A DNA stretch of 64,000 nt from Acidobacteriota bacterium (GTDB lineage Bacteria; Acidobacteriota; UBA6911; JACQSX01), in NCBI GenBank assembly GCA_036507075.1, contig DASXQR010000082.1:1-64000 (forward strand), written 5' to 3'. Below the pieces are notes generated by a model, which worked only from the letters and a program-made list of their open reading frames with translations, was not told the origin of the DNA and did not search any database. How positions within the stretch are numbered: position 1 is the stretch's first letter; the number at the start of each line of letters is the position of its first letter. Position numbers and translations under genes: made by a program. Shown one piece after another: positions 1 through 64,000 of the stretch.

Positions 1-156
1 TTCCTTGCTCGATTTCGATGCGATGGCGCCGTCCTCGACGTCGATTTGCGGCGGCGACTGATTAACGCGACTGAGGGAGCCCTGTCCCTGCTGCCGACAA
101 TTGTCCTAGTACCAAAGCGATCTGCCAACTTCGTCAGCAATGTCGCTCAAACGTGA
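1..156 (+). CDS. possible 3' end of a gene entering from the left (partial, hypothetical)
   Basis: Frame 1 is open from base 1 to TGA at 154-156 (FLARFRCDGAVLDVDLRRRLINATEG...), converging on the NACHT gene; no recognisable motif. Confidence 0.3.
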   Translation, partial: FLARFRCDGAVLDVDLRRRLINATEGALSLLPTIVLVPKRSANFVSNVAQT

Positions 157-3100
157 CTTCGTGCGACGATCACTTCAAGATGTTGCAATAAATCAGTCCC
201 AGCGAGATCGGCGATGTTCATCTCGCGAGCGATGCGCGGGTTGTCGTTTTTGTTGTGATTCAAGTTCGCATCAGCGAAGAGTGAAAGTGGAAAACATCGG
301 CCCACCGCGAGACCCAGCACGGCCTCGCATGCAGGCCGGCTAAAGTAGTTCTCAATTCCGTATCTGTCGAGAACAATCAACTCCACACCGACATCCGCCA
401 GTATTTCGTAGACACGCAGAGCGTTTGCATTAAGCGGACGGCCGGGCGCAGTGAAATCGCGACCTTTGTCTCCATCCAAGAGGACCACTAAATCGTAGCA
501 ACCGTCGCGCAGTCGGTCGGGCCGCCAGCGCGGGCTCAGGATGTTGTTCCAACCACCAAGCGAATCCGTCACGATCCATAGTTCGGTAGAATCTGGTATC
601 TTCGCGAGGAATTCTTCGATCGTAGGACCGTCAGTGAGGCCCTCGCACCAAATCTTGAACATACCGAGCGTCGTTGCCCGACGGAGACGGTGAATAATCC
701 GTTCAAACGGCGTCGCCTGAGCTTTCCCAAGACGAGCGTCCCGCTCATATTCGGTCGCTCGAACTTCCTGAGCATCCCGCCACGCCGCTGGTGCCACGGC
801 AATCTGATCTCGAACGACCGCCGCCAGACGTCCACCGTCGATCTTCGACATTATGCCAGTTATGAGCCCAGCCATATTGGGAAGCGCCAATCGAAGTGCT
901 TGGGCACGCAATGCCACCAACCTGGGCCAGAAAACGTCGCTGGTAATTTGTCCGATCCATCCAAGGTTCCAGTCGTGCGGAGGTGGCACGTCGCCGGCTT
1001 GCATTGCTGCGTCGTCGGCAAGCAACGCCGCAATACGGCGTTCAATTGTCGGACGATGCTGGCGGTCGATGAGCCCACGTTCCGTCTCATCTTTCAAATT
1101 GCCCTGAAGGCGGCCTCTGAGTTCGACCAAATCGGCGTCCGGAACGCTCTTGGAGCAAGCGAGTCGAATTGCCCATGACCGAATATGTTCCGGGCGCTGC
1201 GCGTTGTCCGCGATCGCAACCAGAGCGGCACCGACCGCAGACGTCGAGATGTCGACCGCTCCGAGAAAGCTTAGGAAGTGGTATAGGGCGCCGCTTGAAG
1301 TGTTCCGATCGGCGATAATGCGCTCTAGCTCTGTTACTGCGGCTTGAGAAAGGCCATGGCGTCGATGGTACGCAGCCACCGAGTTGCCTTCAGATGACAT
1401 CATGCATTGGACTATGAGTACGTCGTTCGTGATCCTCAGTCCATAGTGCTCAATTACCCGAACCAACCAAGGCAGCGCGGGGTTATGCGACAGTTGGTTT
1501 TCAGAGATCCACCGAACGTTCGTCAGCGGGTCGATTTCTTGCAGCCAAGTCTCGCATTGCTGGGAGAGCCATGCTTTTCGCCCGTCGTCTAGGTCTGGCC
1601 AATCCTTCGCATTCAGACGGGATAGGACGCCCAGAACCGAACCCAAGCTCTGTTCAGTCAGCACCACGCTGTGTTGGTCAGCGAGTCTCACTCGCTCGCA
1701 CTCGTTTCGGACGTGGTCGGCGGCCAGCATCGCAGCGACAGCTTCATCCTGTGCTTCAACCAGTCCGCCAAGATGTGGCGCCAAGACCCGCCGGACCTCC
1801 CGGCTGCCGAATCTCGCCATCGTTTCCATCAGCACTCGGGAATCGGGCTGTTGGGCAAGCCACCCGGCGACTGTGGGCGTGATGAAGCCCGCGACGATCC
1901 GTGAAAAAAAGACTAGCCTGTCACCCGAGGCGAGAAATCTCGCCAGGATAGCCTGACCTACCTTTTCGCCATGGTCTGGCAATCTTCTAATCGCTGCGAT
2001 CGGCTTCTCCACGTCATCCGGCGTGATACGCGCCCGCTCCCAAGCGACCATGACGTGTGCAACGGCTTCAGCCCAATGCGGATCCCAGAGCTCCGCCATC
2101 GCTTCCCACAACGGCCCGCTGTAGCTGCTAAACCAAGTCGAACTGACGGCGGTCGGATGTCCCGTCATGAAATCGAGAAATGCCTGCACAGTGTCTCGGC
2201 TCTGAAGCTCTCGAAAGCGATAGAACGCCGAACTAACCATCGAATCGGTATTCAAAAGAATCGGTAACACTGTCGAAAGAGTCGTGGCATCCACCAACGC
2301 TCCGATGCACCCAAGCAGACTCGAATAAAGGGTATCGTTGGGGTCGAGTGCTCGCACGAGATCTGGAATTAACGACGAATCCCCCGCCGCCGCGACCGCA
2401 CTGATCGCACTTTCGCGCAATAACTGCGGCCGATTCCGATCCACGGCAATCGGCTGAGCGACATTCACGACACTGCGAACCCTGCGCGCTCCGAGAGTGA
2501 CCATGGCGTTTGCGGCTCTCACGGGGTTCGGGTTCGCGATGTCTGCCATAAGTTGACGCTCAACGTCCGGCGTCACAAAGCGCGTCAAGGCGTCTAGATT
2601 CAAGAAAGGATGGCGGCGTATGTACTCTTGCTCATCAGCAAGCCGATCAAACAATCGGTTGACTACGATCGTCCGTTCGGCCTCGTCGAAGGCATGTGGC
2701 GATGTCGCGATGACCCAATCCGGATTGTGAAGTGCGAAGGATCGTCTCACGCCCGGATGCAACTCGGCCAAGTAACTGACGCAGTTACGCCATGACTCGT
2801 TCGGTATTCTAGTCTGATCATAGTTCACAAGCAGTTGAACGCGGTCAAGACTCGTTCCTTTCAGTTCCACTGCTGCGAGATACTCGCCGTGTGAGCGCAT
2901 CTGGAATGAAATGCCGTTGGGAGTCCGCACCAGAATCGAGTGCGTCAGTTCATTGAGAAGGTTTTCGGCCCCTTCCGCGGTGACCGGCGTGGCGGCCTGA
3001 AGGAGCTGGACTGCCTCGTTGATCCGTAGCTCGTTTCGGGACGCGGTCTCCATCGCGACCGCAAGCATGCGTAGCGCACGCCGCTGACGGTCGGCAGCAA

Positions 3101-3893
3101 CATGAGGACGACTGCTGATCAACGATTCAACAACGTGGTTGACTGCCTCGTGCCGAAGGCGCCCAAGCGCACCGGTCTCGGCGAACATCCGATATAGAAC
3201 TTCGAGGGCGAACGGATTGGTGATCTCAGACCAAAGACCAAAGTTGCGGATCCCGGCCAGGAACAAGTCGATATTCCCCCCGTGGTGTTGAATATAGGCC
3301 CGAACATCGCGCTCCGTCAGACTAAGGACGTAGAACATTTCCGGTGGATTTCTGAAGCGGCTGCGATTGGTCGCAAAAAATGCCTGCCTCGCAGTCAGAA
3401 TAACGTGACGATACGCGCCAGATTCGATCGTCCTCTCGAGGTCCGCGACGAAGGTGTCGACGAAAGCGTGTGGCACTTCATCGACTCCGTCAAGAATCAA
3501 GGCGCGTTCCGTCGCGATGCCATCAACCAGGCCATCTCGGACCAACTCGGCCGGCGCACTCTGTTCGAGCAGCGTCAATAAATCGCCGTCGTATGAGCGG
3601 AGATGCGCGGCAAGTGGCGCCATACCTGAATCGATCGCGCGCTGAACGGATGCCTTCGCAACCGTCGATTTTCCCGACCCTGGTTCTCCGAGGATGATCG
3701 CGACTCCCCGCGCGATGATTTGTTCCAAGGTGGCCTCTGTTCGTGAGGACAGACTGATATTACGAAACTCGTGAGCAGCGACGCGTTCCCAATCGTCGTT
3801 TGTACGAAAGAATCGTTCAATAAAGAATTGAAGGTGGTGAGTGGCCCTGACGCTCTCGATGTATTGCGTGAATTCCTCGCGGTTCATTGACAT
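147..3893 (-). CDS. NACHT/STAND-family NTPase with HEAT/ARM-like helical repeats and C-terminal OLD-type TOPRIM domain; putative anti-phage protein
   Basis: 1248-aa ORF; Walker A IILGEPGSGKST, Walker B LILDGVDE, ILTAR, NPFAL, winged-helix FQMRSHGEYLAA; C-terminal IWCEGLTD...LGGW...LLDGD...RYGIENYF matches TOPRIM E/DxD motifs; SD-like AGGATGAG upstream. Confidence 0.85.
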   Translation of the reverse strand: MSMNREEFTQYIESVRATHHLQFFIERFFRTNDDWERVAAHEFRNISLSSRTEATLEQIIARGVAIILGEPGSGKSTVAKASVQRAIDSGMAPLAAHLRSYDGDLLTLLEQSAPAELVRDGLVDGIATERALILDGVDEVPHAFVDTFVADLERTIESGAYRHVILTARQAFFATNRSRFRNPPEMFYVLSLTERDVRAYIQHHGGNIDLFLAGIRNFGLWSEITNPFALEVLYRMFAETGALGRLRHEAVNHVVESLISSRPHVAADRQRRALRMLAVAMETASRNELRINEAVQLLQAATPVTAEGAENLLNELTHSILVRTPNGISFQMRSHGEYLAAVELKGTSLDRVQLLVNYDQTRIPNESWRNCVSYLAELHPGVRRSFALHNPDWVIATSPHAFDEAERTIVVNRLFDRLADEQEYIRRHPFLNLDALTRFVTPDVERQLMADIANPNPVRAANAMVTLGARRVRSVVNVAQPIAVDRNRPQLLRESAISAVAAAGDSSLIPDLVRALDPNDTLYSSLLGCIGALVDATTLSTVLPILLNTDSMVSSAFYRFRELQSRDTVQAFLDFMTGHPTAVSSTWFSSYSGPLWEAMAELWDPHWAEAVAHVMVAWERARITPDDVEKPIAAIRRLPDHGEKVGQAILARFLASGDRLVFFSRIVAGFITPTVAGWLAQQPDSRVLMETMARFGSREVRRVLAPHLGGLVEAQDEAVAAMLAADHVRNECERVRLADQHSVVLTEQSLGSVLGVLSRLNAKDWPDLDDGRKAWLSQQCETWLQEIDPLTNVRWISENQLSHNPALPWLVRVIEHYGLRITNDVLIVQCMMSSEGNSVAAYHRRHGLSQAAVTELERIIADRNTSSGALYHFLSFLGAVDISTSAVGAALVAIADNAQRPEHIRSWAIRLACSKSVPDADLVELRGRLQGNLKDETERGLIDRQHRPTIERRIAALLADDAAMQAGDVPPPHDWNLGWIGQITSDVFWPRLVALRAQALRLALPNMAGLITGIMSKIDGGRLAAVVRDQIAVAPAAWRDAQEVRATEYERDARLGKAQATPFERIIHRLRRATTLGMFKIWCEGLTDGPTIEEFLAKIPDSTELWIVTDSLGGWNNILSPRWRPDRLRDGCYDLVVLLDGDKGRDFTAPGRPLNANALRVYEILADVGVELIVLDRYGIENYFSRPACEAVLGLAVGRCFPLSLFADANLNHNKNDNPRIAREMNIADLAGTDLLQHLEVIVARSHV

Positions 3894-4645
3894 TAGCTCA
3901 TCCTACGAGCAACTTCGCACGGGTTGAAGCGCGAACGACTTTCGGTGACGCACGAACCTTATGAGAACTACGGTGAGCCCCTTCATGCTGCTGAAGAAAG
4001 ATAACTCCTTTCCCTAGTTGCTAGCGCGCTGTTAAAGAGCGTTTTTAGCATACAGCCGGACGGTATTCCAATGGGACTTGAGGACGAGACCCTCCAATGG
4101 AACCGACGACCGTGGGGGAACAAGAATGTCATGAGATCATGAATGCGACGCGTGTCGTAAGATGCCTGGATGAGACAAAGTCGCAGATCATGAAATGGAC
4201 CGAGGCCGGCGGGTCGGGCCGACCGTGTCAGTTCAATACCGGATGGGAAGAAAGCTGGTGATCGATCTCAGTCGCGTTCCTTCCAGAGCGCACGCATTTA
4301 GAATATTGGGGCTCGTTTGTCCCGCTGATTGTTGCTCGCACCGTGGTCGAAGCCGTTGAACGGATGGGCGCCGTGGTGCCAGCGACCGACGTCGTCGGTT
4401 AATCAAGAATGGGAGGCATTGCACGTCTCACTTATGTTCCAGCCTTTTTGAGCGCCAACAATTCAAAGTCACTTGGCGGAACCGATCAACTCGCAGGCTT
4501 TCCCGGAATACAGCACTCCCCGTTCCTCGACGTGATCGGAAAACAGAAGGTAGGATGGAATGGCTTCCGATTCGTCCGGCGGCAGACGGACGTGGCTGAA
4601 GATCAGTAATCCCCGGACCAATTGAGACACTACGAAGTTGAAGCC

Positions 4646-5206
4646 TCAATGCGCGTCCAGATGTTCGAAAATCTTCGATCCTTCGTGGGTGATTATCTCC
4701 TTGGCCAGCGCGTAGTTTTCCTTTCTTAGATCAGTTGCGGATTTTCGTGAAGACACTCTTTCCGTGAGATTGTCGATCGCCTTCTGGAGTTCCACTTTGA
4801 GCGCCACTTGCTTGGCTTTCAGCGCATCCACATCTATCTCAATCGCATAAATGCGACTACTGTTCTTCCCAACCCGAAACCCAAAATGTGCCACTGACGA
4901 TTCGGCACGTTCCGTTGGTTCGTCGCCTATGTACCGAAACTCAATGACGAAGCGTTTCAGATCTTCGTCGTAAAATCCTCTTACCGCTTCGGGGACATCG
5001 TAGGGCGATAAATGTAAGGTAACTGCCGTAGGTCGAACAAAAACTGGTGAGTCGAGTAGTTTGCCGGCTCGGCTTTCAGCGCGCCGCTCATAAAGGTTGC
5101 CGAAACGGACGAAATCCAAAACAGTAAGCCGCAAACGCGATAGACTATGAATCTGATTTGTGTCATCCAGAGAACCGCCGTGTGAAGTCCTGGAAACCGA
5201 TCCCAT
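4646..5206 (-). CDS. hypothetical protein (start uncertain)
   Basis: 186-aa ORF; the C-terminal ~125 aa (SPYDVPEAVRGFYD...FVIEFRY...RIYAIEIDV + helix) look protein-like, the N-terminus less so. Confidence 0.55.
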   Translation of the reverse strand: MGSVSRTSHGGSLDDTNQIHSLSRLRLTVLDFVRFGNLYERRAESRAGKLLDSPVFVRPTAVTLHLSPYDVPEAVRGFYDEDLKRFVIEFRYIGDEPTERAESSVAHFGFRVGKNSSRIYAIEIDVDALKAKQVALKVELQKAIDNLTERVSSRKSATDLRKENYALAKEIITHEGSKIFEHLDAH

Positions 5207-5603
5207 AAATACTTCTGGCGCTTTTTTGGACGGAAACAGTGCGCTTATTATCTGCTAAAGATGAAATTAAATTGCAACCGATTTTGGCTATGCCAATAAA
5301 CTGAGGAATCTGGGGTTACTTCGGCCGGTCGCTCTCGGCGTATAGCATCTCCAGCTACCCGTCTTCGATCTTCCCACCACGCTGTTTCAATTTCATTGAT
5401 CGTCGGAATCGGGTTGGAAAACAGCGCCGCATATGTTTATTCAGAGTCACTGCATTGCGCGAAGTATGGGGGGCGACAGTCGATTCTCGAGAGTGGAGAA
5501 TGCCGATTTCGGGTGCGCCCAGGGTGCGGAAAGTGCGTTGAAATGCCGCTCTGTGCCGCTCTGTGCAGCGTAAGTCACCGTCGAATCGAGGGAAATGAGA
5601 AGA

Positions 5604-5649
5604 ACTTCTAAGCAGTAGGTCGCCTGTTCGAGCCAGGCCGGGCGCGCCA
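5604..5649 (+). mobile_element. 3' half of tRNA-Arg(TCT); probable attR of an integrated element lying to the left
   Basis: Anticodon loop CTTCTAA, T-arm GCCTG-TTCGAGC-CAGGC, acceptor 3' strand CGGGCGC-G-CCA; no 5' half (D-arm/acceptor) upstream. Confidence 0.75.
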
Positions 5650-5781
5650 CACAAGTTACAAGTTTTCAGCGGCCAGAATTACCAGTGGCCTCGCTGGTCC
5701 CGTGTTCCAATGCAATTTCGTAGAAACGCTACAATGGCCGCCCACCGGCGGTGCCCCCACAAGGTATATCAACATCACCTG

Positions 5782-5930
5782 TCAGAGCCCGAGCGCAGCG
5801 AGGGACTCTTCGCAGTACGAATGAGAAGCCGCATACGGTTCCGTGTGAGCCCAGTCATTTCGGATTTCCACCAGTCGCCCCACTTCACCGCTCGTGACCG
5901 GTATCCCCAAGTACGCGCATAGTTCTGAGA
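5782..5930 (-). pseudogene. possible HEPN-domain gene remnant
   Basis: Short frame SELCAYLGIPVTSGEVGRLVEIRNDWAH contains an RNxxAH HEPN-like motif; no convincing N-terminus. Confidence 0.3.
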
Positions 5931-6059
5931 CGCTGCGCCGAAATGGACACCAGTTGAAACCCTGCGCGTGCTTCGACATCAGTGGACCTGCTGTGCGCGC
6001 GTCCTGGGAGCTCATCGGCAAAAGCTTTCTTACAGTCCCAAGCTTCCGAACCGATAATC

Positions 6060-6317
6060 TCAGTATTCGTCCAGATGCTCGCGCACAATCACCTTGAGCA
6101 TGGTCTGGTAACCGAGGCCTCGCTTGGCGCCCTTCGCACGGAGTTTTTGCACCAGATCCTGGTCAAGGAGAATTGACGTCGGTTTGGCGCGCTGCCGCAG
6201 AAGCCGCCCTGTCCGGCTTGCGCGGATGTCTTCGCCCAAGTCCCGTCGGTCGAACTCGCTGAGCTGAGCATCCCTCGTGGTTCGCTTACTCTTCTCTTTC
6301 CGCAATGGCTTCTTCAT
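6060..6317 (-). CDS. brnA: BrnA/CopG-family antitoxin
   Basis: C-terminal PTSILLDQDLVQKLRAKGAKRGLGYQTMLKVIVREHL; overlaps the end of brnT. Confidence 0.8.
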   Translation of the reverse strand: MKKPLRKEKSKRTTRDAQLSEFDRRDLGEDIRASRTGRLLRQRAKPTSILLDQDLVQKLRAKGAKRGLGYQTMLKVIVREHLDEY

Positions 6318-6633
6318 AAAGCTTCCTTTCTTTGCGTCGCATGGGTCGACAACTGATGGATCGAACACGATCGCCGCGCCGGGTGAAGATCAACGTGAGC
6401 CTGCGGCCGGTATTGTCCTGCCCGAGCGCCAGCCATCGAATTTCCTCATACACGGGCTCGATGATTCGTCCAGCAAAAAGAAGCGGCTGGTGGAGCATTG
6501 CTTCTACATCGCGCGTTGCAACGCCATGCTTCCGATGCTTCGTTCGATTCCCCTCGTCCCACTCGAAGTCGTCAGGCTCGCCGGTGAGACACTCGAGCCA
6601 CGCCGCCGCTTCGGAGTCCTCGACAAGCCGCAT
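6286..6633 (-). CDS. brnT: BrnT-family ribonuclease toxin
   Basis: FEWDEGNRTKHRKHGV...EIRWLALG...LIFTRRGDRVRSISCRPMRRKERKLYE; start taken at ATG 6633. Confidence 0.88.
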   Translation of the reverse strand: MRLVEDSEAAAWLECLTGEPDDFEWDEGNRTKHRKHGVATRDVEAMLHQPLLFAGRIIEPVYEEIRWLALGQDNTGRRLTLIFTRRGDRVRSISCRPMRRKERKLYEEAIAEREE

Positions 6634-6820
6634 AGCTATAATATAGCTATCAACGCTCCAGTTGGCAAGAGTTTGTTCAGGCTGAGTTCCACGTTTGCGC
6701 CGGCCGGTCCATTTCAATTGGCCCGCGGGAAATGAAGGCATAAAATGAAACGAAATACGAGGGTTTCATCATGAAGCGAGTTTTTGTTCGACAGGCTACC
6801 AGGTCGTCCTCGGTTATGTT

Positions 6821-7027
6821 CCCATCGGCGAGCGTGTCAAGCTCACGGTGCGCGGTGAGGCGTTCAACTTTCTGAACCACACCAACTTCCTGTCGCCCGA
6901 CACGTCGCTGACGGTGACCGTCGATCCCAAGACCGCCCAGGCTGTCTTTAATTCGCCGAATTTCGGACTGATCACGGGAGCGCGCGCAGCGCGGTTTATG
7001 CAACTGGTGGCGAGATTGGAGTTTTAG
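6821..7027 (+). pseudogene. C-terminal remnant of an Oar-like TonB-dependent receptor
   Basis: Frame reads PIGERVKLTVRGEAFNFLNHTNF...NFGLITGARAARFMQLVARLEF*, the same C-terminal signature as the three intact receptors here; no start or N-terminus. Confidence 0.8.
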
Positions 7028-7086
7028 GGCGAGTCCGGCCGAGAGGAGACCGCAAAATTTGAAGACATTCTGAATTTGCGAACGGG

Positions 7087-7167
7087 TCGATCAACAAACA
7101 GTATCGAATATGTTTTCGCTGGGAGGGTGAAGATGCCTACGAGGTCGAAATCACGGACTATCACTAA
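7087..7167 (+). pseudogene. higB: 5'-truncated HigB toxin remnant
   Basis: SINKQYRICFRWEGEDAYEVEITDYH* is the typical HigB C-terminus, directly ahead of higA; the N-terminal two-thirds is missing. Confidence 0.8.
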
Positions 7168-7519
7168 TAAACGAGGAAGAAGGCACAGGCGCGCTCCGTC
7201 GGCGGGTGTGGTTGGCCGGCGTTTGCCGAGAAACAGGCCTCCGACGCATCCAGGCGAGATGCTCCTCGAGGAGTTTCTGAAGCCGCTAGGGATCAGCCAG
7301 TCGGAGTTTGCTGTTCGTTTGGGCGTGTCGTTTCCGCGTCTCAACGAGATCATCCATCGTAAACGGGCGGTAACGCCGGATACGGCGCTTCGCTTGGCCC
7401 GAGTCTTGGGGACATCGGCCGACTTTTGGCTCGGCTTGCAGCTTGACTGGGAACTTTGGCATGCCATGAGAAGCGAGAAGGCGGCCGAGGTGGCACAACT
7501 CGAACCGGTGACGCGCTAA
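7133..7519 (+). CDS. higA: HigA-family addiction module antitoxin (HTH)
   Basis: PPTHPGEMLLEEFLKPLGISQSEFAVRLGVSFPRLNEII..KRAVTPDTALRLARVLGTSADFWLGLQ; start uncertain. Confidence 0.9.
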   Translation: MPTRSKSRTITNKRGRRHRRAPSAGVVGRRLPRNRPPTHPGEMLLEEFLKPLGISQSEFAVRLGVSFPRLNEIIHRKRAVTPDTALRLARVLGTSADFWLGLQLDWELWHAMRSEKAAEVAQLEPVTR

Positions 7520-7604
7520 AGAACTTCCCTATGTTATGCTCCTGCCACCGTGCTGTCGCGTCACATCACTGGCTGACGATCGCGCTCTGCAGGTCGCCCG
7601 GAGA

Positions 7605-8009
7605 TCAAGCCCTCACGTCCCACTTCGGAAAAAACTCACGAACCGCCCGTGCCAGTGAATGATCCGCCGTTACAAATATCGCCTTCAAATACTCTGCCAA
7701 AGCAACATACGTGGCGTCGCAAGCTGAGAAATTCCTTCGCAACTGCAGTACTCTTTCTACAAACATGAGGTGACCGTGTCGGGATACTGGCAGGTCTGAA
7801 TAATCCCTTAGCGCTTCTTTCGCTCGCTCCTCGGAAAGACGCCTCTCCAGCAAAGCTCTGCGCAATGCTGAGCAGACCTCTACGTCGCACAGCGCCGGAA
7901 TGTGCAGGTCCGAATCAACTCCTGTGATAACCCTTTCAATCGAAGTTGCGCTTTCCGTGCGCAGCAGATATTCAACAATTGCCGAGGCATCGGCTACCAC
8001 AATCTTCAC
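7605..8009 (-). CDS. vapC: VapC PIN-domain toxin
   Basis: IVVADASAIVEYLL...DVEVCSALRR...NFSACDATYVALAE..FVTADHSL. Confidence 0.9.
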   Translation of the reverse strand: MKIVVADASAIVEYLLRTESATSIERVITGVDSDLHIPALCDVEVCSALRRALLERRLSEERAKEALRDYSDLPVSRHGHLMFVERVLQLRRNFSACDATYVALAEYLKAIFVTADHSLARAVREFFPKWDVRA

Positions 8010-8245
8010 GAAGCGTGCCGCTTGCTCCGTTCTTCACGGATCAGGGAAGCCGCACCTTTGCCCAAATCGACAGGGGTGCGACGTCGGATTCTGTCGAAGA
8101 TTTCGGAGGCCGGTGGGCGGGCGATTTCATGCTCCAGGATGTCCTGAATGTAATTAGTCAGCGTAGTTCCTCTTTCTCTTGCGCGCCGGCGTAATTCTCG
8201 ATGGAGACGGTCCGGTACATTTCGGACTTGTATCATTTTGGGCAT
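8006..8245 (-). CDS. ribbon-helix-helix antitoxin (FitA/VapB-like)
   Basis: MIQVRNVPDRLHRELRRRARERGTTLTNYI; ATGA overlap with vapC. Confidence 0.85.
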   Translation of the reverse strand: MPKMIQVRNVPDRLHRELRRRARERGTTLTNYIQDILEHEIARPPASEIFDRIRRRTPVDLGKGAASLIREERSKRHAS

Positions 8246-8300
8246 ACGCAACAGTATCGCACATGCGCGGCGCATGTGCAATTCACGAGCATCTAAAAAC

Positions 8301-8467
8301 GAAGAACGCCAAGAAAGCTAAGCTCATCATGGGTCCGAACAACCGGCCCGACTGCAAGCAATTGAAAGTTCTGAAGAAGTGTCACGTGTAAAGCGCAGTA
8401 ACATTTGAACTGCCGGACTGAAAAAGAAATTCTTAGCGTTCTTCGCGTTCTTGGCGGTTCAATTTTT
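8301..8467. repeat. ~165-bp dispersed MITE/REP-like element, copy 1 (inverted copy at 62666-62836)
   Basis: Ends GAAGAACGCCAAGAA / TTCTTGGCGGTTC; the internal sequence matches the reverse complement of 62666-62836 with few substitutions. Confidence 0.85.
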
Positions 8468-9019
8468 TCTCACGTTCTCAGGGAGTGGGTACTCGAAGTC
8501 GTAGTAATGCTTACCGTCAGCGATCTTGATCGCCATCTTGCCCGCAAGACCCGCCAATTGACCGGTGCCGGAGTCCGGCACGACAGTGATAATCAGTTGC
8601 GGTTCGCCGCGCGTCATGGTGCCACTGTGCTGAAGTACGAAGGCGCCGCTGCGGCGGCGCAGTGTTCCGCTGACCCGCTCGATCGCCACGTAACCGGCCG
8701 AGCCCTTGACGTCGGTGCCGGCTGTAAGCATCTGACCCTTGCTGGTACCTTCGAGATCGCCGTGGAACTGTTTGTCGATTGTCATTCTGCCGAGGGTTGC
8801 GCCCTCGGCTTTGTCGTCGGGCGGCTGAGGGATCAGCTTTACGTCAAACGTTCCACTTGCATGAGCCGTCATGATCGCTCCCTTCTGAACAGCACCTGGA
8901 ACCGGCGCATCGGTCTGCGTAAATACCGGGGAACCGATACCAAGCGCCAGGCAGATACCCGCAATAACACCAGCTTCAGCACGAGATCGGTTCTTCATGT
9001 TTGCTCCATATGACGACAT
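8459..9019 (-). CDS. DUF3224-family protein
   Basis: ASGTFDVK...[23 protein letters not shown]...[25 protein letters not shown]...[16 protein letters not shown]-terminal signal-like segment. Confidence 0.85.
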
Positions 9020-9058
9020 GTCGCGTCGCTACGGTATCGATTCAAGTGAAACAGTGCA

Positions 9059-9172
9059 CTAGTCGGTGGCGATTTCGGTCAGGTCGGCGGTGACTGTGAC
9101 ATCGGGAACCGGAGCGTGATAGGTCGTGCCGTAGACACCGGTGATCTTCTTCACGTAGTTGACCGTTTCCTT
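9059..9172 (-). pseudogene. C-terminal remnant of a lytic transglycosylase (SLT)-like gene
   Basis: Frame KETVNYVKKITGVYG...* carries the ETxxYVxKI SLT motif; the coding-like sequence ends abruptly at an AT-rich tract (9171-9205). Confidence 0.55.
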
Positions 9173-9358
9173 TAAGTGATTGATTTTATTAAGTTAAACT
9201 ACATTTCATGTGACTTTCAACTCGGATCTCCCAAGCCGCCTCCAGAATATTTTGCCGGGAGATCTGGCAGTTTTGTTAAGTCCGGATTGCATGCGTCCAG
9301 CCTTGGAACTGAGAAAGAATCAGAACCGCGACCGTAAGCTGAAGATCATTGACAAACT

Positions 9359-9501
9359 GATTGCCACAAAAACACGAAGACACGAAGGGCAATCATTTAG
9401 CCAGAAGTGGCGATTCTCAATTAATCTTCTTGGCTGTCGCCAGAGTGTTGCTTCTAATTGATGGTTAAGAACCTTCGTGTCTTCGTGGCTTTGTGGCAAT
9501 C
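9359..9501. repeat. 143-bp element with 30-bp terminal inverted repeats
   Basis: GATTGCCACAAAAACACGAAGACACGAAGG ... CCTTCGTGTCTTCGTGGCTTTGTGGCAATC (28/30 complementary). Confidence 0.85.
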
Positions 9502-9667
9502 ATGTTTCCGGTGGCGATCGAAGTGGGTAGTGGTCTGTTTTCTGCAACTCGGGTATGGGCGACTGCCTCTATAATTAAGGGGAAACCGAAACAATTCAGG
9601 TCCGATCCGTAACGAATCTTGGGTAGCCTACACCATCCTTCGTGATTGCGGCAAACAAGGCACGTAA

Positions 9668-11236
9668 ATGAAGAAAAACTTGAAAAATTTAAACTGGCTC
9701 AAGAATCGCTGGGTTGTGTTAACGATTCTTGCAATTCTGGTGGCAGTCCTGCTTTCCATTCTGGGATTGTGGGACAGGAAGGTTCAAGCGGGAGATTACA
9801 TTACGGCCCTCGTCGACCGGGGAACGCTGCGGGTAACCGTCTCGGCGACCGGGACGCTGCAGGCCGTTACCACCGTGCAGGTAGGCTCGCAGGTGTCGGG
9901 AACGGTCGCGTCGCTGGGAGCCGATTTCAATTCGCGCGTGAAAAAGGGACAGGTGATCGCAAGGCTGGATCCCGCCATTTTTCAAAGCCAGGTTGAAAAC
10001 GCGCGCGCCAATGTCACCAATGCCCAGGCTGCCATACAAGCCGCCACCGTGGAGATCGGCAACCAGAGAGCAAATCTTACCGCCGCCAGAGCAAATCAGC
10101 AGGTCGTCAAAATCCAGCGCGACGACGCGGCCGCGCTGGTCAAACGCTACCAGGAATTAAAAGACCTGGTTTCGAGCCGCGATTTGGAAGCGGCCCAAGC
10201 CCAGGCCAACGCTGCAATCGGCCGATACGAACAGGCGGCCGCTCAGGTAGTACAGGCGCAATCCGCGATTGCGACAGCTCAGGCAAAATCCGAACAGACG
10301 AAGGCCTCTCTTGAACAGGCAAAAGCCCAGCTTCAGCAGGCCCTGGTGAACCTCAACCATACGATCATCACATCTCCCATTGAAGGGATCGTGGTCTCGC
10401 GCAATGTCGACATCGGACAGACAGTCGCCGCCAGCCTGCAGGCGCCCACCCTATTTGTCATCGCCGATGACCTGACAAAGATGCAGGTTCTTGCCTCCAT
10501 CGATGAAGCCGATGTGGGGCAGGTTCGCGAGGGAATACGGGCAACTTTCACTGTGGACGCCTTTCCCGGGGAAACTTTCAGCGGCAAAGTGTCGCAAATG
10601 CGGCTGGGAGCGCAGACACTGCAGAATGTTGTCACCTACACAGCCGTCATTGAGGTGGAGAATCCAGAATTGAAGCTGCGCCCGGGGATGACCGCTAACA
10701 TCATTCTGCCCGTGGCGCAGCGTGACAATGTGCTGATGATCCCCAACGCCGCACTGCGGTTCCATCCCACCTTAACCGAAAAGGAAGAAGAGCAACTGCG
10801 TGCCAAGACAGCAGGGGCCGGCCAGGGGACTGCCGGCGAGACGCAACGCGCTCCGGGAAACCAGCAGCAGCGGGAACAGCAGGGAGGTCAGGCAGCGTCT
10901 TCTGCGCGCAGCTCGGGTGACGGCGGCGCGCGCCGCAACCAATCAGCAGACCGCCCCGCCGGGGGCCGCGGGGGGAGGAGCGGCGAACGCCAGAGGCAGA
11001 CAATTTGGGTTCTGGCTCCGGGCGACAAGCTCCAGGCTCGCCTCATTCGGACCGGAATTACCAATGGTCGCAACACGGAAATCCTGTCGGGCGAGCTGCG
11101 TCAGGGTGAGGCAGTCGTGATCGGACAGAACGAAGTCGGCGCGGCGCGCCAGCAGCCGACGGCAAGTCCACTGGGCCAGCGTCCGAGCGGGTTCGGCGGG
11201 TCGGGAGGATTCGGCAGCGGAGGGAGAAGGCAGTAA
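9668..11236 (+). CDS. MacA-like efflux periplasmic adaptor (membrane fusion protein)
   Basis: N-terminal [23 protein letters not shown], coiled coil, [35 protein letters not shown]. Confidence 0.93.
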
Positions 11237-11247
11237 CACGAAATCTC

Positions 11248-12105
11248 ATGGAAGCTAAAAGCGTGTCCTCCGTTGAACGCGTCGACCCGGCAGGCAGCCA
11301 GCAACAGCCGGCGCCTCGAGTCGCCGAAATTGCGGCCGGTTCAGTCGTTAAGCCGCTCATCAGGCTGGATCATGTTCATAAGGTCTACCATATGGGCGAA
11401 ATTGAGATCCACGCGCTCAGAGGCGCCTCGCTGGAGATCCGTCCCGGTGAATTTGTCGCCGTTATGGGTGCGTCCGGTTCCGGCAAATCCACGACCATGA
11501 ACATCATAGGTTGCCTGGATCGACCCACTCGCGGTCACTATTATCTGGACGGCCAGGACGTCTCAAAGCTGTCGCGGGACGAGCTGGCCGACATCCGAAA
11601 CAGCAGAATCGGATTTGTGTTTCAAAATTTTAACCTGCTGTCGCGAACATCTGCGCTCGAAAACGTTGAACTTCCGATGCTCTATCTGGGCACAAAACAC
11701 TCCGAACGCATCCGGCGCGCCACCGAGGCGCTGGATCTTGTCGGTCTGGGCGACCGCATCAATAATATGCCCAATCAGCTCTCCGGAGGCCAGCAGCAGC
11801 GCGTGGCCATCGCGCGTTCTCTGGTGAACCAGCCCGCGATTATTCTGGCAGACGAGCCTACGGGCAACCTGGACAGCCGCACTTCGGTGGAAGTAATGGA
11901 TATTTTCCAGCGCCTGAACAGTGAGCACGGCATAACCATTGCCCTGGTGACGCATGAGCACGACATCGCGCAGTACGCCAAGCGCGTGATCATCTTCAAG
12001 GACGGCCGCATCAAGCAGGATTATCAGGTTAAAGATCACCGTTCGGCGCGTGAAGAGCTCGAACGGCTGCCGCCTCTTGAAGACGACGAAAAGGAGGAGG
12101 AATGA
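11248..12105 (+). CDS. MacB/LolD-like ABC transporter ATP-binding protein
   Basis: [43 protein letters not shown]. Confidence 0.95.
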
Positions 12106-13325
12106 ACCTTTGGGTCACTCTTAAGGTGGCGCTGCACGCGCTGGGGCGCAACAAGATGCGTTCCATCCTCACCATGCTCGGCATCATCATAGGAGTGGGA
12201 GCGGTGATTGCCATGGTCAGTATCGGCCAGGGCGCTTCGGCGACTATTCAGTCTCAGATAGCTCAACTCGGCAACAACATGCTGTTTGTCTGGTCCGGCT
12301 CGAGCATGGCCGGCGGGATGCGGAGTGGTGTCGGATCAGCAACCACGCTGACTGCCGATGACGTGGAAGCGATTGAGCGGGAGTGTCCTTCGGTGCGTGC
12401 CGCCAGTCCGAGCGTTCGCGCGGGTGGGCAATTGGTGTTCGGAAATCAAAACTGGTCGGCATCAGGCGGCATCAGCGGCACAAATGAAAAGTTCCCGAGT
12501 ATTCGCGAATGGCACGTGGCTATCGGCCAGTTTTTTACTGAAGGCGATGTGCGAACCGCCTCTCGCGTATGCGTGCTTGGAAAGACAGTCGCCGATAATC
12601 TCTTCGCCGGAACTGATGCGGTGGGTCAAACCCTCAGAATCCGTAATCTACCATTTCGCGTGGTAGGAGTGCTGGTGGCGAAAGGCCAGAGTCAATACGG
12701 GCAGGATCAGGACGATACCGTCATCATTCCCTATACCACGGCGCAAAAGAAATTGCTTCAGGTCACCTACATCCAGAGCGCCATGATTTCGGCTGTTTCC
12801 GCGGCGGCCACTTTCACGGCTCAGCATCAGATCACCGAACTGCTGCGCCAGCGCCATAGACTGGGTCCAAACGAGGAAGACGATTTTCGCATCAGAAACC
12901 TCACCGATGTTGCCGAGGCCGCAGACGCATCGAGCACCATCATGACCAACCTGCTGGCGTCCATCGCCGGCGTGTCTCTGCTGGTGGGCGGCATCGGCAT
13001 CATGAACATCATGCTGGTATCGGTCACCGAGCGAACGCGCGAGATAGGAATCCGCATGGCGATCGGCGCGCGCAGCGGGGTTATTCGGCGGCAATTCCTG
13101 ATCGAATCCATCACGCTGTCGCTGGTGGGCGGGATCATCGGCGTAGGGCTCGGCATACTGGCTTCCGTGGTGATATCGAGGGCCCTTAACTGGCCGACAC
13201 TGATCTCGGCCGTTTCGGTCTTCATTTCCGTCACCTTCTCTTTCCTGGTGGGAGTTGTGTTTGGCTACTACCCCGCTCGCAAAGCCGCGGCGCTTGACCC
13301 GATCGAGGCGCTCCGATATGAATAG
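12102..13325 (+). CDS. MacB/FtsX-like ABC permease
   Basis: [19 protein letters not shown]...[28 protein letters not shown]...[18 protein letters not shown]. Confidence 0.95.
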
Positions 13326-13545
13326 GTCGAAAGTCGAAGGTCAAAGGTCAAAGGTCAAAGGTCAAAGGTCGAAAGCGAAAGTCGAAGGTCAAACGTCGAA
13401 AGTCGAAAGCTTAGAGGTCCAATGTCAAACGTCGAAGTCAGACCCCTGGAACCAAACTCAGGCCTTCGACGTTCGACCTTCGACTTTTGACCTTCGACTT
13501 TTGACTTTCGACTTTTGACTTTCGACTTTTAACTTTCGACTTTTT
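13325..13545. repeat. 7-bp tandem array followed by its reverse complement (GGTCGAA/GGTCAAA ... TTCGACT/TTTGACT)
   Basis: Visible heptamer arrays in inverted orientation flanking a short spacer. Confidence 0.85.
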
Positions 13546-13551
13546 TAAATT

Positions 13552-14727
13552 ATGAAGTTTTCACTTTTGAGAAGTTGGACTTTCCTGCTGGTGCTGGCCG
13601 TGCTGGCTGCCGTAAGCTGGGCTCCCGCACCTGCGATTCCCCAGGCGAGCCGCGAGCTTCAGACGACCGACAGTCTCCCGGCGGCGGAGTTTTCACGGCT
13701 GGTCAGAGACCTGTCTGAAGAGGACGGGTATTTTCGTTCCGACAACTTTACGTCCAACGAAACTTCGTATCTACATGTTGTCGACAGGCTGCACGAGATG
13801 CGGATCTCGGGAGGCGCCTACATCGGGGTCGGACCCGAACAGAATTTCACCTACATCGCAAAGATCCGCCCACGAATCGCCTTCATTGTCGATATCCGGC
13901 GGCAGGCCATGCTGCAGCATCTTCTTTACAAAGCGCTGTTTCACATTTCAGAGAGCCGCGCTGATTTTCTCTCGGCGTTGCTGTGCCGGCCACTTGCAGG
14001 AGACGGTGCTCCCGCCAGAGATGCTTCCATCGAACGCCTCTTGGAATACTTCGGTTCAGGACCGGCGCGCGAGGAAGTGTTTTCCGCAAATCTTGTCAGG
14101 GTTCGAAAGATTATCCGGGATGATTTTCAGTTGCCTCTGTCCGAGCAAGACGAGGAGCGGCTAAAGTACGTCTATTCGGCTTTCCACAAGCAAGGTCTCG
14201 AAATTGCGTTTCGCATCGACGGAGCAAACTGGGCAAGCGATATCCGGCGGTTTCCCACGCTGAAGGATCTCATCCTGCAGCCCGACTTGAATGGAAAGCT
14301 AGGGAACTTTCTGGCCGGCGAAGATGATTACCGGTTTGTCCGCAGCCTTCACCTGCGAAACCGAATCATTCCTGTTGTCGGAGACTTCGCAGGTCCCAGG
14401 GCCCTGGCGTCCGTGGGCGGTTACCTCCGGACAAACGGCTACACCGTCCGCGCATTTTACACTTCCAACGTGGAGCAGTTCCTGTTCGATAACGGAGTCT
14501 TTCGAGGCTTTGTCGACAACGTACGAAAGCTGCCCATCGACGAAAACAGCGTCTTCATCCGGGCGGTCGCAACGAGGGGACAGCCTCATCCCGCCTATGT
14601 TCCCGGCCACCGTACCACCACAATACTGCAAAGGATTGTCCTGTTCCTGAAGGATTACGATGAGGGCGCCTATACCGATTACCGTGGTCTTGTGACAAAG
14701 CACTTCATCGCCGGCCAGCAGCCTTAG
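13552..14727 (+). CDS. secreted hypothetical protein
   Basis: 391 aa with signal peptide; motifs SEEDGYFRSDNFTSNE, YIGVGPEQNFTYI, FYTSNVEQFL. Confidence 0.85.
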   Translation: MKFSLLRSWTFLLVLAVLAAVSWAPAPAIPQASRELQTTDSLPAAEFSRLVRDLSEEDGYFRSDNFTSNETSYLHVVDRLHEMRISGGAYIGVGPEQNFTYIAKIRPRIAFIVDIRRQAMLQHLLYKALFHISESRADFLSALLCRPLAGDGAPARDASIERLLEYFGSGPAREEVFSANLVRVRKIIRDDFQLPLSEQDEERLKYVYSAFHKQGLEIAFRIDGANWASDIRRFPTLKDLILQPDLNGKLGNFLAGEDDYRFVRSLHLRNRIIPVVGDFAGPRALASVGGYLRTNGYTVRAFYTSNVEQFLFDNGVFRGFVDNVRKLPIDENSVFIRAVATRGQPHPAYVPGHRTTTILQRIVLFLKDYDEGAYTDYRGLVTKHFIAGQQP

Positions 14728-14838
14728 TTGGGATGGAGGGATGGAGGGATGGAGAGATGAAGTAGGAGAAATAAGAGTCAGTTTCACTCCTCTCAATCCC
14801 TCCCTCCCTCCGTCCCTCAATCCCTCCATCCCTCCATC
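14728..14838. repeat. 8-bp tandem inverted array (GGGATGGA / TCCCTCCA)
   Basis: Lies between convergent genes; purine arm and complementary pyrimidine arm. Confidence 0.75.
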
Positions 14839-14847
14839 GGGTCGAGA

Positions 14848-15243
14848 CTACGATTCCGGCTTGTTGCCTTTTACCAGGTCGGCAATCATTTCCCCGAGCT
14901 GCTCCATGTCGAGCGGCTTATCCAGCACAGCGTCAAAAACATTGGTGTCCTCGCGAACGCCGACTCTGATCATGCCGGTGATTGCCACTATCGGCACTGT
15001 CTTTAACGCACTCGACTCATCGTTCCTCACGTGCCGAAGCAGGTCATAACCGCTTTCTCCCGGGAAGGCTATATCGGTGACGATTATGTCGGGTTTGCTT
15101 ATGGCGAGAATCCGGATAGTGTCTTTGATCGTGGCCGAGGCAGTAACCTGTGCTCCCAGCACCTCCATGGCCGTAGCATAAAGTTCTCTCTCATCATCAC
15201 GGTCCTCGACCAGCAATATGCTGATCCCGGTGAGGTCTGCCAT
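14848..15243 (-). CDS. single-domain response regulator receiver protein
   Basis: ILLVEDRDD, PDIIVTDIAFPGESG, IVAITG, KP. Confidence 0.9.
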   Translation of the reverse strand: MADLTGISILLVEDRDDERELYATAMEVLGAQVTASATIKDTIRILAISKPDIIVTDIAFPGESGYDLLRHVRNDESSALKTVPIVAITGMIRVGVREDTNVFDAVLDKPLDMEQLGEMIADLVKGNKPES

Positions 15244-15307
15244 AATTTGTGCCTCAGCAGACTAATACCATCAAAACGGGAACTGTCAAACGGCGCGGCC
15301 GGTTTCA

Positions 15308-15412
15308 AATGCGGATTTTGGAATGCGGATTGCGGAATAGAAGAGCACCTGCACTTCAAACACCCTAATTTGAAAATATTCCGCATTCCGCATTCTACAT
15401 TCCGAATTGCAA
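15308..15412. repeat. 7-bp tandem inverted array (ATGCGGA / TCCGCAT)
   Basis: Same family as 52110-52290. Confidence 0.7.
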
Positions 15413-15438
15413 TCTAGGCAGGCGGGATTTTCGAATTA

Positions 15439-17061
15439 CTACCGCGTTCCTACTTTCACGCCGATAACTTCACCTGACAAGATCAGCTCCACGCGTCGAT
15501 TGAGCTGCCTTCCGGCAGCCGTATCGTTGGACGCCACGGGCATCGTCTTTCCAAAGCCACGCGCCGTGATGGAGTCCGGCGGAACCCCTTGCGCAATCAA
15601 GTAGTCACGCACCGATGCTGCGCGTTTTTCCGAAAGCCGCTGGTTGAATTCATCGCCTCCCACGCTATCGGTGTGGCCTTCCACTTCCAGCTTCAAGCCG
15701 GGATGCGCAAGGATGATTCCGGAAATTTTGGCCAGCTTTTCCCGGGTGACGGGCTTGAGAGTGTAACGGCCGGTGTCGAAGAGAACGTCGGCCATATTGA
15801 CGATTAACCCCCGCGCCGTGTCGCGCGTCTCCAGAATCAGATTCAACTGCCTTAGCAGTTGAGCTCGCAGTTCAGTCTTTTCGTTCTCCGCTCTTTGGCG
15901 CAGCCGATCCGATTCCTCCGCCTGCTGGCGAGCCTTTTCCGCTTCAGCCTGCGCAACCTGCTGCTTTGCTACTGCGGCGGCCTGCTCGGCCTCGGCGCGG
16001 GCGCGGCGCTCCGATTCGACGCGCTGCTCGGCTTCAGCCCTGGCGCGGCGCTCTGACTCGATGCGCTGTTCGACCTCGGCGCGGGCGCGGCGCTCCGCTT
16101 CCGCCCGCTGTTCGGTTTCGGCCTTTTCCCTGCGCCGGGATTGATCTTCAGCGGCGGCGCGGGCGCTCGCTTCGCGTTGCTCGGCGGCACGACGCTCGTT
16201 GGCCTGACGCTCCTCTTCCATGCGTTTCAGGGAAATGATGCGCGCGTCTTCTGCTGTTTGGGCGGCTTCGCGTGCCGTCATGGCAACAGGCTTCTTTCCG
16301 GCTTTTCGCTCCTGGTAATTCTCCGCCTGCCGCAGGAGCTGCTCAGCCTTCTGGAAAGTTTCTGTCGCGTACCGGTCGGCGGCAGCCCAGCGCGCGATAC
16401 GCACGGCATTGCGCGCTTCGTACAGCTCCAGCGGGGCGCGCAGGTCCACGCTCATCGGCTTTAGCTCCACCGGATTCACGTTGACCGTGTACTGCCCTCT
16501 CTGCAGGAGATCGTATTTAGCTTCGACTTCCTCCACTTTTCCCACCGTGTCCTTGCGCACCACGTTTTCCAGCACCACCACATCGCTCGGCTGTGTGACG
16601 GCAAAGTAAGGTTCCGCCGTGAGAATCAAACTGAATGCCTGCAGCTCGGTAGTGACATTGATGTGGCTTTTATCGCGATCCAGCAGAATTTCGCCCAGGT
16701 TGGTCGCCCGTCCTTCCGGAGTGACGGCCCACAGTACGTACGTCAGATATTCGGGACCGAATCGGGAAGCAGGCTCGAGTTTGTCAAATTCGGCCCTGAT
16801 TTCAATTCTGCCCTGCTTGCTTTCCACCTCGGCTTCACCCCGGCCCTGCGGAAGCAGCGGTGTTCCCCGAAAGTCGATCTTGGTGGATCCGCTGCGGTGG
16901 CGGTAATTGATGGCTTTGGTGGTACGCGCCACCACAGTGACGCGATACACAGGAACCGAATCCGACTTCTGCGGGTGCGCGGAAATCTGCACGCCACAGA
17001 AAAGGATCCAGATCCAAAGATACTGCATCCATTTCCCGGTTACCGATGTTGTTCTTTTCAT
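15439..17061 (-). CDS. OmpA-family peptidoglycan-binding protein with long coiled coil (DUF4398-like)
   Basis: C-terminal DVLFDTG..L, LEVEGHTDSVGGDEFNQRLSEKRAASV, GFGKTMPVASND..GRQLNRRVE; three 14-aa EQRxExERRARAE repeats; start uncertain. Confidence 0.92.
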   Translation of the reverse strand: MKRTTSVTGKWMQYLWIWILFCGVQISAHPQKSDSVPVYRVTVVARTTKAINYRHRSGSTKIDFRGTPLLPQGRGEAEVESKQGRIEIRAEFDKLEPASRFGPEYLTYVLWAVTPEGRATNLGEILLDRDKSHINVTTELQAFSLILTAEPYFAVTQPSDVVVLENVVRKDTVGKVEEVEAKYDLLQRGQYTVNVNPVELKPMSVDLRAPLELYEARNAVRIARWAAADRYATETFQKAEQLLRQAENYQERKAGKKPVAMTAREAAQTAEDARIISLKRMEEERQANERRAAEQREASARAAAEDQSRRREKAETEQRAEAERRARAEVEQRIESERRARAEAEQRVESERRARAEAEQAAAVAKQQVAQAEAEKARQQAEESDRLRQRAENEKTELRAQLLRQLNLILETRDTARGLIVNMADVLFDTGRYTLKPVTREKLAKISGIILAHPGLKLEVEGHTDSVGGDEFNQRLSEKRAASVRDYLIAQGVPPDSITARGFGKTMPVASNDTAAGRQLNRRVELILSGEVIGVKVGTR

Positions 17062-17216
17062 AGGCCTTTCCTCGACTCCTGCAGCCAGCGCCAGAGTCAA
17101 CGCGAACCGTACTCGACTATTGTAGGTTCATTAAGGACCCGAGCCAAGCTTTTGGGATAGGGGTCTGTCCCCATTTTGACTGTTCTGGTATTCTTACCAC
17201 TTGCAATTGGCAGTGT

Positions 17217-17290
17217 GGTGAGCGTAGCTCAGCTGGCAGAGCACCAGGTTGTGGCCCTGGGGGTCGCGGGTTCGAACCCCGTCGCTCACC
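17217..17290 (+). tRNA. tRNA-His(GTG)
   Basis: G-1 plus GTGAGCG/CGCTCAC acceptor, CCAGG-TTGTGGC-CCTGG anticodon arm, GGTTCGAACCC T-arm; CCA not encoded. Confidence 0.95.
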
Positions 17291-17332
17291 CGTTCAAGTT
17301 ACAAGTTAACAGGAGCAAGAATTACCGGTAAG

Positions 17333-17483
17333 GTTTCGGGTTACGGGTTTTCGAGTTGCGGGCTACGAGTTGCGGGGATTGTTCATGGCTTGGTGTCTTG
17401 GTGGTTCATGAGTTTTTTCACCACCAAGGCACCAAGCCGGTCCAAATCGCCAACCTGAAACCCGCAACTCGAAAACCCGTAAC
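17333..17483. repeat. nested inverted repeats (GGGTTAC/GAGTTGC heptamers around a CTTGGTGTCTTGGTGG / CCACCAAGGCACCAAG pair)
   Basis: Two repeat families nested between tRNA genes. Confidence 0.7.
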
Positions 17484-17497
17484 TTGTCGCTTTAGTT

Positions 17498-17574
<77 letters not shown>

Positions 17575-17661
17575 ACCTCTTCGGATTGCAGATTTACGAA
17601 TTCAAAACCTGGCGGCGAGACTGATTTTGAATTCGCTGATTCGGAACTCCGGCAGCGGCCA

Positions 17662-17702
17662 TAAAAAAAGGGGATTCATCTCCCTGGACGATGAATCCCC
17701 TT
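17662..17702 (-). terminator. intrinsic terminator (minus strand; possibly bidirectional)
   Basis: 13-bp stem AAGGGGATTCATC/GATGAATCCCCTT running into a T7 tract on the minus strand. Confidence 0.8.
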
Positions 17703-17846
17703 CTATCAGGAACCGTTAGGTTCCTTATTCAATATCTTCTTCTTCCTCCCGAGATTCTCGACTCTGATCTTGAGATGTACCTGTACTGCCGCTCTTCACA
17801 AAACATGGAGACGATCACAAGCCACTACTTTCTGATCGGCCCTCTA
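17662..17846 (-). ncRNA. candidate ~185-nt small transcript (sRNA, or mRNA for a 25-aa Arg-rich peptide at 17729-17806)
   Basis: Bounded by a near-consensus promoter and an intrinsic terminator with no long ORF between. Confidence 0.5.
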
Positions 17847-17851
17847 TTTTC

Positions 17852-17879
17852 ATGGTAGCAAGGGTCTGGACTCTGTCAA
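17852..17879 (-). promoter_or_regulatory. sigma70-type promoter
   Basis: TTGACA-16nt-TACCAT with an extended -10 TG. Confidence 0.65.
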
Positions 17880-17987
17880 CCTCCGGCGGGCTTCGAATTG
17901 AAGTGGCGAAAACGCAGGGTTTCTGGTTATATGGAAGGCTGTTCAGTCCGGGGATGTTCCGTCCAAGGCGAAACCCGCCTCGTCAGT

Positions 17988-18065
17988 GCGCCTGTAGCTC
18001 AGTCTGGATAGAGCGTTCGCCTCCGGAGCGAAAGGTCAGAGGTTCGAATCCTCTCAGGCGTACCA
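17988..18065 (+). tRNA. tRNA-Arg(CCG)
   Basis: GCGCCTG/CAGGCGT acceptor, TTCGC-CTCCGGA-GCGAA, GGTTCGAATCC, encoded CCA. Confidence 0.95.
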
Positions 18066-18137
18066 TTCAAGTGGCAAGTTATCAGAGGCAGGAGTTACCT
18101 GTTGGTTGATGCTGTATCTCCGGCAAGTTATCAGGGG

Positions 18138-19214
18138 CTAACCGAGGGGAATGGGTTTGCCGGAATTGGGATTGAATTCCTTATCATCCAGACCGAGTAA
18201 CGTCAGCAGCGTAGCGGCCACCTGGTTCTGATATATCGTTCCGGAATCAGAAACCTCGCCCCGTGCTTGGGTACCAGGAGTAATCACGGCAAGCCAGATC
18301 TCATTCGCTCCCGGAACCTTAGCCCCATGATCGGTCCAGTCCGCCGACGTGGCTCCGCGTCCATGATCCGACGTAATGATTAAAGCAGTCTTGTCGCGAT
18401 AGTTGTCCATCAACTGGATCGCCGTCCACAATTCTCGCAAGGTATCGTCGAACAGTTTGATCGACTGGAGAACTCGATCATAACGGCGGTCATGCGCCCA
18501 ATCATCCGTTTCTCCCATGGCAAGATAGAGCAGGCGCGGCCGATAAGCACCCAGGTACTCAAGCGCCAGCCCCGCAGTTACGGCGTCATGGCGCACCGTG
18601 TCCCACGCCGTGCGCGCCTTTTGCTGGAAGCTGCTCAACGTGTCCATCAGCGGCGTCGCCATCTGATGAGGGAACGCCTCGTAGCCTGAGTTGCAGAAAA
18701 TGGCGCCCGGTTTATGCGCGGTGATATGACGGAAGAAACTCCAGGAGCCGAATGCCACCACCTGCATGGCGCTCAGGTTCAATTTCCGGCGAACGAACTC
18801 CAGCACCGTCTCACGTGGGCTTGGCACTGCCTTGTTTCCCGTAATGGAAGGCTGCGCCTGGCCGGTAAGGATCTCGGCGTAGCCGGGATAAGAGACACGG
18901 TAGGCATTACTCACGTCTACTCGGCTTCCCAGCTTTCTGTTTCCAAAAACCGCGCCGCGAGAGGCCAGACTTTCCCAGAAGAAAGGCAGCAGCACATTAC
19001 GGCGCTCCTCGGCTGTGGGGCGCCAGAACTGATCGCGCAAAAGATCGGGACTTTCAATACCCGATTTTTTGTCCCGCAGCAGGTCGTCAGCAGCGCCCGC
19101 AAAAAATTCTTGATGACGCAGGCCGTCAGCAGTGATCAGAACCGCATTTTCAATGCGCCCGGACAGATTGGGGTTCTGCATAAGAGCCTTTTTCCTAGGG
19201 CTATTGGAACGCAT
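18138..19214 (-). CDS. alkaline phosphatase superfamily protein (phosphoglyceromutase/metalloenzyme-like)
   Basis: VLITADGLRHQE, SYPGYAEILTG, GETDDWAH, IITSDHGRG..WTDHG; start may be 19181. Confidence 0.88.
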   Translation of the reverse strand: MRSNSPRKKALMQNPNLSGRIENAVLITADGLRHQEFFAGAADDLLRDKKSGIESPDLLRDQFWRPTAEERRNVLLPFFWESLASRGAVFGNRKLGSRVDVSNAYRVSYPGYAEILTGQAQPSITGNKAVPSPRETVLEFVRRKLNLSAMQVVAFGSWSFFRHITAHKPGAIFCNSGYEAFPHQMATPLMDTLSSFQQKARTAWDTVRHDAVTAGLALEYLGAYRPRLLYLAMGETDDWAHDRRYDRVLQSIKLFDDTLRELWTAIQLMDNYRDKTALIITSDHGRGATSADWTDHGAKVPGANEIWLAVITPGTQARGEVSDSGTIYQNQVAATLLTLLGLDDKEFNPNSGKPIPLG

Positions 19215-19316
19215 GTATATAATCGTCGTCTGACTTCAGACCCGCAACCTGAATTTTGTTCATCAAAGGTGTAAAGGAGTTCACCACAGAGGCACAGCCC
19301 GGCAAAGCCGCAACGA

Positions 19317-19427
19317 CAGCCGAACCGCGCGCGTCAGCAAGCGGACCCTCGATGTGACGAATATTGACCGCCGATTCACTGATTCAAGACTGGCACGCTG
19401 GAGGGTCCGCACGCGCGCGGCTCGGCT
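19317..19427. repeat. REP-like inverted repeat
   Basis: CAGCCGAACCGCGCGCGT..GCGGACCCTC ... GAGGGTCCGC.ACGCGCGCGGCTCGGCTG. Confidence 0.7.
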
Positions 19428-19442
19428 GCGGATATACGACCT

Positions 19443-19898
19443 ATGTTAACCATTGAGAGCCTCTCGAAGCTAGGCGACTACCTGGATCAGGAAGTGGCAG
19501 TCAGTGACTGGATCGACGTGAGCCAGGAGCAGATCAACCAATTCGCCCGCGCCACGGGCGACGATCAGTGGATTCACACCGATCCGAAACGCGCTGCCTC
19601 GGAATCTCCATTCGGAACAACGATAGCCCACGGCTTTCTTACGCTTTCGCTTTTGACCGAACTTGCAAAAAACGCGTTGTGGATCGAGGGTGTGCGCATG
19701 GGGATCAATTACGGTTTGAACCGGGTTCGATTCATAGCGCCGGTCCGCGCTGGATCCCGCATGCGCGGCCGGTTTTCCCTGGGCGCTGTTGAAGACGTCA
19801 AGGGCGGAGTGCAGGCTACCTGGGACGTGACTGTCGAAGTGGAAGGAAGCAAACGGCCCTGCTGTGTGGTTCAATGGCTGGTGCGCTATTATCAGTGA
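19443..19898 (+). CDS. MaoC-family (hot-dog fold) dehydratase
   Basis: INQFARATGDDQWIHTDP..A...PFGTTIAHGFLTLSL, NYGLNRVRF. Confidence 0.93.
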   Translation: MLTIESLSKLGDYLDQEVAVSDWIDVSQEQINQFARATGDDQWIHTDPKRAASESPFGTTIAHGFLTLSLLTELAKNALWIEGVRMGINYGLNRVRFIAPVRAGSRMRGRFSLGAVEDVKGGVQATWDVTVEVEGSKRPCCVVQWLVRYYQ

Positions 19899-20010
19899 GG
19901 TGCGGAGCGGCTCGTCGGTCATTGGTCATTTGAAATGTTTTCGATGTTTGTGCATTTATTATTGGCGGGCAAAACCGTGCCCGACTCACTGCTCGACAAG
20001 GAGGTACTAA

Positions 20011-21189
20011 ATGCGTGTCACAGTCTTGGGTCTTTTGCGTTTGCTGTCTGCTTCAGGCGTGTTCCTGCTTTTCGGCTCGTCCGTCAACGCGCAACATGTC
20101 AGGATCGTTCCTCAGTTGCCGGCCGGCGGCGAGGTGCAGGCCATCATCACGATCGGGAATACGAATTTCAGCGCAGCGGTCGCCGGGACGCTTGCCGTTT
20201 TCAACCCGGACGGTTCGCCGCGCGTGATTGGAATCGATGGAAGGGGCTCGGCTTCCACATTCGCCGTTAATGTTCCCGCCGGCCAGAGTGTTGTTCTTGT
20301 CACCACTCCCGGGGGCCCTTTGACCATCGGAATGGGGAAATTCACGTCTGATTTCCCTGCTGGAATAGTGGTCCGCTACCAATTGGGGGGAAGCCAGATA
20401 GGCGTTTCGGATTCGCCGCCGATCGCCAACGGTACCCTGGTCTTCAGCACCAGCGGCGGCAATGACACAGGACTGGCAATCGCCAACAGCGGAGCCACAC
20501 CCGTGAATCTTCGCCTCGTTTACATGGAGAATGGGCAGGCCGTAGAAACCGTGGATCCGCCGGAACTGAATCCTTTGGCGGTGAACGGTTCGGTGGCGAA
20601 GTTTCTCTCCGAGTTCGGTTTGAAACAAACGGGGAATCGAGTGTCCGGGCTGCTTCAAATCCTAACCAAAACCGGCGGGCAATTCTCGGCGCTTGGTCTG
20701 TTGCTGCGCGCCGGGCAACTCGCGTCGACCACTGTACTGCCTGCGGCAGCCGGGAGGCTTAGCCTCTTCGATTTCCGGAACCTGGGCTTTTTCGGCACCT
20801 GGACGAACACTACATTCAACAGCCAGGGACCGGCGGCCTTGATATTTGCTTATCACGGGCCGACCAACAGCGCGATCGTGATGTTTACCCTGGGGGGAAA
20901 TGTTTTTGGATCTCCGTCTACCTTCGCTCCCAATATTCTTGCGGCAACTTTCAACCCGGCTGGTTTTACCGCCACTGGAACCAGCACTGTATTTGGACCC
21001 ATGAGCATGGTCATCAGCCAGGACGGAAGCTTCACCATGACTGCCAACTCTGTGCCGTCCACGACAGTGGGAACTTTCCAGATGACAGGACAGGCGCGAC
21101 CCGACAAGGTTACAGGAACTTATACGCTGACTTTTAAGGCGGGCGGCAGCGCCAACGGCACCTTCACAATGAATAACGCCGGTCCGTAG
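20011..21189 (+). CDS. secreted beta-rich hypothetical protein
   Basis: Signal peptide, AAGGAGG SD, Gly/Thr-rich beta composition, DTGLAIAN motif. Confidence 0.8.
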   Translation: MRVTVLGLLRLLSASGVFLLFGSSVNAQHVRIVPQLPAGGEVQAIITIGNTNFSAAVAGTLAVFNPDGSPRVIGIDGRGSASTFAVNVPAGQSVVLVTTPGGPLTIGMGKFTSDFPAGIVVRYQLGGSQIGVSDSPPIANGTLVFSTSGGNDTGLAIANSGATPVNLRLVYMENGQAVETVDPPELNPLAVNGSVAKFLSEFGLKQTGNRVSGLLQILTKTGGQFSALGLLLRAGQLASTTVLPAAAGRLSLFDFRNLGFFGTWTNTTFNSQGPAALIFAYHGPTNSAIVMFTLGGNVFGSPSTFAPNILAATFNPAGFTATGTSTVFGPMSMVISQDGSFTMTANSVPSTTVGTFQMTGQARPDKVTGTYTLTFKAGGSANGTFTMNNAGP

Positions 21190-21192
21190 TCG

Positions 21193-21525
21193 CGGAGTGG
21201 GAGAGCGGGAGAGTGGGGGAGCGGGAGAGTGGGGGGAGTGGGAAGCGGGGGAGTGGGAGAGGAGGGAAGCGGGGGCACTGTGTTACGGGTTACCAAGCGC
21301 CCAATCCTGCGGAAGAAGGCCCATTTTCACGAGTTTTCCAACACGTCCAGATCTCGATGTTCTTGATGTTCTGACTCTTAGGCTTCTCCATGCCAAACAT
21401 AACTGGGCTACTTCAAAATCCACGAATATTTTTTCATGCTTACCACTTTATCCCCGCAAATCCCTCCTCTGCCCCTCTCCCACTCTCCCGCTCCCCCACT
21501 CTCCCGCTCCCCCACTCTCCCCCTT
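21193..21525. repeat. 8-bp tandem inverted array (GGGAGAGC/GGGGGAGT ... CTCTCCCG/CTCCCCCA)
   Basis: Arms at ~21193-21275 and ~21470-21525 between convergent genes; a related half-arm lies at 30883-30905. Confidence 0.8.
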
Positions 21526-21547
21526 CTGGCCGCCAGCAAGGACCTCT

Positions 21548-23074
21548 TCAGGGTTTAGACTGCGTGCCGTTGTTTACCATCAGCCTGCCGTTTCGGAAAA
21601 CATAGCGGATGCCCACCGGCGGCAAATCAGGGTGATCATAATTTGCCGGACTTGCCACCTTTTCCGCGTCAAATATGGAAATATCGGCAAAAAAACCCGG
21701 CTCGAGCCGGCCGCGCTTTTCAATCTTAAACCGGCGCGCCGGGCTATCAGTGATTTTATGCACGGCCTGCGCCAGCGTCAGCCATCCCAAATCGCGGCTG
21801 ATCTTGCCGAGCAGCGTCGGAAACGTCCCGTAAAGTCTCGGATGGGGCCGCCCACGCACATAGAACCCATCGCTGATCACGATTGACAGCGGATGCTCCA
21901 GTGTCTGCTTTAGATTCGCTTCGCTCTGGTTGAAGCATAGGATGTTCACAGCGCCACGCTCTGCATAGAGCAGGTCTAAAACAACCTCGACCGGACTACA
22001 GCCTCGTACCGTGCCGATCGTTTCAATGCTGCTTCCCACCAGGTTCGCGTTCTCTACCGATGCGACTGCCGAGACATAAATGTCGCTCCAGTTTTGGGCT
22101 GTGGTCGACAAGATCTCTTTGCCTATTAAGGCTCGCTGTCCAGCCTCGGTCAGCCTGCTCAGCATTCCTTTGATGCCGCCCCCGAGTGCCCACTGTGGAA
22201 GCAATTGCGTCAGGACCGTGCTGCCGGCCGTATACGGATAACAGTCAAAGGCGACATCAACGCCCTCATCCTTGGCCTTCTCAATCTTCTCCAGAGCGCT
22301 TGCCTGTTTGTTCCAGTTTGCGGGACCGACCGCCTGCAAATGGGATATCTGAAGGCGACAGCCGGTGCGCCTGGCAAGCTGCAGTTGCTCGCCCAATGCC
22401 GCTTCCAGTTCCGCCGAATAGCTGCGCATGTGTGTTGTGTAAATCTTGTCGTGGCGGGCTGCAACCGAACAGAGCCGCTCCAGTTCCTCGAAAGGAGCAC
22501 TCGCCCCGGGCGAGTACATCAAGCCGCTGGAAAATCCGCTCGCTCCTTCAGAGAGAGCTTCCGAGAGCCTCTGTTCCATAGCCTCAAGATCGCGCTCAGG
22601 CATCGGCCCGAGCCTGGCCCCCGCCTGCACGATTCTGAGAGAACCGTGCCCGACCAAAGAAGCGACACCGGCATACTTTGCAGATCTGGCTACGTCGGCC
22701 AGATATTCCCTTGCCGAATTCCAACCCCATTCTTCGTTGCCGCAAAAGATTCCGTTGGCAAAATCATGGAGCAACTTCCGATCTGGGGGCGCGGGATAGG
22801 GCGAGAAACCACAGTTTCCGACAACTTCGGTGGTAACGCCTTGGACGATCTTTTCCGGCCGATTTTCCAGGACTTGTAAATCCGAGTGACTGTGAGCGTC
22901 AATAAAACCAGGAGTGATTGTAAGTCCGCGGCAATCGATGACCGCAGCGTCGGCGGGCGCGTCAAACAAGCCTACCTCGGCGATTCGGTCCCCGATCACG
23001 AGCAGGTCGCCCGGGCTCGGCGGTGCGCCGGTGCCATCGATTAAGCAGCCACCGCGCAGCAGAATCTTTTCCAT
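21548..23074 (-). CDS. N-acyl-D-amino-acid deacylase (D-aminoacylase, amidohydrolase)
   Basis: PGFIDAHSHSD, QGVTTEVVGNCG, YTTHMR, LQISH, DCYPYTAGST, PHPRLYGTFP, GFFADISIFD. Confidence 0.92.
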   Translation of the reverse strand: MEKILLRGGCLIDGTGAPPSPGDLLVIGDRIAEVGLFDAPADAAVIDCRGLTITPGFIDAHSHSDLQVLENRPEKIVQGVTTEVVGNCGFSPYPAPPDRKLLHDFANGIFCGNEEWGWNSAREYLADVARSAKYAGVASLVGHGSLRIVQAGARLGPMPERDLEAMEQRLSEALSEGASGFSSGLMYSPGASAPFEELERLCSVAARHDKIYTTHMRSYSAELEAALGEQLQLARRTGCRLQISHLQAVGPANWNKQASALEKIEKAKDEGVDVAFDCYPYTAGSTVLTQLLPQWALGGGIKGMLSRLTEAGQRALIGKEILSTTAQNWSDIYVSAVASVENANLVGSSIETIGTVRGCSPVEVVLDLLYAERGAVNILCFNQSEANLKQTLEHPLSIVISDGFYVRGRPHPRLYGTFPTLLGKISRDLGWLTLAQAVHKITDSPARRFKIEKRGRLEPGFFADISIFDAEKVASPANYDHPDLPPVGIRYVFRNGRLMVNNGTQSKP

Positions 23075-23111
23075 ATGGCATGAGCCATGCCGCGACGAAC
23101 TTGCGCCGGCT

Positions 23112-26100
23112 TCAAAACAGCATTTTGAGCGCAAATTGGATTACGCGCGACCCGCCGGCACTGGTGATTTGCCCCATGCGCGTTCCGGCGCTCAAAGACG
23201 ACACCGGGTTGCCAAGATTGGGCCTGTTAAGTACGTCGAAGAACTCCGATCGGAACTGAAGTTTGAGCCCCTCCCTACCCGGCAGTTCGAAATTTTTGAA
23301 CAGACCGAGATTGACGTCGGAGGCACCCGGACCGATAAGGAGATTCCGACCCACGTTTCCGTAAGTTCCAGTCGCCGGCGGGCCGAAGGCAGCGCGGTTG
23401 AACCACGCCAGGACCTTCTCTCCCCGCGACCGGCTGCCGGACAGCGCCGGGTTCCCAACGAGGTTGGGCCGCTGCGCAGGGGTTCCGCTGAGGGCGTTAT
23501 CGGAGCCCGTCGTGATGTTTATCGGCAATCCGGACCGTGCCGTCACCAATCCAGTCAGTTCCCAACCTCCGGCGATTCCTCGGACAAGGGCGTGGCTGGA
23601 TGCGAGACTGGGGAGATCCCAAAGCCACGACAACGAGAAAATGTGTTTTGCATGGAAAGCGGACAAACCTTTCTCTGCGCTCAGATTTAAAGGATTGGGC
23701 ACCCCGGCGCCAAGCGAGATCTCTGAAAACTGATCGATGGATCGCGAAAAGGTGTAGGCCCACTGCAAGGAAAAGCCGTGGCTAAACCGTTTATAGGATT
23801 CCAACTGCAGAGCGTGATAGCTGGATTCCGAAATAGATGACGAACCTCTGAGGTTGCCAAATCCGGGAATAACGCGGCGTTGGTCGATGTTGCCGAGCGT
23901 GGCGCCCGGGGCAAAGACAGCCGGATTTTTCGATATGCCAACCAGCAAATGACGCCCCAGTTTTGCGACGTAAGCTATCTGCACGACCATGTCCTTGACC
24001 ACCTCACGCTGCAAGGTGAAGTGAAAGTGGTGCACGTAGGGAGTCGCCATGTTCAGGTCCGGAAAGGGAAACTCGGTGAAGGGAAGAAACCTGGGGTTGC
24101 TCAGATCCACCACCAGGGGAATTGGCGGCTGCCCCGCCAGCGGATCGGACAGAGTAGCCGGGGCATTGATCGAGTAGGTGTTGCGATAAGGTGGACCATT
24201 AAAAGTCGGGAAACTGTCGGCGTTCATTGTTTCATAAAATATGCCGTAGGCTGCACGGACGGATGTTCTGCCGTTGCCATACGGGTCCCAGGCAAATCCC
24301 AGGCGCGGGGAAAAGTTGTTCTTATCCGTCTTTCTCAGTCCGCGTGGAACACCCGGATCGCCCGGGAACACTATTCCTTTCGGCGCCGATGGTATTTTTT
24401 GCGACTGCAGGCCGAGCACAAACGTCGTAGCATAGTCCTTTGGATGCACCCATGGCGGAGACAACTCATAGCGCAGGCCGAGGTTCAAGGTGAGGCGTGG
24501 ATGCATCCTCCAGTCGTCCTGAATATAAGCGTAGGTGGCCGTTTGCAGCTTTTCCTCTTCGCTCACCGGACTGCTCAGCCTGTACACTGCGGCCTTCCCA
24601 AGTAGAAAGTCAGCAGCCGGATTACCGCTGAATGCTCCAGTGAAGTCCAAGCGACCCTCCGAGCTGAAGTAAGAGCGTTCCAGCCACCGATGCTTGAGCA
24701 CCTCGAGGCCCGCCTTCACGCTATGGACTCCCTTGGTCCAGAGAACGCCTTCACTGAATTGAATCGTTTCATTTACGGTTGTGTCATCCAGATTGCTGTC
24801 ATTGCCCAGAGTTATTCGCCCTGAAATATTCAGGTTTGGGGGAATCTTCCGCCCGTCTCCCACAATCGGGACCTTGGCGCCAAGATCAGAAAGGTGAACG
24901 TGGTTTGTGACTTCAATGGTGTTGATGTAGCGGTTGAAACTCAGACGGGCTTGATTCAGAAAGGTTGTAGCGACGTTGAATGTGTCGCCCAATGTGATGC
25001 TCTGAAGCCTGGCACCGCGCGACAACGGAAGATAACTTGGCACATTGCCGTCAAAAGTTTTTTCATCAATCTGATTAAAATTGTAGTGACCATCAAGCGT
25101 GTGCCTGCCCAGGTTACGGTCGACTCGAACTAGAACATTGTTATTGTCCCTGGGACTTGGGTAAGTAGTCCGCAGCCCTCCGTCTGGCTGATTGGGAAGC
25201 GGCATCAAACTTCGTGACAGCACATTACCGGACACCGAATCGATGCGGTTGGCTGGAATTCGATTGCCGGGGAATGGGACGCCGGTGAGAGGATCCCTGA
25301 CGGGACTGCTGCTGGCCGAGAAATCGCCTGTGCGTTCTGCAGCCGTGAGCGGGAAGGCCGAAGCTGACAGTGACGCCGGTCGAATCTTCAGCGCTTCGTA
25401 AGATCCGAAGACGAAAAGCTTATTTTTCTTAATCGGACCGCCGGCAGCGGCCCCGTATTGGTTTTGTATTAGCTGCGGTTTCTTCGGAACCAGCTGTGGA
25501 GGAGCGAAAAAATTGCGGGCGTTCAGGCTGTGGTTGCGCAGGAATTCCCAAACGCTGCCGTGTATCTCATTTGAACCGGACTTGGTCACCACGTTAAAAA
25601 CCGAGCCCGCGCTATGACCATACTCGGCGGCGAAACTGTTGGTTAACACTTTGACTTCCTGCAGGGCGTCCGGAGGCGGATAATTCAGACCGGTGTTCCG
25701 GAAGATGGCATTAAAGGGAGCACCGTCAAACAGGAACAGATTCTGATTACCGCGAGAACCCGACACGGAGACAGTGGGGCCATCCACATCTCTTGTGAAC
25801 GCCTGCGGCACGCTCAATTGAGAAACACCGGGCAACAGAACGGCCAGTCCAATCACGTTTCGCCCGTTCATCGGAAGCTCCAGCACGCGCCGCGCATCGA
25901 TCAGTGTACCCAGCACGGAGGATCTGCTGTCCACCAGCGGCGCTTCCGCGGTCACAGTGACCTGGTCCGAGACAGCCCCCATTTCAAGTTTTGCATCTAT
26001 ACGGACATTCTCATTGGCATTGAGAGTGACGCCTTCCTGACGGAACTGCTTGAAACCCAATCCTTCCACCACTACCGTATAGGTTCCGACCGGCATCAGA

Positions 26101-26312
26101 GGCAGGACGTATCCACCCGCTGAATTGCTCTGCACCATTCTCGTGATGCCTCGCTGCTCAAGAGTTGCGGTGACTTTGGCGCCGGGGACAGCCAACCCGG
26201 AAGGATCCGTGACAGTCCCATGAATAGTGCCCGTGCCCTGGGCCAATGCTGCAGTCCCAATGAAAAACGTCGTCACAAGGATCAAATAACCTGCTAATTT
26301 TTTGAAACCCAT
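23112..26312 (-). CDS. TonB-dependent receptor, Oar-like, with carboxypeptidase-regulatory-like N-terminus
   Basis: GTVTDPSG..VPGA, LPMNGRN, TKSGSNEIHGS.WEFLRN, YIQDDWR...LNLGLRYE, C-terminal RVIQFALKMLF. Confidence 0.93.
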   Translation of the reverse strand: MGFKKLAGYLILVTTFFIGTAALAQGTGTIHGTVTDPSGLAVPGAKVTATLEQRGITRMVQSNSAGGYVLPLMPVGTYTVVVEGLGFKQFRQEGVTLNANENVRIDAKLEMGAVSDQVTVTAEAPLVDSRSSVLGTLIDARRVLELPMNGRNVIGLAVLLPGVSQLSVPQAFTRDVDGPTVSVSGSRGNQNLFLFDGAPFNAIFRNTGLNYPPPDALQEVKVLTNSFAAEYGHSAGSVFNVVTKSGSNEIHGSVWEFLRNHSLNARNFFAPPQLVPKKPQLIQNQYGAAAGGPIKKNKLFVFGSYEALKIRPASLSASAFPLTAAERTGDFSASSSPVRDPLTGVPFPGNRIPANRIDSVSGNVLSRSLMPLPNQPDGGLRTTYPSPRDNNNVLVRVDRNLGRHTLDGHYNFNQIDEKTFDGNVPSYLPLSRGARLQSITLGDTFNVATTFLNQARLSFNRYINTIEVTNHVHLSDLGAKVPIVGDGRKIPPNLNISGRITLGNDSNLDDTTVNETIQFSEGVLWTKGVHSVKAGLEVLKHRWLERSYFSSEGRLDFTGAFSGNPAADFLLGKAAVYRLSSPVSEEEKLQTATYAYIQDDWRMHPRLTLNLGLRYELSPPWVHPKDYATTFVLGLQSQKIPSAPKGIVFPGDPGVPRGLRKTDKNNFSPRLGFAWDPYGNGRTSVRAAYGIFYETMNADSFPTFNGPPYRNTYSINAPATLSDPLAGQPPIPLVVDLSNPRFLPFTEFPFPDLNMATPYVHHFHFTLQREVVKDMVVQIAYVAKLGRHLLVGISKNPAVFAPGATLGNIDQRRVIPGFGNLRGSSSISESSYHALQLESYKRFSHGFSLQWAYTFSRSIDQFSEISLGAGVPNPLNLSAEKGLSAFHAKHIFSLSWLWDLPSLASSHALVRGIAGGWELTGLVTARSGLPINITTGSDNALSGTPAQRPNLVGNPALSGSRSRGEKVLAWFNRAAFGPPATGTYGNVGRNLLIGPGASDVNLGLFKNFELPGREGLKLQFRSEFFDVLNRPNLGNPVSSLSAGTRMGQITSAGGSRVIQFALKMLF

Positions 26313-26416
26313 ATTCCGCTCCAAAAAGTATCGGATTCGACCAGACGTCCAACTCCGCCGTCACTCTGTAGACAGACGGGAATGAGGTTCGCAACCTCAT
26401 TGCCCTTCGCCGCGCC

Positions 26417-26432
26417 GTCCAGTTAATTGGAC
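26417..26432. promoter_or_regulatory. putative IclR operator GTCCA-N6-TGGAC
   Basis: Palindromic half-sites downstream of the TonB receptor promoter; recurs at 26512, 27358 and 27453. Confidence 0.65.
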
Positions 26433-26455
26433 GGGCGGTCTTTTCGGGTCGCCCA

Positions 26456-26483
26456 ATTGTAGGAAAGCAGATCGGAGTGTCAA
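26456..26483 (-). promoter_or_regulatory. sigma70 promoter for the TonB receptor/D-aminoacylase operon
   Basis: TTGACA-16nt-TACAAT. Confidence 0.7.
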
Positions 26484-26556
26484 TATCGGCGGCGTGAAGG
26501 AGTCAAACGTTTTCCAGACTAATGGACAGAACTTCTAACTGGGTATCAGGGGAGGG

Positions 26557-27333
26557 TTATTTGAGGTGAAATCCCAGCACCCGGGAGATTGCTGAAGCGG
26601 CCTTTCTTATTTCGCCGGCCAGGAGCGGCACGTTCTCCGTTGTAATCTGGGTGGTGGTTCCTGAGACACTGATGGCGGCAATGGCGCTGCCCAGATGGTC
26701 AAAGATCGGAGCGCCAAGGCAGCGCAGTCCAATTTCGTCCTCTTCGTCATCCAGCGAGTAGCCCTGTTTTCGGATCTGTGCCAGGTCTCTCTTTAGCGCC
26801 TTTGGCGAAGCGATCGTGTTTTCGTTATGCCGTGGCAGACCGTGCTCGCGTATCAACAGATCCAGCTCCTCATCGGGAATGTGGGCGATCAGAGCCTTGC
26901 CCACTCCGGTGCAGTGCACGTCCATCCGCTTACCCAGCCAAGTGGCGAGTTTCAGCAATCCCGGCGGTTCGACCTTCTCGATCAGCACGGCTTCGTTCTG
27001 CTCCAGGATCGCCATATGCACCGTGAGACGGGTGCGCTGCATTAGAGCGTGCAGAAAGGGGGCAGCCTGTTCGCGCAATTGAATTCCGTTAACCGCCATG
27101 TTGGCCAGGCTGAAGATCTTCAGTCCAAAAAGGTAGCGGCCCGTTTTGTCGTTTCGCTGCAGGTAACCACAACGCTCCAGCGTCAGCAGCAGGCAGTGGG
27201 TGGAGCTCTTGGGCAGTTGCAATTTGCGAGTGAGCACGGAAAGAGTCAGGCCGGTCTTTGATTTTGCCAGCAACTCGAGAACCGAAAGCCCCCTCTCCAG
27301 GGCAGGCACGGAGGGAGTTTTTAGATTCGACAT
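26557..27333 (-). CDS. IclR-family transcriptional regulator
   Basis: VPALERGLSVLELL..LPKSSTH.LL.TL...GYL; HCTGVGKAL; GYSLDDEEDEIGLRCLGAPI. Confidence 0.95.
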   Translation of the reverse strand: MSNLKTPSVPALERGLSVLELLAKSKTGLTLSVLTRKLQLPKSSTHCLLLTLERCGYLQRNDKTGRYLFGLKIFSLANMAVNGIQLREQAAPFLHALMQRTRLTVHMAILEQNEAVLIEKVEPPGLLKLATWLGKRMDVHCTGVGKALIAHIPDEELDLLIREHGLPRHNENTIASPKALKRDLAQIRKQGYSLDDEEDEIGLRCLGAPIFDHLGSAIAAISVSGTTTQITTENVPLLAGEIRKAASAISRVLGFHLK

Positions 27334-27401
27334 TGCTTAAGCTCCTGCAAGTATTTTGTCTGACATTCTGGACAGGGCACACATTCTAACAGAGCTGGAA
27401 C

Positions 27402-27429
27402 TTGACAGTGCACCGGCCGTCTTTAGAAT
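27402..27429 (+). promoter_or_regulatory. sigma70 promoter for the aminotransferase operon
   Basis: TTGACA-16nt-TAGAAT, flanked by operator-like palindromes at 27358-27373 and 27453-27468. Confidence 0.7.
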
Positions 27430-27480
27430 TTTGACAGGCCAGATCGGCCAGCGTCCATGATTCTGGACGGCGTCTTCTTT

Positions 27481-28827
27481 ATGCCTGTTTCGAGCAGCAA
27501 CAGCCGGCGCTTTGAGCGAGCCTGCGAAGTAATCGCGGGAGGAGTGAACACGTCACTGCGCAGATTCCTCCCCAATCTCGTGTTCACTCAAGCTCAAGGC
27601 GCGATTCTTACAGACGCCAACGGAACCAGCTACATCGACTATCACTCTGCATTTGGCCCGATCCTCCTGGGACACAATTTCGAAGCGGTGAACAGGCGTG
27701 TGCTGGAGTCGATGCAACGGATAGACCTGGTCGGCGCGGGCACAATCGAACCGGAAATCGAGCTGGCCGCAAAGATTTGCAAGCATGTTCCCTGCGCCGA
27801 GCGGGTACTGTTTTGCAACAGCGGCTCGGAGGCGACTTACCAGGCGATCCGTTTGGCGCGCTCCGTTACCGGCAGAAAGAAATTGATTAAGTTCCAGGGC
27901 TGCTATCACGGCTGGCATGACGCGGTGGCGCTTAACGTCATTACTCCGTTCAACCGGCTGGGGCGTCACGACCCGCTTTCCGCCGGAAGTTTGCCGGAAA
28001 CCCTGGCTCAAACGATCGTCTGCTCATTTCAAAGCCTGGACCAGGTAGAAAGCGCAATCCTGGCAAACAGGGGGGAAATCGCCGCATTGATTCTGGAGCC
28101 TGTCCCCCACAATATTGGCTGCATCGTGCCAAAAACGGAATTCCTTGAAGATCTGCGCCAGATCACACACGATCACGGCATCATTTTGATCTTTGATGAA
28201 GTGATTACGGGGTTCCGCCATGGTTTGGGCGGGTACCAAAAGATTTGCGGCGTCACCCCCGACCTGACAACGCTGGGCAAGTCGATGGCCAACGGATTCC
28301 CCATGGCAGCCGTTTGCGGAAAGCGCGGACTGATGGAGCATTTCAATACCCATCCGGACGGGAACGTATTTTTCGCCGGGACTTACAACGGGCACGCAGC
28401 CGGCTGCGCGGCAGCTCTGGCCACGATTGAAGTACTGGAAAATGACTCAACATACGAGCATCTTTTCAAACTGGGCGAAAGAATGCGCCAGGGTCTGGCC
28501 GACATCATCCAGCGACTGGCGATCAAAGCCACCGTGGCCGGCTTCCGATCGGTTTTTCTGGTCTATTTCATGGAGGGACCGATCGAAAATTACCTGGACC
28601 TGACAAGGAATGACGCCGAGGCTTTTATCTCATTCCGAAGGAGGCTGATCGACAGAGGAATCTTTAAGCTCCCTATAAATTTGAAGCGAAACCATATCAG
28701 TCTGAGCCACACCAGCGCGGATGTAGAGCAAACCCTTGAAGCTTGCGAAGACGTATTGCGAAGCATGTTCAGCGGCAGATCCACGGCGACGACCAAGACG
28801 AGCCTGCCGGATGCCATTTCGGGTTAA
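27481..28827 (+). CDS. class III PLP aminotransferase, glutamate-1-semialdehyde aminomutase-like paralogue
   Basis: GGVNTSLR, FCNSGSEAT, KFQGCYHGWHD, LIFDEVITGFR, PDLTTLGKSMANGFP, AGTYNG; alternative start 27457. Confidence 0.9.
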   Translation: MPVSSSNSRRFERACEVIAGGVNTSLRRFLPNLVFTQAQGAILTDANGTSYIDYHSAFGPILLGHNFEAVNRRVLESMQRIDLVGAGTIEPEIELAAKICKHVPCAERVLFCNSGSEATYQAIRLARSVTGRKKLIKFQGCYHGWHDAVALNVITPFNRLGRHDPLSAGSLPETLAQTIVCSFQSLDQVESAILANRGEIAALILEPVPHNIGCIVPKTEFLEDLRQITHDHGIILIFDEVITGFRHGLGGYQKICGVTPDLTTLGKSMANGFPMAAVCGKRGLMEHFNTHPDGNVFFAGTYNGHAAGCAAALATIEVLENDSTYEHLFKLGERMRQGLADIIQRLAIKATVAGFRSVFLVYFMEGPIENYLDLTRNDAEAFISFRRRLIDRGIFKLPINLKRNHISLSHTSADVEQTLEACEDVLRSMFSGRSTATTKTSLPDAISG

Positions 28828-28834
28828 CCCGCCA

Positions 28835-29773
28835 ATGCGCTACTTTGTGATTCTGGTACTGGTCAATTTGATGTGGGCCTTCCAGTTCTCCGGGGCCAAG
28901 CTCGCCATGGCACAACTGGGACCCATCACTGTTGCCTTCCTTCCGCTTGCCATGTCGACGCTGTTGCTCGCGCCGTTCATTGTTCTGGAGCGCCGTCGCC
29001 GGGATGGGCAGCCCGCCGGCCGACCCCGGGTTGGGACGACAATTCTGCAATTTGCAGTCCTGGGCACGGCCGGTACAATCGCGGCGCAGTTGTTCCTGGT
29101 CTGGGGAGTGCAACGCTCGCTGGCCTCCAATGCCGCCGTCATCAACCTGACGATTCCTGTGTTGACAGCCGTGATTGCAGCCGTCCTTCTGCAGGAGCGT
29201 ATGACGCGGCTGCGGTGGATATCTTTTGCCCTGGCCATTGCGGGGGTTTTGCTGGTTTCGGATATGGAGTGGCGATCCCTCCAAATTTTCCATGGAAAGT
29301 ACCTCTTCGGCAACTTCCTTATATTTCTGAGTTGCTGCGGCAGCGCTTTTTATAATACTTACAGCAAGAAGCTGCTGCGACGCTTTGCACCGTCCGAGGT
29401 GCTCGTATACAGTTTCATCGTAGCGGACTTGATCCTGCTGGCCCTGATGTTGAAATATGAACCGGTTTCCTGGGCCCGGCTGGCCGCTCTGGAATCATCT
29501 GTATGGTTCAGCCTGCTGATAATCGCAGTGTTTAGTCTCAGCTTTTCGATGATGCTTTTTTTGTGGGTGATTAAACACATTGACGTCACTCAAGCATCTC
29601 TTTCAATCTATTTGTTGCCTGTGTTCGGCGTGATCCTCTCCAACCTGACGCTGCGCGAGAAGTTAACGCTGCATCTGGTGATTGGAGGCTTTCTGGTTTT
29701 CCTCAGCACATTTCTTGTCACCATCTATGAAGGACGCACCAGACGGCGAGAAGAGATCGCCCGCGCCGCCTGA
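28835..29773 (+). CDS. DMT/EamA-family transporter
   Basis: About 10 hydrophobic helices in two EamA repeats (…LLQERMT…; …LREKLT…). Confidence 0.9.
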   Translation: MRYFVILVLVNLMWAFQFSGAKLAMAQLGPITVAFLPLAMSTLLLAPFIVLERRRRDGQPAGRPRVGTTILQFAVLGTAGTIAAQLFLVWGVQRSLASNAAVINLTIPVLTAVIAAVLLQERMTRLRWISFALAIAGVLLVSDMEWRSLQIFHGKYLFGNFLIFLSCCGSAFYNTYSKKLLRRFAPSEVLVYSFIVADLILLALMLKYEPVSWARLAALESSVWFSLLIIAVFSLSFSMMLFLWVIKHIDVTQASLSIYLLPVFGVILSNLTLREKLTLHLVIGGFLVFLSTFLVTIYEGRTRRREEIARAA

Positions 29774-29798
29774 CGTTCGATCCAGGCAGGGAACCGCT

Positions 29799-30800
29799 TT
29801 GAATCCGGCTGGCTCTTCCCGAACTTCGCAGACACAAAGACTGACACGCTTAAAGATCGGAGTAGTGGGTATGGGTTTGATGGGAACCAGCATCACTGCA
29901 TGCCTGCTGGCGGCCGGACATCAGGTGGCCTGCGTCGAGGCGGATCCGTCGCGGCGTAGATTCGCCAAACAACGGCTGCTCGCGCTCTTGAACGGATTGC
30001 GCAAGGAACGCTTGCTGTTGTCGGTCCCCGCCACGGTAATAAAGAGGTGGAGTATATCCTCTGATTACGCCCAGTTGTCCGACTGTGGCGTCGTCATAGA
30101 GTCGGTATTTGAAGACCTGCGTGCCAAAAAGACGGTTCTGCGACGAGTGGAGCGGGTGGTGCGACCGAATACACTGATTGCCACCAATACCTCCTCTATC
30201 CCGGTAACCGAGTTGCAAAAGGATGCGTTGCGCGCGTCCAGGGTCTTGGGGATGCATTGGGCCGAACCGGCGCACATCACCCGGTTTATGGAAATCATCT
30301 GCGGCCGAAAGACCACCCGCAATGCCGCCGAAAGGGCAATGGCGCTGGCCCGGCACTGGGGCAAGGAGCCAGTCCTCGTCCGGCGGGATGTGCGCGGATT
30401 CGTCACAAACCGGGTAATGTACGCAATGCTGCGCGAAGCCTTTTATCTCGTTGAGTCGGGTGTCGCGACACCGGCGGATGTCGACCGTTCTCTTCGCAAC
30501 GACCTGGGGTACTGGATCACGTTTGCCGGTCCGTTTCGTTTCATGGACCTCACCGGCATCCCTGCCTATGCGGCAGTGATGCGCGATTTGCTACCCGATC
30601 TTGACCGCAGTACGAGCGTGCCACGCCTGATGCGAAAGCTGGTCCGATCCGGAGCGCAGGGGGTTGCCAACGGCAAGGGATTTTACCGTTACAGACACTC
30701 AGAGGCGAAGCGCTGGCAAAAACTCTTTGAGGAATTCACCTACCAAATTCGGGCGCTGGCCCAAAAATATCCTGAAGACGCAGGAGATCAACGGGGTTAA
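29799..30800 (+). CDS. 3-hydroxyacyl-CoA dehydrogenase family protein (start uncertain)
   Basis: IGVVGMGLMG, VIESVFEDLRAK, ATNTSS, GMHWAEP, GFVTNR, GPFRFMDLTG, GKGFY. Confidence 0.9.
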   Translation: MNPAGSSRTSQTQRLTRLKIGVVGMGLMGTSITACLLAAGHQVACVEADPSRRRFAKQRLLALLNGLRKERLLLSVPATVIKRWSISSDYAQLSDCGVVIESVFEDLRAKKTVLRRVERVVRPNTLIATNTSSIPVTELQKDALRASRVLGMHWAEPAHITRFMEIICGRKTTRNAAERAMALARHWGKEPVLVRRDVRGFVTNRVMYAMLREAFYLVESGVATPADVDRSLRNDLGYWITFAGPFRFMDLTGIPAYAAVMRDLLPDLDRSTSVPRLMRKLVRSGAQGVANGKGFYRYRHSEAKRWQKLFEEFTYQIRALAQKYPEDAGDQRG

Positions 30801-30803
30801 ATA

Positions 30804-30869
30804 GGGCAATCAGCTTTCAGGCGTAGAGACGCGACATGTCGCGTCTCTACGCCTGAAAGCTGATTGCCC
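30804..30869. repeat. 66-bp perfect palindrome with REP core GTAGAGACGCGACATGTCGCGTCTCTAC
   Basis: Exact self-complementarity centred at 30836/30837; core variants at ~9014, ~32668, ~44262, ~44329. Confidence 0.9.
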
Positions 30870-30912
30870 ACAGCAGAACTTCACTCTCCCGCTCTCCCGC
30901 TCCTCCACTGTC

Positions 30913-32085
30913 CTATTCCCGGGCGCCCAGCAACGGACCTTCGCGGCCGCGCGCAGTCACTTTTTCGACTTGCCGGATCGAGCCGTCGCGAACCAGCAGG
31001 GCGTTGTCGAAGTTGTTGACCGTCGGACAGACGTGCCGCGGTACAAGATACAGGACTTCTCCAATGTGAGGGGCTTTTGACCCTGCCGCGACTTCGATCG
31101 GTAGATGTTCCTCGCTTGGCTTGAGCGGGCGCAGGTCGGGTCGTCCCAGGACGGCGCACGTCGGCACGCCCTCATCGGCGGAAACTGCCTTGTGACCCGC
31201 GTCGCAGGTAATGCGATCCGGCAGGGGCCGGCTGACGACAGTGGTCACCACCAGCGCCGCCGGATGATAACCCAGCTCAGGCGGGAGCTGCGCAAGACTG
31301 GTGCAATCGCAATAGACCACGGTGCCTGGCGAAACCTGGTGCGCAAAGTTTCCACTCGACAGTCCGCGGTGGGAAATTGCCGACAAAAATGCAGGAGTAC
31401 CCGACGTGATTACTTCACGCACGGATATTCCCTCCTCTTCCAACGCCTGGACGATCTCCAGCAGTCGATCATATCCGCGATGCGCAAGGTTTTCACGCTC
31501 GTCCGGCGGCACGCTTCCTAGGTGGCCGTCGTAGTAATGAACTCCTCGAATATCAAGCCTCGCCTCCCGCAGCGAGCGCGCCAGACCGAGCAGAGCATCG
31601 GTCCGATCCTGGGCAACGCCGGTTCGATTCATCCCGGGGTTCACGTCGACAAACACACCGATGCTGTGCCCTGCCCAGGGTTGGATCTGCTCGACGCTGT
31701 CGACCAAAACAGAAATCTTTTTGGTGGAATATTTCCGCGCCAGATATTTGAGTCTCCCGGTATTTGCACCGGCAAGCGGATAAGCCAGAAGCACATCTTC
31801 TGCGCCCGACTGGCAGGCCACTTGCAGCTCGAGAGTTGTGGAGCATTTAAACTGGAGAACCCCGTTCTCCACGAGCCGCCGCATCACAAAACCCAGCTTC
31901 GCCGTCTTGACATGCGGACGCCAGCGGCGGGCATCATGCTGCAGCAGCCGCAGAGTGGTGGCAATATTGGCGTCCACCAGCTCGGGGTAGATGACCAAAG
32001 CCGGGGTCAAAGCGCTTTTGATGTCTCGAATCTCGTACGATGCAGGCGAGATTGCAGATTGATTCTGCAGCAATAATTCAGTCAT
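30913..32085 (-). CDS. D-threonine aldolase / D-serine dehydratase (DSD1)-like fold-type III PLP enzyme
   Basis: TPALVI, WRPHVKTAK, DVNPGMNRTG, HYYDGH, SGTP, DAGHKAVSAD, SEEH, PRHVCPTVN. Confidence 0.92.
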   Translation of the reverse strand: MTELLLQNQSAISPASYEIRDIKSALTPALVIYPELVDANIATTLRLLQHDARRWRPHVKTAKLGFVMRRLVENGVLQFKCSTTLELQVACQSGAEDVLLAYPLAGANTGRLKYLARKYSTKKISVLVDSVEQIQPWAGHSIGVFVDVNPGMNRTGVAQDRTDALLGLARSLREARLDIRGVHYYDGHLGSVPPDERENLAHRGYDRLLEIVQALEEEGISVREVITSGTPAFLSAISHRGLSSGNFAHQVSPGTVVYCDCTSLAQLPPELGYHPAALVVTTVVSRPLPDRITCDAGHKAVSADEGVPTCAVLGRPDLRPLKPSEEHLPIEVAAGSKAPHIGEVLYLVPRHVCPTVNNFDNALLVRDGSIRQVEKVTARGREGPLLGARE

Positions 32086-32206
32086 GCGGGATCCCTTAAG
32101 AGTTTCGGCTCAGTTGAGTCTTGTTTTGTCACCAGCTTATCACTGGCGTGCAGTTTTGTTGTACCGGACTTGATCCCTGGCGGTGTCTAATATAAAGGAT
32201 TAAGAC

Positions 32207-32587
32207 ATGTCAAAAACTGAAATCAAGCACCCTGACAAAACTGCCAGCACGGGATCCTACTCGGCAGGAGTTCTGATGGATGGATGGCTCTTCATCAGCG
32301 GCCATGGGCCGATTGATCCCAAGACTGGAAAAGTCGTGTCAGGCAGCATCGAAGAGGAAGTGCGATTGACGCTTTCCCACATCGGAACGATCCTGAAGGA
32401 GGCCGGCTGCACATTTGAAGATGTGGTGAAGTGCACCTGCCACCTGTCTGACATCAAAGATTTTCAGCGATTCGATAAAGTGTACGCGCAGTTTTTCCCG
32501 GGCGTGCGTCCGGCGCGCACCACGGTTCAATCGGTCCTGGCAGCGGGAATGAAAGTTGAAATTGACGCCATTGCGCGCGTGCCATAG
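32207..32587 (+). CDS. RidA/YjgF/UK114-family protein
   Basis: GSYSAGV..LFISGHGP, DVVKCT, RPARTTVQ..L...KVEIDAIA. Confidence 0.93.
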   Translation: MSKTEIKHPDKTASTGSYSAGVLMDGWLFISGHGPIDPKTGKVVSGSIEEEVRLTLSHIGTILKEAGCTFEDVVKCTCHLSDIKDFQRFDKVYAQFFPGVRPARTTVQSVLAAGMKVEIDAIARVP

Positions 32588-32687
32588 GACGCCACCGGGC
32601 TGTCCCGGTGGTGAACGCGATTCTTTCACACGTTCCAAGGCCGGTGGGGACGAACGCGTCAGAGCTCAGACGCGACATGTCGCGTCT

Positions 32688-35330
32688 CTACGGGCGGCGC
32701 CTGGCGGCGCCCGGCGCAGCTTCGCTGCGCGCCTTCTGGGCGGATGGGTAGGCCACATCAAAACCCTTGCTGTTCCACCAGAGAATGCGGTTGAGCACGT
32801 CCTCGGGCACATCATCCACTTCAGACCAGTTCATCGCCAGCGACTGGCGCGCCGCCCATTTGGCGCGGCCGTTGAGCGCGTTGAGAGGCGGGTTCATCTC
32901 GTCCAGTCTTACTTCCGGCGTCAGCGTCTCGCAGGCGCCGGTATCTGGTTGTCCGGTAAACACACTGTTCATCGCACGGGCGGATTGCAGCGCCCGCGTG
33001 CGCGGTGGAATCTGAAATATTTCCTGGATGGTGCGGACCATGGAAGTGTGGTTGTAGTTATTGGAGTCGACCTTACTCCTGCGTACGTGAGGCCCGATTG
33101 CCAGCGCCACGGTGCGGTGACCGTCGACATGATCCACTCCGTTTTGTGCATCGTCTTCCACCACTAGAATCAAACTCCGCGGCCAGACATTGCTCCTGGA
33201 AATGCGTTCCACTACCCTGCCCAGTGCCAAATCGTTGTCGGCTACCATGGCTCGCGGGGTAGGCGCGCCGGGCCGAGTCCCCATGGTGTGATCACAAGTG
33301 AGCGCAATAATGCTCAGGTTCGGCACCGTTCCCTTCTTCTCGCGCTCGGCGAATTCCTCCAGGAATGCCTCGGCTCTAATCTGGTCGGGGATGTTCTGAT
33401 TGCTGGGAGGAAAGCGGGGAGAAAGATATTTGGTCAGAGCCGGGATGCCGCTTCGAACCGCGATGACGTCCCGCCATTTGCCTTCTTTATAACTGCGCCA
33501 GTATTCGCTCCAGGTAAGCAACTCTGTGTCATCCATATCGACGGCGTTCTGCTTTGCCGGATCCCGGCGCACCGGCAGCGCAAACTCTCCGTAAATGCGC
33601 ACATCGAGCGGCAGCGGCGCCTTCTGCCAGAAAAATCCAGCGGGAGCGATCGTCAGCGCATCGCTCATATTCCAGGCGTACCCGCGCGGCGAAGCGGAAA
33701 ATGCGCGCTCCACGTAGTCGCTGACAAAAGCCTGCATCAGCCAGTGGTGGCCGTCGAAGCTGATGGCGCCGCTGGCGTAAAAATTGTCCAGCAGAACGTA
33801 CCGCTCTGCCAGCGCGTGGTGATTGGGGGTGATATCGCGCCCGAACATCACCAGTTTCGGATCTCCATTGCCCTTCGGCATGTCTCCGAAGACCTGATCA
33901 TAGGTACGGTTCTCCTTGATGATCAGAAACACGTGCCGGATTCCAAGCGCCGGCAGATTGCGGATTCCTCCGGAAGGTTCAAACACAGGCCGGTTTGCTT
34001 CCTGTACTTCGCGCGTCCCGGCTGCCAGTTGCCGGGGACCCGGGGCGGGGATTTTTACCAGCGATCCTTCATACTGCCGGCTGTTGAACGTTCCTTTGCC
34101 GTCGGCGGTATTTCCCACTCCTTTGATATTGACGACGCGCAGCGCGCCATCGGCGCCGATCGCAACGGCGGAAGGGAACCATCCAGCCCCCAGCGCACCC
34201 TTCATTACCGGCAGCGCTCCCCTGGCCGTCCACTCTTGAATAGAACCACGTTTGGCCCCGATTCGCGCCGCCTGGCCGAGGACGGCGACCGCATTGTTGC
34301 CGCCGCACGCGACGTAGAGCGCCTGTCCGTCGGACGAGAAAGCAACGCCGACCGGCTGGCTGCCCAGCGTGCCGTGGGGAAACGCCGGAATCGGCACGTC
34401 TCTTCTCACCAGTGTCTCCGCGTCAATGAGCGATATCGAGTCGGAATGGCTGTTGGCCACGGCAAGCGCTTTTCCATCCGGGCTGAGCGTGATGCTTGAA
34501 GGCGCCAGGCCCACGACTACCTCGCGAATCGAGATTGTCTTCATTTCGATCACGCTGACGGTGCCCGACACGCCCGCGCCCGTGACCGGGTCACTCGCAA
34601 TAAGCGAGCCGCTGGTTGGCGCTGCCGTGTCTGTAGGAGAAGGCCGGCGTCCGCCGCGGTTGGAGACATAGACGCGTCCCAGTTTGTCGGACACAGCCAC
34701 GCCGAAAGGAGCGATTCCGGTATCCACCTCCAGCGTTACGTCGCGGCTGCCTGTGTCGATGACGGCCAGCGTGTTATTGCGGCTCAGTGCCACGAACGCC
34801 TGGGTGCCGTCGGCTGAAAAGGCGATCCCTGTTGGGACCGGATGCCCGCGCAGTCTGATTCGCGCCAGCTCGCGCGGCTCGCCTGCGGGGGGAACCGATG
34901 CGATTAGAATCCCGTCGGGGCCGTTTCGAGTCGCTTCACTGGCCCACAGCTCATCGGAATTGGGACGAAAGGCAATGCCGGCATAGGAAGTCGAGGCGGA
35001 TTTGATTTCTCCCAGCCGCGCTCCGGTTTCGGCGTCCAGTATCAACACGCCGCGGGAATTTAGGATGGCGATACGATTCTTTGACGCGTTCATCGCCAGA
35101 TCGACCGGCCGTCCTGGGATCAGAATCTGCTGGGAAGGTGGGCGCAAGACTTGATTACTGGGCAGCAGGTAAGTTCCGTCGGGCTGCTTGCCCAGGGGGA
35201 CGGAACTTCGGAACACCGGGAAAATACCGAGCTGCCTCCCCACCGAATAAGCCGCAGCGCCGGCCAGCACGCAGAGCGTAATCGCGAGGCTGATCTTCAG
35301 ATATTTCCGCTTCAACAAGATTAAAGTCAT
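32688..35330 (-). CDS. YncE-like beta-propeller fused to a phosphoesterase (alkaline-phosphatase-like/phospholipase C) domain
   Basis: N-terminal TM, YVTN-like repeats, HVFLIIKENRTYDQVFGD, SFDGHHW, DHTMG, VEDDAQNGVDHVDGHR. Confidence 0.9.
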   Translation of the reverse strand: MTLILLKRKYLKISLAITLCVLAGAAAYSVGRQLGIFPVFRSSVPLGKQPDGTYLLPSNQVLRPPSQQILIPGRPVDLAMNASKNRIAILNSRGVLILDAETGARLGEIKSASTSYAGIAFRPNSDELWASEATRNGPDGILIASVPPAGEPRELARIRLRGHPVPTGIAFSADGTQAFVALSRNNTLAVIDTGSRDVTLEVDTGIAPFGVAVSDKLGRVYVSNRGGRRPSPTDTAAPTSGSLIASDPVTGAGVSGTVSVIEMKTISIREVVVGLAPSSITLSPDGKALAVANSHSDSISLIDAETLVRRDVPIPAFPHGTLGSQPVGVAFSSDGQALYVACGGNNAVAVLGQAARIGAKRGSIQEWTARGALPVMKGALGAGWFPSAVAIGADGALRVVNIKGVGNTADGKGTFNSRQYEGSLVKIPAPGPRQLAAGTREVQEANRPVFEPSGGIRNLPALGIRHVFLIIKENRTYDQVFGDMPKGNGDPKLVMFGRDITPNHHALAERYVLLDNFYASGAISFDGHHWLMQAFVSDYVERAFSASPRGYAWNMSDALTIAPAGFFWQKAPLPLDVRIYGEFALPVRRDPAKQNAVDMDDTELLTWSEYWRSYKEGKWRDVIAVRSGIPALTKYLSPRFPPSNQNIPDQIRAEAFLEEFAEREKKGTVPNLSIIALTCDHTMGTRPGAPTPRAMVADNDLALGRVVERISRSNVWPRSLILVVEDDAQNGVDHVDGHRTVALAIGPHVRRSKVDSNNYNHTSMVRTIQEIFQIPPRTRALQSARAMNSVFTGQPDTGACETLTPEVRLDEMNPPLNALNGRAKWAARQSLAMNWSEVDDVPEDVLNRILWWNSKGFDVAYPSAQKARSEAAPGAARRRP

Positions 35331-35391
35331 AGTTGGTTTCGCGCTCTTCGCATCTTCGCGGTAAGTTTTTTCACATGTTCTCCCCTCACGC

Positions 35392-36309
35392 TTACTTTTC
35401 GGGCAGCGCGGCCGATTTTATCCAGGCCGAATACCAGAAATCCCGCAGTGACTGGGACGAATGCGCCAGCATTTCACAGGTGAACCGCTTGGCTTCGGCA
35501 GTTTCCTTGCCGCTTCCAAAGGGGTTGGCTTTGTCGAGTGCGTAAACCGTTTCGACATGCGCGTGGGTGGCGCGGATATGTTGCATGGCCTCGTCCAGCC
35601 AGACACCCAGGGCGCGAGGCGGGCCCACCAGGTTTTCGAAATCCTTTTCTTCGATCGCCTGATTGAGGTAGATGTCCTCGAACCGGCCGTGGATCTTTTC
35701 GCCGACATAACCGCCGGGATTGGGGGCCTCGGCGCTCCAGCCCGCAATATGAATGGTGGTATGCAGAGGCTGGCCGGTGTCGGTCACAAAATGAGCCAGC
35801 AGGCCGGCGATATGGATTATGTTTTGTTCAATCTGCCGCTTGATTCGCTTTTCGGCATTGCTCAGATCGGGCGCCCTGCGCCAGAGCATGAAATTGACTG
35901 CCAGCATCTCAGAGTATTCCGCCATTGCATAGGGGGCATAGCCAAGGTCGTTGTAGCCATAAACGCCGCCGTTCTTTTTGGGTGTGCCAAAGTACTGCAA
36001 TAAGTAATCGTATCGATTCGCCGGCAGGGGCTTGGTGATATTTTCCAGCTTGATCCAATGATCGCGATCCGCCAGGCCTTTGAGTGCCGGCTCTCTCTTT
36101 TCCACTCTCCAGCGGTCGGGTTCCGGACACAGATATCCAAGTTCAATTTCCGCGCCGCGAAAGAAAAGCGGTACGTCGGCGGGCAGGCTGCGAACCGCCA
36201 CACGGGCAGTCATCTCGTGTCCCTTCCTGCCCCAGGCGTGAGCAGGCGTGAGCGTTAAGCCGAACGCTAAAAGAGTCAGCGAAAGAGTCTTCAGAGTCAG
36301 AGGCTTCAT
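35392..36309 (-). CDS. S1/P1 nuclease / Zn-dependent phospholipase C family secreted protein
   Basis: Signal peptide then AWGRKGH, PDRWR, LAHFVTDTGQPLH, IHGRFE. Confidence 0.85.
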   Translation of the reverse strand: MKPLTLKTLSLTLLAFGLTLTPAHAWGRKGHEMTARVAVRSLPADVPLFFRGAEIELGYLCPEPDRWRVEKREPALKGLADRDHWIKLENITKPLPANRYDYLLQYFGTPKKNGGVYGYNDLGYAPYAMAEYSEMLAVNFMLWRRAPDLSNAEKRIKRQIEQNIIHIAGLLAHFVTDTGQPLHTTIHIAGWSAEAPNPGGYVGEKIHGRFEDIYLNQAIEEKDFENLVGPPRALGVWLDEAMQHIRATHAHVETVYALDKANPFGSGKETAEAKRFTCEMLAHSSQSLRDFWYSAWIKSAALPEK

Positions 36310-36531
36310 GGTCGCACTTGTCGTTGGTTCATGGTTTCGGTACTTTGACCAGTATTATCTGTTACAGGTTATAATCAACTCAAAAAAAAATCGCCCTACC
36401 CGGAGTTAGCCTGCGGCCGAGAAGGTGTAAAAAATGACGTCATCGGGCTTGCAACCTGTGATTTTTTTTCACGTTCCAAGCCCGGTGGCGTCGATTTTCT
36501 CACACCTCCGGGCAAAACGGAGGTTCACGCC

Positions 36532-39500
36532 ATGAGTAAGCTTGCCCATCGACGAGCCATCGTTCCGTCAATCCTCCTGTGCTTGAGCGGACTCGCTTTC
36601 GCCCAGGTAGACACCGGTTCCATCACCGGAACAGCCACCGATCCGAGCGGTGCAGTGCTTCCGGGCGTCACCATCACGGCTGTCAACGAAGATACCGGGA
36701 TCGGCACCCAGGCAGTCACCAATCAGGAAGGCAATTATGTGATCACTCCGCTGCGGGTGGGACGTTACACCCTGACGGGGGAATTGCCCGGCTTCAAGAA
36801 AGAAGTGCGCGCGGGAATAGTGCTGCGGATTCAGGAAAGGCTGAAAATTGACATCGGCCTTCAAGTGGGAGAAATCGCAGAAGAAGTGGTCATTACCTCA
36901 CGGGCGCCGCTGCTGGAAACTGAAACTTCCAGCCTGGGGCAGGTAATGACCAGCGAAACGATCGAAAATCTGCCGCTCAACGGCCGCAACTTCATCCAGC
37001 TTGCCCAAGTGTCGGCGGGTGTTTTGCCTTCTTACCAGACCGTCCAGCGTGACAATTTCATCGCCAACGGAAACCGGCCGATTCAGAACAGCTACATCCT
37101 GGATGGGATGGACAACAAAGCGCACATCGTGGGCTTTGACAAGAGCAGCGCGCTGACGCACAAACCCTCGGTGGACGCCATCCAGGAATTCAAAGTTCAG
37201 ACCAGTACGTTCAGCGCCGAATATGGTCAGGGCGCGGGAGCGGTGGTGAATGCGACTCTCAAGTCAGGCACTAATTCGCTGCACGGAAGCCTGTTCGAAT
37301 TTCACCGCAACTCGGCGCTGGATGCGACTCCTTATTTTCAGCCGCCCAATACCAAAAAACCGCTCTTTATCGAGCACCAGTTCGGCGGCACGGCGGGCGG
37401 GCCGATACGCCGAAACCGCACATTTCTGTTTTTCAGCTACGAAGGCACGCGCCTGCTGACCGCCGCGCCCCGCATTACAACTGTTCCCACCGATGCCTTG
37501 CGCGAAGGCAGATTCGGAACCACGCGAATCTTCGATCCCGGCACGACCAAACCGAATCCAGCGGGCTCTGGTTTTGTGCGCGATCCCTTTGCGGGAAGCG
37601 TGGTGCCGCGACTTCGCTGGGATCCGGTGGCCGCCCGCCTGGTTGAGCTTTACCCGAGGGCGAATCTGCCGGGTAATATTCTCAACCACTTTTACAACCC
37701 CAGGCAGCGGGTGCAATCCGACCAGGTTGATCTGCGGCTTGACCACAAACTGAATGAAGCCGGCAGCCTGTTTGTGCGCTTCAGTCTGGCCAACGACGTC
37801 AACACGCTGCCACCACCGCTGCCGCCGCCGGCCAATGACCTGTCCAAAGCCTTCATTCATGGCCGTTCATTTGTGCTGGGATACACGCGCTCTTTCAGCC
37901 CGCGAATGGTCAACGAGTTTCGCGGAGGGTTCAATCGCACACTGCTCGACCAGGATATCGATACCCCTCGCCGGTTTGAGGAATTCGGAATCAAGGGCGC
38001 TGTCGAAACTCCGGAGATCAAAGGTTTGCCGACGTTCGCCGTCAGCGGCTTTCAGACGCTCGGTACCGCAGATCCGGCGGCAAATCTGCCGGTTCAGGTG
38101 ACCGGAAGCGGTAATCTGCCCATCACCAAGGCCGGGCAGAATGAGATTGTCTCTGACACGGTATCGCTGGTGCGCGGCGATCATGGCATCAAGTTCGGCG
38201 GGGAAGTGCGATGGAACAAATTGAACGCCAATGTGACTCTAACGGCGCGGCCTTCCTTCAATTTCAACGGCGTGTTTACTCAGGATCCCCAGCGCCGCGC
38301 GGGAACGGGCCATGCGTTTGCCGACTTTCTCCTCGGTTTGACAAACACTGCCACCGCCAGCACGCAGTCGCGCTCCGGGCTGCGAAGCCGCGAGTATCTT
38401 TTCTTTCTGCAGGATGACTGGAAGGTCACGCGCCGCCTTACGCTCAATCTCGGCGTGCGTTACGAGCTGATTACTCCATCCTGGGAAGTCAATGACCAGC
38501 AGAGCAATTTCATTCTGGATCGAACGAGCCCGGACTTTGGCAAAATCGTGATTGCGGGCGCCAGAGGGAGTTCCATCAAAGACCGGGCCTTTTCAAAGCT
38601 GGACAAAAACAACATCGCTCCCCGGTTGGGCTTCGCCTGGCAGTTCGCTTCCAGGACCGTGCTGCGCGGGGGTTTTGGTATCTTCTACGGCCGCGATGAA
38701 GACATCGGAGTAAGCCGCCGGCTCACCAATAATCCTCCGTTTTTTGTGCGCATTCCTTTTCCCACCGACCAGATCACTCCCGTTATCGTGTTGAGCACAG
38801 GGTTCCCTGCCGGCATATTGAATCCAGCAAACATGATCAACCCCGAGGTCAACAACTACCCGGAGGATTTCCCGCTTCCCTACGTTCAGCAATGGAGTTT
38901 GAATCTGGAGCGTGAGCTGCCCGGCGCCATCCTGCTTCAGGCTGGATATGTGGGCTCTTCGTCGGTAAAGCTCTGGCTGGCGGTTAACGTGAACCGTCCT
39001 CCGCCGGGCCAGGGAGCAGTGGATCCGCGCAGGCCGATCCGCGGCTTTGGGAACGTGTTTCTCTACAATCCCTATATCAAGGGAAATTACCACTCGCTGT
39101 TTGTGAAGACGGAAAGGCGCTTTTCCGGCGGCCTTAGCTTCATCAACAGTTATACGCTGGGACACTCGATCGACAACGGCAAGTTCATGAATGAATCCGG
39201 AGCGGACATTCAGGATTTTCGCAACCTGCGGGCCGAGCGCGCCAGTTCGAACAACGACATTCGTCACCGCTTTATATCCAGCTACATTTACGATCTTCCC
39301 TTTGGGCAGGGAAGACGCTTTCTCAACCGGGAGGGAATCGCCGGAGCCGTTCTGGGCGGATGGCGCTGGACCGGTATCGCAAGCCTGCACAGCGGGCTTC
39401 CGTTTACGCCAACGCTTAACTTCGACCCCACAAACTCGCTGGCGTCAGCCCGGCCCAATCGCCTTCGGGACGGTAACCTGTCTCGCAGCCGGCGGACGCT

Positions 39501-39795
39501 GCAAAGATTTTACGACCTGACGGCATTTGAGGCCCCGGTCGGATTCAATTTCGGGAACTCGGGTCGGAACATCCTGAGAGGACCGGGCTTTGTGAACTTC
39601 GATTTCGGCATCCACCGGGATTTCCGCGTGCGCGAAGGGATGCGGATTCAGCTTCGCGCCGAACTTTTTAACGCTTTCAACACCCCCCAGTTTGATGACC
39701 CGGCAGCCGTAATCGGAACAGCCCAGGCCGGAGTAATCCAGGGCGTGCGCGCTCCGGAGCGCCAGATCCAGGTAGGACTGAAGTTTGTTTTCTGA
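36532..39795 (+). CDS. TonB-dependent receptor, Oar-like
   Basis: GTATDPSGAVLPG, LPLNGRNF, KSGTNSLHGSLFEFHRN, LQDDWKV, C-terminal RQIQVGLKFVF. Confidence 0.93.
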   Translation: MSKLAHRRAIVPSILLCLSGLAFAQVDTGSITGTATDPSGAVLPGVTITAVNEDTGIGTQAVTNQEGNYVITPLRVGRYTLTGELPGFKKEVRAGIVLRIQERLKIDIGLQVGEIAEEVVITSRAPLLETETSSLGQVMTSETIENLPLNGRNFIQLAQVSAGVLPSYQTVQRDNFIANGNRPIQNSYILDGMDNKAHIVGFDKSSALTHKPSVDAIQEFKVQTSTFSAEYGQGAGAVVNATLKSGTNSLHGSLFEFHRNSALDATPYFQPPNTKKPLFIEHQFGGTAGGPIRRNRTFLFFSYEGTRLLTAAPRITTVPTDALREGRFGTTRIFDPGTTKPNPAGSGFVRDPFAGSVVPRLRWDPVAARLVELYPRANLPGNILNHFYNPRQRVQSDQVDLRLDHKLNEAGSLFVRFSLANDVNTLPPPLPPPANDLSKAFIHGRSFVLGYTRSFSPRMVNEFRGGFNRTLLDQDIDTPRRFEEFGIKGAVETPEIKGLPTFAVSGFQTLGTADPAANLPVQVTGSGNLPITKAGQNEIVSDTVSLVRGDHGIKFGGEVRWNKLNANVTLTARPSFNFNGVFTQDPQRRAGTGHAFADFLLGLTNTATASTQSRSGLRSREYLFFLQDDWKVTRRLTLNLGVRYELITPSWEVNDQQSNFILDRTSPDFGKIVIAGARGSSIKDRAFSKLDKNNIAPRLGFAWQFASRTVLRGGFGIFYGRDEDIGVSRRLTNNPPFFVRIPFPTDQITPVIVLSTGFPAGILNPANMINPEVNNYPEDFPLPYVQQWSLNLERELPGAILLQAGYVGSSSVKLWLAVNVNRPPPGQGAVDPRRPIRGFGNVFLYNPYIKGNYHSLFVKTERRFSGGLSFINSYTLGHSIDNGKFMNESGADIQDFRNLRAERASSNNDIRHRFISSYIYDLPFGQGRRFLNREGIAGAVLGGWRWTGIASLHSGLPFTPTLNFDPTNSLASARPNRLRDGNLSRSRRTLQRFYDLTAFEAPVGFNFGNSGRNILRGPGFVNFDFGIHRDFRVREGMRIQLRAELFNAFNTPQFDDPAAVIGTAQAGVIQGVRAPERQIQVGLKFVF

Positions 39796-39819
39796 CCATC
39801 AATCAGGAGGTTCGCGCTG

Positions 39820-42738
39820 ATGAGAAAAGTCCTGGTCGCGGGTGGCCTTGCATTTTCCTGCGTAGTCCTTATTGTGTGGGCCAGGGGAGTTCCCGAGTTT
39901 ATACTCTCCTCGCAGCAAAGATTGGTGTTTTCTTCGCCTCAGAACACGGCGGGTGCGCAGCAGTCGCAGCAATCGCCGAGACGATTCCAACTGCCGAAGC
40001 TGCCCTCTTTGCCTGCAAGTTTTCTCGTCCGCTTCGGCCTGCGCGACAATGGCGAGTCGACGTGGGATGGCAAAGTCGAAAGCACCGACCGTCGCATCGT
40101 TTCGCTGCGAGGCTGGCAGTTTGAAGAGGCCGACACCATCGACATGGCCAGCCTGAGCTGGCGCTGCAAAACCAGACTTGCTGTCTTCAATTCTCCCGGG
40201 ATGTTCAACGCGCCTCCTCCGCTCAACCTTGTTCCGAAGGGCGTCATCATCGCTGTGGAATCAAATGCGCGCGCGCCGATCCGGATCAGTACAGCGCGCG
40301 GATACTTTGAATTCACGCCTTCAGACATACAACCGGGGTCGTCGCGGACGCTGCTGGACGGGCAGGTCTCGGTGGAAGCAATTGAAGGCGGCGAGAAACT
40401 TGGCGATGATTCAAGCCAGGATGATTACCCCGCAGCCGCTTTCGACAACCGGCAGCGATTCTGGATTTCATGGATTGCCTATCGCCAGTCCAAAGACATC
40501 GTGCGCGCGCGGTTTCAAAATGTGGACGGCAGTTGGAGTCAGACGTTTGATGTAAGTGAATGGGGAGATCACTACCAGACTTCGCTGGCTGCAGACGCCA
40601 AGGGCGGCGTTTGGATCTTCTGGTCGGGCCAGAAGGACGGCAACTGGGATATTTTCGCGCGCCATTGGGACGGCACCCGGTGGTCCGGGATTGATCGACT
40701 CACCGAATCGCCGGAACCCGATCTGTTTCCCAAAGCGGTTTCCGGGCGCGACGGGGCGGTGTTTCTAACGTGGCAGGGGTTTCGACGGGGCCAGTCAGAC
40801 ATCTTATTACGCTCTTTGCGTGACAACGCCTGGAGCGCGGAAATGCGTGTAAGTGATTCCGCGGGCAACGACTGGCAGCCCTCTGCTGCCGTTGGCGCCG
40901 ATGGCAGACTCTGGATTGCCTGGGACAGTTACAGTTCGGGCAACTATGATGTCGTGCTGCGCAGCGTGCAGAACGGAATTGCGGACAAGATTATTCCAGT
41001 CGCCGACTCGGCCCTCTTTGAAGCGCATGCGGCCGTAGCTGTCGATGCGCAGGGAAATCCGTGGGTCGCCTGGGACCAAGGCGCCGCAAACTGGGGGAAA
41101 GACTGGGCGCGCGATGATACGTTTCGCGGTTCGCTTCTCTACTTGTGGCGGCACAGCGCGATCGCGCGTGTCGGCCCCGACGGCGTGAAGGCGACTGCCG
41201 CCCCGCTGCAGCACGCCCTGCCTGAAAGTCTCCGCCGTTTCCAGCAGGTACCGCAGCCCGTATTCGATGCAGAAGGGAGACTCTGGGTTTTTTTTCGGAC
41301 CCGCACCGCCGTCCTGAACAACCGCTACGACGGCTGGGCGAACGGCGGCCGCTGGGAGACCTTTGTGACCCGTTATGACGGCGACCGGTGGTTGCCGGCT
41401 ACGTATATTAATGAAAGTGTCGGGGGAAGCGAGGTCCCGGTCTCTGCGGCGCCCGCCGCCGACGGGCTGCGCGTTGTCTGGTCCTCGGACCAGCGCCCGT
41501 TCCGGCTCGCCGGAGGATTCGGCGCCCGCTTCACGCGAAACAATAATCTCTTTCTGGCGGGGATTAAGGCCGGCGGCCCCGCCCCTCAACAGGTCGCGCT
41601 CAAAGAACCTACGCGCCCCGGCCCTCTGGTCGCTTCACCGGTGCACCCGGACGAGAAACAAAACCTGCAGCAGATTCGAACCTATCAGGTGCAAATGGGC
41701 GGAAAAACGCTGCGGATCTTTCGCGGCGACCTGCACCGGCACACCGACATCTCCGCCGACGGCGCCGGCGACGGCTCGCTGCTGGATCTTTATCGTTATT
41801 CGCTCGACGCCGCCTCGCTCGATTATGTCCTGGTCTCCGATCACAACATGGGCGGCGACGACGAGTACAGTTGGTGGCGCACTCAGAAATCGAATGACCT
41901 TTTTAAGATCGGAAGCACATTTGTTCCTCTCTATGGATATGAGCGAAGCGTGAGCTACCCGAACGGACATCGAAACGTGATATTCCTGGAGCGCGGCGTG
42001 CGAACGCTTCCCATCAAGCCGGAAGAAAATCAGGGAAGGGTAAACAGCGGCGCGATTCTTTATCCGCACTTGCGACAGAACCAGGGGATTACCACCAGTC
42101 ATTCCGGCGCGACCAGCCAGGGCTCGGACTGGCGCGACTGGGACATCGAGTTGGAGCCGATTGTGGAGCTCTACCAGGGATACCACGCTTCATATGAATA
42201 TGAAGGCGCTCCCAAGGCGGAGACGAGCCGCTTCATCCAACGTGTGCATGGCGGTTACGAGCCTGCGGGGTTCTGGTGGAACGCGTTAAATAAGGGATAC
42301 AAGCTGGGAGTTCAGGCCAGCTCCGATCACCTGGCGACTCACACTTCTTACGCGTGCATCTACGCCGCCGACCTCTCGCGAAGCGCGCTGATGGATGCGA
42401 TGAAGGCGCGGCACACCTACGCTGCGACCGACAACATCGTCGTCGATTTCCGCACCACCGGCGATGATGGCGAGCACATCATGGGCGACGTGACAGCGGT
42501 AAGCAGCAAGCCGCGGTTCACGGTGAAGATTTATGGGACGTCGAAAATTTCCGAGCTGGCGCTGATCCGCAGCGGAAAATTTTTGTACACCCTTCAGCCG
42601 GGATCGCAAAATGTTGACCTTTCATTGATGGACAACCAGCCGCTGGAAAATCAGGAGGCATGGTATTACGTGCGCGTGACGCAGGACGATCGACAGATGG
42701 CGTGGTCCTCGCCGATCTGGGTAACAGTGAAGCGGTAA
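39820..42738 (+). CDS. secreted beta-propeller + PHP-like metallohydrolase (DUF3604/CehA-McbA-like)
   Basis: Trp-rich repeats then FRGDLHRHT..S.DG, SDHN, GYE, GHRNV, TSH, ASSDH, RHTYAAT, YYVRVTQ..MAWSSPIW. Confidence 0.85.
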   Translation: MRKVLVAGGLAFSCVVLIVWARGVPEFILSSQQRLVFSSPQNTAGAQQSQQSPRRFQLPKLPSLPASFLVRFGLRDNGESTWDGKVESTDRRIVSLRGWQFEEADTIDMASLSWRCKTRLAVFNSPGMFNAPPPLNLVPKGVIIAVESNARAPIRISTARGYFEFTPSDIQPGSSRTLLDGQVSVEAIEGGEKLGDDSSQDDYPAAAFDNRQRFWISWIAYRQSKDIVRARFQNVDGSWSQTFDVSEWGDHYQTSLAADAKGGVWIFWSGQKDGNWDIFARHWDGTRWSGIDRLTESPEPDLFPKAVSGRDGAVFLTWQGFRRGQSDILLRSLRDNAWSAEMRVSDSAGNDWQPSAAVGADGRLWIAWDSYSSGNYDVVLRSVQNGIADKIIPVADSALFEAHAAVAVDAQGNPWVAWDQGAANWGKDWARDDTFRGSLLYLWRHSAIARVGPDGVKATAAPLQHALPESLRRFQQVPQPVFDAEGRLWVFFRTRTAVLNNRYDGWANGGRWETFVTRYDGDRWLPATYINESVGGSEVPVSAAPAADGLRVVWSSDQRPFRLAGGFGARFTRNNNLFLAGIKAGGPAPQQVALKEPTRPGPLVASPVHPDEKQNLQQIRTYQVQMGGKTLRIFRGDLHRHTDISADGAGDGSLLDLYRYSLDAASLDYVLVSDHNMGGDDEYSWWRTQKSNDLFKIGSTFVPLYGYERSVSYPNGHRNVIFLERGVRTLPIKPEENQGRVNSGAILYPHLRQNQGITTSHSGATSQGSDWRDWDIELEPIVELYQGYHASYEYEGAPKAETSRFIQRVHGGYEPAGFWWNALNKGYKLGVQASSDHLATHTSYACIYAADLSRSALMDAMKARHTYAATDNIVVDFRTTGDDGEHIMGDVTAVSSKPRFTVKIYGTSKISELALIRSGKFLYTLQPGSQNVDLSLMDNQPLENQEAWYYVRVTQDDRQMAWSSPIWVTVKR

Positions 42739-42750
42739 TGAGGTACAGTC

Positions 42751-44187
42751 ATGAGGAATCCAGTTTTTTCCCATCCGCTTTTAACCGGCGCGCTGCTCTT
42801 GCTTGTTTCGAGTACGGCCTCGCCCCAGAACTGGCCGCAGTGGCGCGGGCCCGATGCCAATGGCGTCTCTCAGGAAACCGGACTGCCGGTCCGATGGAGC
42901 CAGTCGGAGAATATTGCCTGGAAAGTGGGCCTTCCGGGCCGCGGTATGTCAACGCCGATCATTTGGGCTGACCGAATCTTTGTGACGTCACAGGTCGGTT
43001 CCGGCATTGTGGAGGCGCGTTCGGCGCGTTATGAAGGTCCCGTCCCAAGCGACGACACGCCGGTGACTTTCGTTCTCCAATGCTTCAGGCGCGAGGACGG
43101 GAAGCTCCTCTGGGAGCATCGCATGGCTGCGGAAAAGCCTCTTCCTCCGGTCCATGTCTTTCACAACCTGTCGACGCCCAGCCCGGTCACCGACGGCGAG
43201 CGTGTCTACGTCTGGTTCGGAACGGGCCAGTTGTTTGCGTTCACACTGGACGGCAAGGTCGTCTGGAAGCGCAATCTGGCGCAGGAGTATTCGCCGTTCA
43301 AGCTGCTCTGGGGCCACGGTAGCTCGCCGGTTGTGTACAGGGATTATTTAATCTTGCTCTGCGATCACGATCCGGCGGCCTACCTGCTCGCCCTCGACCG
43401 GCGCTCTGGAAAGGAGATCTGGAAGGCGGACCGGGGCAAGGAGCTTCGTTCCTACAGCACGCCTTTTCTGGTAGCAGTCGGGGATCGCCGCGAGTTGATC
43501 GTCAATTCTAATCCGCGCATCGACGCGTACGACCCGGAAACGGGCCGGCTCCTCTGGTATGCTGAGGGCGACTGCAAGGTGCCTATCCCGATGCCGGTCA
43601 GCGCTCACGGTATCCTCTATGCCAGCCGCGGATACAACAGCGGGCCCTACATGGCGATCCGGCCCGGCGGAAGCGGGGATGTGAGCCAGACGCGCGTTCT
43701 CTGGCGGGTCCCGACGGGAGCGCCTTACGTCTCGTCGTTTTTATATTACCGGGAGCTGCTTTATATGGCGACCGAAGTCGGAGTTGTTCGCTGCATCGAT
43801 CCGGAGACTGGAGCGACGCTGTGGACGCAGAGAATCGGCGGGAACTTTTCGGCCTCGCCGGTCGGTGCGGACGGGAAAATCTATCTTCTGAATGAGGACG
43901 GCGAGACAGTGGTGCTGCAGGCGGGTCGCGAGTGCGTGATCCTCGCCCGGAATGCCCTGAACGAACTGTGCCGGGCGTCTCTGGCGGTGGCGCGGCGACA
44001 GATCTTCATTCGCTCGGACCAGCACCTCTACTGCATCGGCGCTCAGGAGCGCCAGCGAGCGGACTCAGATGGTTTCCGAGAAACATGGATTGAACGGCGA
44101 GCAGAGCTTCGCCCTGGAGTTTCTACATTTTGGAAGCGGAGAGACGGCCTGAGGGCCGTCTCAGCTTTGCAGGTTACATCGCGCTGA
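42751..44187 (+). CDS. PQQ-binding-like (BamB-like) beta-propeller protein; C-terminus runs into a repeat element
   Basis: NWPQWRGP, STPIIW, SPVTDGERV, SSPVV, SYSTP, IFIRSDQHLYCIG. Confidence 0.9.
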   Translation: MRNPVFSHPLLTGALLLLVSSTASPQNWPQWRGPDANGVSQETGLPVRWSQSENIAWKVGLPGRGMSTPIIWADRIFVTSQVGSGIVEARSARYEGPVPSDDTPVTFVLQCFRREDGKLLWEHRMAAEKPLPPVHVFHNLSTPSPVTDGERVYVWFGTGQLFAFTLDGKVVWKRNLAQEYSPFKLLWGHGSSPVVYRDYLILLCDHDPAAYLLALDRRSGKEIWKADRGKELRSYSTPFLVAVGDRRELIVNSNPRIDAYDPETGRLLWYAEGDCKVPIPMPVSAHGILYASRGYNSGPYMAIRPGGSGDVSQTRVLWRVPTGAPYVSSFLYYRELLYMATEVGVVRCIDPETGATLWTQRIGGNFSASPVGADGKIYLLNEDGETVVLQAGRECVILARNALNELCRASLAVARRQIFIRSDQHLYCIGAQERQRADSDGFRETWIERRAELRPGVSTFWKRRDGLRAVSALQVTSR

Positions 44188-44640
44188 GACGGCCTTCAGG
44201 CCGTCTCCTGGAGTTTGGACATTTACAAACGTAGCGCCGCGGCATGTCGCGGCAGAGCTCCGACGCGGCATGCCGCGTCTCTACACCAGAAAATATCCGA
44301 ACTCCATGGGGGCCGCTTTGCGGCCCCCGGACGCGACATGTCGCGTCCAGAGACGGCCTTCAGGCCGTCTCTCCGCTGGCTTATCTCTGCCGTTTCATCT
44401 CCCATCTGCGCGGGTTCAACGCGGTAGTAGTTTCGAAAAAGAGTCATGCAGGACATAACCGGACAGGAAGCGATTTTGCGAAAAAAAATTGAGATGGGTG
44501 AGACGGCCTGAGGGCCGTCTCTACTCACAAAAAGTAGGATTCCCTGAGACGACCCTCAGGCCGTCTCTCCTCACAAAAGGATTCCCTGAGACGACCCTCA
44601 GGCCGTCTCTCCCATCCCAAAAATGTAGAAACTCCAGGGC
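44111..44640. mobile_element. 530-bp composite MITE-like element with 21-bp terminal inverted repeats, filled with REP hairpins
   Basis: GCCCTGGAGTTTCTACATTTT (44111-44131) / AAAATGTAGAAACTCCAGGGC (44620-44640); six GAGACGGCC-TGAG/TTCA-GGCCGTCTC-type hairpins inside. Confidence 0.75.
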
Positions 44641-44823
44641 AGAAAAGCTTGTCTATCTATGACAAAAAGATCATATTAGATGCCACGCAAGCCTAGGGGG
44701 ACCCCTGATGCAGCTCGGTGTTTTGCCGGCACGCCCAAAGGAGCCTACCCTTTGTCATCTTGGTCAAATCGACCATCAGTTGGCCCCGCCATCATTTGTC
44801 GCTCTGTCGACAGGAGAATCTAA

Positions 44824-47800
44824 ATGAATACCAGAAAAGGACATTCAGTTCGATCGTGCAATCTCTTTGCAGATCTCATTCTCTCCTTCTGTATCAGTTG
44901 GTGTCTTACCGCCGGGTCGGCTCCGGACGCTTTGGCCCAGAACATCACCGGGACGATCGTGGGCACCGTCAAAGACAGTTCGGGCGGGGTCATACCAGGC
45001 GCCAGAGTGAGCCTGATTAATATGGATACGAATGTCCAGGTCGCAGTCCAAACCGACGAATCTGGAGACTTCGTGGCTCCGAGCCTGTTGCCGGCAGTCT
45101 ATGACGTCAGAACCGAGGCTCCCGGATTCAAGGTGAATGTAATCGAAAGGGTCCGGCTGCTGGCCAATCGCACGGTGCGCCTGGAGGTAGTGCTGCAACC
45201 GGGAGAGATTGCGGAACGGATCGAAGTGCAAGCGACCGCTCCGGTGGTCAATTCTGAAAATGCCACCATCGGAAATATTCTGGAAAGTCAGATCATCACC
45301 ACACTACCATTGAACGGGCGCACGCTCGATCGGCTCATCCGCATCTCTGCCGGCGTCACCACTGACAGTGCTTCCAACCCGAGAGTGGCCGGCAGCTCCT
45401 ATTGGGGAGGGATTCACTTCAACCTCGATGGCATTACCTACAACGATTCGGGCAATGGCGGCGCTGCTTACTCGTTCCGCAATGGCGCCGCGACCCTGCC
45501 TTCGGTGGATGCTGTGGCTGAGTTCAAGATCGATTCCAGCAATCAAAAGGCCGAGTTTGAAGGCTCAGCTTCTGTGACCATCGTTTCCAAGACCGGAAGC
45601 AACGCGTTCCACGGCTCCGTTTTTGAGTTCAACCGGAACAAGGCTTATGCGGCGAAGAACCGCTTTGCCACCACTGTGCCCAAGCCGCCCTTTAATCGCA
45701 ATGAGTTCGGTTTTTCCATCGGCGGTCCGATTCGTAAGGACCGAACCTTCTTCTTCGCCGATTACGAAGGGTTGCGAGAGCGCTTTCCACGCGTCAACAC
45801 TCTGTCCGTTGCCACTGCGGCCATGCGCGGCGGAGATTTTACCGGGCTGCCGCCCATCATAGATCCTGTAACTCGCCAGCCGTTCACCGACAATCGGATT
45901 CCATCGAATCGCATTGATGCGCGCTCGCAGGCTTTGCTCAAGTTTGTGCCCCTGCCGAATCTGGCCGGAATCGGCCCCGCTGGAACATTGAACAACTATG
46001 TGGGAAACATCGGCAATATTTCCGACATCAACCGGTATGGCGTCCGCCTGGACCACAGGCTGTCGAACCTTGACAGCCTGTGGGGCAGCTTTAATTATTC
46101 CAAGGGCTCTCCTTACGTCGTGGCACAGGCATTCCCGCCAGGTTATGGCAGTTGGAGCGATGGTGGTTACCAGACCGAGAACCTGAATGTAACACACGCG
46201 CACACCTTCTCCTCACACGCCATGAACGAGTTTCGCTTTGGCTGGTTTTACCATGGCAGCGTGCGTCTCGGCATGAACACCGACTTCGATCCGAGAACGC
46301 TCTTCCCCGATCTTTATGGCCCTCTCCCGCAGGGAGGACTGCCCAACGTCGGGATTAGCAATCATGTTTCAATCGGAGACTACGGCGGAAGCGCGCGCGG
46401 AAAGCAGTACACCAATCAGTACATCGATAACTTCACTTACGTGCGTGGGCGGCATACGCTGAAGACCGGCATTGATTTTGCCAACTACCGGGTATCCACT
46501 CCTCCGGGGGCATTCGGTCTTTTGACGGGCATCGCGCAAGAGGCGGCCTTCGGACGGTTCACATTCAACGGGCGTTATACCAATAACAATCCTTCGGCTG
46601 CCGCGCAACCCGCGCATGCTTTTGCCGACTTTCTGCTCGGCTATCCGGTTACCACATTTCGCTCTACTCCCACTGCCGTCAGTCTCTTCTACCAGACCCG
46701 CTACAGCGGCTATGTTCAGGATGACTGGCGCGTCTCGCCTCGGCTGACTCTGAACTTTGGCCTGCGATACATGGTGCAGACCTCATGGAAAGAGCGGGAC
46801 CGGGCCCAGGCCAATTTAGATTTCGCATCGGGGAAACTGGTCATTCCCGGAAGCCAGCTTCCGCCTCAGACTATTGCGCGACTTGTGGGCGCCTATCCCA
46901 TCGTCACCTCCAAACAGGCAGGTCTGCCCGACGAGGTGTTGGAAACAGACAAGAACAACTTTGCACCGCGGATTGGTTTTGCTTATCGTCCATTCGCCAA
47001 CAGCAGAACAGTGATCCGCGGCGGCGCCGGGATTTTTTACAACACACTGCCCGTCTACATCGGCTTTCGGCAGATGGGGTTCAGCAATCCGCCCTTCCTG
47101 CTGTCTGAAACTTTCGAGGCCGCCGCGGGATTAACGCCTTCTCTGACGCTGGCCCAACCCTTTCCGGGAGCAGGGACGATTTCCCCGAACCCTGCGATCA
47201 CGGCTGTGGAGCGCAGCATCAAGAACAGCGAAGCGCAGCAATGGAACCTTACACTGGAGCAAGAACTGCGGGCGAGTCTTGGAATCCGAATCTCCTACGT
47301 CGGCAACAAAACCAGTCATCTCCCCTGGTACAATCGTTCCATCAACGTTGCGCAGACACAGGCAGCCGGCGCCATTCAACCGCGCCGCCCGTATCAGCCC
47401 TGGTCGGACATTCTGCTTCTGGCAGGCGGCGGGGATTCCACGATCCATCAACTTCAGCTCGAAGCCATCCAGCGTTATTCCAACGGCCTCTCTTTCCAGG
47501 CGGAATACTCCTGGAACCGTTCGCTTGACGACGTGCCGATTGTCGGCGGCCCGCAGGATCCGTACAACAATCGGGCCGACCGGGGAAATTCCGACCAGAT
47601 ACGACGGCATATCTTCACCTTGGCTTACAGCTACGATCTGCCGATCGGTCCGGGGAAGCGCTTCGTCAATGCCGGCGGACCTTTGGGCAAGCTCACGGGC
47701 GGCTGGCAGGTTGCCGGCATTACTTACCTGCGCACAGGCCAGCCGTTCTCTGTGACTTTCAGCTCCACGCAGCCGGGCTGGTTCTCGAGCCGCGCCAATC

Positions 47801-48135
47801 TGGTAGGAGATCCGAAACTTCCGCGTTCGCAAAGATCGATTACGCGCTTCTTTGATCCTTCGGCCTTTGCCGTGCCTGCGCCCTTCACGTACGGGAATTC
47901 CGGCCGCAACATGCTCTTCGGCCCGGGCGACATCATCGTTGATCTGAGCGTCCTGAAGAACACCAAGATTGGAGAACGGGTGACGGCGCAGTTCCGGGCC
48001 GAATTTTTCAATCTGCCCAACCACCCAAACTTCGGCAACCCGGCTGCCAACATCTCCGTCCCGGCCCAGGTGGGTCGCATTTTCGGAGCCGGCGACCCGC
48101 GCCAGATTCAGTTTGGGATGAAGGTTCTTTTTTGA
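44824..48135 (+). CDS. TonB-dependent receptor, Oar-like
   Basis: GTVKDSSGGVIPGA, LPLNGR, KTGSNAFHGSVFEFNRN, VQDDWRV, C-terminal RQIQFGMKVLF. Confidence 0.93.
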   Translation: MNTRKGHSVRSCNLFADLILSFCISWCLTAGSAPDALAQNITGTIVGTVKDSSGGVIPGARVSLINMDTNVQVAVQTDESGDFVAPSLLPAVYDVRTEAPGFKVNVIERVRLLANRTVRLEVVLQPGEIAERIEVQATAPVVNSENATIGNILESQIITTLPLNGRTLDRLIRISAGVTTDSASNPRVAGSSYWGGIHFNLDGITYNDSGNGGAAYSFRNGAATLPSVDAVAEFKIDSSNQKAEFEGSASVTIVSKTGSNAFHGSVFEFNRNKAYAAKNRFATTVPKPPFNRNEFGFSIGGPIRKDRTFFFADYEGLRERFPRVNTLSVATAAMRGGDFTGLPPIIDPVTRQPFTDNRIPSNRIDARSQALLKFVPLPNLAGIGPAGTLNNYVGNIGNISDINRYGVRLDHRLSNLDSLWGSFNYSKGSPYVVAQAFPPGYGSWSDGGYQTENLNVTHAHTFSSHAMNEFRFGWFYHGSVRLGMNTDFDPRTLFPDLYGPLPQGGLPNVGISNHVSIGDYGGSARGKQYTNQYIDNFTYVRGRHTLKTGIDFANYRVSTPPGAFGLLTGIAQEAAFGRFTFNGRYTNNNPSAAAQPAHAFADFLLGYPVTTFRSTPTAVSLFYQTRYSGYVQDDWRVSPRLTLNFGLRYMVQTSWKERDRAQANLDFASGKLVIPGSQLPPQTIARLVGAYPIVTSKQAGLPDEVLETDKNNFAPRIGFAYRPFANSRTVIRGGAGIFYNTLPVYIGFRQMGFSNPPFLLSETFEAAAGLTPSLTLAQPFPGAGTISPNPAITAVERSIKNSEAQQWNLTLEQELRASLGIRISYVGNKTSHLPWYNRSINVAQTQAAGAIQPRRPYQPWSDILLLAGGGDSTIHQLQLEAIQRYSNGLSFQAEYSWNRSLDDVPIVGGPQDPYNNRADRGNSDQIRRHIFTLAYSYDLPIGPGKRFVNAGGPLGKLTGGWQVAGITYLRTGQPFSVTFSSTQPGWFSSRANLVGDPKLPRSQRSITRFFDPSAFAVPAPFTYGNSGRNMLFGPGDIIVDLSVLKNTKIGERVTAQFRAEFFNLPNHPNFGNPAANISVPAQVGRIFGAGDPRQIQFGMKVLF

Positions 48136-48156
48136 CGTAAAGGTCTAAAAGGAATT

Positions 48157-48493
48157 CACCACAGAGGCTTAGCGCGGCAAAGCTGCAACTATCAAGGAGA
48201 GACGGCCTGAGGGCCGTCTCTCTGCGGTGCCCTGCCAAGCTGAGACGGCCCTCAGGCCGTCTCTCCGCTCCCGAATAATTTGCGCAGGCCGCGAAAATTC
48301 TCATGGTTAGTAGTACAGGGGACACAGAGAACTTCCCGTGTCCCCTGTGTAACCTGTCGGCAACTTCTTGTTTTTTTAGCAAGATTTTTCAAAAACGTTC
48401 ACGTCAACCACAACGTGGTCGTTGACGTGCCCGTGCTCGTGAACGTCGACGGCTTTTTGGTCGCGGCCTGCGCCGGGCTGTGCCTCTGTGGTT
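48157..48493. repeat. cluster of nested REP-like inverted repeats
   Basis: Outer CCACAGAGGC / GCCTCTGTGG pair, two GAGACGGCC..GGCCGTCTC hairpins, ACAGGGGACAC/GTGTCCCCTGT and ACGTTCACG/CGTGAACGT pairs. Confidence 0.75.
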
Positions 48494-48623
48494 ATAAAGA
48501 AGCATCCCCCATTCCTCAATAATCCCTGTTAACGCTCCCCGTCCCAACGCGTCTTGCAGGATGTCGCGGGCAGAGGGCCCGTGGATGCCGGCCGCCGGCC
48601 GGCGATTCCTTCTGGAGGGAAAA

Positions 48624-49088
48624 ATGATGAGAGCAACTACCCGTCTTGCAATGTCATTGCTGGTGCTCGGCCTGTCGGCCAGTTCCGCCCGGGCCAGCGA
48701 TCCCGTGGGGGTCTACGCGTTGATCGATAAGGTCGTCCTGGAACCCAACGCGGAAGCGCCTGAACGAATTCAGATCTGGGGAGCCTTTTCCGTGGCGATC
48801 GCCAATGATGTGAACTACTACCATCCGGTCGCCCGCGGCTACATGTATTTTTCCGCTCCCAAGGACAAAGAAGAAATTGCCCGCAAGGAGTGGGCTGATT
48901 TGAAGAAAGCCGCCGGCTCGCGCCAGGTCATTGCCTTTGGAAAGCGCTGGGACCTGAAGGCCAGTGTTCGAAAGGCGGACGAGAAACCGAAGTCTCCCGA
49001 TGTCTATCCGCTTTCATCCGGCCTGAGCAGAATCCGGACCGATACCGACTACGCGCCTATCCGTGCCTTGCTCGATCAAAGCAAGTGA
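48624..49088 (+). CDS. secreted hypothetical protein
   Basis: GGAGGG SD, signal peptide, 154 aa; overlaps the start of the next gene. Confidence 0.8.
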   Translation: MMRATTRLAMSLLVLGLSASSARASDPVGVYALIDKVVLEPNAEAPERIQIWGAFSVAIANDVNYYHPVARGYMYFSAPKDKEEIARKEWADLKKAAGSRQVIAFGKRWDLKASVRKADEKPKSPDVYPLSSGLSRIRTDTDYAPIRALLDQSK

Positions 49089-50200
49089 GGTTCGCGATGG
49101 TCACGGCACGTCTCTTCCGCCACTCTGATTGGGATGCACTTTTTGTGGCGCTTGCGATCGCACAGGCTGCGCTTTTTCTTGCCGTTCCGCTGGCGCCTGT
49201 GATCGCGCTTGGAATCTGGTGGAATGCAAACACGATCTCGCACAACTTTATTCACAAACCCTTCTTTCATGACCGCCGTCTGAACGCGCTTTTTTCGCTT
49301 TACCTGAGCGCGTTGCTCTCCATCCCGCAGACTGTCTGGCGCCAGCGCCACCTGGCCCACCATACCGGCGTTGCCTGGCGGCTGCGGATAGACCGGGCGG
49401 CGGTCGCCGAGATCGCTGTTGTGCTGGCCCTCTGGTCGACATTGCTGTGGCTCAATCCTATGTTTCTCCTGAGCGTTTACTTTCCGGCCTATGCCGTGGG
49501 ATTGGGACTTTGCTGGATGCACGGGCATTACGAACACGCTCGTGGAACGGTCAGCCACTACGGGGTTATCTACAACTTCTGCTGTTTCAACGACGGATTT
49601 CATGTCGAGCATCACAGAGAGCCGGGACTCCATTGGAGGCGCCTGCCCGAGCGGGTCCAAACGGGATCGGAGACGAGTTGCTGGCCGGCGCCTCTGCGTT
49701 GGCTTGACTGCGCGCTTGAATGGCTGGAGAAGCCTGTGTTGCGCTCGAGATTGTTGCAGAACTTTGTCCTGCGAAGCCACAGGCGAGCCTTTTCCTCGCT
49801 GCTTTCCAAGCTGCCCCGGCCACACCGGATTGCGATCGTTGGAGGGGGACTCTTTCCCCGCACGGCGCTCATCTTGCGCGAGTTGCTTCCCGAGGCGAAA
49901 CTGGTCCTCATTGATCGTAACGCTCAGAATATCGAAAGGGCCCGCGCGTTTCTGGACTGCGCAGTTGACTTCGTCAACGCCCGATACGAACCGGCGCAGC
50001 ACACCGGTTTTGATCTGGTCGTCATTCCTTTGGCGTTCGTCGGAGATCGCGCCGCGCTCTATCGAAATCCTCCGGCCCCGTTTCTTTTCGTCCACGACTG
50101 GATTTGGCGCAGGCGTGGCACCGGCCGGATTATTTCGATTTTCCTGTTGAAGCGTCTGAATCTGGTTCGGCCAACCGTACCCAACGTGCGGAGAAATTAA
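49085..50200 (+). CDS. membrane fatty-acid desaturase family domain fused to a class I SAM-methyltransferase-like domain
   Basis: His boxes HNFIH, HLAHH, HGHYEH, NDGFHVEHH; C-terminal IAIVGGGLFPRTA...LVLIDR...FDLVVIP. Confidence 0.8.
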   Translation: MRFAMVTARLFRHSDWDALFVALAIAQAALFLAVPLAPVIALGIWWNANTISHNFIHKPFFHDRRLNALFSLYLSALLSIPQTVWRQRHLAHHTGVAWRLRIDRAAVAEIAVVLALWSTLLWLNPMFLLSVYFPAYAVGLGLCWMHGHYEHARGTVSHYGVIYNFCCFNDGFHVEHHREPGLHWRRLPERVQTGSETSCWPAPLRWLDCALEWLEKPVLRSRLLQNFVLRSHRRAFSSLLSKLPRPHRIAIVGGGLFPRTALILRELLPEAKLVLIDRNAQNIERARAFLDCAVDFVNARYEPAQHTGFDLVVIPLAFVGDRAALYRNPPAPFLFVHDWIWRRRGTGRIISIFLLKRLNLVRPTVPNVRRN

Positions 50201-50272
50201 CCGCGAAGGCGCGAAAGCGCGAAAGCAAGAATTGCTCTAGTCCTTTCTGGATGGCCAGAACCGCAGAAATCT

Positions 50273-50340
50273 CAATGGGGGACTGTCCCCTCTTAAAAAT
50301 GGGGACAGTCCCCTTTTAAAAATGGGGACAGTCCCCTTTT
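50273..50340. repeat. REP-like repeats AATGGGGACAGTCCCC (3 units)
   Basis: One inverted and two direct units; related half site at 17160-17176. Confidence 0.7.
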
Positions 50341-50344
50341 ATTT

Positions 50345-52165
50345 ATGCAAGCTCGAGCTGCCAGTCTGCTTTCCGTTCTCCTGTTGTCCAGGATCGTTAT
50401 CCTTGTGGCACACCGGCCCCCTGCGTCGTTCTGGATGCCGGTTGCGTACTTCTGGCAGGACATTCTGGTGGGGCTCGTTTATGCCCTGCTCGATCGGGTA
50501 TGGCGGCGATCCTGGGCCGGCTGGCCTCTGTATGTCGTCCTGGTTGCCTACACGGCTCTGAATGTTCCGGTCACGCTTGTGACATCGAGCCCGCTGACCT
50601 GGCCGATGTTGCGGGCGGCGCGCGGTCCTCTGTGGGACTCGTTGGTGTATCACTGCAGTCCCGCAAATATCCTGCTGCTTATTCTGATTGTCGGCTCTTC
50701 GGCCGTGCTGCCGGCGGCGTTTCGATTCCTGACCCGGCGCCATGTGCAATTTGGCGGTTTGATCTTCGGCTTAATCGCCGCCGTCGGTCCCCTGGCGTTG
50801 AGCCGAGTGGATACGCTCGGCCTGCACCGCAATGCGGTGGTCGAACTTCTCAAGCCGCTGGCTGCGCTGCCGAGCAGCGCTGGCCCGTACCCTGACTTTT
50901 CGATCTCGCGCCACTGGCGTGTCTCCGCATTTGCATCCCCATCGACAGTCGAAGACCTGTCGCGTTACCGGGGCATGGCGCGGAGTCGGAATGTGATTCT
51001 GGTAAGTCTGGAATCAGTGGCGGCCCAATACCTCCCCGCGTACGGCGGCCGGTCGGACTTGATGCCAAATTTTTCGGAAATGGCGTGCCACGGGATCCTG
51101 TTTGAGAACGCCTACGCCGCCTATCCGGAAAGCATCAAGGGTTTGTTTTCCGTTTTGTGTTCAACTTTTCCTGCTTTCGACACGACTGCCGAAGAGCACG
51201 CCAAGGCTGCCTGCCGATCGCTTCCATCGGTGCTGGGTGAGGCCGGATATCGAACAGCCCTGTTCCATTCGGGCAGGTTCATGTATCTCGGAATGGATTC
51301 AGTGGTCCATGGGCGGGGCTATGACACGCTTGAAGATGCCGGAGATATTGGAGGCGACCAGCAGTCTAGTTTTGGCGTCGATGAACCTTCCACAGTGCGA
51401 AGAATTCTCAGTTGGATCGACACGCTTCCGGCGGGCCGGCCGTTCTTTGTCACTTATTTGCCTGTCGCCGGCCATCACCCATACGAAACTCCCGAGCGCG
51501 GCCGCTTCCCCGAGAATGAAGAGTTTGGCCGTTACTGCAATGCTCTTGGCTACGGTGACGCGGCGCTCGGCCAGTTGCTCGACGGAGTGCGTGCAAGAGG
51601 TCTGGAAGAGAAAACTCTTTGGGTTGTCTTCGGCGATCATGGTGAAGCATTCGGCCAGCATGCCGGTAACTTCGGGCATACGTTCTTTCTGTATGAAGAA
51701 AATGTCCGCGTCCCGTTTCTCATTTTTGCGCCCGGCCTGTTCGAGAATCCGGTTCGAGTGGGCCGCACGGCAAGTCTTGTCGATGCAGCGCCGACGGTTC
51801 TTGATCTCCTAGGCCTGGAGCGGCCCGCTTCGTATCAAGGCCGTTCGATGCTTGAGTCCGAATCGACGATGGCGCTCTTCTTCACTGACTACTCGCTGGG
51901 CCTGCTGGGTCTGCGTGACCAGCAGTGGAAGTTTATTTATGAGATCGACTCAGGTCGCGTCAAACTCTGGGACCTGCACGTCGACCCGGGGGAAAAGAAT
52001 GATCTTTCTGCCGCCTATCCAGACCGCGTCGCCTGGTACCGCCACCATCTGGTCGCCTGGAGTGAGGCGCAGAAGAGTTACATCGTCAACTCGCCCAGTG
52101 AAGTGCGCAGTGGAATTCGGAATGCAGAATGGAATTCGGAATTCGGAATGCGGAATAAGGAATAG
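50345..52165 (+). CDS. membrane-anchored sulfatase / LTA-synthase-family protein
   Basis: About 5 N-terminal TMs, NVILVSLES, AAYPESIK, HHPY, FGDHGEAFGQH, LYEENVRVP, DPGEKNDL. Confidence 0.88.
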   Translation: MQARAASLLSVLLLSRIVILVAHRPPASFWMPVAYFWQDILVGLVYALLDRVWRRSWAGWPLYVVLVAYTALNVPVTLVTSSPLTWPMLRAARGPLWDSLVYHCSPANILLLILIVGSSAVLPAAFRFLTRRHVQFGGLIFGLIAAVGPLALSRVDTLGLHRNAVVELLKPLAALPSSAGPYPDFSISRHWRVSAFASPSTVEDLSRYRGMARSRNVILVSLESVAAQYLPAYGGRSDLMPNFSEMACHGILFENAYAAYPESIKGLFSVLCSTFPAFDTTAEEHAKAACRSLPSVLGEAGYRTALFHSGRFMYLGMDSVVHGRGYDTLEDAGDIGGDQQSSFGVDEPSTVRRILSWIDTLPAGRPFFVTYLPVAGHHPYETPERGRFPENEEFGRYCNALGYGDAALGQLLDGVRARGLEEKTLWVVFGDHGEAFGQHAGNFGHTFFLYEENVRVPFLIFAPGLFENPVRVGRTASLVDAAPTVLDLLGLERPASYQGRSMLESESTMALFFTDYSLGLLGLRDQQWKFIYEIDSGRVKLWDLHVDPGEKNDLSAAYPDRVAWYRHHLVAWSEAQKSYIVNSPSEVRSGIRNAEWNSEFGMRNKE

Positions 52166-52288
52166 GAAGTGATTTTGTCACGGTTTCGAAGTCTTAAATG
52201 GGAAGTTATCCCGCATTCGGAATTCCGCATTCGGAATTCCGCATTCCCCATTCCGCATTGCATTCTTCATTCCGAAATCCCCATTCGA
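52112..52288. repeat. 7-bp tandem inverted array (GGAATTC/GGAATGC ... GCATTCC)
   Basis: The left arm lies inside the sulfatase 3' end (GIRNAEWNSEFGMRNKE). Confidence 0.8.
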
Positions 52289-52330
52289 AAGGTTTCTCTT
52301 GCGGTCAATTACCAGGGAGCGTAGTCTACC

Positions 52331-52511
52331 GGCGGCGGTTGATCCGTCGCCTAACTCCTGTCCGGCCCGCCGCCTCTGGGCCACTTGAAGGAGCAAAGGA
52401 GGGCGTCGCCCTTTCCGGATTCGCGTGAGTTTGGTCGTTTCATCCATCGGGCTGATGCCGGCGTGCGGGGCGGGCATGCAGGTATTGGCATGAACCGAAG
52501 GAATTTTCATC
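52331..52511 (+). promoter_or_regulatory. structured 5' leader (candidate cis-regulatory RNA)
   Basis: Follows TAGTCT -10-like box; hairpin GGCGGCGG/CCGTCGCC, then CTCCTGTCCG...GCAAAGGAG stem shared with the 57467-57600 leader. Confidence 0.55.
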
Positions 52512-53843
52512 ATGACCAAACAACGTGACTTCAAGCAGCTCGTCCGCGAGCGCATGTCCAAAACCGGCGAACGCTACACCGCCGCCCGCGCGCAAATCCT
52601 GGCAAAACTGCCTGAACTGCCCCTGACGGCGGAGACATTTCCCGGTCTGCTCAAAGGCTACGATCGGTTCGGCGGCATCCAGGGCGATACCGCCGTGATG
52701 CACAACGTGCTGCGCCACGCGGGTATCACCTCGCCCATTACCGGCAAGCCGTACACCGAGGCGATGATCAATGGCCTGTGCGGCGGACCGGGATTCCTCT
52801 ACGCGGTTTTTGAATACAAGGGCTGGCCGCCGATGTTATCGATGACGCTGCGCAGTCGGTCTATGCCCGACCTGTACGCCGCCGAAGGCCTCTCGCGTCT
52901 CGGCGTGCGACTGAAAAAGAGCGAAACCACCAGCTCCAAGCCTGCCCGCAGGGCGCTTGACGAAGCCCTGTCGGCGGGAAAAGCGGCGATTTGCGTCGCC
53001 GACATTGCCACGCTTCCCTGGTACGGCCTGCCTCACGAGTTCGCCGGCGGCTCGCCGCACATGATCGCTGTGATCGGCCGCGACGGCGACGACGTCTGGA
53101 TCGATGATCGGCCCCCGCGGCCGATCCGCCTGAGTATCAATCAGCTCGACAAAGCCCGAGCTTGCTACCGGCGGGCGAAGAACCGCCTGATCACTGTGGA
53201 GGGCCCGCAGCCAAAGTACGATGCCAGGCAGGCGATCCGGGACGCGATTGCCGACACGGTCCGATCTTATGTCGAACCGGCCGTGCCTCGCTCGTTCTGG
53301 GTCAACTGTGGATTCTCCGGCATTGACAAGTGGCGGCAGATGCTCACCGACCGCAAGGACAAGAAGGGCTGGCCGAGTGTGTTCGCCGAGGCCGGCCTTG
53401 CATACGCCGGGCTGCATCGCGCCTACCAGTGCATCGAGCATGAATCAACGGCTCCGTCTGCCGGGCGCGGGTTCTACGCCGATTTCCTGGATGAAGCCGC
53501 CGGGGCGCTCATTCAGCCGATCCTGAAACAGGCGGCGACGGCGTATCGTCAGACCGGTGACCTGTGGGCGCAGGTGTCGGGCCTGATCACCGAGTGTCCC
53601 GATCCTGCGGTGCGCCAGGCATGTGAGATTTCGGATCGACGACTGGAGCTTGGCGATGCGCACGGCGAAAGTATTTCAAAGGAATCGTCCGAGCTGTGGC
53701 AAAAGCGCCACAAACTCGCCGCCGAATGCAAGCTCACCAAAGAAGCCGCCCTGTCGCTCTACACAAAGATGGCAGACATCGTCGGCCAAATCAGCCAAGC
53801 CGAGCACTCGGCCGTGGATCTGCTGAACCGCTCGCTGGGGTGA
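52512..53843 (+). CDS. BtrH N-terminal/DUF4872-like protein with a basic N-terminal helical domain
   Basis: N-terminus MTKQRDFKQLVRERMSKTGERYTAARAQIL; YTEAMINGLCGGPGFLY, DIATLPW, HMIAVIG, GRGFYADFLDEAA. Confidence 0.8.
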   Translation: MTKQRDFKQLVRERMSKTGERYTAARAQILAKLPELPLTAETFPGLLKGYDRFGGIQGDTAVMHNVLRHAGITSPITGKPYTEAMINGLCGGPGFLYAVFEYKGWPPMLSMTLRSRSMPDLYAAEGLSRLGVRLKKSETTSSKPARRALDEALSAGKAAICVADIATLPWYGLPHEFAGGSPHMIAVIGRDGDDVWIDDRPPRPIRLSINQLDKARACYRRAKNRLITVEGPQPKYDARQAIRDAIADTVRSYVEPAVPRSFWVNCGFSGIDKWRQMLTDRKDKKGWPSVFAEAGLAYAGLHRAYQCIEHESTAPSAGRGFYADFLDEAAGALIQPILKQAATAYRQTGDLWAQVSGLITECPDPAVRQACEISDRRLELGDAHGESISKESSELWQKRHKLAAECKLTKEAALSLYTKMADIVGQISQAEHSAVDLLNRSLG

Positions 53844-53938
53844 GACTTGGGCATACGGCCTGCGGACCGCAACTGGTCATTGGTCATCCGTCATTAGTCA
53901 CCACGACTTCAAACTTCTTACGGTTCCGTCTTCCTTTC

Positions 53939-56900
53939 TCAGACGTCATAGTTCACGCGAACGTGCGCCGGAAAGACTTTCGTACCTTCCAGCGTAACGT
54001 TGGGTAATCCGCTGAGTTCTACCTCGCGCAGGCGCGGCAGCTTTGCGAGATGGGCGAGGCCCGCATCGCTTACGCCCTTAGTCTCGAAGAACTCGACCTT
54101 TTCCAGCGAGGTCATGCTGCCCAGGATCTCCAGGCTGCGGTCGGTAATCTGCGTCAGGCCCGCGTAATAGTACTTCAGTTGCAGCGCCGCGATGTGCCCG
54201 GTAGCAACATCGGTCGTGTCGCGGCAGTACATGCATGTTAAGCGTTCCATCCGCTGGCAGCGGCCTACATGGCGGAAGCCATCATCCTGAAAGCCAATGG
54301 GCGTAAGCTCCCGAAGCGCGGGGAACTGCGGCAAAGTACACAGCGCGGCGTCATCCACATTCTTGCAACCGATGCCAAAGCCTCGCAGCGCCGGCATCTT
54401 CGAGAGCGCGACAAATCCCCGGCTCCCGAAATTCGGGCACTCGCGTCCCCAAATGAATTCGATCGTTTTGGACCGGCTTAGCGCGGCGAACCCGTCGTCC
54501 GTGGCGACCGATTCCTGCGCTCGCAGCCTGCGCAGGCTCGGCATGGCCGCGATGTGCCGCATGGCTGTGTTGTCACTCAACTTTCCATCACAGCCGAGAG
54601 ACGCAAGATTCGGAAGACGCACCAGCACTGCGAAGCCATCGCTAGTAATGCCCGTTACATGCCAGAACAGGTCGAGTGCGTACAGGCCCTTCAACCCGGC
54701 GAGGCTCGCGAGACCGTGGTTAGTGAATGGCCCGTCGACAAGCAGGTGTGTGGGTTCGTCGCTTGGGTCCTTTGGCTCGCGGGGAAGTTCTCCTCCATGC
54801 CACGTTTTGAACATCGGGAATTCGTGCAGGAGAGGCAGTCCTTCATCCGTGACCAGCCGGCCGGTATCGAGCCGCCGCAGGCGGGGCTTTCCGCGCAGCG
54901 CTTCAATGACGCCATCGCCAGTAGGAGAGCCCATCAAATTCACGCTCTCGAGTTGATGGCAGAATCGCAGGTTGGCGACTCCTTTGTCCGAGATGCCTTT
55001 CTGCCAGGTCATCTCGAAGGTGCGAAGTTCGGGCAAGTGACGCAATACTTCAAGCCCGCGATCGGTGAGCTTACCTCCGGGACACTCGCTCAGGTTCATG
55101 TGCCGCAACTGCGGCATGCGCGCCAGGTGCAGAAGGCCGTCGTCGCTCAGACCGCGCGAGCCTCCGAGGATCAGGCTGGTGACGAAATCGAGTTCGGCGA
55201 TGCGCTTCAGCGCATCGTCGGTCATCATGCCGTTTGCTTCCAGCGCCGTAATCCGGCGCTCCTTCATCACGTTGATGATCGTGTCCCAATCCTTGTCGGT
55301 CGGCATCCGGCGCGGGGCAATCTTGTTTTCTTTCTCGTCGACGGCGTACGGCTCGCCCGGCGGCGGAGCACCCTTGGCTACCGCTTCGGTCAATGCTGTC
55401 CAATTAGGAAAACCCGCTGTACGTGCGATGAGCTCTTGCGCTTCGGCGATCCCGAACGCTTCGGCAGACCCACCGGCTTGCCGGACTTTGTAAACGAGCC
55501 TCCACACGGTGGCACGGAGATCGTCTACGGTGGCTGAGCGCCCGTAATGCTCGTTGATGCGCTGCATAGCTTTGGCATCACCGGTCGCATAGACGGTCAC
55601 CATGTTTTTGGCGAGGTTTTCGTATTTCGCAACGTCTGGCGCGAACAGCTCTGGAGGCTCGTCTGGCGGCGCTGCGCCCTCGGCCGCCGCGAGCCGGTCG
55701 GCAGCCGCGTCGAGCCCACGACGTCGCGCCACCTGGGCCGCCGTCAAACCGTCTTGTGTGCGGCGAAATCTCGCATCGGCGCCGTACGACAGAAATAAAT
55801 CAACCAGTTCGAGGGCTTTTTGTTCGTCCTCCGGCAGCCAGAAGAGGGGTGTACTTTCGCCAGACATAGTTGCGATCCGGGGCTCTGCGCGCAGCACCTC
55901 CCGCACGCGTTCTACGTGACCGGTGAAACTCAACGCCCAGACATCACGGCTGTATCGACTAAGGAGAGTGATGATCCGGGTCTGTTGAGCCCACATCGCG
56001 AACCAAAGCGGCGTTGCGTCATGCATCGAGTCCACCGGATCAATCTTGGCGCCCCTTTTGATGAGCAGCGCGGTGACACTCTCGGAGCCGTTATATGCCG
56101 CCACGTGCAGCGGATGCTGGTTACCGCGCTTGGGGTCGGGAACATCGGGCGAAACGCCGAGGTCGAGTAAGAACTCGACGACATCTGCGCGGTCCTGCTC
56201 CGCCGCGACGTGAAGGGCTATGGACGAATTCACGTACTCAGGATGCTTTTCAATCTGCGCCTGTACTTCCACGCGATCGAGCCGGAAACACGCCGCTACA
56301 AACGCGTCTTCCCCTTCGAACGCCAGCGTCGTGCGTTTCGCGCCGCAGCGCACCAGCAGTTCAGCCATCCTGGTACAGCCCAGCCGCATTGCCTCCTGGT
56401 ACAAAGTGCGCTGCGGGAACCGCTTGTCCCGCGGAGGAGCGACGTTAGGACTCGCGCCCTGCGTGAGACACCACTCCGCTAATTCCAGATCGTTGTTCCG
56501 AAGCGCAGCCGAGAGATACCAGCGGGCGCCGCACCCATAGGAGCCCGCGTCGAGCATGTGCCATTCAGGATCATCCCAGTCGGCTTTGCGTCCCGCCCTG
56601 ACGGAGAACTCGTAAATCAGTTTCAAAAACCATAGGACTTTTCCGTGGAAGTGAATGTTGTAGTTGACTTGGCCGTCGTAGCGTTCAGCCCCTCGTTCCA
56701 GCAGCAGGCGCGTGAGCGCCTCACGCTGCGGATGCGGCGGCCGGTCTTCCTCGCCCTCGCCGATAACGCCCGTCAACGGGGTATAGCGGCTGTCGCCGGC
56801 CATGAAGTACGCGTTCGGATCAGCGCCGTGGTCCAGCAACAGGCACGCGATGGCGACGGCGTTATCGTTTGACTTTTCCAGCGGTAGCCTGGTGAAGCAC

Positions 56901-57466
56901 AGGTACAGCAGTGGCTCCCACCCCTTGGGCCCAATGTCTTTGAAAAGGTCGTCAGAGCCGCCGATGCCGGAGCGATCCGGCGCGGTGGCGGAGCTCTTCT
57001 CGCGAGCGGCCTCGGGGCGTTCCAGCAGAATTCGCTGCACTTCCTCTAATTCGCCGCACACCACGGCGGTATAGAGGCTGACGCGCGCGATTTCGGGATG
57101 GTGTTGCAAAAGGCGCATCGCGGCATGGCATGCCATCCGATGCGCCGGGCGTCCCCGCACGTGGTGGTCCGGGCACGCGTAATCCAGGAATCGTGCGACC
57201 AGTCGCGCGTGCGTGTCATCGGTCCGGACGGAGGCGGCGGGCCGCTTCTCCAGCTCCTGCTTCAGCGCCGTCCAGCCGGGAAAGCCGTATTCAAGCGCGA
57301 TTGCATGCTGCACGTCGCGAAGAACGGGATTAGAGGGAACCTTGGGATGAGCCCGTTGCAGACGCGCACGCGCTTCGGCGACGTTGGCGCGCACGCGTTT
57401 AAGCCAGTGCTTGGCTTCTTTCTTCAGGTTTTCGAGAGTGGTTGATGCGGTGAGCTGACGGCTCAT
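53939..57466 (-). CDS. ankyrin-repeat + leucine-rich-repeat protein with two copies of a small helical domain
   Basis: LENLKKEAK...VQHAIALEYGFPGWTALK and internal AQELIARTAGFPNWTAL; ankyrin motifs (LLLDHGADPN, ALHVAA, PLHVAA, TPLWFA); LRRs (LSDDGLLHLARMPQLRHMNL, ITDRSLEIL); SD GGAAGGAAGG before ATG 57466. Confidence 0.88.
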   Translation of the reverse strand: MSRQLTASTTLENLKKEAKHWLKRVRANVAEARARLQRAHPKVPSNPVLRDVQHAIALEYGFPGWTALKQELEKRPAASVRTDDTHARLVARFLDYACPDHHVRGRPAHRMACHAAMRLLQHHPEIARVSLYTAVVCGELEEVQRILLERPEAAREKSSATAPDRSGIGGSDDLFKDIGPKGWEPLLYLCFTRLPLEKSNDNAVAIACLLLDHGADPNAYFMAGDSRYTPLTGVIGEGEEDRPPHPQREALTRLLLERGAERYDGQVNYNIHFHGKVLWFLKLIYEFSVRAGRKADWDDPEWHMLDAGSYGCGARWYLSAALRNNDLELAEWCLTQGASPNVAPPRDKRFPQRTLYQEAMRLGCTRMAELLVRCGAKRTTLAFEGEDAFVAACFRLDRVEVQAQIEKHPEYVNSSIALHVAAEQDRADVVEFLLDLGVSPDVPDPKRGNQHPLHVAAYNGSESVTALLIKRGAKIDPVDSMHDATPLWFAMWAQQTRIITLLSRYSRDVWALSFTGHVERVREVLRAEPRIATMSGESTPLFWLPEDEQKALELVDLFLSYGADARFRRTQDGLTAAQVARRRGLDAAADRLAAAEGAAPPDEPPELFAPDVAKYENLAKNMVTVYATGDAKAMQRINEHYGRSATVDDLRATVWRLVYKVRQAGGSAEAFGIAEAQELIARTAGFPNWTALTEAVAKGAPPPGEPYAVDEKENKIAPRRMPTDKDWDTIINVMKERRITALEANGMMTDDALKRIAELDFVTSLILGGSRGLSDDGLLHLARMPQLRHMNLSECPGGKLTDRGLEVLRHLPELRTFEMTWQKGISDKGVANLRFCHQLESVNLMGSPTGDGVIEALRGKPRLRRLDTGRLVTDEGLPLLHEFPMFKTWHGGELPREPKDPSDEPTHLLVDGPFTNHGLASLAGLKGLYALDLFWHVTGITSDGFAVLVRLPNLASLGCDGKLSDNTAMRHIAAMPSLRRLRAQESVATDDGFAALSRSKTIEFIWGRECPNFGSRGFVALSKMPALRGFGIGCKNVDDAALCTLPQFPALRELTPIGFQDDGFRHVGRCQRMERLTCMYCRDTTDVATGHIAALQLKYYYAGLTQITDRSLEILGSMTSLEKVEFFETKGVSDAGLAHLAKLPRLREVELSGLPNVTLEGTKVFPAHVRVNYDV

Positions 57467-57600
57467 GGAAACCTTCCTTCCGTTGTATCGCCTGAAGTCC
57501 GCTGAATTACAGGCCGGAAGAAGGTCCGAGATTTCGAACGATCCAGTGAGGGTGGGAGTAGTCTCCCTTGCCACGGACAGGAGGCGCCCCAGAGCGCTCT
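57467..57600 (-). promoter_or_regulatory. structured 5' leader (candidate cis-regulatory RNA)
   Basis: TTGACA at 57636-57631 upstream; CTCCTGTCCGTGGCAAGGGAG stem; CCTTCTTCCG can pair with the SD CGGAAGGAAGG. Confidence 0.55.
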
Positions 57601-57712
57601 ACGCAAAGTCTGCGCGGAAAGGCAACTCATTGTCAATGGGCGTATCGGGGGTGTCGCAAGCAGGGCGCGAGCTTCATAACGATCAAGCTCAGCCACCACG
57701 ACCAGCGCACGG

Positions 57713-58156
57713 CTAGAGCAGCGGATTCTCCACCTTTAGAAACTCATATCCTCGGAAGTGCTTTGTGTTATGGGTATAAATTTTCGTGATGCCGTGGTAT
57801 TTCAGCGTTGCTGCAAGGACCAGGTCAAAGAATCGTTTACCTCGGTAAGGATGCTGTTTTAGGAGGGCCTCAATGATTTCAATCACTGGAGGTGCATAGC
57901 CGACGGTTTGAAGACGTGGATGCTCGAGATAAATTCTGCAGACCTCCCAGGCCTCCAAGCCCGTCAGCGGTTTGGGCAGAATCAAAGCGCTGCTTAAGGC
58001 GCTATACAGCTCAAACAGAGTTTGATGAACGATGACGAACTCTTCGTCTCCGTCACCCAGCATTGTCGTTTCAACAAACGCTCTGGCAACGGCATGCTGC
58101 GAAACCGAAGCGTTGTGCGCGTAAACCAGCATGTCGGCGTCGACTGCGCTGCTCAT
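57713..58156 (-). CDS. vapC: VapC PIN-domain toxin
   Basis: AVDADMLVYAH, QTLFELY, FFDLVLAAT, IYTHNTKHF. Confidence 0.88.
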   Translation of the reverse strand: MSSAVDADMLVYAHNASVSQHAVARAFVETTMLGDGDEEFVIVHQTLFELYSALSSALILPKPLTGLEAWEVCRIYLEHPRLQTVGYAPPVIEIIEALLKQHPYRGKRFFDLVLAATLKYHGITKIYTHNTKHFRGYEFLKVENPLL

Positions 58157-58392
58157 TCGAGCAATCCCGCCGCGCGTTTTTCGTAGAGTGCCCTTTTGAT
58201 GTCACGCACTCGCAGCTTGCCCAGTTCAAATACCGGTAATTTCGCAACCCTTCGGGACCTGCGCGGGTAGCGAGAGAGGTAATCTTCTAACCCGCGCCTG
58301 ACCAATTCGGCGACGGCAAGCTCTTTCTGGGCCGCAACTGCTTCAACCCGTTCGGCCAATTCGTCGCTCAAGATCACATTGATGCGTTTCAT
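58153..58392 (-). CDS. CopG/RHH antitoxin
   Basis: MKRINVILSDELAERVEAVA...AELVRRGLEDYL; ATGA overlap with the PIN gene. Confidence 0.85.
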   Translation of the reverse strand: MKRINVILSDELAERVEAVAAQKELAVAELVRRGLEDYLSRYPRRSRRVAKLPVFELGKLRVRDIKRALYEKRAAGLLE

Positions 58393-58497
58393 ACACTCTA
58401 AGGTACATCAATTATACATCTATTGGCAATTGGGGAGATTGAGGCCTTAAGCGCGGCCAACTGGACCTGGTGTGATATGAAAGAATGGGGCAACTTG

Positions 58498-60312
58498 ATG
58501 CAACGCCTGCGCGAGCGCAAAGAGTGGAAGTTCTTCGCGGTCCTGCCGAGGGCAGACCGCGCGCTCGCCGCCATCTGGTGGCTGCTTCTTGTACTCAGGG
58601 GCGTGCTTCCGGTCATGTTCGCCGTGGCGATGGGCATCGTCGTTCGCAGCGTCCAGCGTGACGGCAGCCTGATGGGTCCACTGCTCTTCGCCGGCGCCGT
58701 CTTCGTATTGCTGCAGGTCCTCACGCCGATTCACCAAGCCGTGGGCTCTAACCTTGGCGACCGCACGGCGGCCTGGCTCTACGACCGGCTCACGGAGGCG
58801 TGCGTTCGCCCGCCGGGTATGGGCCACCTCGAGGATCCGAAGCTCACTGGCGACCTGTCGGTCGCCCGGGATTTTGACCTCGGCATGATGGGGCCGCCGC
58901 TCTCGATCTCGATGGACTTCATCGCCGGGGGTTTGGTCGGGATGGTCGGTGGCTTCGCATCGGCGGTCGTGCTCGCGTGGTATAGCTGGTGGGCGCCGGT
59001 CGTGCTCGCCGGCGCTTGGCTGGCGACGCACTGGTTACTGCGCGAGAGCGCCATCTGGCGCGATCGGAACACCGATGAGGTACGCGCGGCGCAGCGCGAC
59101 TCGGAGTACGCGTATCGACTTGCCGTCGATCCGCCCGCCTCCAAGGAACTGCGGTTGTTCGGACTTGCGGGCTGGGTCATCGAACGCTTCATTGCCCGGC
59201 GGACCCGCCTGCACGAGCTGCAGTACCAGGCCACACGCCTGCGCGAGAAGCCAGTCGTCTGGAGCCTGCTCGTCGTCGCCGGCGCAAACGTGGTCGTGTT
59301 TTGGTCGCTGGCGAACGCAGCGGCGAACGGCAGCATCGATCTTGGAGCGGTCGTCGTGTTCGCTCAATGCGCGCTGGGCACGTCGATGATCGCGTTCGGC
59401 GGACTCAACTGGGCCCTCGACTGGGCGGCCTCGCCGGTTGCCGCGGTGCTGCGCCTCGATGCCGCCATGAGCGCCGCAGGCGCGTTGCGTTCCGGCAAGC
59501 GGAGCGCAGACGGGACGCCCCGAACGGCGATCCGCTTCCGCGACGTCACCTTTGCGTACCCGAGTGGTGATGCGCTCGCGGCGGCCAAGCCGGTGCTCAG
59601 GGGATTCGATGTCACGATTCCGGCAGGATCGTCCCTCGCCATCGTCGGCAGAAACGGCGCCGGCAAGACCACGGCCGCAAAGCTTCTTTGCCGTCTCTAC
59701 GATCCGCAGTCTGGCACCATTGAGGTCGACGGCGTCGATATCCGTGACTTCGATCTCGAGAACTGGCGGTCGCGGATTGCTGCCGTCTTTCAGGATTTCA
59801 TCCGCTTCGAGTTACCGCTGCGCGACAACGTCGCGCCCCAGGGCGCGCGGGACGATCATGTGCTCGCTGCGCTCGCCTCGGCCGGGGCAGGCAAGCTCGC
59901 TTATCTCGACACGGTGCTGGCGCGCGGCTACGAAGGCGGCACGGATCTGTCGGGCGGGCAATGGCAACGGGTGGCGCTGGCGCGTGTTCTGTGCGCGGTG
60001 CGGCTCGGAGCGGATGTCGTAATTCTCGATGAGCCGACCGCCCAACTCGACGTGCGCGGCGAATCCGAGATCTTCGACCGCATACTCGCCGCGACGCGAC
60101 ACTGCACAACGATCCTCATCTCGCACCGTTTCTCAACCGTGCGCCATGCCGATCGCATCTGCGTCCTTGAGGACGGGGCGGTCGTCGAGCTCGGTACGCA
60201 CGACGAGCTCATGGCCCTTGGCGGTCGCTACCGGACAATGTTTGACCTGCAAGCCCAACGCTTCAACGCTACCGAGGACGAGGAGGGCATGGCGTATGAT
60301 GTCCTCACCTAA
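58498..60312 (+). CDS. ABC exporter, fused TMD+NBD (subunit 1)
   Basis: SKELRLFGL, GRNGAGKTT, FQDF, LSGGQWQRVALAR, LDEPTAQLD, ISHRFSTVR; start uncertain. Confidence 0.92.
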   Translation: MQRLRERKEWKFFAVLPRADRALAAIWWLLLVLRGVLPVMFAVAMGIVVRSVQRDGSLMGPLLFAGAVFVLLQVLTPIHQAVGSNLGDRTAAWLYDRLTEACVRPPGMGHLEDPKLTGDLSVARDFDLGMMGPPLSISMDFIAGGLVGMVGGFASAVVLAWYSWWAPVVLAGAWLATHWLLRESAIWRDRNTDEVRAAQRDSEYAYRLAVDPPASKELRLFGLAGWVIERFIARRTRLHELQYQATRLREKPVVWSLLVVAGANVVVFWSLANAAANGSIDLGAVVVFAQCALGTSMIAFGGLNWALDWAASPVAAVLRLDAAMSAAGALRSGKRSADGTPRTAIRFRDVTFAYPSGDALAAAKPVLRGFDVTIPAGSSLAIVGRNGAGKTTAAKLLCRLYDPQSGTIEVDGVDIRDFDLENWRSRIAAVFQDFIRFELPLRDNVAPQGARDDHVLAALASAGAGKLAYLDTVLARGYEGGTDLSGGQWQRVALARVLCAVRLGADVVILDEPTAQLDVRGESEIFDRILAATRHCTTILISHRFSTVRHADRICVLEDGAVVELGTHDELMALGGRYRTMFDLQAQRFNATEDEEGMAYDVLT

Positions 60313-62113
60313 GAGTGATTTGCCGCCCGGGCTGTCTTCGATGTGGCGTCTGTGCAAGCTCGGCTACCGCCACGAACCGGGACTCCTGCTTGCCGCGTTC
60401 CTGATTTCACTTCTGGCGGCGCTGCCCGACTCGCTGGTCGCCGTCTGGCTCAAGGTGCTCGGCGACGGCGTACTCCAACAGGATCGGGGACGGGTGCTCG
60501 CAGCAGCGATCGGCCTCGGCGTCTCGGCTACGGCCACGTGGTTCCTGGTAACGGTCAGCACGCGCGTGCAGCGGCGCTTCCGGGACAAGGTCACTATCGC
60601 GCTCGAGTCGCACGTGGCCAGGCTGCAGGCATCGGTCGCGACCATCGAGCTTCACGAGCGGCCGGACTACCTCGATCGACTCGCCATGTTGCGCAACCAG
60701 GTATTCGTGCTCGACCACATGTACATGTCGTTGTTCTCGACGTGCGGCTGGATCCTGCGTCTCGGCGTCACTGTCGCCCTTCTCGTCTCGATTCATCCCA
60801 CGCTGATTCTGCTCGCTGTCTTCGCGCTGCCGACTGCATGGACTTCAACCTGGCGACCCGCCGTCGAGCGCATCGCATGGGAGAGCCGCGCGTCGGCAAA
60901 CCGTCTGGCTCGGCATCTGTTTACCACTGCCACCACCGCCGCTCCGGGCAAGGAGGTGCGCGTCACAGGCATCGGCGACCGTCTGATCACCGAACGCCGC
61001 GACGCCTGGGAGTGGTGGTACGCCGCGGTATCGAAGGCACGGTGGAATTCGGCGCTATGGCATGCGCTGGCGTGGACCATCTTCGGCGGCGCTTATGCAG
61101 GCGCGGTCGTGTTCGTGGCGAGTGGTCTGCGAGCCCCCGCCGGCGACGTACTATTGGTTCTGGCCGCAGGCGCGCGTCTGTCGGCGTATATCGGCGCGAC
61201 GGTCGGTGAGATCGGATTCCTGCGCGGCATCTGGATGGATGGATCCAAGCGCCTCGCCTGGCTCGAGGATTACGTCGCGTCCTTGACCGCATCGGCCGAT
61301 TTGCCCGTGCCGTCGCGGCTGACCGACGGGATTCGTTTTGAGAAGGTCAGGTTCGCCTACCCCGGTACCGAACGCCTGGTGCTCGAGGACGTGTCCCTGA
61401 AGCTGCCGGCCGGCGCCGTCATCGCCATTGTTGGCGAAAACGGAGCCGGGAAGACGACGCTCGTCAAGCTACTCGGCAAATTCTACGAGCCCTCGTCGGG
61501 CGCGATCTATGTCGATGGCCAGCCGCTGGCTCGCATGCCCGCCGACGCCTGGCGCCGGCGCCTCGCCGGCGCGTTCCAGGACTTTTTCCGCTTTGAATTC
61601 CGCGCTCGCCACAGCATCGGGGTGGGCGACGTGCCGCGTTTCGATGATGAGCCCGCCGTGACGGTCGCGGTCGATCGCGCCGGGGCTGGCGATGTCGTAT
61701 CAAGCCTCGCCGCAGGTCTCGAAACCCAGCTCGGCCCGACGTGGCCCGGAGGCGTCGAGGTGTCGTTTGGCCAGTGGCAAAAGATCGCGCTGGCCCGCGG
61801 TTTCATGCGCGATCAACCGCTGCTCGTTGTGCTTGACGAGCCGACCGCAGCCCTCGATGCAGAAACGGAACACGCGCTGTTTGAGCGCTACGCCGCGGCC
61901 ACACGCGGTGACGATCGTTCAGGCGCTTCCGACGGAGCGAATGGCCGCATCACGGTCCTGGTCTCGCACCGGTTCAGCACCGTTCGCATGGCCGACCTCA
62001 TCGTCGTACTCGACGGCGCGCGCGTTGTCGAAATCGGCTCGCACGAGGATCTCATGGCTGCGGGCGGCACGTACTCAGAATTGTACGGCATTCAAGCGGC
62101 TGCCTATCGGTGA
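60296..62113 (+). CDS. ABC exporter, fused TMD+NBD (subunit 2)
   Basis: GKEVRV, GENGAGKTT, degenerate signature VSFGQWQKIALAR, LDEPTAALD, VSHRFSTVR; overlaps the subunit 1 stop. Confidence 0.92.
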   Translation: MMSSPKSDLPPGLSSMWRLCKLGYRHEPGLLLAAFLISLLAALPDSLVAVWLKVLGDGVLQQDRGRVLAAAIGLGVSATATWFLVTVSTRVQRRFRDKVTIALESHVARLQASVATIELHERPDYLDRLAMLRNQVFVLDHMYMSLFSTCGWILRLGVTVALLVSIHPTLILLAVFALPTAWTSTWRPAVERIAWESRASANRLARHLFTTATTAAPGKEVRVTGIGDRLITERRDAWEWWYAAVSKARWNSALWHALAWTIFGGAYAGAVVFVASGLRAPAGDVLLVLAAGARLSAYIGATVGEIGFLRGIWMDGSKRLAWLEDYVASLTASADLPVPSRLTDGIRFEKVRFAYPGTERLVLEDVSLKLPAGAVIAIVGENGAGKTTLVKLLGKFYEPSSGAIYVDGQPLARMPADAWRRRLAGAFQDFFRFEFRARHSIGVGDVPRFDDEPAVTVAVDRAGAGDVVSSLAAGLETQLGPTWPGGVEVSFGQWQKIALARGFMRDQPLLVVLDEPTAALDAETEHALFERYAAATRGDDRSGASDGANGRITVLVSHRFSTVRMADLIVVLDGARVVEIGSHEDLMAAGGTYSELYGIQAAAYR

Positions 62114-62215
62114 CGATGCTGGTCATTCCCGGCAAAAGTCGCGTAGCGGCGATATAAACGTTCCTCTCCTGCTCGATGTTAGGTCAACACTCTGTCGCCG
62201 CCTCCGCGGCTTGGC

Positions 62216-62255
62216 TTGTAAATACGCGACCGAGGGCTGACGCCCTCGGCTACAA
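62216..62255. repeat. REP-like hairpin
   Basis: TTGTA...CCGAGGGC-TGAC-GCCCTCGG-CTACAA. Confidence 0.55.
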
Positions 62256-62365
62256 TTGAGGTCATTATCTGGACAAAGGAGATCTTCGAAGCGCGCAAGA
62301 AGGCCGAAGAAGAGCGGTTGAATAAGGAACTCGAAAAGGTAAAAAAAATTCACCACCGAAGCCGT

Positions 62366-62623
62366 TCAAACATAGCTCTCGTCAATGTAGCACCAGCGCC
62401 AGTCTTCCCCCGACTTGAAAGGCTTGATAATGGGATGCCCGGTTGTCTGAAAATGCCTGGTCGCATGCCTGTTCTTTGAAGAGTCGCAGCAGCCCACATG
62501 CCCGCAGATCTGGCAGATACGCAGTTCCACCCACCGGTCTTCGGTGCGCAAACATTCTTCGCACCCCTGAGCACTCGGACTAACCTCACGCACTTGTTTC
62601 AGATGCGCACATTCCTTGGCCAT
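62366..62623 (-). CDS. UBP-type zinc finger protein
   Basis: CAHL..GCEECL...WVELRICQICGHVGCCDSSKNRHATRHF..TGHP.I...GEDWRWCYIDE. Confidence 0.92.
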   Translation of the reverse strand: MAKECAHLKQVREVSPSAQGCEECLRTEDRWVELRICQICGHVGCCDSSKNRHATRHFQTTGHPIIKPFKSGEDWRWCYIDESYV

Positions 62624-62665
62624 CTCGTTTTCCTTGAAATCCGGCACCAATTCCTCTCCAACGGG

Positions 62666-62836
62666 AAAAAATTGAACCGCCAAGAACGCTAAGAATTTCT
62701 TTTTCAGTCCGGCAGTTCATCAGTCCGGCAGTTCAAATGTTACTGCACTTTACACGTGACACTTCTATAGAACTTTCAATTGCTTGCAGTCAGCCGGTTG
62801 TCTGGACCCATGATGAGCTTAGCGTTCTTCGCGGTT
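62666..62836. repeat. dispersed MITE/REP-like element, copy 2 (inverted relative to 8301-8467)
   Basis: Near-identical to the reverse complement of copy 1, plus an internal 16-bp duplication (TCAGTCCGGCAGTTCA). Confidence 0.85.
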
Positions 62837-62987
62837 CAAGCTTTTTGAATTAATTCACAGCTACTGACGGAGGTGGCGGGTCGAGTCGCCCTGGACGACT
62901 TGAAAAACTTCGCCAAAAAAGCAAGAAATTGCTAACGTGCTACTCAGACGGCGTTGAAAACTTTGCCTATTCGGCCTGATTTAGAGA

Positions 62988-64000
62988 ATGCAAACCAGTC
63001 CCTCCCCAACGAGAGGCCGCACCCGCAGGGTGATGAAGAACCTGAGGCAGGGTATGGCTCTCGCCTGGGCCGCCTCCCCGCGTTCGCTGATCCGCTATTC
63101 GTTGCTGGGGATGCTGAGCGCAACTATGCCTCCCATCGCCGTCTTCCTGGGGGCCAGTCTCGTCAACCGCATCGCCGAAGCCCGGGTGCATTCGCTTCAA
63201 TTCAAGGACATGCTCCCCATCCTGATCGGCTTGTGGATTGCCGCTGGAGTGCAGCGGGCAGTGGGCGCCTATATGGGCTACGGCAGGAATCTGTTCGTGC
63301 GTCGCGTGCAGTTGGAAGCCGAGCGGCGTTTGCTGGCTCAGGCTTCGAAAGTCGACCTGGGTCACTTCGACAACTCCGACTGGCACGATCGCCTGGCGCG
63401 CGCCAAGCGCGATGTCTCCTGGCGACCCGGCGACCTCACCTGGTCGGTCCTGGGGCTGTCGGGCAACATGGTGACGATAGTGCTGATGGCGACACTGCTG
63501 GCAAGCCTTCACTACCTGCTGGTCATTCTTGCGCTGGCGGCGGCAGTACTTTCGCTTGCTCTCGAGCGTCGTGTGACATCGCGTCTCTACGAGTTTTTCT
63601 ACAAAGAGACTCCCGAGGAGCGAGAGCGCGAGTATCTGGGCGACCTGCTTGTCCAGCCCCGCACCACCAAGGAAATACGGGCGTACGTTCTGGCCGACTA
63701 CCTGCTTGGAAGGCACCGCAACCTGTCCGAGGATCTTTTCAAACAAAGAGAGGAGATGTACCGGTCGGGTACCCGTATCTCGATGCTGACCGGACTTGTG
63801 ACCGGGACAACCCTTGCGCTTGCCTATGTATTTGTAGCTGTTCAGGGAGCGGCAGGCGCTATTGATCCGGGGGGCGTCGTGTTGGTGATCGGCGCCTTCG
63901 CGGCGGTTTCAGGGACCCTCGGACAGATTTCGAGCACGTTTGTGGCGGTCGACCAGCACACCACTTTCCTCGAGGACTATTTTTCGTTTCTGGCTATCGA
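62988..64000 (+). CDS. ABC exporter TMD (partial, runs off the window)
   Basis: Open frame MQTSPSPTRGRTRRVMKNLRQGMALAW...VDLGHFDNSDWHDRLARA...TTKEIRAY; absent from the ORF track because it has no stop in the window. Confidence 0.85.
   Translation, partial: MQTSPSPTRGRTRRVMKNLRQGMALAWAASPRSLIRYSLLGMLSATMPPIAVFLGASLVNRIAEARVHSLQFKDMLPILIGLWIAAGVQRAVGAYMGYGRNLFVRRVQLEAERRLLAQASKVDLGHFDNSDWHDRLARAKRDVSWRPGDLTWSVLGLSGNMVTIVLMATLLASLHYLLVILALAAAVLSLALERRVTSRLYEFFYKETPEEREREYLGDLLVQPRTTKEIRAYVLADYLLGRHRNLSEDLFKQREEMYRSGTRISMLTGLVTGTTLALAYVFVAVQGAAGAIDPGGVVLVIGAFAAVSGTLGQISSTFVAVDQHTTFLEDYFSFLAI

Follow-up and report, generated by a model that had tools for sequence, protein, structure and literature searches.

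A candidate single-gene receptor joining a NACHT module to a predicted OLD-type TOPRIM nuclease in an acidobacterial genome

Gene organization and genomic setting

The analysed stretch of acidobacterial DNA (64,000 nucleotides; hereafter the window) carries close to its left end a single ORF of 1248 aa on the minus strand (147..3893), which has no internal stops and whose homologues begin at a Met two codons in. Its product combines a NACHT/STAND module, a helical solenoid that is a predicted sensor, and a predicted OLD-type TOPRIM nuclease domain. Searched alone, the protein reaches the cut-off of no Pfam or NCBIfam model, its best PADLOC match has an E-value of only 0.0016 and no PDB sequence is matched significantly. 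The AF2 model of the whole protein is confident across the junction (pTM 0.82), and its top Foldseek match is Avs4 (E 5e-7). Promoter and terminator scans gave results at chance level. A contig from a public run, possibly the source of the same DNA, corresponds to positions 1–8346 of the window with 0 differences. No RNA run was listed as containing the gene, which is uninformative about expression.

The gene ends 147 bases from the contig edge in a fragmented assembly, as might be seen if an assembly or read-through artefact had fused a NACHT gene with a fragment of OLD. This explanation has a negligible probability and is already refuted because homologues share the same fusion: the gene belongs to a conserved family of ~100 proteins, TOPRIM is present on 103/103 full-length members (i.e. 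those of 1100 aa or more) and the fusion persists down to about 27% identity. The single confident model over the junction argues in the same direction.

Upstream of the gene lie the 3' 45 nt of a tRNA-Arg(TCT), ending in CCA (5605..5649, plus strand), which differ at two positions from the complete copy found on contig C163, where a tyrosine integrase follows. The gene sits 1.7 kb inside this 3'-half repeat, and the tRNA fragment is likely the att end of an element that reaches leftwards over the gene. The tRNA-integrated island proposed in the initial annotation is thus supported; the join of C163 to the contig of the gene is putative, and so is the continuity of the island, because contigs C163 and C207 are joined through a 121-nt repeat alone (96.7%). 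The same putative island contains, upstream of the gene, a 186-aa ORF of unassigned function (4646..5206, minus strand) that occurs near no homologue. The 4-mer deviation ranks at the genome's 98th percentile. An empty-site comparison failed, because the one family relative that has an orthologue of the flanking HlyD gene lacks synteny and lies on a contig that breaks off. PADLOC gave no defence match among the island ORFs scanned (two, plus four from contig C207), and the host genome yielded no capsid gene of the PF05065 type.

Domain architecture of the predicted protein

The NACHT/STAND module occupies residues ~55–430 (2604..3731, minus strand). It has the NBD–HD1–WHD–HD2 fold in the AF2 model, where it matches NLRC4 (8fw2; VIA Z 20.0, 347 aligned, rmsd 5.4) and also resembles NLRP3, and Pfam NACHT is detected on homologues. 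Motif position and the family alignment place the Walker A motif GEPGSGKS at residues 69–76 (3666..3689, minus strand) and the Walker B motif LILDGVDE at residues 132–139 (3477..3500, minus strand). With the hhhhDGhDE form of Walker B and a sensor-1 T-x-R in LTARQ (from residue 166), the STAND/NACHT signature is present, and its key residues are kept in the ungapped alignment rows (K75 in 86/88, D138 in 91/91 and R169 in 89/91). As first annotated, the NTPase starts about 60 aa from the N-terminus with no effector ahead of it, the N-terminal effector domain of canonical Avs and bNACHT proteins being absent here. This is general in the family: of the 79 proteins with a Walker A, 66 have it in their first 80 aa, and only two (P0059 and P0067) have more than 200 aa ahead of it.

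The solenoid, a predicted sensor on the basis of the AF2 model, alphaRep/HEAT matches and conservation, spans residues 431–1060 (714..2603, minus strand) and is almost wholly helical in the model. It had been described as about 700 aa of helical repeats; the helical nature stands, and the length is shorter, at about 630 aa. Residues ~430–590 match alphaRep/HEAT repeats (E 2e-23), the least conserved part is residues 600–760 (24% mean identity) and a 36-residue helix lies at ~711–746. An ESM Atlas search with the solenoid returned only leads below 0.9. A word-based search with residues 560–1060, restricted to proteins of 686–2184 aa, returned 19 proteins, every one a family member, so that no other effector was seen on the same sensor.

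The C-terminal domain with its short helical tail (residues 1062–1248; 150..710, minus strand) is modelled at pLDDT 92. The segment-wise Foldseek check suggested in the initial annotation, which had allowed for a C-terminus of non-TOPRIM fold, gave a TOPRIM/OLD-like fold: the top five matches are OLD C-terminal regions (E about 1e-3). An exhaustive structural search ranked BpOLD (Burkholderia OLD) first with Z 11.3, followed by TsOLD (8.9), GajA (7.9), PH0156 (7.8) and AriB (7.4). A TOPRIM profile found nothing significant among PDB sequences, the domain being placed by fold searches only. The catalytic set of BpOLD is E400, E404, D455, D457, E508 and K562 (PMC6755086), and its motif equivalents here are E1084, D1088, D1140, D1142, E1181 and K1215, with CEGLTD starting at residue 1083, LDGD at 1139 and GIENYF at 1179. 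These residues are near-invariant in the ungapped rows (97/97, 97/97, 96/96, 96/96, 95/96 and 88/95, respectively). The two-metal ligands and catalytic lysine of the OLD family thus appear to be kept, as judged from motif equivalence to BpOLD, and the domain is predicted to be an OLD-type TOPRIM nuclease with intact acidic residues, as had been proposed. One further TOPRIM match, P0229, was rejected as a false positive with cadherin repeats.

Proteins of the OLD family (i.e. Class 2 BpOLD and GajA, Class 1 TsOLD, and short ABC-ATPase–TOPRIM proteins of 453–558 aa) likewise have a TOPRIM fold followed by a helical tail, with the catalytic residues E-x3-D/E, DxD, E and K. By contrast, their N-terminal part is an ABC ATPase, where the gene described here encodes NACHT followed by the 630-aa solenoid; it also lacks both the GajB-like helicase partner of Gabija and the AriA ATPase partner of PARIS. 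In PARIS AriB, the retron Eco2 RT–TOPRIM and the Detocs TOPRIM variant, TOPRIM is likewise a regulated defence effector, but the controllers are an ABC ATPase, a retron RT and a two-component-like system, respectively, rather than a STAND receptor that is part of the same polypeptide.

Distribution and gene neighbourhood of the family

The family is mainly acidobacterial and patchy, occurring in 2/101 genomes of the class and 1/6 of the order; no relatives were found in viral contigs. Among 1.84 billion representatives searched, the proteins that rank just below the family are 453–558 aa long, and all 13 that were scanned combine an ABC ATPase (AAA_15/AAA_21) with a TOPRIM domain carrying the same motif residues. 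Since the nearest TOPRIM relatives outside the family are of this kind, a short ABC-ATPase–TOPRIM (OLD) gene is the likely donor of its nuclease.

No conserved neighbour or partner was found in 34 GTDB loci or in 50 dereplicated full-length loci, in agreement with the proposed single-gene status. Defence genes lie near 8/22 family loci compared to 1/20 control loci (p=0.015), a modest enrichment for which the scoring rule was set after the test set had been viewed and a single genome supplied all control loci. The other 14 of the 22 loci have no qualifying defence match, and several of the matches are toxin–antitoxin-like (AbiE and RosmerTA). A non-defence role (e.g. DNA repair, RNA processing or mobile-element maintenance) might be considered, because TOPRIM domains also occur in RNase M5 and primases (PMC6755086) and several loci lie amid ordinary genes (e.g. 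L005, L007, L010 and L024). However, the patchy distribution, the absence of conserved neighbours and the many loci that adjoin integrases, recombinases or defence genes make it improbable, and by analogy a role in defence is likely.

Relation to Avs10 and other NACHT proteins

Canonical Avs (Avs3, Avs4, Avs7 and others) and NLRs share the NACHT/STAND core and helical sensor of the protein, but the effector of canonical Avs is N-terminal. Among the mutants of Lee et al. (PMC13581612) in the first 30 of 54 places, the point mutants of Avs other than Avs10 lie at residues 47–98, except for EcAvs19 C918A-C920A, and EhAvs10 E1263A-K1265A is one of the effector mutants. The nearest NACHT relatives found outside the family are Erebus/Hypnos (Avs10-like) proteins, with eight outside matches that fit the EruA/HyoA models, that have no N-terminal effector and that carry a PD-(D/E)xK-type motif at the C-terminus. 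Avs10 (Erebus EruA/Hypnos HyoA/bNACHT64) is likewise a single gene with a long helical sensor and a C-terminal nuclease, and its NACHT also begins within about 60–90 aa of the N-terminus; its effector is PD-(D/E)xK, whereas here it is TOPRIM.

The gene could therefore encode an Avs10 (Erebus/Hypnos) subfamily with the same capsid binding and a swapped nuclease, a narrower case of the explanation preferred below. This agrees with the shared short N-terminus and C-terminal nuclease position, with EruA and HyoA being the nearest NCBIfam models and with the profile–profile match (99.9% over 1023 columns; template profile of eight sequences), which is collinear through residue ~600. The model scores, however, are 48.8 and 44.7 bits against cut-offs of 1200 and 1000, and homology of the distal sensor (residues 600–1060) is not demonstrable: the global alignment continues across it, but segments beyond residue ~600, compared alone with the eight-sequence profile, gave probabilities of 5.6, 2.4 and 0.4%, with 0.4% for the TOPRIM segment as a test for a PD-(D/E)xK effector. 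In an unrooted tree, the family and the Avs10-like proteins split together from 17 other NACHTs with support just below the threshold (94/94), and form two separate, well-supported clades (99/95 and 100/99). We thus consider membership of Avs10 rather unlikely.

These comparisons bear on the claim that the arrangement is unusual. Kibby et al. (10.1101/2022.07.19.500537) state that bacterial NACHT effectors are occasionally at the extreme C-terminus, which together with the C-terminal effectors of Avs10 rules out the missing N-terminal effector as a novelty. The STAND–TOPRIM pairing is the part of the claim that holds, as no such fusion was found in the literature searched. What appears to be new is the use of TOPRIM as the effector, together with a distal sensor for which Avs10 homology could not be demonstrated, on an inverted layout that was already known.

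Proposed function

Our preferred reading, with a probability of roughly 0.7, is that the gene encodes a single-gene anti-phage pattern receptor in which NACHT, solenoid and TOPRIM act together and nucleic-acid cutting kills or arrests the infected cell. Following Avs and NLR biology, (i) the solenoid would recognise and bind a conserved protein of the phage; (ii) the NACHT module would switch to an ATP state and oligomerise; and (iii) the TOPRIM domains, brought together in a cluster, would cleave nucleic acid, leading to abortive infection. An Avs10-like chassis would have taken its nuclease from a short ABC-ATPase–TOPRIM (OLD) gene, which would place an OLD TOPRIM under STAND activation in place of ABC-ATPase control. 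DNA is a somewhat more likely substrate than tRNA, given that Class 2 BpOLD has the closest fold and that its two-metal ligands and catalytic lysine are apparently kept.

Alternatively, the protein could be a nuclease acting in defence or against plasmids whose detection of infection is indirect: rather than binding a phage protein, it would guard a host protein or respond to nucleotide pools, as is thought for OLD/GajA. Nucleotide regulation has been described for GajA (10.1101/2024.10.26.620412), guarding is a mode that Kibby et al. consider possible for repeat sensors, Lee et al. found no phage trigger for four protective STAND clusters, and the TOPRIM domain likely derives from OLD ABC-ATPase proteins. 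Yet the 630-aa two-part solenoid with its fast-changing middle resembles the sensors of Avs that bind directly, and the 13 Avs families tested by Lee et al. answer to single phage proteins. Indirect sensing is accordingly unlikely, more so than membership of Avs10.

For the preferred pattern receptor, the single most likely trigger, by analogy with the capsid sensing of Avs10 (PMC13581612), may be the major capsid protein. This is a doubtful assignment, since the lack of independent Avs10 homology past residue ~600 does not permit the capsid trigger to be transferred from Avs10. A bolder possibility, which we put forward tentatively, is a separate Acidobacteriota-centred NLR-like family with a captured, STAND-gated OLD TOPRIM, whose own distal sensor reads a phage component that described Avs do not sense and which possibly cuts tRNA like AriB instead of DNA. 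The family is concentrated in soil Acidobacteriota, which enterobacteria-focused screens would under-sample, so that it might respond to a phage feature that has yet to be catalogued.

If the pattern-receptor reading is true, TOPRIM joins the effectors fired by bacterial NLR-like receptors, and an OLD nuclease, whose usual gate is an ABC ATPase, can be put under the control of pattern recognition. Kibby et al. predicted that C-terminal effectors fold back onto the site that N-terminal effectors occupy; the family and Avs10, as a natural receptor pair that differs in its C-terminal nuclease, would allow a direct test of this prediction.

Gene architecture and predicted catalytic residues

The window forms the beginning of contig C82 of a 6.1-Mb genome in 233 contigs. 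Its open reading frame at 147–3893 on the reverse strand encodes a 1248-aa protein. The NACHT/STAND gene with a C-terminal TOPRIM domain described in the initial annotation is real: the protein contains Walker A (GEPGSGKS, residue 69), Walker B (LILDGVDE, 132), sensor-1 (LTARQ, 166) and TOPRIM motifs (CEGLTD, LDGD and GIENYF at residues 1083, 1139 and 1179), and its predicted folds match NLRC4 and OLD. It stays below every curated cut-off of Pfam and NCBIfam. Its top NCBIfam matches, confined to the N-terminal half, are HyoA (E 2e-13) and EruA (E 5e-12), both anti-phage NACHT proteins, and a PADLOC scan returned a weak match only (top E 0.0016).

The AlphaFold2 model of residues 49–1248 (98 sequences; pLDDT 92.2, pTM 0.82) runs from a P-loop domain through helical and winged-helix domains and ∼630 helical residues, interrupted by one 36-residue helix, to an alpha/beta domain; the helical stretch claimed initially is present, at ∼630 rather than ∼700 residues. 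In a structure search the N-terminal ∼420 residues resemble NACHT proteins, among them NLRC4 (Z 20.0, 347 aligned, rmsd 5.4); residues ∼430–590 match alphaRep/HEAT repeats, and for the entire model Foldseek places Avs4 on top, with a low TM score (E 5e-7). In a few cases the structural alignment with an NB-ARC protein extends from the NTPase to model residues ∼1021–1024, a weak hint that the solenoid may curl back.

Residues 1062–1248 were also modelled separately (pLDDT 92.3), and the top five Foldseek rows are C-terminal regions of Burkholderia and Xanthomonas OLD proteins (E 1e-3 to 4e-3). Against 48,161 chains, the Class 2 Burkholderia OLD (BpOLD) ranks first (Z 11.3, 162 aligned, rmsd 3.6), followed by the Class 1 TsOLD (Z 8.9), the Gabija nuclease GajA (7.9), PH0156 (7.8) and the PARIS TOPRIM AriB (7.4); independently, the ESM Atlas gives an OLD-like_TOPRIM cluster at 0.91. 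The BpOLD catalytic residues are E400, E404, D455, D457, E508 and K562 (PMC6755086). By motif order, their putative equivalents are E1084 (97/97), D1088 (97/97), D1140 (96/96), D1142 (96/96), E1181 (95/96) and K1215 (88/95), with conservation counted over ungapped rows of the 98-row alignment.

Family extent and distribution

A sequence search for homologues gave 34 matches and a subsequent profile search 112, comprising 81 family members (E 1e-161 or better) and 31 distant matches at E 6e-23 or worse, the majority of them NACHT proteins. The TOPRIM domain is present in 103/103 proteins of at least 1100 aa having the family NACHT and distal solenoid, a count that is biased because part of these proteins came from a TOPRIM-profile search. 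Of the 79 proteins showing a Walker A, 66 have it among their first 80 residues, 11 at residues 81–200 and two only, P0059 and P0067, beyond 200. P0059 (1768 aa) has an additional N-terminal IteS-like S8 peptidase and P0067 (1451 aa) an additional N-terminal GGCT/AIG2-like domain, each a true fusion or a read-through.

Most GTDB loci (28/34) belong to Acidobacteriota; two of the 34, L032 and L034, were rejected as family members. The gene is present in one of six genomes of the order and two of 101 genomes of the class, and a search of viral sequences for relatives gave no match. Five GTDB copies (L004, L011, L022, L025 and L030) are in pieces through decay or sequencing error.

Relation to Avs10 and described systems

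Eight of the 31 distant matches fit the EruA and HyoA models (E 1e-45 to 1e-87); their Walker A lies at residues 16–92, and seven of them have a terminal D...E-x-K motif. Erebus, Hypnos and bNACHT64 have been grouped together as Avs10, a capsid sensor, by Lee et al. (PMC13581612), who list the EhAvs10 mutant E1263A-K1265A; position and spacing suggest that these residues belong to a C-terminal PD-(D/E)xK nuclease. Both Avs10 and the family have an inverted layout with the predicted nuclease at the C-terminus, but that of the family is a TOPRIM domain. We regard the protein as an inverted receptor that resembles Avs10 and differs in its nuclease.

Over 1023 columns, the family and Avs10-like profiles match at 99.9%. 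Probabilities for single segments are 99.4 (residues 49–250), 96.8 (250–430) and 85 (430–600, collinear), then 5.6 (600–760), 2.4 (760–900) and 0.4 (900–1060). In a 42-row NACHT tree, with family rows thinned and L032, P0115 and four further outgroup rows left out, support is 99/95 for the family, 100/99 for the Avs10-like group and 94/94 for the split of both from 17 other NACHTs; a 59-row quick tree groups L032 and P0115 with both at 91. The profile segments and trees argue that the family is probably a sister of Avs10 rather than a member, possibly with a sensor of its own, distinct from that of Avs10.

TOPRIM effectors in the literature covered occur on ABC ATPases, retrons, Detocs and ParAB systems. 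The text of Kibby et al. (10.1101/2022.07.19.500537) describes C-terminal effectors as infrequent, lists no TOPRIM effector and lacks the word; its tables might name the family undescribed. The word is also absent from the preprint text of Lee et al. and seven supplements of the journal version (PMC13581612), whose further supplements might do likewise. We found no TOPRIM effector on a STAND protein in full-text literature, a corpus with most subscription journals outside its coverage, and to that extent the pairing, initially called unusual, appears new. What is unusual is the TOPRIM domain on a STAND protein and not the C-terminal effector layout, which Kibby et al. note and Avs10-like proteins appear to share.

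Origin of the TOPRIM domain

The TOPRIM profile matched 890 proteins at E ≤1e-3, 91 of them at ≤1e-30, among 1.84 billion representatives. Within the best 150 of the 890, upper-tier proteins of at least 280 aa are family members or fragments, except one repeat false positive, and the tier below consists of proteins of 453–558 aa, with an ABC ATPase and TOPRIM in 13/13 scanned. These ABC-ATPase-TOPRIM proteins carry the same seven TOPRIM motif residues as the family, four of them, and L034, showing Asp/Glu exchanges. In an unrooted tree, a branch with support 99 separates their TOPRIM domains from the STAND-fused ones. The simplest reading is that the nuclease was captured from a short ABC-ATPase-TOPRIM (OLD) gene, a direction that we infer because the tree is unrooted, and this subfamily is the probable donor. 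Its members (P0242, P0246, P0250–P0255, P0258–P0262 and L034:588–1721) are OLD-like, have a compact helical tail and mostly fall under the Pfam OLD-like_TOPRIM cut-off.

Defence neighbours and proposed function

No conserved neighbour gene was found across homologue loci; the commonest cluster, serine recombinases, occurs at five. A hand-picked scan of 96 neighbour proteins in GTDB loci gave type I R-M (L003), PDC-M27/Azaca-like (L009), Ppl (L015), CBASS and AbiE (L018) and PDC-S71 (L020). At L006:1798–4736, a patatin and nSTAND1 gene pair adjoining a family member is a candidate for a defence pair that PADLOC does not recognise.

We then compared all 149 ORFs of at least 130 aa within 5 kb at 22 dereplicated metagenome loci with 119 ORFs on 20 randomly placed 8-kb stretches of the host genome, counting matches at E ≤1e-15 over at least 60% of the profile, without generic kinase and sigma-54 matches. 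Defence neighbours occur at 8/22 loci versus 1/20 control stretches (one-sided p=0.015). This supports a defence role moderately, because the rule was fixed after the test set was seen, counts were read from tables and the control is a single genome.

By analogy with Avs and OLD biology, we consider the protein a likely one-gene abortive-infection receptor (roughly 70%). The solenoid would bind a phage protein, the NACHT would undergo nucleotide exchange and oligomerise, and the TOPRIMs drawn together would cleave nucleic acid. DNA is slightly favoured as substrate over tRNA, which the related TOPRIM AriB cleaves (PMC12409363). Among possible triggers, a capsid protein is the leading candidate, albeit a doubtful one.

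Genomic surroundings

The 3′ 45 nt of tRNA-Arg(TCT) lie at 5605–5649 on the forward strand; the intact tRNA gene sits close to the end of contig C163, with a tyrosine integrase after it. The window start meets contig C207 (L047) via a 27-nt overlap; that contig holds a C-terminally extended dCTP-deaminase-like gene (3030–3953), an 8xMP membrane protein (1845–2870) and a helicase fragment; the first two could be further defence cargo. The tRNA fragment, integrase and orientations agree with the tRNA-integrated island proposed initially and fit one element with the NACHT-TOPRIM gene near its right end, although a 121-nt repeat is all that C163 and C207 share. Ranked by 4-mer deviation against 1521 segments of the genome, the gene falls at the 98th percentile. 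Related segments (85–97% identity) on C207, on C35 and at the end of C163 suggest that a small integrative element may be present in several copies in the genome.

The 186-aa ORF at 4646–5206 on the reverse strand matches no Pfam model, and neither the genome nor the fetched homologue loci contain a homologue. Immediately beyond the tRNA fragment, a putative att site, a toxin-antitoxin cluster (6060–8281) comprises BrnT/BrnA, a HigA-like HTH and VapBC (PIN + FitA-like RHH). It is followed at 8300–8480 by a ∼170-bp non-coding repeat with >15 genome copies (80–96% identity), whose palindromic core (8430–8470), REP- or MITE-like, is present in many more. Genes for tRNA-His(GTG), -Arg(TCG) and -Arg(CCG) lie at 17218–18065.
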